Positions 1 to 64,000 of a stretch of 64,000 bases of DNA are shown piece after piece (position 1 is the stretch's first letter; every line of letters begins with the position of its first letter). Where the stretch lies: positions 29,388,001-29,452,000 of the forward strand of contig OX638156.1 of assembly GCA_951804945.1 (NCBI GenBank), given 5' to 3'. The notes under the pieces were generated by a model. That model saw nothing but the letters and a program-made list of their open reading frames with translations, was not told the DNA's origin and did no database searches. Source of the DNA: Podarcis cretensis (Eukaryota). The translations under genes were made by a program, and so were the position numbers.

Positions 1-247
1 TTTTGTACACATGTATGTATCTTTATATCTGCCAACAAACACAACTTACTGCATCTGACAAAGCAGGTTTTAGTCACCATAGAAGTGATACACTTTAAAG
101 TACAATATGCTTTCTTGTTTTTAATATACTATGCTAACAGAGCTAATGTATCACTCTATATGCACAGTTTTATTCAATTAAACTAAAGTGGGCTTTTAAC
201 ATGCGCAAATTTACAAATGAGGAGAATCCACAACACTGCAAGACTTA

Positions 248-376
<129 letters not shown>

Positions 377-606
377 CTAGGAGAGAAAATGAAATTTGTT
401 TCTCAACTTCTGTTTAGTTGTGTGGCTTTAAATGCATTAATTGCATTTGAAGTGAGAAGAATTTATTTAAACCTATTCTTATATCACTTACCATTTACAA
501 ATAAAGCTCAAAGACATTTCTAAAAATACATTAAAACCATTTTTAAAAACAACACAATGTTACAAATATCAGTAAGAGAATAAAAGATAAAATCAGACAC
601 ATAAGG

Positions 607-712
607 AAATAAACACAAAAGCAGCACACAAATGTAGCTGAAATACTGCTAGGAATGTGAAATAAACACAAAAGCAGCCCACAATTGTAGCTGAAATACT
701 GCTAGGGATGTG
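607..712. repeat. 53-bp tandem duplication (2 copies) in TMEM50A intron 1
   Basis: aaataaacacaaaagcagc...ctagg(a/g)atgtg at 607-659 and 660-712, few mismatches. Confidence 0.9.
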
Positions 713-1052
713 AGAAATGCAATGTTCAAATGTTCCAAAGGAAGTTAATACTTCACTTACAATCAAGGATAGCCAGAAAACAAAGCAACACAACCTCACA
801 ATTGGAAAGCTGAATTCCCAAGAGGTGGGAATTCAACATGGGGTGGGGGAATATACTTGTTTAAGGGAGAAGAGATGAGAAGGATTCTACTGTACTGCAC
901 TACACACAGGGGATGGATGAAAGGACCTGAAACTGTACAGCTAAGCCACAGCTACCTTGCCCTGTGTTGTCTGGCGATTCTTAGTTATATTACATTAATA
1001 ATCAGGCTACCACCCAAACACCATAACTAAGAATTAATCTCATCAAAGCAAT

Positions 1053-1108
1053 TGTTGTTGTTGTATAGTCGTTTAGTCGTGTCCAACTCTTCATGACCCC
1101 ATGGAACT
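1053..1108 (-). mobile_element. Extremely 5'-truncated BovB/RTE-type 3' end
   Basis: Reverse complement of the 3' tail seen at 42595-42643; (CAA)n tail; TSD atcaaagcaat at 1042-1052 and 1109-1119. Confidence 0.8.
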
Positions 1109-1191
1109 ATCAAAGCAATAGTTTGTAATAAGTTCAGCCTTCCCTAATTGGATGGTCTCCAAATAGTGCTGAGATTCCAATTTCCACCATC

Positions 1192-1313
1192 CATGGGCGT
1201 AGCCAAGGAGGGGCAGCTCCCCCGCCCCGGACAAGTAAAACTATGGAAATACTTAGCTGACCCATCATGTCAGTTCTGCGCCCCCTCAAACAAAAATCCT
1301 GGCTATAGCCATG
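1192..1313. mobile_element. hAT-type MITE
   Basis: TIRs catgggcgtagcca / tggctatagccatg; 8-bp TSD ccaccatc/ccaccacc. Confidence 0.7.
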
Positions 1314-2249
1314 CCACCACCCCTGTGTTGAATGAAGCTTCCTCCCAAAAAAGTGTGTGCAGGGCAGTTCTGTGCATACCTTCTTAAAATTCAGTAACCT
1401 TGAACATACTGGAGCTACTCCTGAGTAAATTTACCGTGATTTAACCTGCAGGTCAGCCAAAGAACCTACTAGTAGGTTATACAAATCTCAAGAATTAGAT
1501 GGGAGCTGGATATCTCCTGCCACCCACCCACTTGCAGGGGAAGTGCTTTCATCCTGGTGGTCCCTGTGCCACCCAAACCCCCCAGAGATCATATTATGGG
1601 TCAGAGGCGGCGAACAAAAAGTCATCCAAAATAGATGAAACTGGCGAATTGATGGATGGCAGATCAATCCAAACAAAAGCTCTATTAAGGCTGGGAAACA
1701 AATCCCATTCAACTGAAAGGGATCCATTTCTCAAAGTAAAGAGGATGGTACTGGCCAAATGATGGCTGGATACCCAATCCAAGTTTCTAAGCTAAGGCTG
1801 CCGCTCTAAATCCACTTCCTGAGGAGCACATCCCACTGATTTCAATGGGGCTTGTGAGTAAAACTGACAGGAAGGCAACTACCATAAATGTGCTTTTTGA
1901 GGAACAGACCCCACTGAATTCAGTGCAAAAGAGATGGGGAGGGCTAATTTGGAAGGCTGGACAGGCCAGCTCCAGGAAGGCTGCTGTGGAAAACGCATTT
2001 CCTCACGAGTAAACCCCACTGAATTCAGTGAGGCTTTCCTCCAAGTAAAGCGGATGGCAACGGCCAGTTTGGAGGCTGGGTGGCCCAGCTCTGTGGGAAG
2101 GATGCGATCTAAAATGCGCTTCCTCGGGAGCAAATCCCACGGAATCCAAGGGGAGTGAAACGGACGGCGAGGGGGAAACTGATGGAAGGCCGTCGCCCGA
2201 AACACACTTCCGGAGGATGAAGTCCCACGGAACTTATTGGGGCTTGGAA

Positions 2250-2720
2250 TAAAGAAGCTGAGCCTCGGCGCTGCACGGCGGCGCTCCCCGCTCTATCTCC
2301 AGCCCGACACCCCCCTGTGGGCCCAGCGGCTGCCCGCGAGATACGCAGCTCCCGTCTCCCTCCTGGCCGCCCCACCCGCCTCAGCGACGCCCAGTCAGCA
2401 CTTACTTCGCCTCAGAAGCGCTCTTGAGACAACCGGCTCGAAGGGAAAAGCCGCCGCTGCCGCCGCCCTGGCTCAGCTGACCGACTCGCCTCCAGCGGAA
2501 AGAAAGCCGAACCGCCCCTTTTCCGTACCAAGTAAACAAAGACACGGGCTTAGAACCCGGATGCTGAAAAGGCCGAAGCTACGGAGAAGGCGCCTATACT
2601 GCGCAGGCGCTGCGATGCTAATGGCTGGGCTCGGGCAAAAAAAAAAAATGGAGCAGCTAAGTCCGCTCATGCGCACTGGTGCCCTTCATGGTCGCAAATG
2701 TCTTGGAGCTGGTTGCGCTT
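2250..2720 (-). promoter_or_regulatory. TMEM50A CpG-island promoter
   Basis: CpG-dense; NRF1-like tgcgcaggcgc (~2600) and catgcgca (~2668); ETS-like gcggaa. Confidence 0.7.
2406..2530 (-). other. TMEM50A: TMEM50A non-coding exon 1 (5' boundary approximate)
   Basis: Minus-strand donor GAA|gtaagtg at 2406/2405 inside a CpG-rich island upstream of exon 2. Confidence 0.7.
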
Positions 2721-3719
2721 GATTCTAAATGGGAAGGCGGCACTGCTTTAATAAAAGAAGTGTATATTTATTAACGTTTTACTTTTCAAAACTCGCAATC
2801 ATGCAGAATAATAAATGAGCAAACTTGCTTTATTGGGGTTTTAGCGTGGTGAAACGTTATATAAACGTTATATAAACCGGGGACAAGAATGGTGCCTGGT
2901 GTAGAAGCTGTGCGCGCGCGCGCGCCTTGTTCATTCGGAGTAAAGGCAGGGCTTAATCGCAGCACGATTTGGTACCAGCATCTCTTTCCCCGCCCCAAAG
3001 GGGTATAATTAAAAGTTCACGTTCTTTCAAACTCAGGTCTTCCAACTAAAAAAGCAGCGTTATGCCGGTAAAATATGAAAATTAATAATATCTGAATTGA
3101 GTCAGAACAGTAATCATGCAGATGCACAGAAGGAGCGGGTATACATTCATGCCTAGATTTGTTCCCCTTGTGTGTTTGGGGGGAAAAGCTGAATTTTAAA
3201 GTGTGAAAACAGGAGCACTCCGGACAAGTTTGCTCTGGGTCGCGGAAGGATGCAGTTAACCACTAAAATGATGTATTTATTACACTGACTAACTTCGCAA
3301 AACAAAACGTAGCTTTTGTCTTGTCATCAATAAGCTAACATCAGAAGAGCCTGTTGGATCAGGTCAACGGCCCATCTAGTCCAACATCCTGTTATTTCAG
3401 CAACTGGTATTCCGAAGCATTACTTCCCCCGATCGTGGAGACAAGAGTATTGGCATCCTGGCTAATCCAGGAGTCTAATTCTCGTACGAAGGCGAGCCAT
3501 CCGAGCTGGGAGATTTATAACCTAAAAAACACAATTTCGATATGTACTGTATAACATAGCGGGCGGAAACTGATGCGTGCAGAACAAGCGCATACATGGT
3601 TACTCGGAAGTAAGGCCCAAAGTGTTCGAGATGGCTTCTGTCCAGGATAATGTGCAAGCAAAGATCGAAGATGAGGCTGAAAGCGCCTTACGACAACCCT
3701 GCAATATAGCCCAGTTAGC

Positions 3720-4000
3720 GCTCACTATACCACGGATCCTTCCGGCGGAGGAGGCGCCTCCCGATCTCTATGGCTACCGCCCAGTGTTCTATGCCCTACC
3801 CTCAATTCCGAACTGCGCTTGCGCGCTAGCGCCAATGTTACGTTACAAACACATACTGTAATCCCTCCTCCTCCTGCCCCCTCCCTTCGTAGGTTGAGGA
3901 TCTGGAAGCTTCTGCGCCATTTCAGTTGGTCTCGGGCGCCATAACAAGCCGGTCGACCTGGCGGCGGCTGTTGACTGTGGAGCGATTTTAACGCTGTTTG
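3720..4000 (+). promoter_or_regulatory. RSRP1 CpG-island promoter/TSS region
   Basis: CpG-rich; NRF1-like tgcgcttgcgc (~3813); YY1-like cgccattt (~3916) and cgccata. Confidence 0.65.
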
Positions 4001-4157
4001 TTGTTCGGGGGAAGTCTGTGTGATTTTTTAATTTTTTAAAAAACGCATCTGACGACATATTTGAGAGAAAACCGAGCGAGCTTTATTACTTTTTGTGGAG
4101 ATTTCCGAGCGTATTTTTGTTCTTTCGGCACCTTCCCTTCGTTTCCTTCTTCCGGTC

Positions 4158-4231
4158 ATGGCGGTTACCAACGAAGGTGGGCTCTCCCCTCAGGCACCAC
4201 CACAAAGCCAGGGCCCATCCGCCTGGTACCA
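4158..4231 (+). CDS. RSRP1: RSRP1 candidate coding exon 1 (MAVTNEGGLSPQAPPQSQGPSAWY, phase 2)
   Basis: gtcATGG Kozak context; donor CCA|gtgagt; phase matches exon 5760-5818. Confidence 0.6.
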
Positions 4232-5759
4232 GTGAGTCTGAAGCGATTTTTTCCCTCTTATTTTCGCGCGGGGAGGGGAGAACTAAAGGCTGTGAGGCGA
4301 AGCGGGGGTATTTGAAGGAGACTCTGGAGGCAGTGAGGCTGCTAACACGAGCTTTCTTAAGGCTTCCTTGCTCCTGCGAGAGAGAGAAGCGGGTCAATAT
4401 TGGCCTCTTCCCGAGGGGGGAGGTACAGGCTGACACGGGTTGGCGTCGGATTGACCCATCAGCTGTGAGGACAAAGCGGAGGAGACTCGAGTTTGCCATC
4501 CAGAGCTACTTGAAGGGCGGGAGGGGGGAGAGGAAAAACCCGTAACAAATAAACCTGTTATTGGTGGCAGGAAGGCTAAGGCCGATAGGGCTCACGACAA
4601 CCCTGTTAGGTTAAAAAATATATATTTAAAGTGAAGCTTTTGTAGGTGTACGAAGAGTATCCTCGTCGGATTGTGCTGCCAGCCCTCTTTGCTTCCAAAC
4701 TCGCTTTTGTGGTTTGGCATTTCTTTAACTTGTTCGGAATTGTAACCAGACAAAACCAAGGAAGTAATTGTAGTTGTTCAGGGTCATTTCTTCCCGCCCT
4801 TGGTGTTCCCCCCTGTTTGTTAATTCCCTTTCCCATAATCCGTTTTGGGACAGTAAGATCCTTGGAGGCAGGCAGAAACCTCTCGTCTCTTTGTATGCAA
4901 GGAATGCAGTCGTGCCCATGATTCTTAAGAAGTAAGCAAAGCCCTGTTTCCTTCAGTAGGGCTCACTTCCTACTATGTATTGTTCACGGGTGTGGCACTT
5001 GGCGAAAGATAATAAAGGGCTTGGGAAAAGGCTGCCAGCTTTAAGTGGGGGGGGGGGAGTGCACGCGTTGGATTACAGCTAATTAATTGTACACTACCCT
5101 AGTCTACTGCTTGAAGTAAAGTAGTAATTTATGCTGTCAAGTATGTTTTTGAACAAACGTGTCTTTTGTGTAAACTACCATGAGAGTTCACAAGGGCAGT
5201 CTAGTTTTTCCATACCCCCCTAAATTAGAACAATAAGCTGTCAGAAACAGCCAAATCCCATGTATGTTTCCCAAAGATAAATGTCCAAAGCAGTCTTGAA
5301 TGCTTCCTTTGAAATCAGCAGGGTTTAGTGGTGGTTGGCATTGACAGGATTGTGCTATTTTTTAGGCACTTGCATACTGAGCACCATGAGTCCTTTTTTG
5401 AAAAGCCCAGTAAAATCTGCTTTCTGTTAAGGAGGCTTTTGGAGAAAGTAAAATTATACAGTGTGTGATTAACAATAGAGATGACGTTTTATCTGGGAGT
5501 AAGCACTGTTGAAGATGGGAGTAAAAATGCTTAGGAAAAGACTAGTAACTTGATCCTAACACTTTGAGTATGTTGAAAGTGCATCAAATTCACAGTACAG
5601 TGTCGCTCAGTATTATGCCCATATTGCAGGGGAAGGACCTGAGAAAGTATTAATTTTTCTGTAGAACGAACTGAAGGATAATATTGTAGCTCTTCTTAAA
5701 TTCTAATAAAATTTATTTTAAAAAAGAACTGACTGAATGGTTGCAACTCTTGTTCATAG

Positions 5760-5818
5760 GAATCCACAGGAGAACCATGGAAGTCCTGAGCAGAATGGGA
5801 GTTTTTCAGCACCTATTG
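5760..5818 (+). CDS. RSRP1: RSRP1 candidate exon 2 (Q-NPQENHGSPEQNGSFSAPI-G)
   Basis: Acceptor ttgttcatag|, donor TTG|gtatgt; phase 2 in, phase 1 out; open and in frame with the exon at 6548. Confidence 0.6.
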
Positions 5819-6547
5819 GTATGTTGCTTATGGGAATGTATGTCTAGTGTTTGGCTGATTATGTTTTATATCTAAAATGTTTCCACCCTATTTAATTAGT
5901 TGTCTGCAATTCAAAGGTGCTTGCTGAATTAGGTGATTCAAGGCTCCAGACAGAACCTTCTTCCTGTATGGTTTGCTAGTGATAAATATTCCTCTATTTA
6001 AGGCATTAGAATAATTTTCATACTTTGTGGTAGTAATACAGTACAGTCAATATTTTTGCTTTAATTATTAATAAACACAAATTAACTAATAAAACTCTTA
6101 ATGAAGAGAGCAGGATCATAGAACAAAAGTGGTTTGAAGAATTAAGGAAACATAAGTGATTATACCCTAGTATGATAGATCCAGTGTGTTGTAACTAAAA
6201 TGGCTGCTGTTATATAACAGCAGCCATCTTGATTGTTAAATACTTCATATTGCATACAGTTGAATGCCTCCAGCTCCATAGTAGCTCAAAATACTAATTT
6301 GACCGTTCTGTGATGTGAGTGGAGCATTAGCTTCTAGAATTCAAGCATTTTTGTTTGAAAGGAGGTTCTATGGCTGTCAAATGAAAGATCTGAACCATGC
6401 CACTTAAAATCTTTGAGGCATAAGGTTTTTAATAATGCTTCCGAGTTGACTTGGAAGAAACATTATGCTGTTATGACATTGTCATAGTTCACAATAGCAG
6501 AAGTTTAAATCAAAACTTCTATCTATCCCTCCTTCTCCTAAACAAAG

Positions 6548-7144
6548 GAACGGGAACTGGGCAACTGAAAGCAGAAGGCACAAGTTTGAAAAATACCGAA
6601 AAGCAAAAATCTAGCAAGAAGACAGATGAGATGACAGTCTTTATGGATGACTTGACTTTGAGTTCACCAAAAGAAAGGTCTCGTTCAAGGTCAAGGAGCA
6701 GCTGTAGCAGAAGATCATCTTCAAGATCATCTAGTAGGTCATCTTACTCCACAAGATCAAGTTCAAGCACTTCCTCTTCCTCCAGAAGCTGGAGTAGGTC
6801 AAGAAGCAGATCAAGATTACGTGCTAAAAGGAATTGTTCTTGGAGGTGCAGAAGGTATTCAAGATCTTATTCCAGAAGCCGGTCAAGATCACGTAGCTAC
6901 AAATACCGAGAAAGATACCATCCTAGATACCATAGGCGATACCGCCGCTCTCCTCCAAGATACAGATCACGTAGTAGGTCTCCTGGAAGACCATGCTATA
7001 GAAGATCTTACTCTAGAAGCAGGTCAAGAAGCCGAAGATACTATGGATTTGGAAGAACCATATATCCTGAGGCTTATAGAAGCTGGAGAAGCCGTTCTCG
7101 ATCAAGATCTCGCAGTAGAACCCCTCTTCGCTTGACTGAAAAAG
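6548..7144 (+). CDS. RSRP1: RSRP1 main RS-domain exon (ATG equivalent to the mammalian start at 6631)
   Basis: RS-rich ORF with [12 protein letters not shown] and [13 protein letters not shown], diagnostic of RSRP1; acceptor aacaaag|, donor AAG|gtattg. Confidence 0.93.
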
Positions 7145-7328
7145 GTATTGGCAGATCATCAATCTATATTGGTGGAGAAGCATACTAGGATATTTTCAAA
7201 CTTTGCTATAGAAAAAATATATCCCATCTTAGTTTAAAAAGTCCTGTCTAGAGACTTTTGCTGTACTTTCATTAACTGATAGAAGTAGAGAGTTCTTCTC
7301 CAAGAATAGCTGTACATTGAAGTTACTG

Positions 7329-7384
7329 TGGTTTGGTTTGGTTTGGTTTGGTTTGGTTTGGTTCAGTTCAGTTCAGTTCAGTTC
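7329..7384. repeat. Compound pentanucleotide microsatellite (GGTTT)n(CAGTT)n
   Basis: Seen directly in the RSRP1 intron. Confidence 0.9.
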
Positions 7385-7651
7385 CTGTGTTCAAATCCTT
7401 AGTTGGTTGTAGAATCACTTGATGTGTTTGGGAAGTCACTGTCTCAATTCTTTAGTGTACTGTCTTTGAAAATCACCTCTACCCCCAAGTATAAATTTAG
7501 CTTTTCTGCTCAGTCATCACTAACTTCCCTTTATCTTGCACTGTGGAACTTTTCTGAATTCCTTTTTTGGTGCTTTCAGTTAGTTTTCTATTGCATTTTA
7601 AACCCATGTCACCTAGAGGGCTGAGTACCTGCTGTTGTTTATTTGTTTTAG

Positions 7652-7800
7652 AAAAAAGAGAGCTACTGGAAATCGCAAAGGCCAATGCAGCAAAAACTTT
7701 GGGGACAGACAATGTGGTCCTGCCAGCCAGCTTGAAAATTGGTACAATATCAAAAGAAAGTGAAAGCAGAAAGCCAAATGAGGAGAGTGTAAAGACTATG
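7652..7800 (+). CDS. RSRP1: RSRP1 exon encoding EKRELLEIAKANAAKTLGT...KTM
   Basis: Conserved ELLEIAKxNAAK motif; acceptor gttttag|, donor ATG|gtaagt; phase 1 in, phase 0 out. Confidence 0.92.
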
Positions 7801-8259
7801 GTAAGTGAAATGGTTATTCAGATGCTAAAACTAAATGCTTTGAAAAACTACATAAAAAATAGAGCTAGCCTTGTTTCATCAATTGAAAATAAATATTTGA
7901 AAATATTTTCAAAATGTAGTTAATATTTTTCAAGTTTGGAAACCAAATGGCAGATGTCAAATCTTAGCCTGTTGAGGTAAAGTTACCAAGTAATCCTAAA
8001 CATCTGAGTTCTTTGAAAATGTTCTGAGATTTCCTAATGATTAAATAATAAAATAAATTACATATTTTACTAGCTCTTCAATTTGCTAGTTGGGGTCCTT
8101 TTTCATACGTTTTGCTGACCCAGATAAGGCTAATTTATATGGATGTTAAATTTCAAATGGTGTTCTAATACCTGTCAAATTGTGATGCAACAAAAAGTTC
8201 CCAGAAATTCTTTATCTGGACACACAGCGCATTTTACATGCTTTATTTCTGTCTTATAG

Positions 8260-8303
8260 AAATCATGAATATGGTCTCCAGCACTGATGAAGAAAATCTG
8301 GTG
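8260..8303 (+). other. RSRP1: RSRP1 candidate poison (PTC) cassette exon
   Basis: Polypyrimidine tract + tag| then AAA TCA TGA in frame with the upstream exon; donor GTG|gtaact. Confidence 0.65.
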
Positions 8304-9667
8304 GTAACTAAGTGATTGTGGGCTGTAGCCAAGCTAACTTAGGGGAGGGAAATAAAAGCCAAGTTAGCAAAAGCTGTATTATATTACACACTTTCCAGAA
8401 GATTAGAAAGCTTTTACACAAATGAAATCCTATGGTACTCACTGTGAAATATCAGGGGCTTGTTCCATTTCAAAGTTAAGCAGGAATTTAGACAACTATA
8501 AAATGGTATTGTTAGCTCTCCCAGATGTGAAGGGGAAGATCAGAAGAATCGGATTTCACTTGCAAACAAGATCGTCTAATCTTTATGAAGCTGATATGTC
8601 GGAGTTAATGATGTAACAATTATTATGATAAAAATATTACACTTCATCAGTTCATCTTCCAAATTATCTAGTGAACACAGCATTAAGGAATGAATGAGGT
8701 TATACACAATATTTTCTGAAAACAGCAAAGATGAACTCCCCTCTTCAGTAGGCATTTATGCCTCACAATGAAGGAAAGAGCAGGGAATAGCCTGTTAGTC
8801 CCACACTTTTTGTTGCACTCTCTGTTGTTTTATCAAGCAGTGCGAAGGGAACTTGTAGTGAGCCTTCTCTTCACGTATTGGCTCCCCACATGCCCTGGAA
8901 AATTGTAATGGGGGGGGGGCACCTAGATAGGAGTCAACCAAAGGCGCATACTTTGAGTCTGATCCTAACCATGTTTATTTTAAAGCCTGATAGCTTTATT
9001 GTTGGTTATTTTCAGATATGCAAGTTTAGGATTACAGCTGTAGTGTGTTAGAACAGATTTTGTTCTTTCCTTTGAGCTATGTGATTAGGTATAAAATAGA
9101 CCTTCCCTTTGAACAACCCAGAAAAAAATAACAGAAAATGCCAAAAAAGGGATCTGAGACTAGTATTACAGTGCAGGACAGTGCCTTTCTTGTACCTCTG
9201 AGATCAATAAATTGAATGTATGTATATATATATAGAGAGAAAGAGAGTAGTTTATAGTTCTATTCAGAAGCAAGTACACAGAGTTCAGTGGCACTTCCTT
9301 CAAAATAAAAACATGCTTCCAACCTTTCATGTGAAAACTTAAATATATAAAAAAAGACAGAATTGGTATAGGGGTCTGGAAAAACAAATCCTACATCACT
9401 ACTAATATGGTGCACATTGCAATAATGGATTTTTGTGGAGATTTGATTTCTGATATATGATCTATTTTTAGATATTTTAATATGGATTGTGTAAACATCA
9501 CAAACCTTAAGAGTGGGGATAGTGAAACTGTGACCCTCCAGATACTGTTTAATTCCCAATTCTGTCTCAGCCAGTGAACAGGGATTATGCGGGTTATAAT
9601 TTCACATCTGGAGGGCCACTGGTCCCCTATCCCAGTTACAGATAAATCAGCTTTAAATCTGCTTAGA

Positions 9668-9805
9668 ACAGGCATAGGCAAACGCAGACCCTCCAGTTGT
9701 TTGGGACTACAATTCCTATCATCCCTGACCACTGGTCCTGTTAGCTAGGGGTGATGGGAATTGTAGTTCCAAACATCTGGAGGGCTGGAGTTAGCCTATG
9801 CCTGG
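9668..9805. mobile_element. Palindromic squamate MITE (ccctccagatgtt...aacatctggaggg family); related copies near 9511-9632, 19410-19558, 23440-23696, 24870-24990, 26185-26278, 33855-33965, 50820-50885, 54135-54270
   Basis: Terminal inverted repeats caggcataggcaaac / gttagcctatgcctg and internal dyad symmetry; recurs many times in the window. Confidence 0.75.
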
Positions 9806-9999
9806 CTTAGAAGCATAGGACAGGTAGCAATGTGGAGAGTGCTCTAATAGGAATTGAACGTTTTAGTCCTTACCTATGAGCTTTAAAGATTCAAGTATGG
9901 AAGTTTGCACAGGAATTGATCTTTAAGCAGCTCTGTATGTCTTCATACATTGTTCTAATTGGATTATATCTTACAATTTATGTTAATTTTATTTTTCAG

Positions 10000-10193
10000 A
10001 ATGCATTGTGGCAGGGTCACTGGCCCTAAAACCAGCAACTGTTCCTTTTAAAGAATCCACACTGTCCTCAGGAAAAGACAAGAAAAAAGAGACCCCATCT
10101 GGTCAATGGATTCCTGTTGGGAACGAGGAAAATGTTATGTTCCATAACATTTCACCTAAAAGTACATCCTCTAGAGCATGCCAGTACCCATGA
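10000..10193 (+). CDS. RSRP1: RSRP1 terminal exon, coding part (...KKKETPSGQWIPV...), phase problem noted
   Basis: Strong acceptor tttttcag| at 9999/10000; TPSGQWIPV resembles the RSRP1 C-terminal SPYGxWIP motif but needs a phase-1 upstream donor. Confidence 0.55.
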
Positions 10194-11163
10194 TCTGTTT
10201 GAGCTGTTGAGGCATTATGGGGTTTGAAATCCTCTCAAAATTCAGGGTTTAAATACAGAATGCTTAAAACTGTATTAATTTGAGATTTGGTTTATTTTCC
10301 AGATATACTATGGGAGTTATATAGAGGTCCAGAAATTACAGGTTGGAATCTTACATTTCTGTAAATAACTTTTCATGTGGCTGTAATAGACTAAATTACA
10401 GGTGGGTAACTTTTCTCCTTGTGAGTCATGTAGCAACTTCTAGTGTTTAATGTGAGTGTAGCTTAATTACTGTACTACATATAAAATTATTTTTTCTACA
10501 CTTTTAATACTTTTCAAGTCAACACTTTAAAAAGTGTGATTTATGGCTCCTGGTGGTAATTCAGCTGGCTTGTGTAGCTTCCCACATTCCTGTTTAACCT
10601 GAACACGACCATATTTTGCAAGTGGCAGAAGGATAAGCAAAGAAAATTCTACTTGTGCTCTTGAAGTGGCAAAACTTTGAATTTTCAGTTGCACAAGGTT
10701 AAAATATTTTTTGTCTGCTGTCTTGTTATGGAACCAGCATAATTGCTCTCATGTTGCACTTTTAGTTAGAAGTAAAACATTTGCAATGTCAGCTATGACC
10801 TTCTGAGCTTGTGCATGTTCCAAGTACAACTGCTAAGAGCCTAGTGCTAGATATATAAATTCAGGTTTTTTTGTAGTTTGCCCCAAAGGCTTATAATGTT
10901 GTAATGCAAACATAAGGTAGAATTTAAGTAGGCTGCCTTTCAAGCAGAAGGGTTTGGTTGGGGCAAAGTGTATGTCAGATGAAAGTAGGTATTAGGTAAT
11001 CCCTATATTGTATGGATGTGTTGCTATTGCTAAATGTGATTAGTTGATACGACATTTAAGGAGAAAGCTAGATTTTGTGACTTGACTTAAAAGCTAGAGA
11101 TAAGATCACTTGCACAAGCAGCACCTTTCTTTTAATATGCATAAAACTGGACTACGTGTATAA

Positions 11164-11183
11164 AATAAAAACTTTTAAATAAA
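11164..11183 (+). terminator. Candidate RSRP1 polyadenylation signals (two AATAAA)
   Basis: AATAAA at 11164 and 11178 at the end of an AT-rich 3' UTR, followed by a tgtgtg element. Confidence 0.55.
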
Positions 11184-11962
11184 CCTATCCTGAATATTGT
11201 GTGACATTTCTGAACATTTATACTTAACAAAAGTGGATGGGATGTTCAAGGCCAAAGAGGCATGAGCAAGTTGCACTTTTCCTCGTAACTTTGGTACCTG
11301 AAAATGAGGCAGTTTCTTCTGTAAACTTTGTCAACAAAATACAAAACAGCCAATCTAACATCCACAGCAGCAAATGTAATGTTCACGGGCTGAGATTGTG
11401 TAATGCTAGCACCATCTACTGGAAGCTCTGGGGGTTTTGCTGTGAGTTGCCGTGTTTATTTCCAGGCCTCTACTGTAGCCAGCATTGCCTTAATTGTACG
11501 ACATCCAGGCTGAGTCGCCTGCTGCCTTGGAAAGTAAGGCCCTTCAATAAAAGCAAAGGCGCAACAGAACTTTTGTACTACCACTTCAAATCAAAATTGC
11601 TTTGGAACTGCAAAGCAAAATTATTGGCATTTGCAAGGTGAACTATGCCCTCTTAACTGAGTTGTGCCTGAAGCATTTTGAATGTTAACATTTATTCAAA
11701 ATTCTGCTATGAAGCTGAATCTTTAAATATTGTGAAGATGTCTCATTACTTCATCAAAACCAACATGGAAAAGAGGAATTTATGGTTGGCTGCTAAAAAC
11801 AATCCTTTCCTCTATATTCTGTCCTGTAAAGCACATCTGAAGAAAATCAAATGGGTTTTTTTCCCACAGTACTTGGCACCCCATGGTTTTTTTCTGCCTG
11901 CTCCACCAGCACCTTGCCCATTGTGACCTCTCGCCTCCCACCCTCCCCAGGCTCCCCATTAT

Positions 11963-12147
11963 TCATAGAATCATAGAGTTGGAAGAGACCACAAGGGCCA
12001 TCGAGTCCAACCCCCTGCCAAGCAGGAAACACCATCAGAGCACTCCTGACATATGGTTGTCAAGCCTCTGCTTAAAGACCTCCAAAGAAGGAGACTCCAC
12101 CACACTCCTTGGCAGCAAATTCCACTGTCGAACAGCTCTTACTGTCA
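11963..12147 (-). mobile_element. CR1 LINE 3' end (young, truncated)
   Basis: (ATTCTATG)n tail; nearly identical to 57633-57811. Confidence 0.85.
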
Positions 12148-13333
12148 TTTACTGTCTTATTTACCTTGGAGATAAGCAGTGCAGCCAAAGGGGCCACCCA
12201 AAGCACCCAGCTCAATGAGCCCTCTTGAGAGGGTGCCTCGGGCAGTGGCCAACTGCGCTTCTGTGTCTGTTCACTATTTGCTGCCCCAAGCCCAGCTGAC
12301 GCCCATCCTCTTGGTGGCAGGTGGCTCCTGCTGCAGTAGCTGCTTGCTGTCTCAGGACCACCATGCTCACACCGCTACTCCAGAGCCCTGGCAGCCTGCG
12401 GCCCACGTGTTGGACCACACTGATCTAGAGTTTTTAGTTCACTGCTGAAGATAAAGGAACCCAAGTTGTTGGCAACCCATCCTCTCCATTTAGGCACCTA
12501 ATTTGTCACCTGGAACACAGTCCCATTTGAAGTATGACTGTCCATCTTGAAGTAATCCTTTTGGGTAGTTTTTGCAAACAGGGTCTGAGTTGACTGAATG
12601 ATCTGTTGAGGATCACTTTTGTCTTCACAATGACATGGGTGGTGAGGCCAGATATTTAGTTTCTTCCTAAAGCCAATTCCGTTTCAGAGCTCATGCTTCC
12701 TTGTTAGTGATATGACATGCACCAGGCATCTCTGGCAGCCATTACAAAATTAAATTAACTAGAAACTGTGCCCCTGTTTGCTCTGCTCTACAACCCTTCT
12801 GACATTCCCTCCATTAAAGCCCCATGAGCTTCCCCTTCCCACACCAAGCAACTGCTAAGCTTGCTTTCCCCCTTCCCAGCCCCATGTTTGAAGCCACTTC
12901 TAAAACCCTGCTTTCACTCACATCCATGCCTTTTTTTGTGCAACCCCTTCCTTGCACACAACACATCCCCATGGGTAACCTGCATCTTCTGCCGTCCACA
13001 CATTGCAACTACTAAACAACCTTTTAATCTGCCCAATTACAAAGTCACTACCCCCTATTCAGTCCCTTTCATGCACCTGCTTTCATCTTAACCCACTCTT
13101 TTCCCTCTTCCATTTTTTCAACCCTTGCACACCATTTTCATGCCTTATTCCCTCTCAAGCCCCTTTGTCCATACCCAATTATTATATTCACCCCCTTTCC
13201 ATTTTTTTAACTCCTGCATGCACCCCAACTGATACTATGTATGCATCATAAACATACAGGGTTGTATCTTAAGACCAAACCTGTTGGCTTGTTCGGTTAG
13301 GGAAGATTAAGTTCAGCTGATGGCTGCTGTACA

Positions 13334-13997
13334 TACAGTGCTACCTCGGTGTCAGGGAACTGCCATTGGAGCCAGAGGGAGAGGGAGGGCTCCAGAGGGA
13401 TTCCGGAGAGCGTACCGGGAGGGAGAGAGGCAGCCCATCTTCTGGGGAAGGAAATCAGCGTAACACTAGTGGAGAAGGGGGGCAGATGGGGGAATCGGCG
13501 AGATGGCTCCATGACTCCTCGCCGGAGACCAGCGGGGAGAGCACGGGTCCTCCGCTGCCCACACCCCTGCGCAGAAGGCTTCCGCGCAGGGAGAGTAGGC
13601 GGAGACTAGGCGTCAAAGAGCTGCTTTGCTGGAAGAAGTTCAAGAAACGCCCACTGACTGATTCTGCCAGCGATTGAGACAGCCACAGGTGAGTGGCTGT
13701 CCGGACAGAAAGGGTTCACCCAGGTAACTCAGCCAAGCGTGGTGCCGATTTACGCACGAGCAACCCCTAGAACCATTACACTCGGGTTACATACGCTTCA
13801 GGTTACAGACTCCGCTAACCCAGAAATAGTGCTTCAGGTTAAGAACTGCTTCAGGATGAGAACAGAAATTGGGCTCCAGTGGCGCAGCGGCAGCAGGAGG
13901 CCCCATTAGCTTAAGTGGTGCTTCAGGTTAAGAACAGTTTCAGGTTAAGTACGGACCTCCGGAACGAATTAAGTACTTAACCCGAGGTACCACTGTA
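13334..13997. mobile_element. Tc1/mariner (pogo/Tigger-like) MITE, interrupted in its left TIR by a solo-LTR-like element
   Basis: TA-flanked TIRs cagtgctacctcgg / ccgaggtaccactg; same family at 28197-28407 and 34504-34721. Confidence 0.85.
13350..13780 (+). mobile_element. Solo-LTR-like element (copy 1) carrying an Arg-rich ORF
   Basis: TGTCAGGG...ATTACA termini; 5-bp TSD ctcgg at 13345-13349 and 13781-13785; second copy at 46826-47282. Confidence 0.8.
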
Positions 13998-16307
13998 TAT
14001 GGGCTTTGCTTGTTAATAAAATACCTCGTTTTATTATCTACATTGAATCTGGAACTTCATGTTGGAAGACAACACATGGGACAGGGTTGAAATTTGGGAA
14101 GGTGCTATGGAATATTTGAGGGTACTGTATCCTTTGTGGCAATTAATTTTCTTAGGTATATTACTGTAGAGGGTGATTTTCGGCAGGGTTTGCAACAGCA
14201 AATTTTGTCACTTTAATTAGGTGAGCCACCCTTCCTAATTGGTTAGATTCATCCTTGGTTAGATTGGTTAGATTCATTCTGATCTCTTCTGGCTTTCTGC
14301 CCCCTCAGGAAAGGAATATTTACAGTAAGCGCCTACTGTTCTGGTAATCACTTTCCAGTTTCTTATAGTCACACTGATAACTTATGAAAACTATAAACTA
14401 TTTTTATTTCAAATACAAGAACTGTGTGTGTATTGAGAGTTATCAAAATTCATCAATAGGTGCCGCTGGCCAGACTGCGGAGTACCTGGTATGTGATGCC
14501 AGGTTTTACATATGATGTGTCTGGCAAATTTAGCAGCAGCTTCCTTCTCTAGCTTTCCCTTTACAATAGTAGGAATTCTAAAACTGAACAAAGCAGTGAG
14601 TCCGTTTCTCCAAGTCACCTATAAGGAAGGTATCTTCTGGCAATTCATGTGTGACAAATACATGGCTGCAACCTTCATGAGTCCATGGCCACCTCCAAGA
14701 GCCCTATTGGGCATTGTTGTGAGATTAGGCAACTCTTGTTATATTCTGGAGTCGTAATGCATTCATACCAGGGAATAAAACACAGGTTATGTATCGGTGG
14801 GCGTGCAGGAGGTCCTCCAGTCCATTTTTTTCCAGGTGCCATTTCCCCCTTATGACTTGTATCACATGATCCTCTTCAATGATGTCATTATTCCCTTCTG
14901 AGGCACAGGAAAGCAGCCACAAAACTCAATTTCCACCCCCACCCCCAAGTTAGGGGGGGTTCATTTATTGCTTAGGCTTCCCTTTTTCTGATCCTTCTAA
15001 ACTGCTCTTTCGTTAACATGGAAACTGGAGCGAGTTGCCAGTTACTGTAGGTTTAATCACATGTCCCTGCCGCTCCTAGGCACTGGGAGGTGTTAAGCCA
15101 TTTGTCTTCTAAGGGCCTCCTGCTTGTCGGCTTGAAAGAACATCCTGGCAAATAACCAATGTTCTTCAACAAAAGCAATATTGGAGAACTGGGTACATAT
15201 ACAGTACATAATTTTGCATTTCTAAAAGCATAAACCCCAAATTGTTAAAACATGCTTTGGTGTCTCTTAACCACGTCTGGCTATTCAGGATTAAGTTACT
15301 TCCACTTCAAAGGCAGGGCTATGGAAGATTTGCCAACTTTGAAAAGAACAGCCCTAACTCTTCATATTTTTCTTTGTACCATCACTTGGCTCCTTTACCA
15401 CCACCACCACCACACATTTCAATTAGTCAGCAAACCAGGCAAAGTTCTGCACTACCCGATTTACCACAAGAACGGGTGAGGATCCTTTTTCAGCCAGTGG
15501 CCAAAGTTTTCATCTCCCCAGCCCTGGTGGGCCAAATTTGACAGGTGGAACTTCAAAGCGCAGGAAGTTGTTTGTACTGGAATCCTGTTAAAAGGGAAAA
15601 CCTTTTAGCTGGGTTTCTCTGCAAACTGCATCCTGAATCAGGAAGGTGTTGGTATGGAATCCTGCCAAGCTGAGCAGGATTTGACCCCTGATCATCAGCT
15701 TTCTGTCTTGGCTGCAGACACCTGTTCCCTGCTGGGAGTATGTGTGCATAACCAAGGGAGGATTTAATTCAGCCCACCAACTAAAATAATAACTGTTGAC
15801 AGGCAGGTGGATATGGCTTGGAAAATGGCTTCGCAGGCGAAACGGAAACCTTTGGTGAGTCAAAATTAATCCATCTTTTTAAAGTTTTACATAGTTGGAT
15901 AACTAATTTAATCAAACCAACATACAACTTACAGGTTTACATTTGAGCTTGAGTAAAAATGCAGCCTTTTACCATGTACAAAGGCAGTGGTTTTCATAGA
16001 AAGCTCAGATACATAAAAAAAAACCTGAAACAAATTTGCTTTAGCTGGAACCTAGACTTAAGATATGAAAAGGAACAGAAAAGGGGTTCTCTGCCAAAAT
16101 TCAAATGATGGTTTTTCGATGGTTACATACCTATTTATGTTCAAGACAAATTTGTTCTTGAGGAGCAATAATTCTTGGACAAGCTTAATGTTTGTACTAC
16201 CTTGGTTTACAGTTCAAGGTGCTTTTGCAAAACAGGTTTTACACTTAGGGAATTTTTGAAAAACCAGGCCGGCTACAGTGCTGAACCTGCCTCTGGAACT
16301 TTCTAGC

Positions 16308-16473
16308 TTAGACAGCTGTTCCTCTTTCCAAGTTCTGTTTAATCTCTGCAGTATATTTCCCATAGAACCTCTCAGCCTTCTTGTTGAACTTGGCATTTCT
16401 CTCATTAATGTAGTCAATATCAGCATCATCATTGTATGATCGTCTCCGGCTGTATTTTTCACGTTTTTGGATT
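16308..16473 (-). CDS. SYF2: SYF2 exon 7 ([54 protein letters not shown])
   Basis: Highly conserved SYF2 C-terminus; ccag| acceptor; TAA at 16310-16308. Confidence 0.96.
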
Positions 16474-16987
16474 CTGGAAGGAAAATTAATGCAGTGAGAC
16501 TGTGCCTAATGCAAACATCTGTTCAAGGACGATTTTTCTTTTTTTTTGTGCCACTACTTTTTCAGCTCCAAATGCTCGAAGAAGTTTAAATAAGAATTAA
16601 AGTCAACAGAATTAAAGTCAATTAAGAGTCAAATTGTCAAAAAACCCAAATAGCAGGAGACTATTTAAAGACCTGACTACTTTAAAAGACTATTTAAAAA
16701 TGTTTTTACTTGTCTTTGGAAAAAAAAAAAAAAAGCAGAACAGAGAGACAGATGGAGTTTCAATGGAATGGCCTCCCAGGTTTTGAGGCTATGACTGAAA
16801 AAGCTTTGCTACTCATAAGGATGAACCGAATGGCTGAAAAGGGTGGAAGCTGGAGCTGGACTTAATAAACAGATCTCAACATTTGTGTGTGTGTGTGGGG
16901 TGTCATACAGGACAAGATGCTCACAAAGTTCTTTTAAGAAGCTCCGACATTGTAATTAGTTAATGTTTCATTTGCTTTTGTACTTAC

Positions 16988-17086
16988 TGTTTTTCAAGAT
17001 CCGAAACCATTCTATCAACCCCTTCTTTACATGGCACATGAGTTCCGTGGAGAAGGCTATTTGAAGTCGGAAATAAATCTTCGCCA
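16988..17086 (-). CDS. SYF2: SYF2 exon 6 ([33 protein letters not shown])
   Basis: Translation plus AG/GT boundaries, 99 nt, phases consistent. Confidence 0.95.
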
Positions 17087-17227
17087 CTGAATGGGGGGGG
17101 GGGGGACAAACCCAGACACTTTAACCAGTCCACTACTGACAGTATTAACACACATGTCTTATAGATTTCATGCCCAGCAAGTCTCTAATCAGTTAATGGG
17201 GGCAATAGATTTTCCTACTGAAACAAG

Positions 17228-17479
17228 TACAGTAATACCTCCCTGAACGTCTGCCTTGTCTAGCGTCCATTCAGGCGAACGTCCGCGGCAAACCCGGAAG
17301 TACCGGAACAGGTTACTTCCGGGTTTGCTGCTTGCGCAGAAGCACTAAATTGCACTCCGCACATGCGCAAAGTGCAAATTGCACGTGTGCGCAAACACGG
17401 CACTTCGCCCTGCGTTCTTTTCAGCTAGTGGCTTAAGGCTACAGAATGGATCCGTGCCGCAAAACGAGGTACAACTGTA
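17228..17479. mobile_element. Tc1/mariner-type MITE in SYF2 intron 5
   Basis: TA-flanked TIRs cagtaatacctc / gaggtacaactg. Confidence 0.7.
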
Positions 17480-18214
17480 GCCAGAATTTGTGTATAGATG
17501 GGCTTTGAAGACACTCGAACTCAGGGCGCAAGGGAGAAACGTGCTAAGAGGAAGGCACGCTTGGCAAATCCACACCATGATCAACTCCCGCCCGGAAACA
17601 AATGTCCCCACTGTGGAAGGGCGTGTGGATCCAGAATTGGCCTCCACAGTCACTTATGGACTCATTGTTAAAACCGTGTTTATGGAAGACAATCTTACTC
17701 AGCTTTGAGTGATCGCCAAAGAAGAACAGACAGTTGCCTTGACCTTTTGAAGCATAGCTGGGATCTGTCCATTTAGCCACAGCAGGTTCTCTCTCAAGGG
17801 TCCAGTTGATACAATCACCCAAGTGCAGATGGTCCTGCTGCTCTTTCTCACAGAGCAGTTGCAACCAATTACCCTTTTGCGAGAAGTGGAGGTGCAGAGC
17901 ATGCCTGGCAGCAGCAGCAGCAGCGAGTGGAAATGGCAATTCTTTGCTGTCTGCTGCTGCTGCTGCACCTCTACCTCTACCTCACAAGGCATTAGGAACC
18001 GATGGCCTCTGTGAAGGACAAGGAGGAACCCAGCTCCTTCAAGTTATTCTCCAAGATACCAGAACACTTATGTCTTTTCTTAAGATGCTGTATTAATTTT
18101 TGCATTTGTATGCTTTTTAGAATTGTAAGTCACTCTGACACACTTGATGTAAGTGACAAATAAATGTTAATAATGCTAATACTAATAATATGGGGCAGAC
18201 AAAATAAGACTTAC

Positions 18215-18305
18215 CTTTCTTCTCTGAGTTTTTCATATTTCTCCAGGTCAGGTCTGATCTGCTTGGTCAACCTCTGGTACTGGCGTAACTGGGCTGCTGC
18301 ATAAT
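18215..18305 (-). CDS. SYF2: SYF2 exon 5 ([30 protein letters not shown])
   Basis: Translation plus AG/GT boundaries, 91 nt. Confidence 0.95.
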
Positions 18306-18350
18306 CTATGAAGTAAAAAAAGAAAAAGTCTATTGTACTACTAAACATAA

Positions 18351-18714
18351 AGGTAAAGGTAAAGGTACCCCTGCCCGTACGGGCCAGTCTTGACAGACTC
18401 TGGGGTTGGTGCGCCCATCTCACTCAAGAGGCCGGGGGCCAGCGCTGTCCGGAGACACTTCCGGGTCACGTGGCCAGCGTGACAAAGCTGCATCTGGCGA
18501 GCCAGCGCAGCACACGGAAACGCCGTTTACCTTCCCGCTGGTAAGCAGTCCCTATTTATCTACTTGCACCCAGAGGTGCTTTCAAACTGCTAGGTTGGCA
18601 GGCGCTGGGACCGAGCAGCGGGAGCGCACCCCGCCGTGGGGATTCGAACCGCCGACCTTCCGATCGGCAAGCCCTAGGCGCTGAGGCTTTTACCCACAGC
18701 GCCACCCGCGTCCC
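18351..18714 (-). mobile_element. Full-length Sauria SINE in SYF2 intron 4
   Basis: tRNA-like head with B box (ggttcgaatcc), (ACCTTT)n tail, perfect 15-bp TSD tactactaaacataa. Confidence 0.9.
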
Positions 18715-18803
18715 TACTACTAAACATAATCACTTGTTAATAAAAGCTCTTGATTTTATTCACACTCAATGGTTGGAACAGATGGGGCCAAACACCTTCT
18801 TAC

Positions 18804-18921
18804 CAGAAAATCCAAGATCAGGATTTTTCTTCTTCCTCTTCCTCTCAAATCGTTCGGCATCCTCTGCGCTGATTTCTAACAGTTTCACTCTCTCATAATC
18901 TTCTCCTTTTGCCACACACTC
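18804..18921 (-). CDS. SYF2: SYF2 exon 4 ([39 protein letters not shown])
   Basis: Translation plus AG/GT boundaries, 118 nt. Confidence 0.95.
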
Positions 18922-19190
18922 CTAGCACACAGCAAGAACATACTGATATTTTGAAACGGGTTCTCTTTCAGCACAGTGAACTTTCCCAAGGCTAAATGCG
19001 TCCTGCCTGTCAAAATATAACCAAGACTGTACTCCCATGGGCAGTTACTGGGGGATGCACTTTGGCTCCTGCCATTGGTAGGAGGACCTGGGACCACTAG
19101 GAGATGCCCCCTGCCTCCCAAGAATATCATCAAGGGGGAGACCAACCTGACCACATCCATTGGCCAGGGAAGGGACAACCGTTTGCTTAC

Positions 19191-19316
19191 CTTTTTCTTT
19201 TCCTCCACTTTTAGTTCCCATTCTAAACGTGCCTTTTTTGCTTCCCAGTTTGTTGGCAATTTCAGCCTTTTATCTTCCTCCACAACCTCCTGGTGATTTA
19301 ACTTGCGGGCTTCATT
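19191..19316 (-). CDS. SYF2: SYF2 exon 3 ([42 protein letters not shown])
   Basis: Translation plus AG/GT boundaries, 126 nt. Confidence 0.96.
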
Positions 19317-19761
19317 CTTTTAAAAAGGAGAAGAAACCAGAAAGATGTTTAGAAAACAGAGTTTAATTTACTATAAGTAAAACAAACATGCTAAAGAAGA
19401 TCACCCTCTAAGGCAGATGTCTAAGTCAGAAATCTTTGATCCACCATATGTTGCTGATCTAAAACTCCCATCGGCTGCAGCCAGCATGGTCAATGACCAG
19501 GGATGCTGGAAATTGTAGTTTACCAACATCTGGAGGGCTAAAGGTTCCCCACACCTGATTTAAGGCATCCAAAAATTTCCCAAAGCAAACTGATTTTTTT
19601 CTGACTCAAACCTGCATTTAAAAAACCCATTTTAGTGGAGCCCCTAAGCAATTGTTAGGATGTAAATTTTCATGCTGGCTTACTGCTACATATGCACTCC
19701 CTCCAAGCTAACAAGCAGGGACCAGAACTGTTAGCACCAGCACCATAATGAGAGATCTCAC

Positions 19762-19869
19762 CCTTTTCAAATGAAGCTCTCTGAATTTCCTAAGTCGCTC
19801 CTCTCTCTTCTGTGCAGCCATCTCTTCTGTTGTAATGGAAGCAGGTTCTTCTGATGTGTCAGAAGTAGC
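19762..19869 (-). CDS. SYF2: SYF2 exon 2 (...MAAQKREERLRKFRELHLKR)
   Basis: Translation plus AG/GT boundaries, 108 nt. Confidence 0.94.
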
Positions 19870-20832
19870 CTGAAAAGTCACCCACATGTTAGAAAAGAAA
19901 GATCTGCTTTTGAGATTAAGTGTTTAGTATATGAATATAAGGAATGGTTATACTCTTCAGCACCATGGAAAAGATATATTAAGACATATAAAAAGCATTA
20001 AGCATGCACATTTCCACAAGAACAATGTAGGACCACAGAAGCTTTCAAGCTATGTCCTCAGAAAGCCTTCCTTAGCAGTAACAACAAAAGAGAAAGCTCA
20101 ATGATGATATTTATAGCACACCTCACCTATCATGTTAGGCAGACTAAAAAATAGAGAAAGTGATCAAGACCCCCAAACACAAGAGCACAAGAAAAAGCAA
20201 AATCCATGAAAATAGCCCCCAGTGCTGGCAATGCATATTCAGTTGCAACAAGGCATCTGAACTACTTGGAATGGTCATGATGCCACATACATTATGGTGT
20301 TCCCAACAGAGACCTCCTCCTGCTGTCCGCATTAAGGCAGCTACAGATAAGCTTTTAGAGAAGCTGCGGAAAAGATCAAACTGGAATTCTCTACAACATT
20401 ATTTCACTCGGCTCTATTTGGGGTGACATTGCAATTTTAATTATTTTAAGTTACCCCGAGTAATTTGTATGACTCAGAAGCGTAGGCTATAAGCTCTTAT
20501 AAAAGGAAATCAATAAATGTCCCCTCCCTGACAATGCCAGAGCCAATTCCCGTCCATGCTGTACCTCCTGCAGCAGTGACGAGATAAAGAGAGATTAAAA
20601 GATCCGGCTTTCCCCATTCCCAAAAACATCCCTTCGCCATCAGCTCCTGCCTCGGGGTTCCTCAGCACTTCCTCACCTTCAGGTCGATCCCTTTATCTAC
20701 CATCCCCTCCTCTCAAACTTCTCCCTTCCCCGCCTTCCCCGGTTCAGAGGCGCCCTCAGCCGTGAAGCTTCCTCGTCCTTCTCCTTTCCTGGTCGGCCAT
20801 TTCCTCCCCAACACTCTCCTCTCTTCTCTCAC

Positions 20833-20874
20833 CATCCCAGGCGAAGAAACACCAAGATCCTCTACCGCCGCCAT
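20833..20874 (-). CDS. SYF2: SYF2 exon 1 coding part (MAAVEDLGVSSPGM)
   Basis: aagATGGCGG start (YY1-overlapping), donor ATG|gtgaga, phase 0; total CDS 750 nt. Confidence 0.88.
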
Positions 20875-21110
20875 CTTCCTCTTGCTGTGTTCGTAAACAC
20901 TGAAGCTACTTCCTGGCTTTTCCCTTCTCCCCGTTCCGCCTCTCCTAATGACGCCTCCTAATGACGTCTAGACTGTAAAAGGAACAAACAGTAAAGGGCG
21001 GGGTACGACAGCTCACGTATTAAGGAGACGCATGCGCAGTCTCTGTCGGCCTCGTGAGCTGCCGCCGCCGCCGCCGCTCGTCGCAGTTGCGCTGCAGCGC
21101 CGCCACAAGA
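20875..21110 (-). promoter_or_regulatory. SYF2 CpG-island promoter
   Basis: NRF1-like gacgcatgcgca (~21027), tandem ATF/CRE-like ctaatgacg (20945-20967), GC box gggcgggg. Confidence 0.7.
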
Positions 21111-21778
21111 CTGAGGAAGGAACTGCATAGCATAGCAAAAAAGGAAAAAAAGGTGTAAGAGTGTGGACTGTATCAGGAAAGGTATGTATAAAGCCAAGGT
21201 TACCATATAGGCACAGTAGACCCACTTCCTGTAATTCAAATCAAGAGCACCTATTTAATGAATTAATTTTAAATTCCCTTTATAAATCCCACTCAAAAGT
21301 CATTACCCATAAAAATCCATTCTCTCTCTCTCTCTCTCCCCCCCCCCCCCCCGCCAAGCTATGCTTACAAATGAACATGGGATGGCAGTATAGTTCTAAA
21401 TATTCATCCACAGATGTTAATGAAATAGAATTTGATCATTAAGTAGACCGGTCACCTTTTCTTTTCAGCTCTTCTGTGGCCAAGGGCATAGCGCCTCAGA
21501 GGAGATGCAGACTGCCTTTCTCATGAAAATATATATATATATTTAATGGACACTGGCCTTTGGTCATGTACAGTGCTTCCCCCAGAAACCTGCTCAGATT
21601 TTGAGCAAATGTAAAGTGGTTTGTCGTTCTGAGAATACACACCGGAACATTTAAGATCATACACAACTAAGTTCTGCTCAGAGTAGACCTATTGAAATTA
21701 ATGGACCTAAGTTAGCCAAGTCCATTCTTTTCAGGGGGTCTACTCTGAGTATGCTGGATACAAGTCATTCTAAATATT

Positions 21779-21951
21779 TACCGTATTTTTCGCTCTATAA
21801 CACGCACCCGACCATAACAAGCACGTAGTTTTAAGAGGAGGAAAATCCGTAGGCATGCCACCCATAGGCATTCCCTCCATAGCACGCACAGACATTTCCC
21901 CTTACTTTTTAGGAGGAAAAAAGTGAGTGTTATGGTGCAAAAAATATGGTA
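21779..21951. mobile_element. Mariner-type MITE
   Basis: TA-flanked TIRs ccgtatttttt / aaaaaatatgg. Confidence 0.65.
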
Positions 21952-22204
21952 CTTAACCAGTAGACTACTTTTCCTTATCTATATGTTGTTCTAAACATTT
22001 AGTTTCCACCAGAGAAATGCCTTTAAGCTCTTCTGTGTAAAGGAAGAAATTGCGCCACAAGTAATATATATTAGAAAAAAACAGTAGGGGGAGAATAACC
22101 CTGGAGGAATACTATTATGGCCTATCCACAACGGCCTCCTTATTCTTGTTGCCCCATAAGAACAGCAAGAAAAGAGATAGATAATCCACACGATAACATT
22201 TGAC

Positions 22205-23142
22205 AACATGCTCTACCTCTCTTTTAAATCAGAACCAGTGAAGGCAGTGAAGGTCCTGTGTGAGTGTCTGGAGGCGGTTGGAGGATGGATGGCGGCTAAC
22301 AGATTGAGGTTGAATCCTGACAAGACAGAAGTACTGTTTCTGGGGGACAGGAGGCGGGCAGGTGTGGTCCTGAATGGGGTAACTGTGCCCCTGAAGGACC
22401 AGGTGCGCAGCCTGGGAGTCATTTTGGACTCACAGCTGTCCATGGAGGTACAGGTCAAATCTGTGTCCAGGGCAGCTGTTTACCAGCTCCATCTGGTACG
22501 TAGGCTGAGACCCTATCTGCCTGCGGACTGTCTCGCCAGAGTGGTGCATGCTCTGGTTATCTCCCGCTTGGACTACTGCAATGCACTCTACGTGGGGCTA
22601 CCTTTGAAGGTGACTCGGAAACTACAACTAATCCAGAATGCGGCAGCTAGACTGGTGACTGGGGGCGGCCGCCGAGACCATATAACACCGGTCTTGAAAG
22701 ACCTACATTGGCTCCCAGTACGTTTCCGAGCACAATTCAAAGTGTTGGTGCTGACCTTTAAAGCCTTAAACGGCCTCGGTCCAGTATACCTGAAGGAGCG
22801 TCTCCACCCCCATCGTTCTGCCCGGACGCTGAGGTCCAGTGCCGAGGGCCTTCTGGTGGTTCCCTCATTGCGAGAAGCAAAGCTACAGGGAACCAGGCAG
22901 AGGGCCTTCTCGGTAGTGGCGCCTGCCCTGTGGAACACTCTTCCAGCAGATGTCAAAGCGATAAACAACTACCTGACATTCAGAAGACATCTTAAGGCAG
23001 CCCTGTTCAGGGAGGTTTTTAACGTGTGATATTTTACTGTATTTTTGGTTTCTATGGAAGCCGCCCAGGGTGGCTGGGGAGGCCCAGCCAGATGGGCGGG
23101 GTATAAATAATAAATTATTATATTATTATGATGATGATGATG
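22205..23142 (+). mobile_element. L2-clade LINE, 5'-truncated, with an open C-terminal part of the RT ORF (22208-23029)
   Basis: LRLNPDKTEVL, ISRLDYCNALY, LQLIQNAAARLV, LHWLPVRFR motifs; 3' UTR ending in (TAT)/(GAT) repeats. Confidence 0.9.
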
Positions 23143-24313
23143 CCGTATGCCTACCTCACTTCGGCACTCTTAGCAATCAATTGTTTAGCAAGTGACCTGT
23201 TCAGCGCAATGTTAATTTATTGATCAATCAACCTAGAGATGGAAAATGAATACAAGTCAAGCAAGGAGAAATGTTTAAAGACCTGGGGGGGGGGATCCAA
23301 TGTTAGCTTCATTGAAATCTGTCTCACACTTTACTAACCTGTTGTTCTTGAGGATGGGCATCAGTGTGGCATTCTGACCAGGCAGGTAGATTTATGTCTA
23401 CATGGCAATCTTATCAACAAGGTGAAACCGGCACCTGAGTGACAGGGAGGGAGAATCTGTGGCCCTCCAGATATTGTTGAACTCCAGGTTCCATCAGTCC
23501 CAACCAGCATGGCCAATAGGGATGATGGTAATTGTAGTTCTAAAACTACGATTACTACTGGGATGAAGAACCTCTGCGGCCCTCCAGATGTCATTGGACT
23601 CCAGCTCCCATAAGCCCCAAGCAGCACAGCCAATGTTCAAGGATGATGGGAGTTGTAGTTCAGCAATGTCTGGAGGACATAGGTTCCCCACTCCTGCTTT
23701 ACAATTAAAATAAGATGAAAATAAATGAAGGCGGGCGGGGGGGGGGGGGGAGGGACTGTTGGAGAAAGAGGTTTGGAAGAGAGATTCCTTACTCTCTTGT
23801 AGTAGAGTTACACAATTTTACACAATGGGGATTGCTCCAAGCACATTAAAACTTGTTTAGATTTATATCTACCCTCATCCACCTTTAAACGAATGTTCCC
23901 CATCAAAATACCTAGACTAGAATAAATCACAGAAATTTAACTTTCCAAATAAGTGAATTCTTTACTCACAGAGATTCCCTAAGGTAAATCAAACAAGTCT
24001 CCATCTGCTGCCAGTGAAAAAAAGTTGAAAAAGTTTCCAAACAACTCCCAATGAAAAGTACTTGGCTTGATTACAAAAAGGATCATGCAGTATTTTGGTT
24101 AGCAAAAATGCAGTCTATAAAATCTCCCTTTTTGAGAGATTCAGTTCACTTGCAGGGAGCCACATGGCTCCTTCTTTGCTTGTTCCAAGAAGCACAAAGA
24201 GGAAAAAAGAATGAGAAATGTTGGAGCAAAGGCAGCTGATAGCTTGCACACCCACTCTGGTAACTTGAGTTCAGGTCTCAGGTTAACCCTTTCATGCAGG
24301 CATGTATGAACTG

Positions 24314-24700
24314 TAAAGGTAAAGGTACCCCTGACCGTTAGGTCCAGTCGCGGACAACTCTAGGGTTGCACGCTCATATTGCTCTATAGGCCAAGGTAGC
24401 CGGCGTTTGTCCACAGACAGCTTCCAGGTCATGTCACCATGACTAAGCCGCTTTTGGCAAACCAGAGCAGCACACGGAAACGCCATTTACCTTCCCACTG
24501 GAGCGGTACCTATTTATCTACTTGCACTTTGATGTGCTTTCGAACTGCTAGGTTGGCAGGAGCAGGGACCAAGTAATGGTCCAAGCAACGGACCAAGCAA
24601 TGGGACCAAGCTCACCCCATTGTGGGGATTCAAACCGCCAACCTTCTCATCGGCAAGCCCTAGGCTCTGTGGTTTAGACCACAGCTCCACCCGTGTCCCT
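24314..24700 (-). mobile_element. Full-length Sauria SINE
   Basis: Homologous to 18351-18714; TSD tgtatgaactg; internal short-unit amplification (ggaccaagcaa) near 24566-24612. Confidence 0.88.
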
Positions 24701-26465
24701 TGTATGAACTGCAGTAACTGTATATTACAACGAAAACTTCTTAGCTATAAGCTTGGTTCAGCAGGGTAATAAAAGAATCAGAGTGAACCAGGGAACTTTG
24801 AAAGAAATTGCTTGGGAAATGGTTCATTTGCACACAGTGACTGCATTTTGATGTAATGATAAACTATGGTAGGGATGGGGAAGCTGTGGCCATCCAGATA
24901 TTGCTGGACCAAAACTCTTATCATCCTTGATCATTGGCTATGTTGACTGTGACTGATTGGGGTTGGAGTCGAACAAGATCTGGAGGACTCCAACAAGTTT
25001 AATATGACAGGACTGAATCTGTGTGAGCCTCTTCCAGCATGGCTGTGAGGTGGAGCTTGGAATCTTTCACCTCCATCTTTGTTTCACTGAGGCTTGTCCT
25101 GTTGTTCAAAGCTGACAAAGTGTGGTTAATTATAACTATGGTTCATTGAACCAATTCAGCTTTGTAAGCCTTATAAGCCATGCTTTGAAAGTGGTTTGAT
25201 TCACGCAAACCATAGATATAGATTTAGGTATAACAGCCCCCACTCCCACCGAGCCTAAGGGTATTTATTGTCACAATAAACCATAGTTTGTCATAACGTC
25301 CAAATGCAGCTAATCTCAAAAGTAGCCTTGAGCTCCATGACTGAGCAAAGGTGAAGTAAAAATCCCTGTGCCTAATGCACCACACAGCCTCCTTAAATCA
25401 AAGTTTTAATAAACGTTATGTTGAGTAGAAGTGCTTTTAAAGTGTGTGTAAAATGGTTTTGGTGCTGGTGAATTTTCATGAGGACTTAAGGAAAATTGCA
25501 AACCAATGTGGAGAACTGAACTTAAATTTCAAAAAAATGAGAGTAAGAAATGGAAATTGGCAGATTTGCGTATCCATAACCCTTTCCTCATTGTTTACTC
25601 TTTCATTTAGGTTCAACAAGATAAAAGGGGCATTGGATTGCTTTCACTGGCTTTCTTAATCCTAAAGAACTTTGAGAAGAGAGCAGTGAAAATTGTGAGT
25701 AGAAATAAATATCTACCTTTTTTGGGTGGGGGGGTGTCAATACCTCTTTAAATTACATCCTGACTTTTTTTCCCCTGTTGGACTGCAATTATAATCATTC
25801 AAAGCCCACGGACACATAATCGTTTGGCCAGGGAGCAAAAAGACCCTGACTGATGCGCTTAACAAAAATTAACCTGGTTACAGTGGTACTCTGTTGAAAA
25901 TGAGAAAGTGCAGGGGATCAAAATCAATGCCTTCACAGCCAAATGACTGCAGGACTGGCTTTGAATTTCAGCTAAATGCCCTTAAAATGATGATCTTAAT
26001 TGCATTATATTAAAGCCCCTGATCAGATAGTTCAGATGATGATAATCTATCATATTGGATGTGGATGGCAAGGGGAAAAGGGGAGATGATATCTCTTATG
26101 CAGAGGTTGGCTCAGGACCTCCACGTGCTGCCCAGAGCTTCCCAGGGCTAGGTTACCCATGTCCATCTTGTTGGGCAACAGCTTTCATCATCCCTGATCA
26201 TTGGTAGTCTTGGGTGTTGGGGCTGTTGGCAGCTGGGGTCCAACAACATCAGGAAGGCCCCAAGTTCTCCATCCCTGCATTGCCTCACACAGAGTTTGCA
26301 GGCATCCCACACACAAGAAACTTAGAGAACACATTGTGGCTGGAACAGCTTTGGACCCATTTATTGACTTGTAGCATTGTATGATTATTTGCATGTTTTA
26401 ATTGACCATCTATAGATAGCTTAATACGCAGCTTTGATTGAAACACAGTGGGTTTTTCTTAGCAA

Positions 26466-26711
26466 TACAGAGGAACCTTGTGTTACGTACCGTCCTCCTT
26501 ATGAATGCTTTGGGTTACGAGCTCTGCTAACCCAGAAGTAGATGCTCCTTGTTGCGAACTTTGCCCCGGGATCCGAGCGGAAGTCGCGCGCCGGCGGCAT
26601 GGCAGCAGCAATAGGCGCCATTAGCGAAAGTGCACCTCATGTTAAGAACGGTTTCGGGTTACAAACGGACCCCCGGAACGAATTCAGTTTGTAACCGGAG
26701 GTACCACTGTA
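26466..26711. mobile_element. Tc1/mariner-type MITE
   Basis: TA-flanked; ends gaggtaccactgta; similar to 28197-28407. Confidence 0.7.
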
Positions 26712-28196
26712 GCTGGGCAGCAGACTGAGCGGCCACAGAGTTAATCTCTAGAGCCACGTCTCCTGCACGCTATGGGGAAATGTATTTCTTCTTAAATTAC
26801 AACCAGCATTATAATTTAATTCCCAAACATAATTTCCAAGTTTGAACCTATCTGTATAAATCAGGGTCCTTGCAGGGGCTTGTTGTGTAGTAAGTGGTCC
26901 CTGTAAGAAGAGTCCTGGGTTGATCAGTCCAAAAGCCCATCTCATCCAGCACCATGGGAGGAATTCATTGTAGCTCTAACTTAAAGGATCTCAATTGTGT
27001 ACCAGTTGCACTAGCAGAATGGCTTGCACAAGACAAGGCACAGGAAGAGGAGGTGCAGGCCCATCTGGCTCAATGTTACCTATACTGACTGGCAGTGGCT
27101 CTGTAGGATTTCAGACTTGAGTTCCCTCCCAGCTTTACCTGGAGATGCCGAGGATTTAACCTAGGACCGTTTGCATGCAAAAGAGATGCTCCCCCACTAA
27201 ACTAGAGCCCTTTCCCAAATGTGAGCCACCAATGCATTTTCATTCCATGTTTGCCTGCATTTTTGCCTGCATGTTTGCCTGCATTTCACACACGTGCGTC
27301 GAGAACCTCTGCACAGAAACTACGCAGATTCCTGCGTGAATTCCCGGGAGCAGTTATTTGCATTGTTAGCAAATCTGCTTCTTGCAACCCGCCCTTTCTT
27401 CCTTCTTAGCCAATATTTGATCATCTCCCCATCGCTGCTGATAAATTACTATGATATTTAAAGATCTTCTTGAGCTTTGCTGAGCGATGCCTCTAAGTGG
27501 CTTGAGAGTGGAGATTTTGCTTTGCAGTACCACTCGTCATTTTCTGGTGGGTAAAACTCTTTTCCTTTTTAAAAGCCGGAACCTTGCAGAGTTTCCTGCA
27601 GAAGAGGGGCGAAAGGCATTAGCTCTGCATTTAAAATGAAGCAGATTTACAGTATATATCACAGAAATATAGAATGTCAGTAGCAGTCAGCAAGGACTCA
27701 AATACCCATAATCTTTCTCTCTCTTTTCTTTCCGGAGTTTAGGACTCTATGATGCAATCCAAGCAGAGAGCTAAATCCTGAAATATTTTGGTGCTGCTCT
27801 GATTTGGGTTCATCATTATGTCAAAAATGGTTCAATTCCAGTATATTGTTATGAGTTTTGGCAGGGGGGAAGGGCTAGGCTGAATGCCTGGGCCCCCTTC
27901 TAATTCCTAGATCCAACACTGAGTCAAGGAATAGCCAGGCCAGCCTGGGAGATGGATCGCTAAGAGATTGACGGAAAGGGGGCTCCATGCCAGATGACAA
28001 ATGGATGGAGCCCCTCCAGCTCTTAGATAGTTAAATGGAAAAGGCCTAAGTTTGAGAGCAGAGTTTGCTGTGATGTGGCCTAGAGGAAAAAGCTGCAGGC
28101 TGGAGAGAAAATCCAGAACAGATTTAGGGGGTGCTCAGCCGGTGTTCTGCTGTGCAAGCAGGAATCCTTGTGTTGACGGAAAAGGGGAGTTAGCAC

Positions 28197-28407
28197 TACA
28201 GTGGTACCTCGGGTTACATATGCTTCAGGTTACACACTTCGCTAACCCAGAAATAGTGCTTCAGGATAAGAACAGAAATCGGGCTCCGGCGGCGCGGCAG
28301 CAGCAGGAGGCCCTATTAGCTAAAGTGGTGCTTCAGGTTAAGAACAGTTTCAGGTTAAGAACAGACCTCTGGAACGAATCAAGTACTTAACCTGAGGTAC
28401 CACTGTA
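28197..28407. mobile_element. Tc1/mariner-type MITE
   Basis: TIRs tacagtggtacctc / gaggtaccactgta. Confidence 0.85.
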
Positions 28408-29002
28408 CTTTGGATTTCACCCTAAATATTTAACTTGAGCTCCTGCATTTAATAATAGAGAGGAAGAAACACAGACCAAACTGGACATGATGAAGGTAAT
28501 GTGGCCACTGGACTCCTCTGTCTGGCCCTTGGGACCCTTCATTCCTTCCTCTGGTTCTTTTGCCTGATTGAAATGTGTCCTTGAACTGTGACAATGTCTC
28601 TTGTTTGCCTGGATACTGTGATGTGTGGGGTATGTGTTTAGAACCCTCTGATTTAGCGTGGATGGAGTGTGGCGTTCTGCACAAAAGTAAGAGTCAAATC
28701 TGGAATGCCTTCCCTCAGGTAATTTGTGAGGTGGAGACAGTAGTGGCCTTTAAGAATCTCTTAAAAACGTGTGTTTACCCAAGAAGCCTGTTCTTGTACC
28801 CTGACACCTAATTCTCCATTTCGTACATGTCTTGGCTTTATGGACGACATAATTTTCGGCTGTTTTTAGCTAGTTTTTAAGAAAGTTTTCTTGATTGCCA
28901 TTGTTGTATTCTTTTCTTAAAAATGTAAACTGCTTAGAAATTTTCAAAAAATATTATTCTCAATAGTATTATACAAAAAGAAAAGTCCCAAAGAGACTTA
29001 GC

Positions 29003-29231
29003 TAGAGTTGGGAAGGCCTGGGAAAATCCCAGAAAAATAGGGGGGAAACCCAGGTTTTTTTCCGGAAAAAATGAAAAAAAAAGTATGTGGAATATTCAAA
29101 CTATATCAAAATGTGGTTTATTTGTTTGTTTGTTTGTTTCATTTTTTCCCCAGAAAAAAGGCTTTGGAAAAAACCCTGGTTCTCCCCCCCCCCATTTTTG
29201 GGTCCCCCCCCCCCAGGCCTTCCCATCTCTA
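29003..29231. mobile_element. hAT-type MITE
   Basis: TIRs tagagttgggaaggcctgg / ccaggcctttcccatctcta; 8-bp TSD gacttagc/gacttaac. Confidence 0.75.
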
Positions 29232-29389
29232 GACTTAACACGATAAAATACAAAGAGGTAAAATCAGTTAAAAGTCATTAAAAAAAATAATAATGTGAAA
29301 ACAACGTCCAGTACAAAATTCCTCAAATGCTTATTGAACTTTACAATAAGAACAACAAGTCCTAAAATGTTAAGCAGCATACATATTTC

Positions 29390-29424
<35 letters not shown>

Positions 29425-29425
29425 A
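29390..29425. repeat. (TAAA)n microsatellite
   Basis: Seen directly. Confidence 0.9.
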
Positions 29426-32400
29426 TGGTTGCTCTGCCCCCCTTGCCTTTAGCTCCACCTACTTTTGCCTTTGGCTCCACCTATCACTGCCATGTGACCC
29501 CTAGAAGGATTTACATGAAGAGATGCCGCTCTTGGGCTAAATATGGTCTCCCACCCCTGGTATTATGACTTGGGTAGTAACTCTTGGCACCATAATAATG
29601 GTGTAAAGATTGTATTCCTGTTTTCATTCATGGAGGAGATGAGTGGCAGCTGATGGAAATGGAATGCAGGAGATGGTGGACCTTTGGCATGATCCAACAT
29701 GGCTGTTCATTCAGTAGACCTTCTTGCTCTTCATGTCCACAGTGCCTGGGGTGGGATAACAACAACATATCACTTGGTTGCACGAAACTGTTTCTTTGGC
29801 ACTCAGAATTCCAGGCACAAATGTTTTTTGTGCGCCTGCTGTGTGCCTGCAGAACAGTAACACAGATTGGGCCCTCCCCACCCTCATGTTGGGGGCATTG
29901 TGTCACAGGAAATGAGCGAAAGGAGAGTAAACTCTCCAGGCACCAAGGGGAGAATAATGCAATGCTTCCCTCAGATCAATGTGGATTTTGGTTTGCGAGT
30001 TATTAGGCCAAGGTCATAAACAACCCCTGTGACCACAAAAGTAAAATAAAACAATAAATCTCGGGTTTATCTCCTGTGCTGCCTTTTCACTACTACTTCT
30101 TATTTTTCACACACACCCTTTGAACCAAAAAACACCCTTAAGCATCTATTAAATATTGCAGAGGCCACACTTGTATGTGTGAAGATAGTCTGGAGGATTT
30201 GGACTATGAATGAGGCTTAGGGTGACCATGTGCCCTCCTTTACAGAGGACAGCCCTCCCTTTGAAGTAGTCATCTACTTGAAGGGCTGCATGGTCCAAGT
30301 CCTATTTATAAAGAACCGTAAGAAAGGAGTGTGGAGTGGGACAAAGAGCTTGAAGTAGTTGCCCATCGACAGTTTACAGCACCTGGACAGCAGATTGAGC
30401 AGTCACACACAGGCCACCAGGTGAGTCATCTTTACTATGGTGTAATGTATTCTCCTTCTATTTAAATAATTGTAATCATTTATAAAATTGCACTTACGCT
30501 ACATACAGAGACACACACAAGCACATGGGTCTGCCACCCCTGCTCGTTCCATTTGCCAACCCTACTTGCCCCTTTGCCAACCCCCTTTCTCCACACCTGG
30601 CCAACTGCAATGTGACAACACTTAGTGGCCACACTAAGGAGCTTTGAGCCTTTGATTTCCAGCATCTCCTTCAAATATAGAAAGTTGTTTCAGAGTAAAT
30701 GGACCAAAGGCTCCATTCAAAGGAGGCTTGCTCTTTGCACTGGATCATTTGCCGAGCTCTGGGGTCAGGGTCATCACCCTGATTCCTCTTCATTTAGGGC
30801 AAGGACCCAGGCCACTCCCTCAAACCACACTTTCTGTGAGTGTTTTTGCCTGGCTGGAAGTTGCCCTTAAACTCTGAGAATGCTTCTTGCTTGCTTGACT
30901 GAATGGAGGATACTATGTTGTGTGTGTTAGAAACTAGCTTACGATCCTAAGGTAAAATTCACATTTGTTTATCTGACCTCTTTTGCATTTGGCCCCACCC
31001 ACTATGAAGATATGGCCCCCAGAAGGTTGCCCAGTAGAGAATATGGCCCCCAGGCTGAAAAAGATCTTAATTCTGAGTAGACATGCATGGGATTGCATTT
31101 TAAGAGTGTCTGAATAAAGGAGGCAAGAGTGGGAGAGAAAAACCTTTGAATGTTGTGTTTATACACACGGGTTGTATGGAGTGTTAGGGGAGAGATAGTA
31201 CCCCTGGTGGGGCACACGTTATGTTTCTTCTGGGGTAGTTTGGCCAATTTTGGTCCCCACCCTGCACTCAGTTCTCACTTGTGGCTCCTAGAAGCTGTCA
31301 GCATGCAACCGTGGCCACACCTGAGAAATGGCTATATGACTGGCTAAACCGGGTGAGGGTAGCCGATGGGTCTGAAACCCTTGGTGAATTAGGAACTTCC
31401 CCTGTGTGAAGACAGGCTCTGGCAGATTGAGCAGATGAGACCAATACTGGGCCCAGTGTTCAAGAAGGTGGTTTATGCACAAGCTGTAGAGGGAAGTGGC
31501 GGGCAGTTGGGGCTCGTCAGCATGAGAAGGCAGTCCATCTAGGAAAAGAAAGACTCTGATCCTAAACCTCTGCTGCCTTGTGGGATATCTTGGGAGAAGA
31601 AAAGGCTAAGGAGTAAACCCTGCACAAATTTGGAGTGGAGTCCCTAAGACAGTTGGATGGAGCCTTGTACACCTTATTCTATCAACTCCTGCAGCCAAGC
31701 TGGTGCCAAATGTATTGCTCTGCCTTCCTTTGGTCCACATCAGGAAGGCCAGGTCTTGTCATCTGGGCATCCCAGGACCTCCATACTCACTGCCAAGGCT
31801 TGCGACCTGGGGAGGTCACGTCAGTGCTGCTATTGCAGTGCTTTGACTCCCCCCCCCCAAGAGGCGCACTCCATTGTCTCTAAAGACAGACAGCTGCCAA
31901 CAGCAACATGAGACATACTGTTTTGTGAAGTCAGCCTTTATGTGCCACCTGTTAATGTATAGCTACTACTCTTGGTGCAGCACATTCCAGAAACTGAGAG
32001 CAATCATTTGTTTGTGCCAAATGAAAATTTACTCTAATGGATCACTAGAGATTGGAACCCACATGCTGTCCAAAGGGCCACCTCCCCCTGGCCTGTTCTA
32101 ATGGCATATAAGAGCTAGTTTGTGAACTTCTCTCTCCTGCCCCCTACCTTGCCCTGCCCCTTTTCTTGAAAATATGACCACATCATTTACTTTCCTGCTT
32201 GGGCACAAGGCAGCTTTGACAAAAACGATTGAGAGCGAGTGGAATGTAGCATTAAAACAGCAACAACATGCATTTTAGTTGCCACAAAACTGAACTGAAA
32301 AAAACAAAGACAAAGCAGCACCTAACGATTGCTCTCTTTGCATTTGTGTTTTCTACCAATATCTATGTCAAAAACACACTCTAGTTGTCAATAAATATTA

Positions 32401-34062
32401 AAAAGACAGCTGGGGGCCAGCCACTAGCTTCCATGCAGCTTCTTTAAAAATGGGAATTGACTGTGATTGATCATTTTTGCTGAGAGAGGAGGGGCCCCTT
32501 CTTGTGGCCCAGTCTGGGTACCTAAAATTCATGATGACTGAAAGTAAAATTCCACTTCCACGAAGCAGCTTTTGAATTTCTTGATCTTCTGGGGGTCAGT
32601 GTGCTGCAGGTTACATGTGAAGAGCAATTGGACCTCTGTAAATACGCTCCAGTTCCCCCTGTTTCACAGCAACTACCTCCTATTTCCTTGCACTTGTCCC
32701 TGGTAAAACACTGTTCCTTTTTTGCTTTTGGGAAAGGTGTTAGGTACCTCTGCTTTTGCATCTTGTTTAGGGACTGGCAAATCTGTCACAGGTGGTAGAC
32801 CAAGGACTCTGAATGGGACTTTGAGAGCTGGACAGCAGCTTTCCCCATTGTAGCCAATCTGTGGTAGATAAGGACCCTCTGCTGCACTCAGATGGCCTTC
32901 AAGTCTACCCACCGAAACCAATGAGTGCATGGCACTTACGTTCCTTTGGTGAGATGAAAATAAGCGTGCCTGCAATGGTGTGAGTTGGTACAACTGTATG
33001 TCTTTGGAAGCTGCAATTTGGAGTGGCTGTTTTTAAATGCCATCCCTTATGCAACACAGAGCCTCCAGATTTCAGTTCTTGTATTCCTCTTTGCAAGGGA
33101 TGACATGTGCCGGTGCTACAGTGGGAAGAAGATGAGGTAGTCTGTCCCATTCAAGCAACAGTCTTTCATTCAATTAAATGAAGCCCCCTGCCCTGGATGC
33201 TTTCGACTGAGTTCATTAAAATAAAACAAGTCTTGCTGGATGTGCTGCTCATTTGCTAACATTGATTCCTTAATCACATTTGACCCTCTACCCTAGACTC
33301 TCCATTTCCTTTAACAGACATACATGGTTATGATTCTTGTTCTGGTGAAGTAATACTCTGATAGATCACCTGATAGGCAGAGCAGGGAAGCGGCTGAAAG
33401 GGAAAGTAGCCTTTCTCAAATCATACAAACATCCATGCAAATTTATTGGCATCTGTTGGCGATACCAAGTGTTTGTTTGGCAGAGAAACTGACTCTGCCT
33501 GTGGAGATCCTTGCACGCAGAGATCCTTCTGCATCAGCCTTCACCGGCCTGGCAGTGGGAGGTGTTCCATCAGGGAAAATGGGGCACTTCTTCACCAACC
33601 TCATTATTAATTTCTCCAAGCCTACCTGCCTGTCTTCTTACTCATAAGTAGTCTGGTGACTGGACCTGTGTGCTTGCCTCCTGCTCCTTAGCCTCAGCGT
33701 TGGCTTTGTAGAACTCTCAGAAGAAGAATGGGGATAAAACTAGAATCAACAGACAAAAACTAGAATGTCTCATTATGTCCAGCTGCACCTACCCTTGGGC
33801 TCCCTGCCTTCTGCCTCACCAGGCCCAATGGGCACCAGTTGCTACTGATACCTGCTGCCCTCCAGATGTTTCAGACTACATTTCCTAGTCCCAATGTATC
33901 TAGCTAGCATGTAGTCCAAGCTGGAGTTGCAGTCCAAAACATCTGGGGGGTCCTAGGTTGGTGACAGCTTATCTATATATTGTTATGAGTTTGGTGGGCT
34001 CAGTCTGGATGATGCCCCAAGTTCCTTCCAGTTCTTGAAATTCTATATCTTTGGGGGTAGAC

Positions 34063-34502
34063 TGTATCCCACCCAGCTTGCCAAACCAGTTTCTTTGTCT
34101 AGGTAACAACTTTGGTTGCCGAGTTAAGTGCCACGATTGGCAAATAAGATACTCTTTGCCATACAACAAATGGGTGGGCATTCCCACCCCTCACATAACT
34201 GCTAGACAGGAGAACAAAAGCCCTAGAGACTGGTATGTGTGAGCTGAGTGGGAATCAGGCTGGAAGCTGGAGACACAGAGACATGCTTGCTTTGTGCTGG
34301 ATCCAAAGTTGTGACTAAGGGAGAGGCAATATCTTTTGGGGTGTTCATGCTGTGAGCCCCTCCTATATATGTGTAAACAAAGCCATATATCTTAAAGAAA
34401 CCACAGCCTCTGCTGACCTTTGTTCCCAGGAAACTGAACTCTGGACAAATGCTGGAATCCCTAGAATATCTTACTGCTTGGAGATTGGGGTGGTGTGTAA
34501 CA
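34063..34502 (+). mobile_element. Possible solo LTR (ERV-like)
   Basis: TGT...ACA ends, internal TATA-like ctatatat; no clean TSD. Confidence 0.4.
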
Positions 34503-34503
34503 A

Positions 34504-34721
34504 TACAGTAGTACCTCGGGTTACAGACGCTTCAGGTTACAGACTCCGCAACCCAGAAATAGTACCTTGGGTTAAGAACTTTGCTTCAGGATGAGAACAG
34601 AAATCGTACGGTGGCAGCGGGAAGCCCCATAAGCTAAAGTGGTACCTCAAGTTAAGAATAGTTTCAGGTTAAGAACGGACCTCCAGAACGAATTAAGTTC
34701 TTACCCTGAGGTACCACTGTA
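34504..34721. mobile_element. Tc1/mariner-type MITE
   Basis: TIRs tacagtagtacctc / gaggtaccactgta. Confidence 0.85.
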
Positions 34722-34818
34722 TATGCTTCCCAGGAAGGCTGAGTCACTGCTTCCTGAGCTGTTGTTTGGAGGAGGGGGACTGCAGGCAGTTCGAGATGTG
34801 ACTTGAACACCATAGACC

Positions 34819-35322
34819 CAAGGGTGGAGGAAGGGGGCAGTGGGGGTGGTCCGCCCCATGTGTCATCACTGAGGGGGTGACATTCTGCCTGCCTGTGACT
34901 CCCAAGCCTACCCTGAGCCGTCTGGGAAAGGGGCGGAGCTGTGCTGCCTTACCGGCGGCCTTCCCCCTTTCCCCCTTTGTTTTGACAGCTCAGGGAGGCT
35001 TGGGACTCGCAGGCAGGCAGCGCACCGTTGCCCCCTGCTCCCAGGCTGCTTCCTGGTGGGGTGGGAAGCCTCTCCCGATCTGTCAAAAGGAAGACTGAAG
35101 GGAGGAAGGCTGCTGGCAAAGCAGCACCGCTCCCTCTGCTCCCCATCCAGGAAGCAGCCCGCAATGGATGGCATGCTCTGCCCCCATGGAGATCTTGCCC
35201 CCTGGGACACTCACCATGGGCGGTGCCCCCCCCTGGGATGCTCGCTCCGCCCCCATGGCTCTGCCCCCAGGTGCACAGCATGTGCACCGCTCCGGGTGCC
35301 AGAGCACCTAGCTCCACCTTTG
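34819..35322. mobile_element. hAT-type non-autonomous element
   Basis: TIRs caagggtggag / ctccacctttg; degenerate 8-bp TSD catagacc/cgtagacg. Confidence 0.6.
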
Positions 35323-36477
35323 CGTAGACGAGCATCCTCTTGACCCTGGCTGAAATCATGTGATTCTGGAAGGCCAATCCTATGCTTATGCCTGTTTGTA
35401 GCTCCAGCATCTCCTGCACTCTGCCGTTATTCCCAGTAGGCTATTCCCAGTAGTGGCTGGTGCAGCGGCACAGCCCTGGACCTCTCTTGTATTGCTGCTT
35501 TCCTAAATATAAATGCAGAGTTTCTAAATCTCAGGCTTTGACACCAAAACACAGGTTTTGGAGTCCATTAGCAGGGCCTTATGGTTTTGTTTGATCTAGA
35601 TGTTTTGCAAGAGAGGGAGAAAGAGAGTACAGGTAACTACCACTCTCTATCTCCATCCACTCACCATTCTGAATGAGCCACTATTGCACAAGTGCCCCCC
35701 CAACCCCCCGCAGTGTTTCCCAGTCGTTAAATGGGAAATCGCATGTGGCTGGAGGGGAATTTTGCAATGAAAAAAACCAACCACGCCTTTCTCCTGAACT
35801 TTCCAGCACCTATTCTACTTCACTACTTTGCCAACCCCTGGATTATATCTCTGAAAATAAAAAGAAATGGCAATCCTGTGACTTTAGAAGGTTAGGGGTC
35901 TTTGAAGAGTTGGATCTTTGTGAGTTTCTGCATGAAACGACCTGATCTGCAACTCTTGGACTAATGCGTGCTTCCCATTTTAGCTGCTTACCAGGAATGC
36001 ACTTCTTGGAATGTTGGGTCATCATCCTCAGAAGCTTAAGCATATGAAAATACAGATTTAGATTGTTATCTTGAGAGAAAACACATCTAAATAATATTTA
36101 AATACATATTAGGTACATAAATAAACACATATTTAAATACATATTTTGGAAGGGGTGTAGCTCAGTGCTAGAATGTCTGAGGAACAAGGACATGTGAGCA
36201 TAATACACATTTCAAGGAAGCTCAGTGGTAGAGCATCTGCTTTGCATGCTGAAGGTCTTGGGCGCAAATCCTGGCATCTCCAGGTATGGCTAGGAGAGAC
36301 CCCTATCAGAAACTTCAGATCCACACCATACATTCAAAGCATATTTGCATCACTATAACAGATACGGCTTCCCCCTGGACTCTCACAGATACCTTTGCCT
36401 GAGCCTGAAGAACCAAATGCTTCCTGCACCTGTCCAGTAGTGCTGGGGGCATACCAGGACGGGGGCTATGGAGTGGA

Positions 36478-36727
36478 GAAGAAGAGTTTGGATTTGGATT
36501 TGATATCCCGCTTTATCACTACCCGAAGGAGTCTCAAAGCGGCTAACATTCTCCTTTCCCTTCCTCCCCCACAACAAACACTCTGTGAGGTGAGTGGGGC
36601 TGAGAGACTTCAAAGAAGTGTGACTAGCCCAAGGTCACCCAGCAGCTGCATGTGGAGGAGCGGAGACGCGAACCCGGTTCACCAGATTACGAGTCTACCG
36701 CTCTTAACCACTACACCACACTGGCTT
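36478..36727 (-). mobile_element. tRNA-derived squamate SINE (Squam3-like)
   Basis: Reverse complement of 46412-46663; A/B-box head, (CTT)n tail. Confidence 0.85.
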
Positions 36728-39129
36728 CCATCTTCAGGCCAAAGGCTTGGCCATGGAAGGCTTTGAAGTTCTCTCAAGAGAGTGGACCTGGACGAGGGAG
36801 CTTGGAGACAACATTTGTTGGAGCAAGTTGCTCATTTGGAGTTGTCTGTGGTCCAGCAGCTTTCCTCCAGCCTTCTCTTTGGGTTCTAGCATCAGCATGA
36901 CAGCTGGCCTTGCATGCAATGCACATGGACTTGAGAGGGGCAGGAGATGTTTCTTGCTTCATACTGGGCCTCTAGATATCTAGAGGAGGCCCTAATGGGA
37001 GGAGACAGCCTTTGAAAAGTAACAGTCAATAAGATTACTTTTGGGGTATATCAGAGATAACCAAAACTCCAGGACTACAGTCCACCAATAAATCAAATGC
37101 ACACCAAAGCTAAGAGTTGATCACTTATTTATTTCATGTATTAAAATATTTATAACCTGCCCCTATAGCACTTGGTCTCAAAGCAGAGTCCATAATTCAT
37201 TTTAAAATGTCAATTCATTATATGAAATAAAGCACATAAAATGATGAATAACCAACCAGCACTGATCTTAAATCAATCAGCAGATCACAGGATAAAGTTA
37301 ACAATGATCCCTACTTCTATTGTCTATTGGGACATTATGCACATTTTTAATGGAGGGGGAGCAGGTCCCAGGTGAGAGGTGATATGGTGCCAGAATGCGT
37401 ATGAGGCAGGCCCTGTCAGTGGGGGATGCCTGGCTTACTAGCAGTACATGTGAAAATGATCTAGGGATCTTAGTAGAACACAAATGAGTCAACAGAGTGA
37501 TGCAGCAGCAATAAAAGTTAATGCTATTCTAGGCTACATCAACAGAAGTATAGTGTCTAGGTCAAAACCACACTTAGAGAACTGGAGAAATGGTGTGATG
37601 ACAATCAGGTGCAAATATAGCATACAGAGTTATAATAACAATGTTCCCAACAGTGTGGTTGGTTCAGTAATATTGACTTCCATCTTGTAGCATCAGTACA
37701 TAATGACTCTCAATTTTTCAGTGAAACTATTATTAAGTTGCCTTCCTTCCCTTACCCTGACTATATTGCTTAATTATTTTGATAATTTCAACCACTTCTC
37801 ATCGTCTTGCTAGGCAAGTTCCCAGTGATAGTGCATTGATTTCCCAAACCCCCATCATAGTTGATTGCAATCTGGGCAAATCATTTCCTTGTCTTCCAAC
37901 AAGACAGAAATTTTTAAAACAGAAGTCGGGAACCTTTTTCAGCCTTACAGCCACGTGTCCTCCTGGGAACCTTACAAGGGCCCATGTCAGCGGTCGGCAG
38001 AGCCAGTGAGGGGGAAGGCAGCCTGAGGGGAGTTCCAAGGGCCAAACAGACATGCCTGGAGGGCCATATTCAGTCTCCCGGCCTGTGGTTGCCCACCCCT
38101 GCTTCAACATAGCAGAAGAGTATTAATAGAGGGTTTGCTGGTAACTCTACCCAATGTGAACAGTGCTGCTTTCTAAATCCCCATCTCTTTAACTCATTGG
38201 GTCTGCAAACAAGAGAAACAAAAGTTTGGCCGAAATCTGAGTGGGAGAGAGAGAGAGAAATAGAAGCCAACCCATCCCCACCTTCACCCCTGTGCTTCAG
38301 AGGCAGAAATGTTGATGCATATTTCTTAGAAATGTTTGGTGCCGTTTGCAGAAATAGGAGGAAGTTGAGCAGGCGTCTCACAACACTCGCTTCCTTCCTG
38401 GGCAAGGGTAAGGAGGGGCCGTCCGAAATTGGGGGGTGGGGAGCACTCAGCCAGGAACAAAAAGCCCCTTCAGAGTCTGATGGAATCTGACATGAGCTTT
38501 TGAGCTCCCCAAGTGGCGTTTATGGCTAAAGATCTGGAAAAGAAAATAAATCTTCCAGGCCTGGCATCTTGCTTTAATTAATAACATAATCAAGCTCTTG
38601 GCCAAGTGGAATGGAACTGTGTTTCGCCACTTGACGTAGGCCTTGTGAGCCAGGCGAGGGTCGGCCGGCCCTGCACTGGATAGAGTAACGCCAGAAGTGG
38701 CGCAATGACACTGGAGCGGCTTCTGTGCGGATGCCAGAGTAAATCTGAGCTGGGATTGTTTCATGCCTCCTCTCCCCTGTGAGAATCGCAACCGAATTCC
38801 TTCGTCGGAGCAGAGCGGGGCCATCTGGAAAGCTGGAGAAAGGTCTAATTGCTGAAGGGGAGAGAGAAAGTCGTGGTTTGGCTTACGGCAGCACTTTTAA
38901 ATTTACAGTTTTCCTTTATGTCTTGTAAATGGCACAGTTCTCTGGATATATTAAATAGCACATGCAGTGTGTATAAGTGTTTTCCTGAGTGCGCCATCTG
39001 CCTTATCTCAGTAGGCCTTACAACAACCCTGTAAGGCAGACAGGCCTGGCAACAGCTGCAGAGTGGCTGCTTATGAAGTCCCAAGAGAGAGGGAGGACAT
39101 TCTGCATAACATTTGCTAATGCTAATTTA

Positions 39130-39660
39130 TATAGAATCATAGAATTGTAGAGTAGGAAGGGATCCCAAGGATCATCTAGCCCAACTCTCTGCAATGCAGG
39201 AATCTCAAGTAAAGCATCCATGGCAGATGGCCATCCAACCTCTGCTTAAAAACCTCCAAGGAAAGAGAGAATACCACCTCATGTGAGAGTCTGTTCCACT
39301 GTCAAAAGGCTGTTATCGTCACCAAATTTCTCCTGGTGTTTAGTCGAAATCTTCTTTCTTGTAACTTGTAAGCCATTGGTTTGGGTCCTAGCTTCCAGAG
39401 CAGCTTGCTCCATCTTCCATGTGACTCCCATTTAGATATATGAAGAAGGCTATCATATCTCCTCTCAGTCTCCTCTTTTCCAAGTTACACATACCCAATT
39501 CTCCCAACTGTTCCTTATAAGATCATCTTCATCGCCCTGCTCTGCACATGTTCCAGCTTGTCAGTAGCCTTCTTAAACTGTGGCACCCAGAACTGGATGC
39601 TGTATTACAGGTGTGTTCTAGCCAAAGCAGAATAGAGTGGTACTATGGCTTCCCTTGATG
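39130..39660 (-). mobile_element. Older CR1 LINE 3' fragment
   Basis: Diverged homologue of 57618-58215. Confidence 0.8.
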
Positions 39661-40063
39661 CAATATGTTAATATAAAGGCTATATTCCAACTCAAAATAC
39701 AATCCATCTGACCGTAGTGGGGAAGACTGTGTGCCCTCACAGACTGTTGTTCATATGCTGCTGTTAATGGGCAACTACTTCAAGCCCCCTCCTGCTCTCC
39801 CTTTTTAGGGTTCTTTATCTTTAAACGGTACTTGGACGGGACAGCTGTTCAAGTAGAGGATTCCTTTAAATAGAGAAATGCCCCCTCTAAACTAGGAGAC
39901 ACGTCCACCCTAGTAAGCGGTGGCATCCATGGGTAGCTGGCTGTGCCCTCTGCTGATGTATGCACTGGGCATTTAAACCCCCACCTCCAATTCTCCTATT
40001 GGGGTTATGAGCAGCTCATGGTCACCAACAAGACCCGAGAAGTCAAGCATTCTGGGGCATCAT

Positions 40064-40155
40064 GTTTTGTTGGAGGCTGCCCAGAGTGGCTGGGGAAACC
40101 TGGCCAGATGGGCGGGGTATAAATAATAAATATCATCATCATCATCATCATCATC
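40064..40155 (+). mobile_element. L2 3' tail fragment
   Basis: Matches 23050-23140 (ccagatgggcggggtataaataataa). Confidence 0.75.
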
Positions 40156-42062
40156 TACACGTGTGTGGGAAGTGACCGCTACCACAAAAGCATAGCAATG
40201 TGCCCAAACTGGAATTTTTTGCATTGTGGGCGAAAACCCAACCAACCAACCCGAGGGGAATTGCTAGAAAATAAATGGTAGCTGCCATGTTTTGTTTTTA
40301 CCCACAATGCACTGGAACCAGAACTTCTGGCATTTCAGGGAAATAAAGATGGTGGCTGCAACCACAGCAACTGAGGGCCCAAATACCCGCTCAGATATTG
40401 AGATGGTAGGGAATCTAGGAACACACCCTGTCATGACCCCCTGCAAAGCCTCTTGATTACATCCCTCTGTGGCTTTTCTGTTTTTAAAAACAAATAAGGA
40501 AAACTTTTAGACAACAATGCGCTGTTTGGCCTGAAGAAATCTCTAAACCTAATAGGGTTAACGCTGTGCTTTGTGTAAGCAAAGGCTGGAGAATAAACTA
40601 CTGTTGTTTCCCCGACCTGACTGACACATTTATTGATCATTTTTTCCAGCAGTTCATTCATAAAGGCCAATTGAGCTGGGCTCTTGGGATAGAATAGCCT
40701 TTTAACAAAATCCTCAAGAGGGGCAGTGCAGGGGCTGGGGCATGCGTGACTGGCTCTCGGTAATTTGCTTCTGAAAAGTGACAGACTGGTAGCAGGGAAA
40801 AACAGGTCCGGCTCTAACACTGCGTTCACTGGACTGCAGGCATGAAGTGCTGGATGGATAAATGGTTGCATGTGTTCTGCAAACTGGGAAGGTTTACTGG
40901 AAGATGAAAAGCTTTGCATGCAGAAGGCCATCTCAGCATCTCCAGGTCGGGTTTGGAGAGACTCTCTGAGTCCCTGGAGAGCTGCTGCCAGTCAGTGTCT
41001 ACACTACTGATGGCCTGTTGGTCTGACATTGCATAAGGCAGCTTCCTATCCTGTAAAAAATAGCATCTTATCGGTAATGGAGATTGGGCAGGACTAGAGC
41101 TCAGTGGTGGAACACCTGCTTTTTGTGCAGGAAGTCCCAGATTGAATCCCGGACATCTGCAGGTAGGGCTGAGAAAGTCATCTGTCTGAAACCCTGGACA
41201 GCCACTGCTAGTCACCTTTCTGAAAGGTGATAAAGGTCTGTCCAGTCTGCAATGGGCTTGACATTAAAGAACCCTTAGAATGAAAAGACAGAAGCTGCCC
41301 ACCAAACATTTGCATCACTTGGACAGCAGAATGTTCTCCCTACTATGGTGAAATCTTGTGTATTTCTTTTTAAATTAGAGTAGCAGCTCTAAAATAGCAT
41401 CTCTACATTTTTCATGCCAACCTATGCCCCCATTTGTCTTCTTTTGGGGGGCCATGCATGTACCCCCATTGGAACAGGGCAATAAGAGAAGAGTAAGCCC
41501 TTAAATGCCAGGCTTGGGTGCTTGTGCGCACATATGCACACACTCTGTTTGAGGGTACACGATCTTCTCTCTCTCGTATATCATTTTCAGCTCCCTTGAA
41601 AAACTGTTGCCCATCTCCAAGTTGAAACGCCAGCCCTCAACATTTGGCTGGCTGAAACTTACATTTCAGAAACCCCTCATCAAAAAAACAAAACAAGAAA
41701 CATTTCTTTAAAACCCCAAACAGGCTCTAATCCCTTTCCGCTTGGCACCTGAGCCTAGCTTGGTTGTTGATTTTATCCTGCCGCCCCGCATGCTTTGGCG
41801 TCCGGCAATGACGGGATTGGAAGAAATCAAGGTTTAATGAGTTGCAGCTGGTGCAATAGATCCCAAGCAAGGGCTTCTTATAATCATGGCTTCCCGTGAA
41901 ATAAGCCAGCACTGTCCTTTCCTGCACATTCACCACCTCCAGGAGCCAGAAAGCACAGGGTTGGTCTGCAGCCAGCGCACACAGGCTGCACATTAAAGTC
42001 TCCTTTTCCCTTCACCTCTTGTGCCCCCATTGGAACAGGGCAATAAGAGAAGAGTAAGCCCT

Positions 42063-42643
42063 CTTGGGCTGCATGATCACTGCAAATGGTGACAGCAGCC
42101 ATGAAATTAAAAGACGCCTGCTTCTTGGGAGAAAAGCAATGACAAACCTAGACAGCATCTTAAAAAGTAGAGACATCACCTTGCCAACAAAGGTCCGTAT
42201 AGTAAAAGCGATGGTTTTGTAGTGATGTATGGAAGTGAAAGCTGGACCATAAAGAAGGCTGATCAATGAATTGATGCTTTTGAATTATGGTCTGGAGGAG
42301 ACTCTTGAAAGTCCCATGGACTGCAAGAAGATCAAACGTATCCATTCTTAAGGAAATCAGCCCTGAGTGCTCACGGGAAGGACAGATCGTGAAGCTGAGG
42401 CTCCAATACTTTGGCCACCTCATGAGAAGAGAAGACTCCCTGGAAAAGACCCTGATGCTGGGAAAGATGAAGGGCACAAGGAGAAGGGGACGACAGAGGA
42501 CGAGATGGTTGGATAGTGTTCTCGAAGCTACCAGCATGAGTTTGACCAAACTGCGGGAGGCAGTGGAAGACAGAAGTGCCTGGCGTGCTCTGGTTCATGG
42601 GGTCACGAAGAGTCGGACACGACTAAACGACTAAACAACAACA
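42063..42643 (+). mobile_element. BovB (RTE) LINE 3' fragment
   Basis: ORF WRRLLKVPWTARRSN...YFGHLMRREDSLEKTLMLGK...VHGVTKSRTRLND; (CAA)n tail; TSD aagccct. Confidence 0.92.
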
Positions 42644-43305
42644 AAGCCCTTAAATGCCAGGCTTGGGTATTTGTGCGCACACTCACACACGCTCTGTTTG
42701 AGGGTACAAGTAAAGTTATTTATTTATTTCAGTTATGAATTCCTTCCTATTAGGGATGCATGAAGGCATCGTTTCTCCATTCCATGGCCTGCAGCTCTGT
42801 TTCCATTCCACTGCAGTTATGTAAGTTACGTGGTTGTTACGTTATTCTGATACATTAATTTCAACACAAATGAAATACAATGCAAACAGGAGTGGGTGGA
42901 AATAATCAATTATGTAACCTCGCGAGCCCCCACCTACCTTCCTTCCTATGTGCCACCAGCCAAAGGAGTGGCACTGCCTGTCACTTTCCTCTTTCTTGGT
43001 CTCAATGTTGCCCCTTGTAAAACTCAGTGGCGAGGTGGATGGTGGCAATACTAGAATTAGTTGGCTCTGCCTCTCTTTGGCTCTGTTATTGGTCTTCCAG
43101 TCTTTTGCCCTGTCAGTCCCCATGGCAACCAACTACGACTGGGAGTAGTTACACAAGACAGGACCTTCACAGTGGTGGCCCCCAGACTTTGGAACTCCCT
43201 CCTTGAGGACATCAAATTGCTGCTCTTATTGCTGCCCTTCAGAAACCAGCTAAATCCTTATTTTCTCAGCCATGCTTTGGGAAATTTAATTGTCCAGAGA
43301 CCCAA

Positions 43306-43554
43306 TACAGTCATGCCTTGGGTTGAAGTAGCTTCAGGTTAAACATTTTCGGGTTGCGCAAGCGGCGAAACCTGGAAGTAACGTGCTCTGTTACTTCCGG
43401 GTCGCCGTGAGCTCAAAATGACGTCATCTACATGCGCGGAAGCGGCGAATTGCAACCCGCGCATGCGCAGACGTGCAGACACGGGTTGTGTTCGCTTCAG
43501 GATGCGAACGGGGCTCCGGAACGGATCCCGTTCGCATTCAGAGGTACCACTGTA
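43306..43554. mobile_element. Tc1/mariner-type MITE
   Basis: TA-flanked; ends gaggtaccactgta. Confidence 0.7.
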
Positions 43555-44398
43555 ATTATATTGGCGGGACTGGAGTATCATGAGGATATTTCTTGAATTT
43601 GAATGGTGTTATGGGTTTAATTTGATAATTTACTCTGTGCTGATCATTCAATTTATGTTGCGCACTGCCCTGGACTTCCAACTGGGTGGAAGAGCACAAT
43701 AAGAAATGAATGAATTAATTAATTGGGGTGAGCAAATTGATGTCTAATCAAGTAGCGACAGGATCGATCAATTAATCCTTTGGTCAAAGCATTGTCAGAG
43801 CAATGCTGAGTGTTTGGTTAAAACCCTCAACTAGTGTGGTTCCCCACTCTTCCCCGCCCCCTTTCCCAACACACTTCATTTAATAAAACCCACAATGGTT
43901 TCCATAAAGCGCATCTTTGACTATCAGGACATCAAAGCCAAAAGCCGCCAAAGTAGAGGGTCAAAAGAGTTAACACGTATTATTTGCGTGGGGGAGGGGG
44001 CTCTCTTCCACCCATCTCGACCCTTTCTCTTGAGCAAAATAATTAGCAGTCCCGTAAGAAGCCTCCTGATCTCTTTTATTGGCACAATCATTATATAAAA
44101 TATATCTGGAAGACTATTTACAAACTTCCCCATAACCATCAATCATGCCCTTTCAGAAGTTATCTAACCTCAAGAAACTGCTAATGCAACAAAGCTATTT
44201 AATGGTGGCATTGTGCGGAGGGGGAGGGGAAAGAAGGGTTTGTTTCTTTCACTCTCCCCCCACTTCCATTACTATGGAATTCATAATAACATCAATAATT
44301 AAATATAAATTGGATTTAATATTTTATGCTGGCGACATGCAATTTACACTCTACCCGAGAAATCAAAAGGTCATGTCTGATGTAAATGAGTGCGCTCT

Positions 44399-44399
<1 letters not shown>

Positions 44400-44449
<50 letters not shown>
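44400..44449. repeat. (TG)n(AG)n compound microsatellite
   Basis: Seen directly. Confidence 0.9.
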
Positions 44450-44455
<6 letters not shown>

Positions 44456-44599
44456 ACAGACTTGCTAAGAAAGTAGACACTGGAAATCAGAACAGCTCTT
44501 CCACAGTCCTGTTCTGGGTGTTATTAGCTCCTGGATGTTAAGTAGCCCTATCTCAAATATTATTAGTATTAGTGTTTTATGCTGCTCCATGCTTTATAT

Positions 44600-44845
44600 T
44601 ACAAGGATGGAGAGTCCAACTAAACATTAGGAAAAACTTTCTGGCCAGAACAGTTTAACAGTGGAACAGACTCCCTCAGCAGGTGGTGGACTCCCCTTCA
44701 TTGGAAACTTTTAAGCAGAGGTTATGTGGCCATCCGCCAGGGATTTTTTAGCTGTAATTCCTACATTGTAGAGGGTTGGACCAGACAGCCCTTGAGGGTA
44801 CATTACAACTCTACAGGTCTACGATTCTATTATGATGATTCTATT
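44600..44845 (+). mobile_element. CR1 3' end fragment
   Basis: aacattaggaaaaactttct...caactctac...gattctat, typical CR1 3' end. Confidence 0.7.
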
Positions 44846-45121
44846 ATTCAATTAGGGTGCATAACCTTGCCCTTCAATTTCTGCTGCGATGCACAAACAA
44901 TTATTTCAAATTCAACACAGCCTGGATGAGTGCATGCTGATTTTTTGTGTGTGTGTGTGTCTGTATGTATGCGTACAGGGGTGTTGTGTCCTATTTTGCT
45001 GCTTGAGGTGAAATGGGAAGTGCACTATTCCCTCAGGTAGGAAAGCCTGGATATTGTCTAAACTCTGAAAAGGTTTTGTGCAAGCAAAGCATGATGAATG
45101 CTTAGTAAGGTCCTCTGGAGT

Positions 45122-45296
45122 CACTGGTGGAGGAAGATGGGGGCGGGGGGAGCGCACCGCCCCCGGCAGTGCCATACCCCCAGGACTTGTGCCACGCCCC
45201 TGCGGGCGGCACGCCATGCCCCCGGGATGCGCGTCAGACACGTCCCCACCTGCTCTCTGCCCACCCCAGGTGCCAGAACATGAAGCTCTGCCACTG
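45122..45296. mobile_element. hAT-type MITE
   Basis: Degenerate TIRs cactggtggag / ctctgccactg; 8-bp TSD tctggagt/tctggagg. Confidence 0.65.
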
Positions 45297-46411
45297 TCTG
45301 GAGGAAAAAAGCACACCAAGAACTCAGGCCAATAGTTGACTATGGACTAACATGAACTTACTGGTTTTTGATCCATAATTGACTTCTGACTTGCTCAGTG
45401 ATTGAAACTAAGACCTTCAAGTTGAATCTGACTATGAACTAACATGAACGTATCTCTACTCATAAACTCTTATCTCTAATTCCGTAACGAATTATTGTGT
45501 TATACATATCTTTATGAGTTTGAGTTTGTAATCTCTATTTGAGTTTGTAATCCTTGTCAGAATACATACTTTTGAATGGATTAGTTTTTGTTACAATTGA
45601 CTATTAATTTGCAAGTAGGGACCACTTCCACTATTGAAACTTACATTGGCCTGAGTTCTTGGGGTGCTTTTTTCTTGGTATATTTAATAACAAGAACTCC
45701 AGTTTATTTAACTGTCTGGAGGAACCCTGTCAAATGGAAAATAGGGGTGTTTTTAGTACATAAGCACATATTCACTTTTATCTGTGAAGCTGTGCACTTC
45801 TGCTTATTCTTAATAGCTTGTGGAACTGAGTCATGCATTTCTCTTTTTTTTCTCACTCCCTCTTCCCCCCGTGGTGCACTTCCATTTTTTATTTATTTTT
45901 TGCTGCTCCCAGGACTTTATTCTTTTTTTCTGCACAAAACTCAGATGAGGAAGTGGGTCAAAAGATTGTGGCCACTTTTTCCCAGAGACTTATCTCTTGG
46001 CACGCACTCTGCCAGGTGGCTGGATGGAGTATGTCAGGACAAGAGGCATGTGTGGGATGGCGGGGGTGGGAGAGAAGACCATTTTCATTTTGATTTGCCT
46101 GGCTATGCGATTTCTGTCCCTTGCTTTGCAGCTGCAGGAAATTGGGTTTGGGATGGAAATGTTTCTCTCCTTCCCAGGCTTAAAATAGAAAGTGCGTTTG
46201 TTTGTGAGTATGTGTGTCGGGTTCAGGGGAGCCCATGAAAGAGAAAGGAGGCAAAGCATTTATTCAGAAGAAAATGCCATGGGCAAGAGTAGTTCAAAGG
46301 TGCTTGGAGGCTCAGGGCCAAACTAATGCAGGTTCCAAATTTTGTGTTCCTTTAAGTGTGTTGTTAAAACAACCCCAAACACAAGTGCTATTGATCGGGG
46401 GGAGATTATGG

Positions 46412-46663
46412 AGAGCCAGTGTGGTGTAGTGGTTAAGAGCGGTGGACTCGTAATCTGGTGAACCGGGTTCGCATCTCCGCTCCTCCACATGCAGCTGCTG
46501 GGTGACCTTGGGCTAGTCACACTCCTCTGAAGTCTCTCAGCCCCACTCACCTCACAGAGTGTTTGTTGTGGGGGAGGAAGGGAAGGAGAATGTTAGCCGC
46601 TTTGAGACTCCTTCGGGTAGTGATAAAGCAGTATATCAAATCCAAACTCTTCTTCTTCTTCTT
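46412..46663 (+). mobile_element. tRNA-derived squamate SINE (Squam3-like)
   Basis: A box tggtgtagtggtt, B box gggttcgcatc; (CTT)n tail. Confidence 0.85.
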
Positions 46664-46825
46664 ATGACAATAGCATGGAGTGGGACGTTATTTAAAGTAT
46701 TTATATACTGTGAAATATATATTGTGAAATATCAAGCTGGTGTATAATAAATACAAGAAATCACAATGTAAACAATGCAAATACTAGTTAAAAATGGCTG
46801 TTTCTAACTCTTGCCCCACTAGAGC

Positions 46826-47282
46826 TGTAATGGTTCTAGGGGTTGCTCATGCGTAAGCCGGTGCTTATCTCCCCGGCTGGGTGCAAACACCTGGCTGGGT
46901 TGCCTAAGTGAACCTTTTCTGTCCGGACAGCCACTTACCTGTGGCTGACTCAATCGCTGGCAGAATCCATCAGTGGGCGTTTCTTAAACTTCTTCCAGCA
47001 AAGAAGCTCTTTGACGCCTAGTCTCCTCCTACTCTCTCTGTGCGAAAGCCTTCTGCGGAAGGAGGGCGTGGGCAACGGAGGACCCCTACTCTCCCTGCTG
47101 GTCCCAGGCAAGGAGTCATGGGACCGCCTCGCCGCTTCCCCCATCTGCCCCCCTTCTCCACCTGTGCTACGCTGATTCTCTTCCCCAGAAGATGGGCTGC
47201 TTCTCCCGATCCCTGGACGCTCTCTGGAATCCCTCTGGCTTTTGCTCTCTCTCTCTCTGGCACTGATGGCAGTTCCCTGACA
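46826..47282 (-). mobile_element. Solo-LTR-like element (copy 2) carrying an Arg-rich ORF
   Basis: Reverse complement homologue of 13350-13780; same termini; TSD agagc/agagt. Confidence 0.8.
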
Positions 47283-47864
47283 AGAGTCCTGATCAAGGAC
47301 AGGCCTCACCCATGTCTACAACTTGGGAGGTTCTCCACCCCCTAATTTAAATTGCATGACTAGGCACCCCAGGGACCACTAAAGGGTAAAGAGTTAGAGC
47401 CACTCCACCCCTTTGTTAAAGTCCTGATCCAGACTGAACCCCTCTGCTGCCAATCTGCAGAACAACCACCCTGTAAGTAAAGGCATAGTTATGTAGCCAC
47501 CATAGCATGTAATTTGGTCTGGTGGCACGATGTCTGAAACATCACTGGGCACCAGAAACCTGAATATCCACACTAGCCATAAGGCTAAGACTATGCCACT
47601 TTATTGCTGTTGAACAGAACACCACCAACACTTGACTGAGTCTCAGCAAGTGTACCCTGCCTTTCAAACAGTTATAGATGCTTGAGGAAATTGGTTTCTG
47701 TGAATTCCTGAAGCAAACTGACCTGAACTGCATCTCCCAGATTAATGTGCAGGTCATAATTATCCTTTGGATTTCATACTTCTCCAAATTTTGCAATGCA
47801 GTTAGTTGCCCAAAAATAAATAAATGAATGTTTTGAATAATTATTTTTATGTGACTGACGGAAG

Positions 47865-47913
47865 CTCTTTTCTTTTCTTTTTCTCCTTTTTTCTTTCCTT
47901 TTTTCTTTTTTCT

Positions 47914-47953
<40 letters not shown>

Positions 47954-47960
47954 TCCCCTT
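47865..47960. repeat. (TTTC)n pyrimidine tract
   Basis: Seen directly. Confidence 0.9.
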
Positions 47961-49757
47961 TTTTCCATGCTCAACTCTCTCTTTTCTTTTTCTGTTTTTG
48001 CTTTTATGTCGATTATTTTTTACCTCGTATCATAAAAAAGCTTTAATAAATAAATTATGAAGTGAAAAATAAAATTTTCTAGGCTCTGCACAGAGTGTCT
48101 TTAGGTTTGGTGCTCTGGTATGAGCCAGTTGATTCGTGTGAGTGTGAGACCAAAAAATGGGACATTCCAGGATCCAGTCAGAAGCTGGGATGGCTTCTGC
48201 CATTCCAGGATGTCCCGCTCAAATCGGGATGGTTGAGAGATATGGAATGTATCCTTGAATTCTGGTAATGACTCTTGTTCGCCTGGGTATTGGATAGAGA
48301 GGGTTGTGTAGAAACTAGCCTACTGCACAAAGGTAAAATTAGCCACTTTTGCCTCTGACCCTGTCCACCACTGACCTGTGGCCGTTGGAGTTTTACCCAG
48401 AAAGTAATGTGGCCCTCAGGCTGAAAACCATTTCCTACTTCTAGTTTTAGTTCAAATTGCAAGGTGTTCTCGATTTAAGAGAGTTTAGAAGCATACAGCA
48501 AGGAGACTAGCATGTAAAAATCAACTTCCTGCTTGTGTTGCCTTTAAAAGCATGTCACCAAAAAGCCCCCTGCCCAATCAACAAAACACCTGCAACCAGC
48601 TGGGCCCCAAGTCAGTTCCTTTTTCTGATGTTTCCCTTCCAGATTTGTATCAACAATAAAAGGGACTGAAAGAAGCCTCACATCCAAATTTAGATGGCAT
48701 TCAGACAGCCCTTTATTCCATTCCTGACATTTCCTTACCTGATAATTTTTGTATTTTTCACACAAAGTAAAAGCTGTTTCTGGAAATCTAATGGAAATTT
48801 ATCATTCATTTGTGTGCTGTCCTCCCCCCCCCCCAAATGTTGGCAGCCCTCTTAGCCTGGAAAATCGTGGAAGTTTTGTGCTATAATTTGCCTGCTGTTT
48901 TCATGGCCACAGCCACTCACATGATGAATTTTGAGGTGGTATTGCAGCATACAGTTTCCCACCATTTCATGGGTTAATCATGGGTGAGCAGAAGCATATA
49001 TGTGCATAAATAGTGGTGGTGACACTCAATGACTTCCTCTGTAGTGTCACACCATGTACTCTGGTGTGGATGGAGTTTAATGCAACATGGTGGTGTATCG
49101 ATCAAAAGTTCCAAGGGAATGTTAGAAGCTGGAGCAAAAGTGCTAGGATTACAGTATATAACCAAGAAAATGAACACAACCATCTCCAGGTCTGAATACA
49201 CCCACAAAAAGGCACTTTTACTTCTCAAACTGAAATATATAAAACCATAGAATTGTAGAGTTGGAAGGGACCTCCAGGGTCTAGTCCAACTCCCTGCAAT
49301 GCTATAAATAACATGATAGCGTATAGATTAAATTATGTGGCATCTAATAACCACTGCCATCAGTTTCCATGAACAATCTGATACAGGTGAATATTATTGC
49401 TGGCTAGACATGTTTTGTCTCTCTTCTTCAGTGGCATAGCTAAAATTTCAAGGATGCTGCTTTAGAATAGATTCATATTGTACAACATCCAAGCTTGTAT
49501 CTGTCAATTAATGTGCCTCCCCCTCCCAAATACTGTCACGTATTTCTCTTCCTTCTCAGGTGTACAGTAGGCAGTGGGCAGGATGGCCAGATTCAAAAGA
49601 GGGCAGGGCTTCTGTAATTGTGTAAAAAAGAAAAAAGGATTTTCAGTAGGTGCAGCTTGTCATGCAACTATTAAAGGTGCAGGAACGTTGCCGCCTCCTC
49701 CTCCTCCTCCTCCTCCTCCTCCTCCTTCTTCCCACCCTAACAGTAGGTGTACATAGG

Positions 49758-50311
49758 TGTCATAGGCCCTTCAGCTCTGGCATCCACAGACACAAGAGGA
49801 GGAGTACGGAAGTTAGGAGCAGATACGGGGTGGGGGGGTGGGGGGATGGAAGGCAGGCATGCAGGGATGGAAGAGAGAGGCTTGACACGTCTGTTCCCCA
49901 CCTCTCCTGAGGAATGCAGAGCCACATCAGGGTGGGGGGAGGACTTCAGTCAGCCAGGGCTGAACAGGAGGAGATGGAGGCAGAGGGGCACCAAGAACAA
50001 GGTCCCCTTCTGTAGGTACGATCAGATGCACCTACGCAGATGGAGCACACATGCAAGGCTGAACGAAAGGGAGAGTCCCATGAGCAAGCCCTCCGCCATC
50101 TTTATAAACTTGGTTGGAGAGATGTGTCAGCTGTGTGTCATCTTCCTGGCTTCTCTTTATTATGAACGTCTTGCCTTGCCTATGTACTTTGGAATCCTGA
50201 CTTCTGGGCCTCGTTCTTCCTGCTGAGCCTGCACCGCTTTTAGCTTGAATAAAAAGCTCTTCCTTACTTTCGAGTAAGAGCCGCTGTCATGTTTTTCGAC
50301 AGGAACCTGAC
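49758..50311 (+). mobile_element. Possible solo LTR (Gypsy-like)
   Basis: TGTCA...TGACA ends, tttataaa at ~50101, AATAAA at ~50248; TSD not identified. Confidence 0.45.
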
Positions 50312-51021
50312 AGGGAGAAAGAATAATCCCTCTCATGGCAACAGGTTTTTCTTTTTTAAAAAGAAAATCACAGGTGTGCGAACTTATTGTTTATGGGGAA
50401 ATGTACAACTAGGAGGTGGAAAACTTCTCATTCGCAGTTCGTTAATTGAATAGACATTTCATTTCTTTTAGTCCAATATGGCCAAGCTAAATAGGACCCC
50501 AGAGGAGGTTAACGTCCTGTGTACCTCCAGAGGTCATGAACCCGCATGTGGTAGCTCAGAAAGGGCAGCCATCACCATGTTTAGCCTGGCAAGCGGTGGA
50601 AAGTGCAAAGCTCTTACAAGTCTGGCTTTGAATGGTCTGAAGCTTGAAGCGAGGGAGGGAGAGACAGAAGTGCAAGTGAGCTGAGGTTCCTGGAGTTCTG
50701 GCAGAACATAGAGAAAAAAACTTGGAGAATGGAAATGAACGTTAAAATGAAATCCTGCTGCTGTTCCATTAAAATGACACAAACTCTTTCCCCGTCATAT
50801 GGTCTATGGCAGACTTGGCCAACCTGGTGCTCTCCAGATGATCTGGACTACAACTCCCATCAGCCCCAGCCAGCATGGCAATGTTCTCCTACACACGATC
50901 GCTGGGAATATAAGGGTTCAGGTGGTCGCTAAGGTACCCTGGACCTAAGTTGTTCAGGGCTTTGTAAATTAATACAAGGACCTTGAACCTTTGCCAAAAC
51001 TGCAGTAAAACTGTGTCTGTT

Positions 51022-51479
51022 TGCAACAACGGCCGCAAGGGTCCTATTGGCTCAAAACTGGAAACAACAGAACATACCGACGCTTGAGGAATGGAGAGCA
51101 AAACTATTAGAATACGCGGAGATGGATAGAATGACGGGGAAAATTAGATATTTAAAAGACCAAAGGTTCATTGAGGATTGGGGGAAATTCGTGGAATATC
51201 TGGAAAATATAAGTGAAGGTCAGATAATGCTAGTTGGGTTTAAAAAAGCTCTGTGAAAAGGTTGGAATATTGTCTAAAGAGAAAAAGAAGGAAAGAGAAA
51301 ATAATGTCAATATAAGCCAGGATTTGTGTGAATTTGTTAAATTAGGGTATGGATGATTTGAGGGGAAGCTGAAGGAAGTCTTATAGAAAGAAATCTGTGA
51401 CAACAAGGTGTAAATTGCTGTATTTTTTGTTTGTTTGTTATGATTTAAAAAACAATAAAAATTATGCAGAAAAAAAAAC
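51022..51479 (+). mobile_element. L1-type LINE 3' fragment adjacent to a minus-strand L2 relic (50900-51000)
   Basis: ORF2 C-terminus AQNWKQQNIPTLEEWRAKLLEYAEM...WGKFVEYL; AATAAA plus poly(A); TSD ctgtgtctgtt. Confidence 0.85.
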
Positions 51480-52779
51480 CTGTGTCTGTTAGGAGACATG
51501 AGCACTTAACGAATGAGGGCTTTAAGAAAGTACAAACTGCTGCAGAAATGTCAGGGACAGGATTTCAGACTGGGAAAACGAGAAACCTGAGAGGAACCAA
51601 AACTGACAGATTTGTCCAGCTGAGCTTGATGACGCTTACGCCAAAGTAAGTTGACATTTGGGTGGAAGAAAATGTGATATGCAAGGCTGGTCCAGCCATT
51701 TGGCAGAGTGAGTCAGTCGCTTCAGGTGGCAAATGCTGAGTGTCAGTGGAAGCCCCAATGCCAGCTTCCTCTGTTTATTAGGAGACAGTCGCTTTAAAAT
51801 GCTGATGAATTTTCATGAGGATTTTTAAACTCTCCCTCCCTGTCCCTGCAAGTTGTTGCAGAAATGTGGGGAGCTGAATTTAAGATTGGAAAAATGAGAA
51901 GCGGAGAGAAGCAAAATGGACAATTCCCTCTATTCCAACATTTGAGTAAATCTTTGGTTTGGATTGGGGTATTAGCTCCCTCTCCCTACTTGCATTGTAG
52001 GAGAGTGTGTGATAAAATAGGTAATGAAAAAGATCTCCCACCTCTTTGTATTTTTCAAAGTATGGAAAAAGTACATAAATGCCTTATTGCTGCAGATGAA
52101 GGTGCATTTTAAAGCAAAGCCACCTGGTTTCAAAGAGCATTCCAAGTCCTAATTGCTCTTAATAGCTTGGTTCCCCCCGCCCCCCCCCCCAGTGGAACCA
52201 ACCACTCTAGAGGGTCCCTTGTTTAGAGAGCATAACTACTTACAATCCAGTATTCAACAGCAAGGCAGGAAAGGGCTTGGAGCTCAGCAGTGTACCATCT
52301 GCTCACATGCAGAAGGCCACTGGTTCAAACCCTGGCATAGAATCTTAGAATTGCAGAGTTGGAAGGGACTCCAAGACTCATCAAGCCCTAACTGTTTGCA
52401 ATGCAGGATTCTCAGCCAAAGCATCTAAGTCAGCAGAGATATTATTGCAGTGGAAAAACACCAGCAGGAGCGCTGGATTGGTTCTGCTGGTGTGTTGGCT
52501 CCACTGGGCGTTTGCACCACACCCACCTCCCTGCCACCTCACCTTTCTCCCTCCCAGTAAGTGACGGTGACCCACCTGCCAGAAAGATGGCACAGCAGCT
52601 CCAGTGCACCCAGCAAGCTACTTCTAGCAGCAGCTTCCAGTGGAGAGGCTTTGCACACATTTTATGGGGACAGGCTGTAAGCCAGGACTGTAGCAGATGC
52701 TTTCAAGGTGGCCACTTATGCATGACCAGAAAGGAGAACAAGTGAGGACACAGATTTGCAGAACATCTCTATATGCTAA

Positions 52780-53030
52780 TATATATGCATGGATCCAAAT
52801 TTTGCTATGTGCTATACCTGGGGCTGCTCTTGAAGACAACTCAGAAACTTCAACTGGTTCAAAATGCAGTAGCCAGATTACTGTCTGGGGTTCCATTTAG
52901 AACTCATATCACTCATGTTTTAAAACAGCTGCATTGACTGCCAGTTCATTCCCGGCCCAATTCAAGAGGCCCATGTTAGTGTTAAAGCCCTAAGTCACCC
53001 AGACCCCGAATATCTAAGAGACGGCATTCC
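52780..53030 (+). mobile_element. Degraded L2 fragment
   Basis: Nucleotide similarity to 22570-22810. Confidence 0.65.
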
Positions 53031-54489
53031 CTACACTTGCTTTGCATGCAGAAGGTCCCAGGTTCAATTCTCGAATATCCAGGCAGGCATTGGAAATAGT
53101 TTCCTGCCTGAAACCCTGGAGAGCCACAGCCAGCCAATATAGACAATACTGAGTTAATGTCCAAAAGTCGTACATACATAATTTTATTTGTATGCCGCCT
53201 TTCCACAGTGCAAACCATGCTCAAGGCGGCTTGCAACATGAAAAAATGCATAAATGCAATATAACAGAAGTAGTCGTGAACAATAAAGAAAACAATAACA
53301 AATGCACAACCAAACTGAGCAATTTTCACATAAATCACAACAAGATCTAAAATAAAAGTGTAAGGCAGCTTCCTGTGGTCACCAGCTTATTTGTACAGGA
53401 ATAATGTTTTCAAAAGTAAGGGATGCCTTGCATATTGTTCCTTGCAGGACCTAAAACTTTGCAACGTAATGCATGCCTTCTACTTCAATTTTCTCTTTTG
53501 GTCAAAAACGTTATTTATGTTTTTGCTGTTTTTGATTTGATTTGATCTTGCTGATACAAATTTGTGGGGTGTTTTTGTCTCTGGCAGATTCCAAGAGAAA
53601 AGGAGTATGATTGAATTGTAATACTTTTTACCCAAAGAAGATGGACAATAATTGCATTTTCAAGCTCCTAAATGTAATCTTTTGTCTATCTAATCTTGGA
53701 GAACAAGTGGGATGAGGCATGTCCCTATGTGCCGAGAGAGAAGGTAAGTTGCAATACTATTGATATGCTATTATTTTCCATCTTTATTTATCCCTAGATG
53801 CACTAGGAATCACTCCCTCCAGACCATTCATAATTGAGAAATGCTTTTAAGACCTTTAAGAGATGAATACTGCATTTTGCAAGGTGCCTATTTGATTGTC
53901 TCCAGGAGTCATGTTGATGGACGACTCAGTTCGTATCTTCTTAAGGAACCTAGCAGCAAAGTGAATGGATAAGGAACAAGGATTTGAGCTTCTCACTTGG
54001 CAATCATGACTGTCCCAATCAATTTGAAATGGGGAGATCTTAAGAACTAGAGAGACACAGAGGCATTACAAGGCTCTCTATTATAATAGGAGAATTCAAA
54101 GGGCCAGTGTGAAGTGTCTGATAATTTTTACAGCAGCCTTTGCTAGCGTGATGTTCTCAATACGTTTTTGTTTTTATTTTTTACTACAGCTCCCATCAGC
54201 CATGTTGGATAATTGATGGGAGTTGTAGTCTTGCAAAACATCTGGAGGACACAAAGTTGAGGAAAGCTGCTTTTGAGCAATTAGGTTCTGTGTTGGGTAC
54301 TTAGTGTGGGTTCCCCTACTGACTAATCTGAATCTATGCATAAAAGTGTTAAATTAGGACTTAGAAGACCTAGGTTTGAATCTCTACTTGGCCATGAATC
54401 TCACTTGTGACTCTCAGCCTAGCCTACCTCACAGGGTTGTTGTGAGGACAAATTGAATAGGAGGAGAGCCAAATAGTAATACATGCAAC

Positions 54490-54930
54490 CAGTGTGTTTT
54501 TTTCCACAGAAAAAGGTGCCAGAATGCACCTCTCTCAGAAGACCCACCCTAGAGCCCAAAGTGGATCTCTCTGGGGTCAGGGTTTGTGTGTCTCCTCATC
54601 AGCCAGAAGCTTGTTGAGGCTGCTCTGCTGAGGTTCCTGTGCCTCAGAGCAGCTGAATGAGGCCTCACCCAAGCCCTCTCTGGCTCCTGTGAGCCAGAAC
54701 AGCTGGGAGCTTGCTCAGCTGAGGTGCAGCTTTCCCGCACATCAGCTGTTAGCTGGGAAACTGAAGAGCCTCAGCAAAGCCCTGTTGTGCCTCAGGCTCA
54801 TGAGAAGACCCTCTCTGGACCACATAGAGGATGTTTACTGGCTGATCAGGTCTCTTCCCACACTACCAGGGCTCAGCTAAGAGGTGCTGGAACGCTGTTC
54901 TGGAGAGTTGCGGCTGGAAAAAAAGTCCTG
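54490..54930. mobile_element. hAT-type non-autonomous element
   Basis: TIR-like cagtgtgtttttttc / gaaaaaaagtcctg; 8-bp TSD catgcaac/cgtgcaac. Confidence 0.65.
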
Positions 54931-57617
54931 CGTGCAACAACCAATTTACACGCTTTCCATTGACACATGATCGTGCACATGCGCATCACACTGAACCCGC
55001 AGGTGACCTTCCAAATGGCAAAAACGGCCCTAAAAGAGCCTAGAAAGGGCAAAAAGGTGTGAAAACAGTGCCTAGCAATCCTACAAGCCTTTGCAAGTGC
55101 AATCCCAGGAGCCCTTGCACCAACGGTTGAGGTCTGTGGAGAGTACAGGTTTGAGCAAGGAAGTTTGGAGGGAACGATTGTAGTGGAGTTTGGTGTTTGG
55201 TAAAATGTTGCTGGTTTTTTAAAGGGTTTTGCAAAGGTTTCAAGTGGTTTAGAGAGTGTTTCCAGGCTTTTTTTGATGGTGTTTCAAATATACATAAACA
55301 CGCGGTGCCTTGGAACATAACCCCTGTGTAAATTGGGAGTTGTCTGCAGCAGCAATAATAATGATAATATTTATCTGTCCTTCACTCAGTATGCCTCTGA
55401 ATGTCAATTGCTGGGCAGAGTGCTATTACATCCTCCTTTACAGGCTTCCAAGAGGCATGTGGTTGGCCACTGTGAGAACAAAATGTAGGGCTAGAGGGGT
55501 CTTTGGCCTGATCCAGCAGGGCTTTTCATAAGTTCTTATGCAGTGCTGACTCCAGATTTTAGAGGGTCCTTCCAGCAAGACACTTCCCATGTCCCCCCCT
55601 TTCTCAGTGAAGCTACTACCCCACTGCCATTATCACCAGCTACTGCTGCTCCTTTGCCACCTTCACTCACTTGCCTGCCAGGGAGAGACCCAAGGAATGA
55701 GTGTCGGCATCTGGGGGTTGAAAGGCCAGCTGGCTAGCTCCCAGCTAGCCCCTCTCAGCCATCACGCTGCGGAGATTCATCAACCTCTGGCTCTGACGTA
55801 AATCAGCGACTCAAGCTTGCTGCCTTGAGTACACTATACATAGCAGCGTAAACTGCACAACAGAAAGCCTGAGGCTGTGGATACATACTAAAACTACGGA
55901 TTTATTTTACATAAATCAGAAAAAAACATGTCATCTCTCCTTGCTATCTACTCAGAGAGACTAAAAAAAAGCAATAAACAGAGCGAAAGTCCGCTCATGG
56001 GACCCAGCAATCTGTGCTGGAAAGTAAACAGACATGTGACATGCAACAATCCCATGTCTTCAACAAAATGTGGAATGGAATCTCCCAACATCAAGCAAGT
56101 GTTATTACCTCCTGCTCTTCCTTCTCACCACCACTGCTGTCTGGGCCAGAGTGAGAGGTGAGCAGACAAGCAAGCAGGTTGGAAGCGTGAAGAGGTGGAT
56201 CAGGTTCAGGCGGGCTCTGCTCAATGTGTACAGTCAGCTAGTGCCCATCAGTTCCAGCTCATTGTGCCAGTCCTGGTGCTGGAAGACCGCTACCCCTTTG
56301 GTCTGTGGAAGGGGTGGAGGACCCTTTTCAGCCAAAGCACCACATTCTGTTCAGGGCAACCTTCTGAGGGCCGCATGCCATTGGTTGGCAGAGCCAGAGG
56401 CAAAAGTAGGCAGGGCAGCAAATATAAATATCACTGTTGTAGAGTGGTCTAGCTTCTACACGTACATACTCAACCATTCCTCTCTATCCTCCATGCAGGC
56501 AAACAAAAAACATTACCGGAGGTCAAGGACACATTCTGCCAAGCATAAGCATTCAGTGAAGCAGGGTCAGTGAAGGGTGTGGCCTGTTCTAAGGGCCAGA
56601 TAGACAAGCTTGGAGGGCTGCATTTCTCTGATAAAAATAGGGACGTCCTAAGGAAAAGTGGGACATTGTAGGGTCAAATTGGAAACTGGGACAGCTTCTG
56701 TAAATCTGGGATTGTCCCTGGAAAATAGGGACAATTGGAGGGTCTGGTGAAAGAAGCTTCACCTGCTGGTTTCTCTCCTGTCCTGTTGGGGCTCCTGGCT
56801 TGCGCCATTCCTGTTAAACAGCTCCAGTGTATCTTTGGCACAATCTTTTGCAACAGAAAGCAATTATAGCTAACGGCTCCAAAGCTCTACCTACCGAACC
56901 TGATCTGCCTTGTCATGTCCCATTAACTTCGCCTTCAACTCTAATCCTTGCCCCTGTAGTATATAATGAAAGACATTCAAATATATGTATCAAAATGGCA
57001 TCCGTATTGATTTATTAATGCTAGGGAATGCTGTCCTAATTGAATTGAGATCCAGGAAGCAAGTTAATGTAGCTAACAGTGATACAGGAATTCAATCTCC
57101 CCAGTGCCAAGAATTATGACTTTTTTTTTGGCCGTCTTTGTTGGCAGTTAGATAAATAACAAATCGATGTGGATTTCAATGAGCTTTCTTAAAAGGCAGA
57201 GACGGAGCTGAAGGAACAAGCCTGGCATTTAGCAACCGAGGAAAAGTTTAAAGAGTTTTCTAAAGGGAATAAAGGAAATTGGGGAGTTTTTGGAAGGGGG
57301 TTGATGTGTGGTATCTTCGAAAGAAAGGGGCTGTGTTCACTGGGTCTGGCACTTGCTAACAGAAGGGTGGTGAAGGTTCAGGCAGCCTGAAGCCCACAGG
57401 GCCTAGTTTGAGGAGGAGGAGAGGGTTTTGCATATGCTCAGAGGCACTCTCACCCACAGCCAGCCTGTAAATACATACGGCTGCCTTATAACTATGCCAG
57501 ATGGCTGATTGAGAACTGGAGAGCTCGTGAAATGTAGCAATTAAGAGGCTGAACTATAAAGCAGGAAATCCTAAGTCTGAATCTCACCCCTGTGAACTCA
57601 CTAGTTGATCTTAAGCA

Positions 57618-58339
57618 ATCATAGAATCATAGAATCATAGAGTTGGAAGAGACAACAAGGGCCATCGAGTACAACCCCCTGCCAAGCAGGAAACACCATC
57701 AGAGCACTCCTGACATATGGTTGTCAAGCCTCTGCTTAAAGACCTCCAAAGAAGGAGACTCCACCACACTCCTTGGCAGCAAATTCCACTGTCGAACAGC
57801 TCTTACTGTCAGGAAATTCTTCCTAATGTTTAGGTGGAATCTTCTTTCTTGTAGTTTGGAACCATTGCTCCGTGTCCGCTTCTTTGGAGCAGCAGAAAGC
57901 AACCTTTCTCCCTCCTCTATGTGACATCCTTTTATATATTTGAACATGGCTATCATATCACCCCTTAACCTCCTCTTCTCCAGGCTAAACATGCCCAGCT
58001 CCCTTAGCCGTTCCTCATAAGGAATCGTTTCCAGGCCTTTGACCATTTTGGTTGCCCTCCTCTGGACACGTTCCAGTTTGTCTGTGTCCTTCTTGAACTG
58101 TGGTGCCCAGAACTGGACACAGTACTCCAGGTGAGGTCTGACCAGAGCAGAATACAGTGGCACTATTACTTCCCTTGATCTAGATGCTATACTCCTATTG
58201 ATGCAGCCCAGAATTGGAGTATAGCATCTAGATCAAGGGAAGTAATAGTGCCACTGTATTCTGCTCTGGTCAGACCTCACCTGGAGTACTGTGTCCAGTT
58301 CTGGGCACCACAGTTCAAGAAGGACACTGACAAACTGGA
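57618..58339 (-). mobile_element. Young CR1 LINE 3' fragment with an inverted duplication at its 5' end
   Basis: [39 protein letters not shown]; (ATTCTATG)n tail; 58216-58339 is the reverse complement of 58072-58195. Confidence 0.92.
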
Positions 58340-59021
58340 TCAGTCCCATCCTTCCACCTGTAATAGGGAGATAATGACACTGCCCTGCCCTGGAAGGCTG
58401 TTATGAGCATTAGTGAGATAATGAAACCCTTTGAAAACTCCAGAGTGTTAAAATAATGGCCAAATATTACTGAGATGTTGAGAGAGAGGGATCTCTAACA
58501 GAATGCTCAGTATCATCACCAAACAGCGGCTCCTAGGTGAAGACTATAATTCTTTGGTGGAGGCTGTAACTTAGCATTCTTGCTAAGCCATAGTTTGGCT
58601 TAGCATTACGTGCAAACGAGCCTATGAATGGAGAGTGGATTCATTCTTGTCTCTAGCACACATCCATGTAAAAAGCATGCATGTGAACACTAGGATAACA
58701 CAGAATGCATAGCCTGCCATTTTATTTGCTCATTGTGAACCATTTCATAATAGATTTTAGGACAGATATGTTTCTCCAGCAAATCTTTCATCTAAAGAAA
58801 AGAAAACCCACTTGGCTTTTAAAACAGTAGGATAAGTTTTGTAGAGGAAATGACGACATGAAACAACAAATGAAATAAAGGGTTTTATCAAATGTTAATT
58901 TTACTCCTAGACCTATTGGAATTAATGGAAAAGATGAACTTAGATCTATTAATTTCAATGCATCTACTCTGAGTAGAACTTAGAGCAACAATTTTGGGGA
59001 CAGCCACCATCAGTAAGAGTA

Positions 59022-59255
59022 TACAGTCGTACCTTGGATCCCAAACGCCTTGGTATTCAGACGTTCTGGCTCCTGAATGCTGCAAACCCAGAAGTGACTG
59101 TTCCATTTTGCAAACATTCTTTGGAACCTGAACGTCTGACAGGGCTTCCGTGACTTCCTGCAGCCAATCAGAAGCCACGCTTTGGTTTCCGAATGTTTTG
59201 GAAGTTGAACGGACTTTCGGAATGGATTCCATTTGACTTCCAAGGTACGACTGTA
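59022..59255. mobile_element. Tc1/mariner-type MITE
   Basis: Perfect TIRs tacagtcgtaccttgga / tccaaggtacgactgta. Confidence 0.85.
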
Positions 59256-59348
59256 AATGGATTACAAGCATATTTTAATAAGTATAACATTTTAGGGCAT
59301 GACACAAATAGGACTTGGTGTTGTTCTGTTAAAATGAGAAGAGCCTTG

Positions 59349-59693
59349 CAGGGTGTAGCTAGCTGCTCCAGCACCCAGAGTGGTGTGGGTGGGTGTGAGC
59401 TGCCCATGGGAGTGCCCTGGCGATCCTTGCACGGGGGTGGCACAGCAATCCACCCAGGGGAGTGGTGCGGCAAACTGCCCATGGAGTCCACCTGGTGGAC
59501 ACAAGCCCCACGCTGCTGTTTTGGGCAGCGCGGGGCCCCTAACCACCGTGTCACTCCCAGGAGAGAAGCATGGCTCAGGCACGCTGCAGGCCAGGCCCCA
59601 TGGTAAGTGCCACCCCCGCGGTGTGCCATTTTGCCACCGCCCTCAAGGATGACACCCGGGACCCACCCCCGCACCTCCCTTCCTACGCCCCTG
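59349..59693. mobile_element. hAT-type MITE
   Basis: TIRs cagggtgtag / ctacgcccctg; perfect 8-bp TSD gagccttg. Confidence 0.8.
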
Positions 59694-60934
59694 GAGCCTT
59701 GCCAATACAGTTCTGTTTTCAGAACAAGAAGCCCTAAATAGCATGAACATCATGGGTGCTAGCCAATAGGCACTCTTCACTGTTGCTTTCCCCCTGATTC
59801 CAATTTAACTGTGCTGAAAATGTGCAGAACCCAAGCTTGCCCTGGAACTGACAAAGATACACACTGAGATTGCTATACATTTATAGCACATTTAAAGCAC
59901 ATTAACTGTGCTCGTATCTGGCTTCCCTTAAATAATCTTGGGGGAACTGATGTTTATCCCTCACAGAGTCGCAGTTCCCAGTGCCCTTATCAAACAACAG
60001 TTCTCAGGATCTTTAGGAGAAGTCATGGGTTTAAAAGACCCATGGCTTCGCCCAAAGAATCCTGGGAACTGTGCTTTAAATGTATGGTGCATAGATAGGA
60101 CCAGAAAGTCAGTTCTTGAAATGTTCCATCTCTGCACTTGTAGCCCAAATAATTTCTCTCTGTGCATATATAATATTGAGGATTGTAGATATTATATTTT
60201 ATAGCTTTGTCCACATCAAAATATGCAAACACATATGTCCCCACTCTCTAGTGTCCTTCTGGAATATTCTGTAAGTGATAAATCCATTTTATGCCTGGAA
60301 TCATTTCGCCCCGCTGGAGCTGATATGGTCAAGCAGCTCAGAAGCCTGAGTTAATTAAATCAACAGCTAAGAGTGCAGGTTACCCACAAAAGTGAACTTT
60401 GGTGCCCCTAAAACCACTTGCCCAGAGAAGGGCTGGGAAAAAAAAACAGAAGTAAGTAACCACAGTTGAAGTAAAATGGAAAAAGAAATCATCAGCTCTA
60501 TACCACTTTGGCTGGCTGGCCACAGGTATCAGGATATTAATTGCTCTTTGATTTGATTTTGTTGTGGGATTAAGGGCACATTGTGGCTTCTGTAGGTATC
60601 TCAGATGCTGTAAGGATGGAAGCGAAATCCCTCCACAGCACAGCTTCTTGTCGCCTCATGGAATCTACGATGTTGCTTCTCCAGGAACCATCAAAGCCCT
60701 TCATTCTCATCTTCAATCCAGTCTTTTCCAGTATTTTTATCTGGGTAGAAGAAAGGAGTTGGGGCTTATGGAAAAGCATTTAAAAGCACATGGTTGCATG
60801 GTGGAGGGCAGGGGGACAGTGAACTGCATCATTGGTGGGAAGGGCACTTCTCCTGTTAGGTATTTCTGTCCTACCTTTTCCCCAAGGAACCCAGCATGGC
60901 CCATACAGTTCTCTTCCTCCTCCTCCTCCTCCTC

Positions 60935-61075
60935 CACATTTTATTCTCACAACCACCCTGTGAGGTAGGTTGGGTTGAGTTTAAGGCCTAAGGTGAACTT
61001 TGTGGCTGAGTGGGGATTTGAACCCCGGGCTCCCAGGTCCTAGTCCAACACTCTAGCCACTACACCACACTGGCT
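60935..61075 (-). mobile_element. Older tRNA-derived SINE (Squam3/MIR-like)
   Basis: Similar to the head of 36478-36727 (ccactacaccacactggct). Confidence 0.65.
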
Positions 61076-61606
61076 TGCCTTTGGGATAGGGTGTGCATGT
61101 GTCCTACTTTACAGAGGGCATTTTCCATTTGAAGAACTGTCTTGTCCAAGTCAGGTTTAAAAGTAAAGTGCCCTTGGAAGGGAGAGCAGGAGCGCCATAA
61201 AATGCCCCATCAACACTGAGCACCTGGACAGCAGGCTAAGAAGGCACACAGGTCATCTGGTCACTATGGCGAAATCTTCTGTATTTCTATTTAAATCAGA
61301 GTCGTTATTTCTACATATTTGCCAATGCATGTACGGTAAATGGGTGCATGTCAATTGTACGCAAATTGGTGTCCTCTTCAATCCTTCTTTTCTGGTGACA
61401 TGAAAGTGGCCACCCTGCTTCACAAATGCATGGACTACTTTTAAAATTGCAGAACGGGATAACAGGATGCCCCTGTTTGCTGAGCTGTTCATCCCCCTTG
61501 CTATATAAATGCAAAGACTGTTGGAATGCAAATTCCTGCTGGAAGCAGACCAGCCATTAGAGGATTACTTCTTCACCAGAGCAACCAGAGATAGGCTGCC
61601 CTCTCT

Positions 61607-63794
61607 TTTTTTTTTAAATAATATTTATTACTTTTAAACAGTACAAAAAAAGAGAAAGAAAAGAAGAAAAAAGAAAACAATACAATACAATACAATGTAT
61701 AAATATTACACAACACAATACTAACACAATAAACTAAACAAAGCCAAACAAAAACAATTTAAAACACACATCATACAATTTCAATATCATAACTTTCATT
61801 TACTTGTTTCAACGACCTCCTCACACCTCCCTTTTTGTATTCCACTTCTGTTAATTGTTTCAGCAATTCCTTTCCATCTTTCTCTGTTTTCTGTCCTATA
61901 TTTATCTTAACATATTCTAACCTTATTTTTCCCTAATACTCTAATAATCTATCTATACTTAATTCCTTATAACAATTCTACTAAAGCCATATAACTTCAT
62001 TCCAACATTTTTCCAACATTCGTCAATTTTACAATATTTCTATAAATAGTCTTTAAACTTTTTCCAATCTTCTTCCACCGTCTCTTCTCCCTGGTCTCGG
62101 ATTCTGCCAGTCATTTCCACCAATTCCATATAGTCCATCAACCTGGTGATCTTCTGTCCGAGGCTCTTAACTCTTTTCCAAGTCCCTTCTGCAAGTCTTC
62201 TTCGTGCTTATACAGGAACTTTGCTTTGTCTTCTACTGATCTTATTTTTATTTTCCTTCCTTTGAGGCTGAAGAGTAGATCTCGGGGAAACTCCCTCCTA
62301 AAGATGATTTTATTCCTTCTCAACAGGGCAACCAAATCTCCATAGTTAGACCTAAGATCCAAAAGGTATTTCAGAACGTCTTTAAAAATTTCCTCTCTTG
62401 ACTGTTGTTCTTCTAAGTTATTCTGGTAGTTCCAACAGTCTCTTATTTTGTTCTTCTCTTTTTTCCCTCCTCTTCCAAGTCTGAAGGCCCTCACAATTTT
62501 AGTCTCTTCTTGACCCGAGTCCAGGTCCCAAGAAACAGCAAATTCCTGTGTGGGGAAGTCCATCAAATCCAGTTCAAGCAGGGCTCTGATCCTCAAAATC
62601 TGTTTTTCTTTAGAATCAATCATGACTGGCATCAACTTATGATCATCAAGTTGCGTCTGTGAGGCTGGGACTCTTTCTCTCTCCAATTGTGTTACTTTAG
62701 GTTCAACGGCAACAGCTTTCTCCCTAGCCTTCTCCGCAGTTTGCCATGTCAAAGTAGATTCCTGTGTCAATTTCTGGATAGTTTTTGTATTGATGTTCAC
62801 CTTTTGTCCCAAATTATTTATACTTTCTATATTTAAATCCAGCTTCTTGTGAAGCTGTTCCAGTGAGTCATTTATCTTACATAATGCAGCCACTAAGGCC
62901 TCTTCTGTCAACATTCTTGACCGATTCAAGGTCAGTCCCAGAATCTCACAGCTTTTTATCTTACAGCTGGAAATTCCCCCAGCTCAACTCTTATAACAGT
63001 TTCAAAGGCTTCCTCTAGAGGGAAACAGTTTCTATTTGTATTAGTCCTTTTAAACAAAGTTCAAACAATAAAGTTAGTTTCAATTTTCAGTTACTTTTAC
63101 TCCTTTTTAAGAGCAGACGGAGAGAATGGAAACAATGTATCTCTCTTATTTAGCTAGCTGTCAGCGAACGTTCTATTTACTATCAATGAACAATCCAAAA
63201 ACGCCAGTCTTACTAGCAGCCCGTTTCCAGGTTCGGAGCGGTGGTATTTTAACTTTCTTGTCTCTCTCCTGCAGGCACACACAATCCAAAACTTCCCCCT
63301 CTTCTCCTGCTTCCAAGGGGGGTTTAATGTTTTCTACCGATGGAAATTTAGTCCTTTACAGTAGACTTTCCAAGACTTTAGCTTACAGTCTCTTTGCTTC
63401 AGTCTGTTTACAAAAGGGGAAGGCGGACTTCCTGTTTTGAACCTCCCCATTTCGGTGCCAAATTAAGACGTTTAAAAATCCAATTCTCCGCTCTACTCAC
63501 GGGTAGTTGCTTTAAGATCAAATTGTCCACAGGAAAAAGTCAGTGCTCTCCGGCAACAGCTATGCAGCTTCGCTCCGTGGAAGAAGCAGTCAATTTGAAG
63601 CACTGTGCCACTCACCCCACGTCGCTCCAGAACCCCGAAACCGGGTTTCCCCGTGAGTGGGGGAGGCGCAAAAGCTGCCAGCCGAATCCCACGTTCACAG
63701 GCTTTGCCGTGGCGGCCAGACCCAGATTTCCACGAGGCAAATTCCTTCTGATCAGAGGAATTCCGCCATTACCGGAGGCGCCAACCCGGAAGTC
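61607..63794 (-). mobile_element. Complete non-autonomous L1 derivative: 5' UTR + ORF1-like (62138-62929) + short ORF2 C-terminal remnant + 3' UTR + poly(A)
   Basis: Perfect 17-bp TSD gataggctgccctctct (61590-61606, 63795-63811); starts GACTTCCGG; coiled-coil ORF1-like protein; poly(A) at 61607. Confidence 0.85.
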
Positions 63795-64000
63795 GATAGG
63801 CTGCCCTCTCTGGCCTCTTGGCAAACTCCCTTGTCAGGGAGAAAGGAACCCTGCTGACAACACAGTCCTAAACACCGAGGCTGCAGGTTCGATTCCCATA
63901 TAGGGCAGCTGCATATTCCTACATTGCAGAGGGTTGGACTAGATGATCCTCAGGGTCCCATCCAACTCTACAATTTTATGATTCCATGCATGCTTGCTCA

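Follow-up and report, generated by a model that had tools for sequence, protein, structure and literature searches.

A reading frame in lizard solo LTRs as the probable C-terminal tail of a chromovirus Pol polyprotein

The reading frame shared by two long terminal repeats (LTRs) in a 64,000-nucleotide stretch of the Podarcis cretensis genome (contig OX638156.1; the whole stretch is hereafter the window) very probably belongs to the end of a Pol polyprotein rather than to an accessory gene, the two repeats being solo LTRs left by a Ty3/Gypsy chromovirus of the Tf1/sushi type, the last 44 Pol codons of which are under purifying selection. In this family some 210 residues of Pol follow the integrase chromodomain, and the stop codon is reached only after 100-109 codons of the 3' LTR. 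Both copies in the window are genuine solo LTRs with 5-bp target-site duplications (TSDs), and their features are as follows.

13350..13780 (+): solo LTR of subfamily A (copy 1), TGT...ACA, 431 nt, 96% to both LTRs of the paired-LTR element L061
13345..13349 (+): left TSD of copy 1, CTCGG, with an exact right counterpart at 13781-13785
13351..13677 (+): probable remnant of the Pol C-terminal tail in copy 1, U3 and start of R, 108 codons plus TGA
13486..13488 (+): internal ATG of copy 1, within U3, 167 nt 5' of the predicted transcription start
13546..13674 (+): basic block at the C-terminus (GPPLP...DSASD), conserved between subfamilies by purifying selection
13600..13650 (+): putative bipartite NLS-like motif of copy 1 (2 basic, 10 spacer, 4 of 5 basic)
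13653..13663 (+): self-primer of copy 1 (one mismatch) and predicted transcription start, at the U3/R border, overlapping codons P-L-T-D-S
13686..13694 (+): putative 5' splice site in R/U5 of copy 1, by sequence resemblance (CAG/GTGAGT)
46826..47282 (-): solo LTR of subfamily B (copy 2), 457 nt, TSD ACTCT/GCTCT with one mismatch
47144; 46964-46974; 46950-46952 (-): ATG, self-primer site and stop of copy 2
13336..13995 (strand not assigned): TA-flanked inverted-repeat element (MITE-like), host of the copy 1 insertion and separate from the LTR element

The two copies are 82% identical. An earlier note on this DNA had described them as TG..CA elements with TSDs of about 5 bp that keep a common frame to a common stop, and this description holds, with TGA at 13675-13677 in copy 1 and the corresponding stop in copy 2. 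It was also right that over the last ~80 codons the sole indel is a 3-nt in-frame one, confined to copy 1 (431 nt, as against 434 in most near copies), that the two copies share the internal ATG at 13486, from which the frame is 63 aa long, and that the elements have neither TATA nor AATAAA. The supposed opening of copy 2 from its first base is an artefact of two extra nucleotides in a GA run (457 versus 455 nt), the family frame being shifted in copy 2 near the 5' end of the LTR. Copy 1 is itself open from element base 2 (13351-13677), which is the family frame (VRELP...), and in full-length copies the same frame is continuous with the integrase-chromodomain region. Pfam matches in the window were confined to 2 of the 120 long frames scanned.

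The LTR family and the Pol frame that enters it

In the lizard's own genome, 1.5 Gb in 51 contigs, whose proteins match Podarcis muralis records at 99%, copy 1 drew 2,964 first-look candidates and the internal 3' end 371, neither figure being a copy number. The best-scoring LTR loci were examined in four subfamilies (30 of 40 scored in each of A, B, and C, and 20 of 150 in D, whose loci were found by protein similarity); subfamily C is about 71% identical to A. The examined loci are mostly solo LTRs, and exact 5-bp duplications flank the LTR in 26/30 A, 23/30 B, 17/30 C, and 12/20 D loci. Among the 30 copies of each subfamily, 23 in A and 22 in B have the 109-codon LTR frame, and the stop codon is TGA in A, B, and D and TAA in C. 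The LTR frame had no match in a Pfam search, and the ESM Atlas gave no usable match.

That the element is an LTR, as the earlier note held, is borne out by paired-LTR copies elsewhere in the genome. The search that it called for, for a full-length element bounded by this repeat, led to L061, reached through a subfamily A copy that lacked its own duplication and proved to be the 3' LTR of the element. L061 has LTRs that differ at 10 of 434 positions and a matching TSD, and its Pfam domains follow the order Retrotrans_gag, protease, RVT_1, RNase H, integrase, SH3_Tf2-1, and Chromo, with the chromodomain (PF00385, E 3e-10) after SH3_Tf2-1. Its coding region is interrupted by stops and frameshifts, and its last frame of 364 codons holds the SH3 domain, the chromodomain, an acidic stretch, and the entire LTR peptide. 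Four LTR pairs with exact TSDs were found in subfamily C. The class is therefore Ty3/Gypsy and not ERV, as paired LTRs and a TSD enclose gag and pol in the order PR-RT-RH-IN, and the reverse transcriptase is closest to Ty3 among solved structures; the chromodomain at the integrase C-terminus marks a chromovirus, and a self-primer complementary to a site after the 5' LTR, with no tRNA site, marks the Tf1/sushi group, a placement made from domains and self-primer. An endogenous retrovirus with an accessory gene was considered and rejected, no retroviral reverse transcriptase, tRNA primer site, or separate ORF with its own start being present.

The passage of the Pol frame into the LTR can be followed at many loci. 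The internal-to-LTR junction GTGGA/TGTC occurs in 28 of 30 internal 3'-end loci, and the frame from the chromodomain to the LTR end is unbroken in 11 of the 30 junction loci, one reading five codons further, as well as in two C and two D loci. One frame of 722 aa covers the integrase through the stop, two of the 150 subfamily D matches sit in open frames of 1,248 and 1,320 aa, and the UniRef Podarcis Pol models P0002 and P0005 end in the LTR-encoded tail. In subfamily B the chromodomain-to-stop frame was unbroken in none of 12 junction loci, of which 7 keep the 109-codon LTR frame and only 2 have the B-type U5 insert. The suggestion of a frame that starts internally and continues into the 3' LTR was thus correct, since the Pol frame crosses the polypurine tract (PPT) to the DSASD stop. 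This removes a false accessory-gene lead, the thousands of solo LTRs carrying instead a fossil Pol end, which also leaks into public gene models.

Pieces of the LTR frame are contained in the UniRef models P0001 (phospholipid-transporting ATPase, Podarcis muralis) and P0003 (Gla-domain protein). The P0001 model ends in the conserved basic block, as either a gene-model artefact or a real exonisation.

The tail beyond the chromodomain

Two motifs lie between the chromodomain and the PPT, each made up of a hydrophobic stretch, an acidic linker, and FxGF. Their key aromatic positions are invariant in 13 of 13 aligned copies and the first glycine in 12 of 13; the first motif reads LEGF in P0002 and P0005. 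Motifs of this type were found in subfamilies A, C, and D and in the distant P0130 (one motif) and P0142. The interaction motif for LEDGF/HRP2-type TNDs is described as a helix anchor, an acidic linker of 8-16 aa, and FxGF, the last being specific to LEDGF/HRP2 binding (PMC9987994), and the lizard motifs share the hydrophobic helix-like stretch, a linker of 8-10 D/E/S/T/G residues, FxGF, and the tandem arrangement. They match as a sequence pattern, the helix being absent from the AlphaFold2 model. In shuffled sequences at least one match to the FxGF rule arose at rates of 0.1-0.8% and two matches in at most 1 in 20,000, rates that overstate the significance because the rule was written after the motifs had been seen. 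In the AlphaFold2 model the chromodomain folds with pLDDT of about 90 and most of the tail falls under 50; the tail after the chromodomain is hence predicted to be disordered, the low pLDDT being weak evidence of this since the alignment had only 8 rows.

The chromodomain itself does not have the Y-W-Y cage of the group I readers of H3K9me. The W is kept, the third position is E where HP1 has Y, and the first position, counted from the HP1 motif, is one that we take to be non-aromatic. Lack of the third and probably also of the first aromatic is as in group II chromodomains (PMC3605345). Binding of the two motifs to a domain of the TFIIS-N-terminal type, for instance that of LEDGF/HRP2, is, judging from the motif pattern, a serious possibility which we place just below even, and the further step that they steer integration in place of the degenerate chromodomain is offered tentatively.

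The end of the tail is basic. Bipartite nuclear localization signals (NLSs) have two basic residues, a spacer of ten, and at least three basic residues among the next five, and this rule, applied as it stands, describes 82 of 85 intact frames, in agreement with the NLS-like character ascribed to the basic end in the earlier note. The last 44 residues include 12-14 K/R, and LLCWKR is kept in the distant P0130, which ends in it and whose tail gave no match in genome G000 with the query used. From these features the basic Pol end probably, if by no wide measure, serves the integration complex as a bipartite NLS. It is rather unlikely, although the density of basic residues would suit it, that the block is instead an RNA- or DNA-binding or packaging patch of Pol, or a small protein released by the protease, and that the acidic motifs bind some partner other than LEDGF/HRP2. 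When 1.84 billion representatives were searched with a profile, 36 of the best 150 matches had an AT-hook-like RGRP motif, a sign that chromovirus tails may bind DNA, and many TND proteins exist that could serve as such a partner (PMC9987994). Against this, the exact bipartite spacing is kept in nearly all intact frames, an integrase C-terminal NLS together with a short targeting motif is the arrangement reported for Ty1 (PMC7459421), and FxGF is the form described as specific to LEDGF/HRP2.

Among the same best 150 matches, 5 fit the FxGF rule and 2 carry LLCW. P0165, P0225, and P0266 and similar unnamed chromovirus-like integrases, their ends known from protein sequence alone, finish with an AT-hook-like motif, a glycine run, and ...SPEY/F. 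Since this run of glycines is similar to the PPT junction of the lizard element, a short overlap of Pol with the 3' LTR may be widespread.

Self-priming, the internal ATG, and selection

No tRNA primer site was found after the 5' LTR. An 11-nt stretch located 2 nt past the 5' LTR is complementary to the LTR codons P-L-T-D-S, a complement of 11-12 nt is present in 5 of 6 B and C 5' LTRs, and in subfamily D it is present in two of two pairs with a compensatory A-T to T-A change. Folding of the leaders gave the self-primer duplex in five of five cases, with mean pairing probabilities of 0.90-0.97. The last seven Pol codons both encode the end of the protein and supply the self-primer of the RNA. 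The RNA of Tf1/sushi elements has the self-primer as its 5' end (bioRxiv 10.1101/2022.12.06.519325; PMC6317226), which by analogy places the predicted transcription start at 13653, 167 nt downstream of the ATG at 13486, and the LTR promoter would therefore not transcribe that ATG. Hence it is highly likely that Pol is made from a full-length RNA starting at the self-primer, in which case U3 is translated from its copy in the 3' LTR only, and a solo LTR yields no peptide.

These data bear directly on the earlier claim of a separate accessory gene resembling nef, sag, or Rev. A 63-aa peptide translated from the internal ATG, on an RNA with an upstream U3 start or on a spliced RNA and either alone or besides Pol, would account for an ATG whose position aligns, and whose context is good, in A, B, and C, where 65 of 69 intact frames have Met. 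We regard it as very improbable, since the frame is continuous with the integrase-SH3-chromodomain region of Pol and stays open 5' of the ATG in each of the four subfamilies (LTR frames of 109, 109, 105, and 100 codons in A, B, C, and D), Met is found in only 2 of 16 intact D frames, and the predicted start lies downstream of the ATG.

Contigs from four runs that were guessed to be RNA extend over the LTR, one of them across the PPT junction, and no start or splice is seen in any. Neither AATAAA nor ATTAAA occurs downstream of the predicted start in 110 LTRs, among which ACTAAA is present in 29/30 C only. The splice-donor-like CAG/GTGAGT is found in 29/30 A, 29/30 B, 0/30 C, and 0/20 D LTRs, about 35 nt past the predicted start and, in B, within the loop region of a predicted hairpin. 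Such a site could let solo LTRs serve as first exons.

The last 44 codons are under purifying selection between subfamilies. The count of 6 synonymous to 4 replacement changes from GPPLP onward between the two copies is accurate, and on its own it is borderline (P 0.04-0.07, with a neutral synonymous share of about 0.30). The comparison between subfamilies that the earlier note had asked for bears out its hint of selection, with net dN/dS over the last 44 codons well below 1, at 0.06 for A-B (CI 0-0.39) and 0.16 for both A-C and B-C; over the first 65 codons it is 0.50-0.78. The transition-weighted pN/pS of this block (0.35-0.44) approaches that of the chromodomain (0.29-0.35). Across A-D, 11 of the 44 codons are invariant, 17 vary synonymously only, and 16 change residue, and the between-subfamily synonymous shares of 6/7, 16/27, 23/43, and 27/53 compare with a neutral 0.25-0.32 (P 0.001-0.006). 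Since insertion, the members of six LTR pairs have come to differ by 7 synonymous and 22 replacement changes (7/29). The comparison of between-subfamily with private changes, in which the D copies had been picked by protein similarity and one out-of-register C copy was dropped, gave P 0.046 for A-B and 0.18-0.38 (not significant) for the others, because the private changes are themselves synonymous-rich (33:44). That a DNA or RNA constraint such as a promoter or the self-primer explains the conservation, the frame being an unselected run-on of Pol, is very improbable and largely refuted. In its favor, 6 of the 7 codons from -10 to -4, which surround the predicted start, do not vary at the DNA level, amino-acid change in the first 65 codons of the LTR is close to neutral (about 0.5-0.9), and the private-change test is mostly not significant. 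Against it, codons varying only synonymously make up 17 of the 44, dN/dS stays low without the self-primer codons (0.06-0.20), only the antisense frame sharing third positions is clearly below 1 among the five other frames, the stop change is synonymous, and LLCWKR is kept in P0130.

In the mechanism that we envisage for a selected Pol tail, the RNA would begin at the self-primer in the 5' LTR and span the element to the 3' LTR, and Pol translation would run through the chromodomain, the acidic FxGF stretch, and the PPT into the 3' LTR. The basic end of the tail would bring the integration complex into the nucleus, the FxGF motifs would tether integrase to a LEDGF/HRP2-type domain, and this tethering would take over site choice from the degenerate chromodomain. 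A reptile chromovirus whose 210-residue integrase tail, about half of which lies within the LTR promoter, copies the tandem FxGF motifs of its host, binds LEDGF/HRP2, and aims at transcribed gene bodies is possible, though on sequence grounds we hold it short of probable. If true, one DNA stretch would be promoter, RNA primer, and protein end together. The tail is a testable candidate for nuclear entry and site choice by a vertebrate Gypsy element, and if its FxGF motifs bind LEDGF/HRP2 they would show that mimicry of a short motif can lead, independently, to the tether that lentiviruses use. LEDGF is the host protein on which HIV relies in selecting its integration sites; lentiviral integrases bind it through a folded surface and are not known to use an FxGF motif.

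Related systems and neighboring sequence

The frames of HIV nef, MMTV sag, and Rev/Rex/Tat belong to separate genes on their own spliced RNAs; they share with the lizard frame an overlap with U3 of the 3' LTR and an Arg-rich character, whereas the lizard frame is the end of Pol. With the Tf1/sushi chromoviruses (Tf1, Sushi-ichi; GyDB V-clade) the lizard element shares the gag-pol order PR-RT-RH-IN-chromodomain, TG...CA LTRs, and self-priming without a tRNA site (bioRxiv 10.1101/2022.12.06.519325; PMC6317226), and it adds the tail of about 210 residues, acidic and then basic. The fish Sushi LTR model has a clear AATAAA (PMC3601003), unlike the lizard LTRs. Extension of the Pol frame into the 3' LTR is already known from plant chromoviruses, namely the CRM group A elements (CR motif) and Reina Bingo1-4/7, and in CRM the LTR-encoded part is regarded as a putative targeting domain (PMC3059260; PMC3605345). 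Those are tRNA-primed plant clades; in the lizard element, as in Bingo, the PPT follows the chromodomain, and the LTR part of 100-109 codons overlaps the self-primer, the CR motif being compared by its description. The Ty1 integrase, with a C-terminal bNLS and an AC40 targeting domain, and Ty5, with TD-Sir4, are alike in combining a bipartite NLS with a short host-binding motif, but are Copia elements, apparently not LTR-encoded in this part, whose functions are demonstrated where those of the lizard tail are predicted (PMC7459421). What appears to be new, against the literature searched, is the presence of two conserved FxGF motifs beside a chromodomain with a degenerate cage. The lizard motifs sit in a retrotransposon integrase, whereas the viral mimicry passage of PMC9987994 names only lentiviral integrases. 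Searches of the full-text literature turned up no report of FxGF motifs in the integrase of a retrotransposon, nor any paper on the present lizard family; bioRxiv 10.1101/624023 concerns a host kinase. Repeat catalogues such as Repbase or Dfam may already list the family and its LTR overlap. The primary Tf1/sushi paper, Butler et al. 2001, may already describe an overlap of Pol with the LTR in vertebrate elements.

The TA-flanked inverted-repeat family at 13336-13995 hosts LTR insertions at three examined loci, including L025 and L117, and has further copies in the window at 28194-28417 and 34501-34731. Exons of an RSRP1-family host gene lie at 6436-7920 (+), about 5.4 kb upstream of copy 1. 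Next to copy 2 lie two copies of a repeat in inverted orientation to each other, 36477-36726 and 46414-46662, 10 kb apart, one arm of which is 98% complementary over 171 nt.
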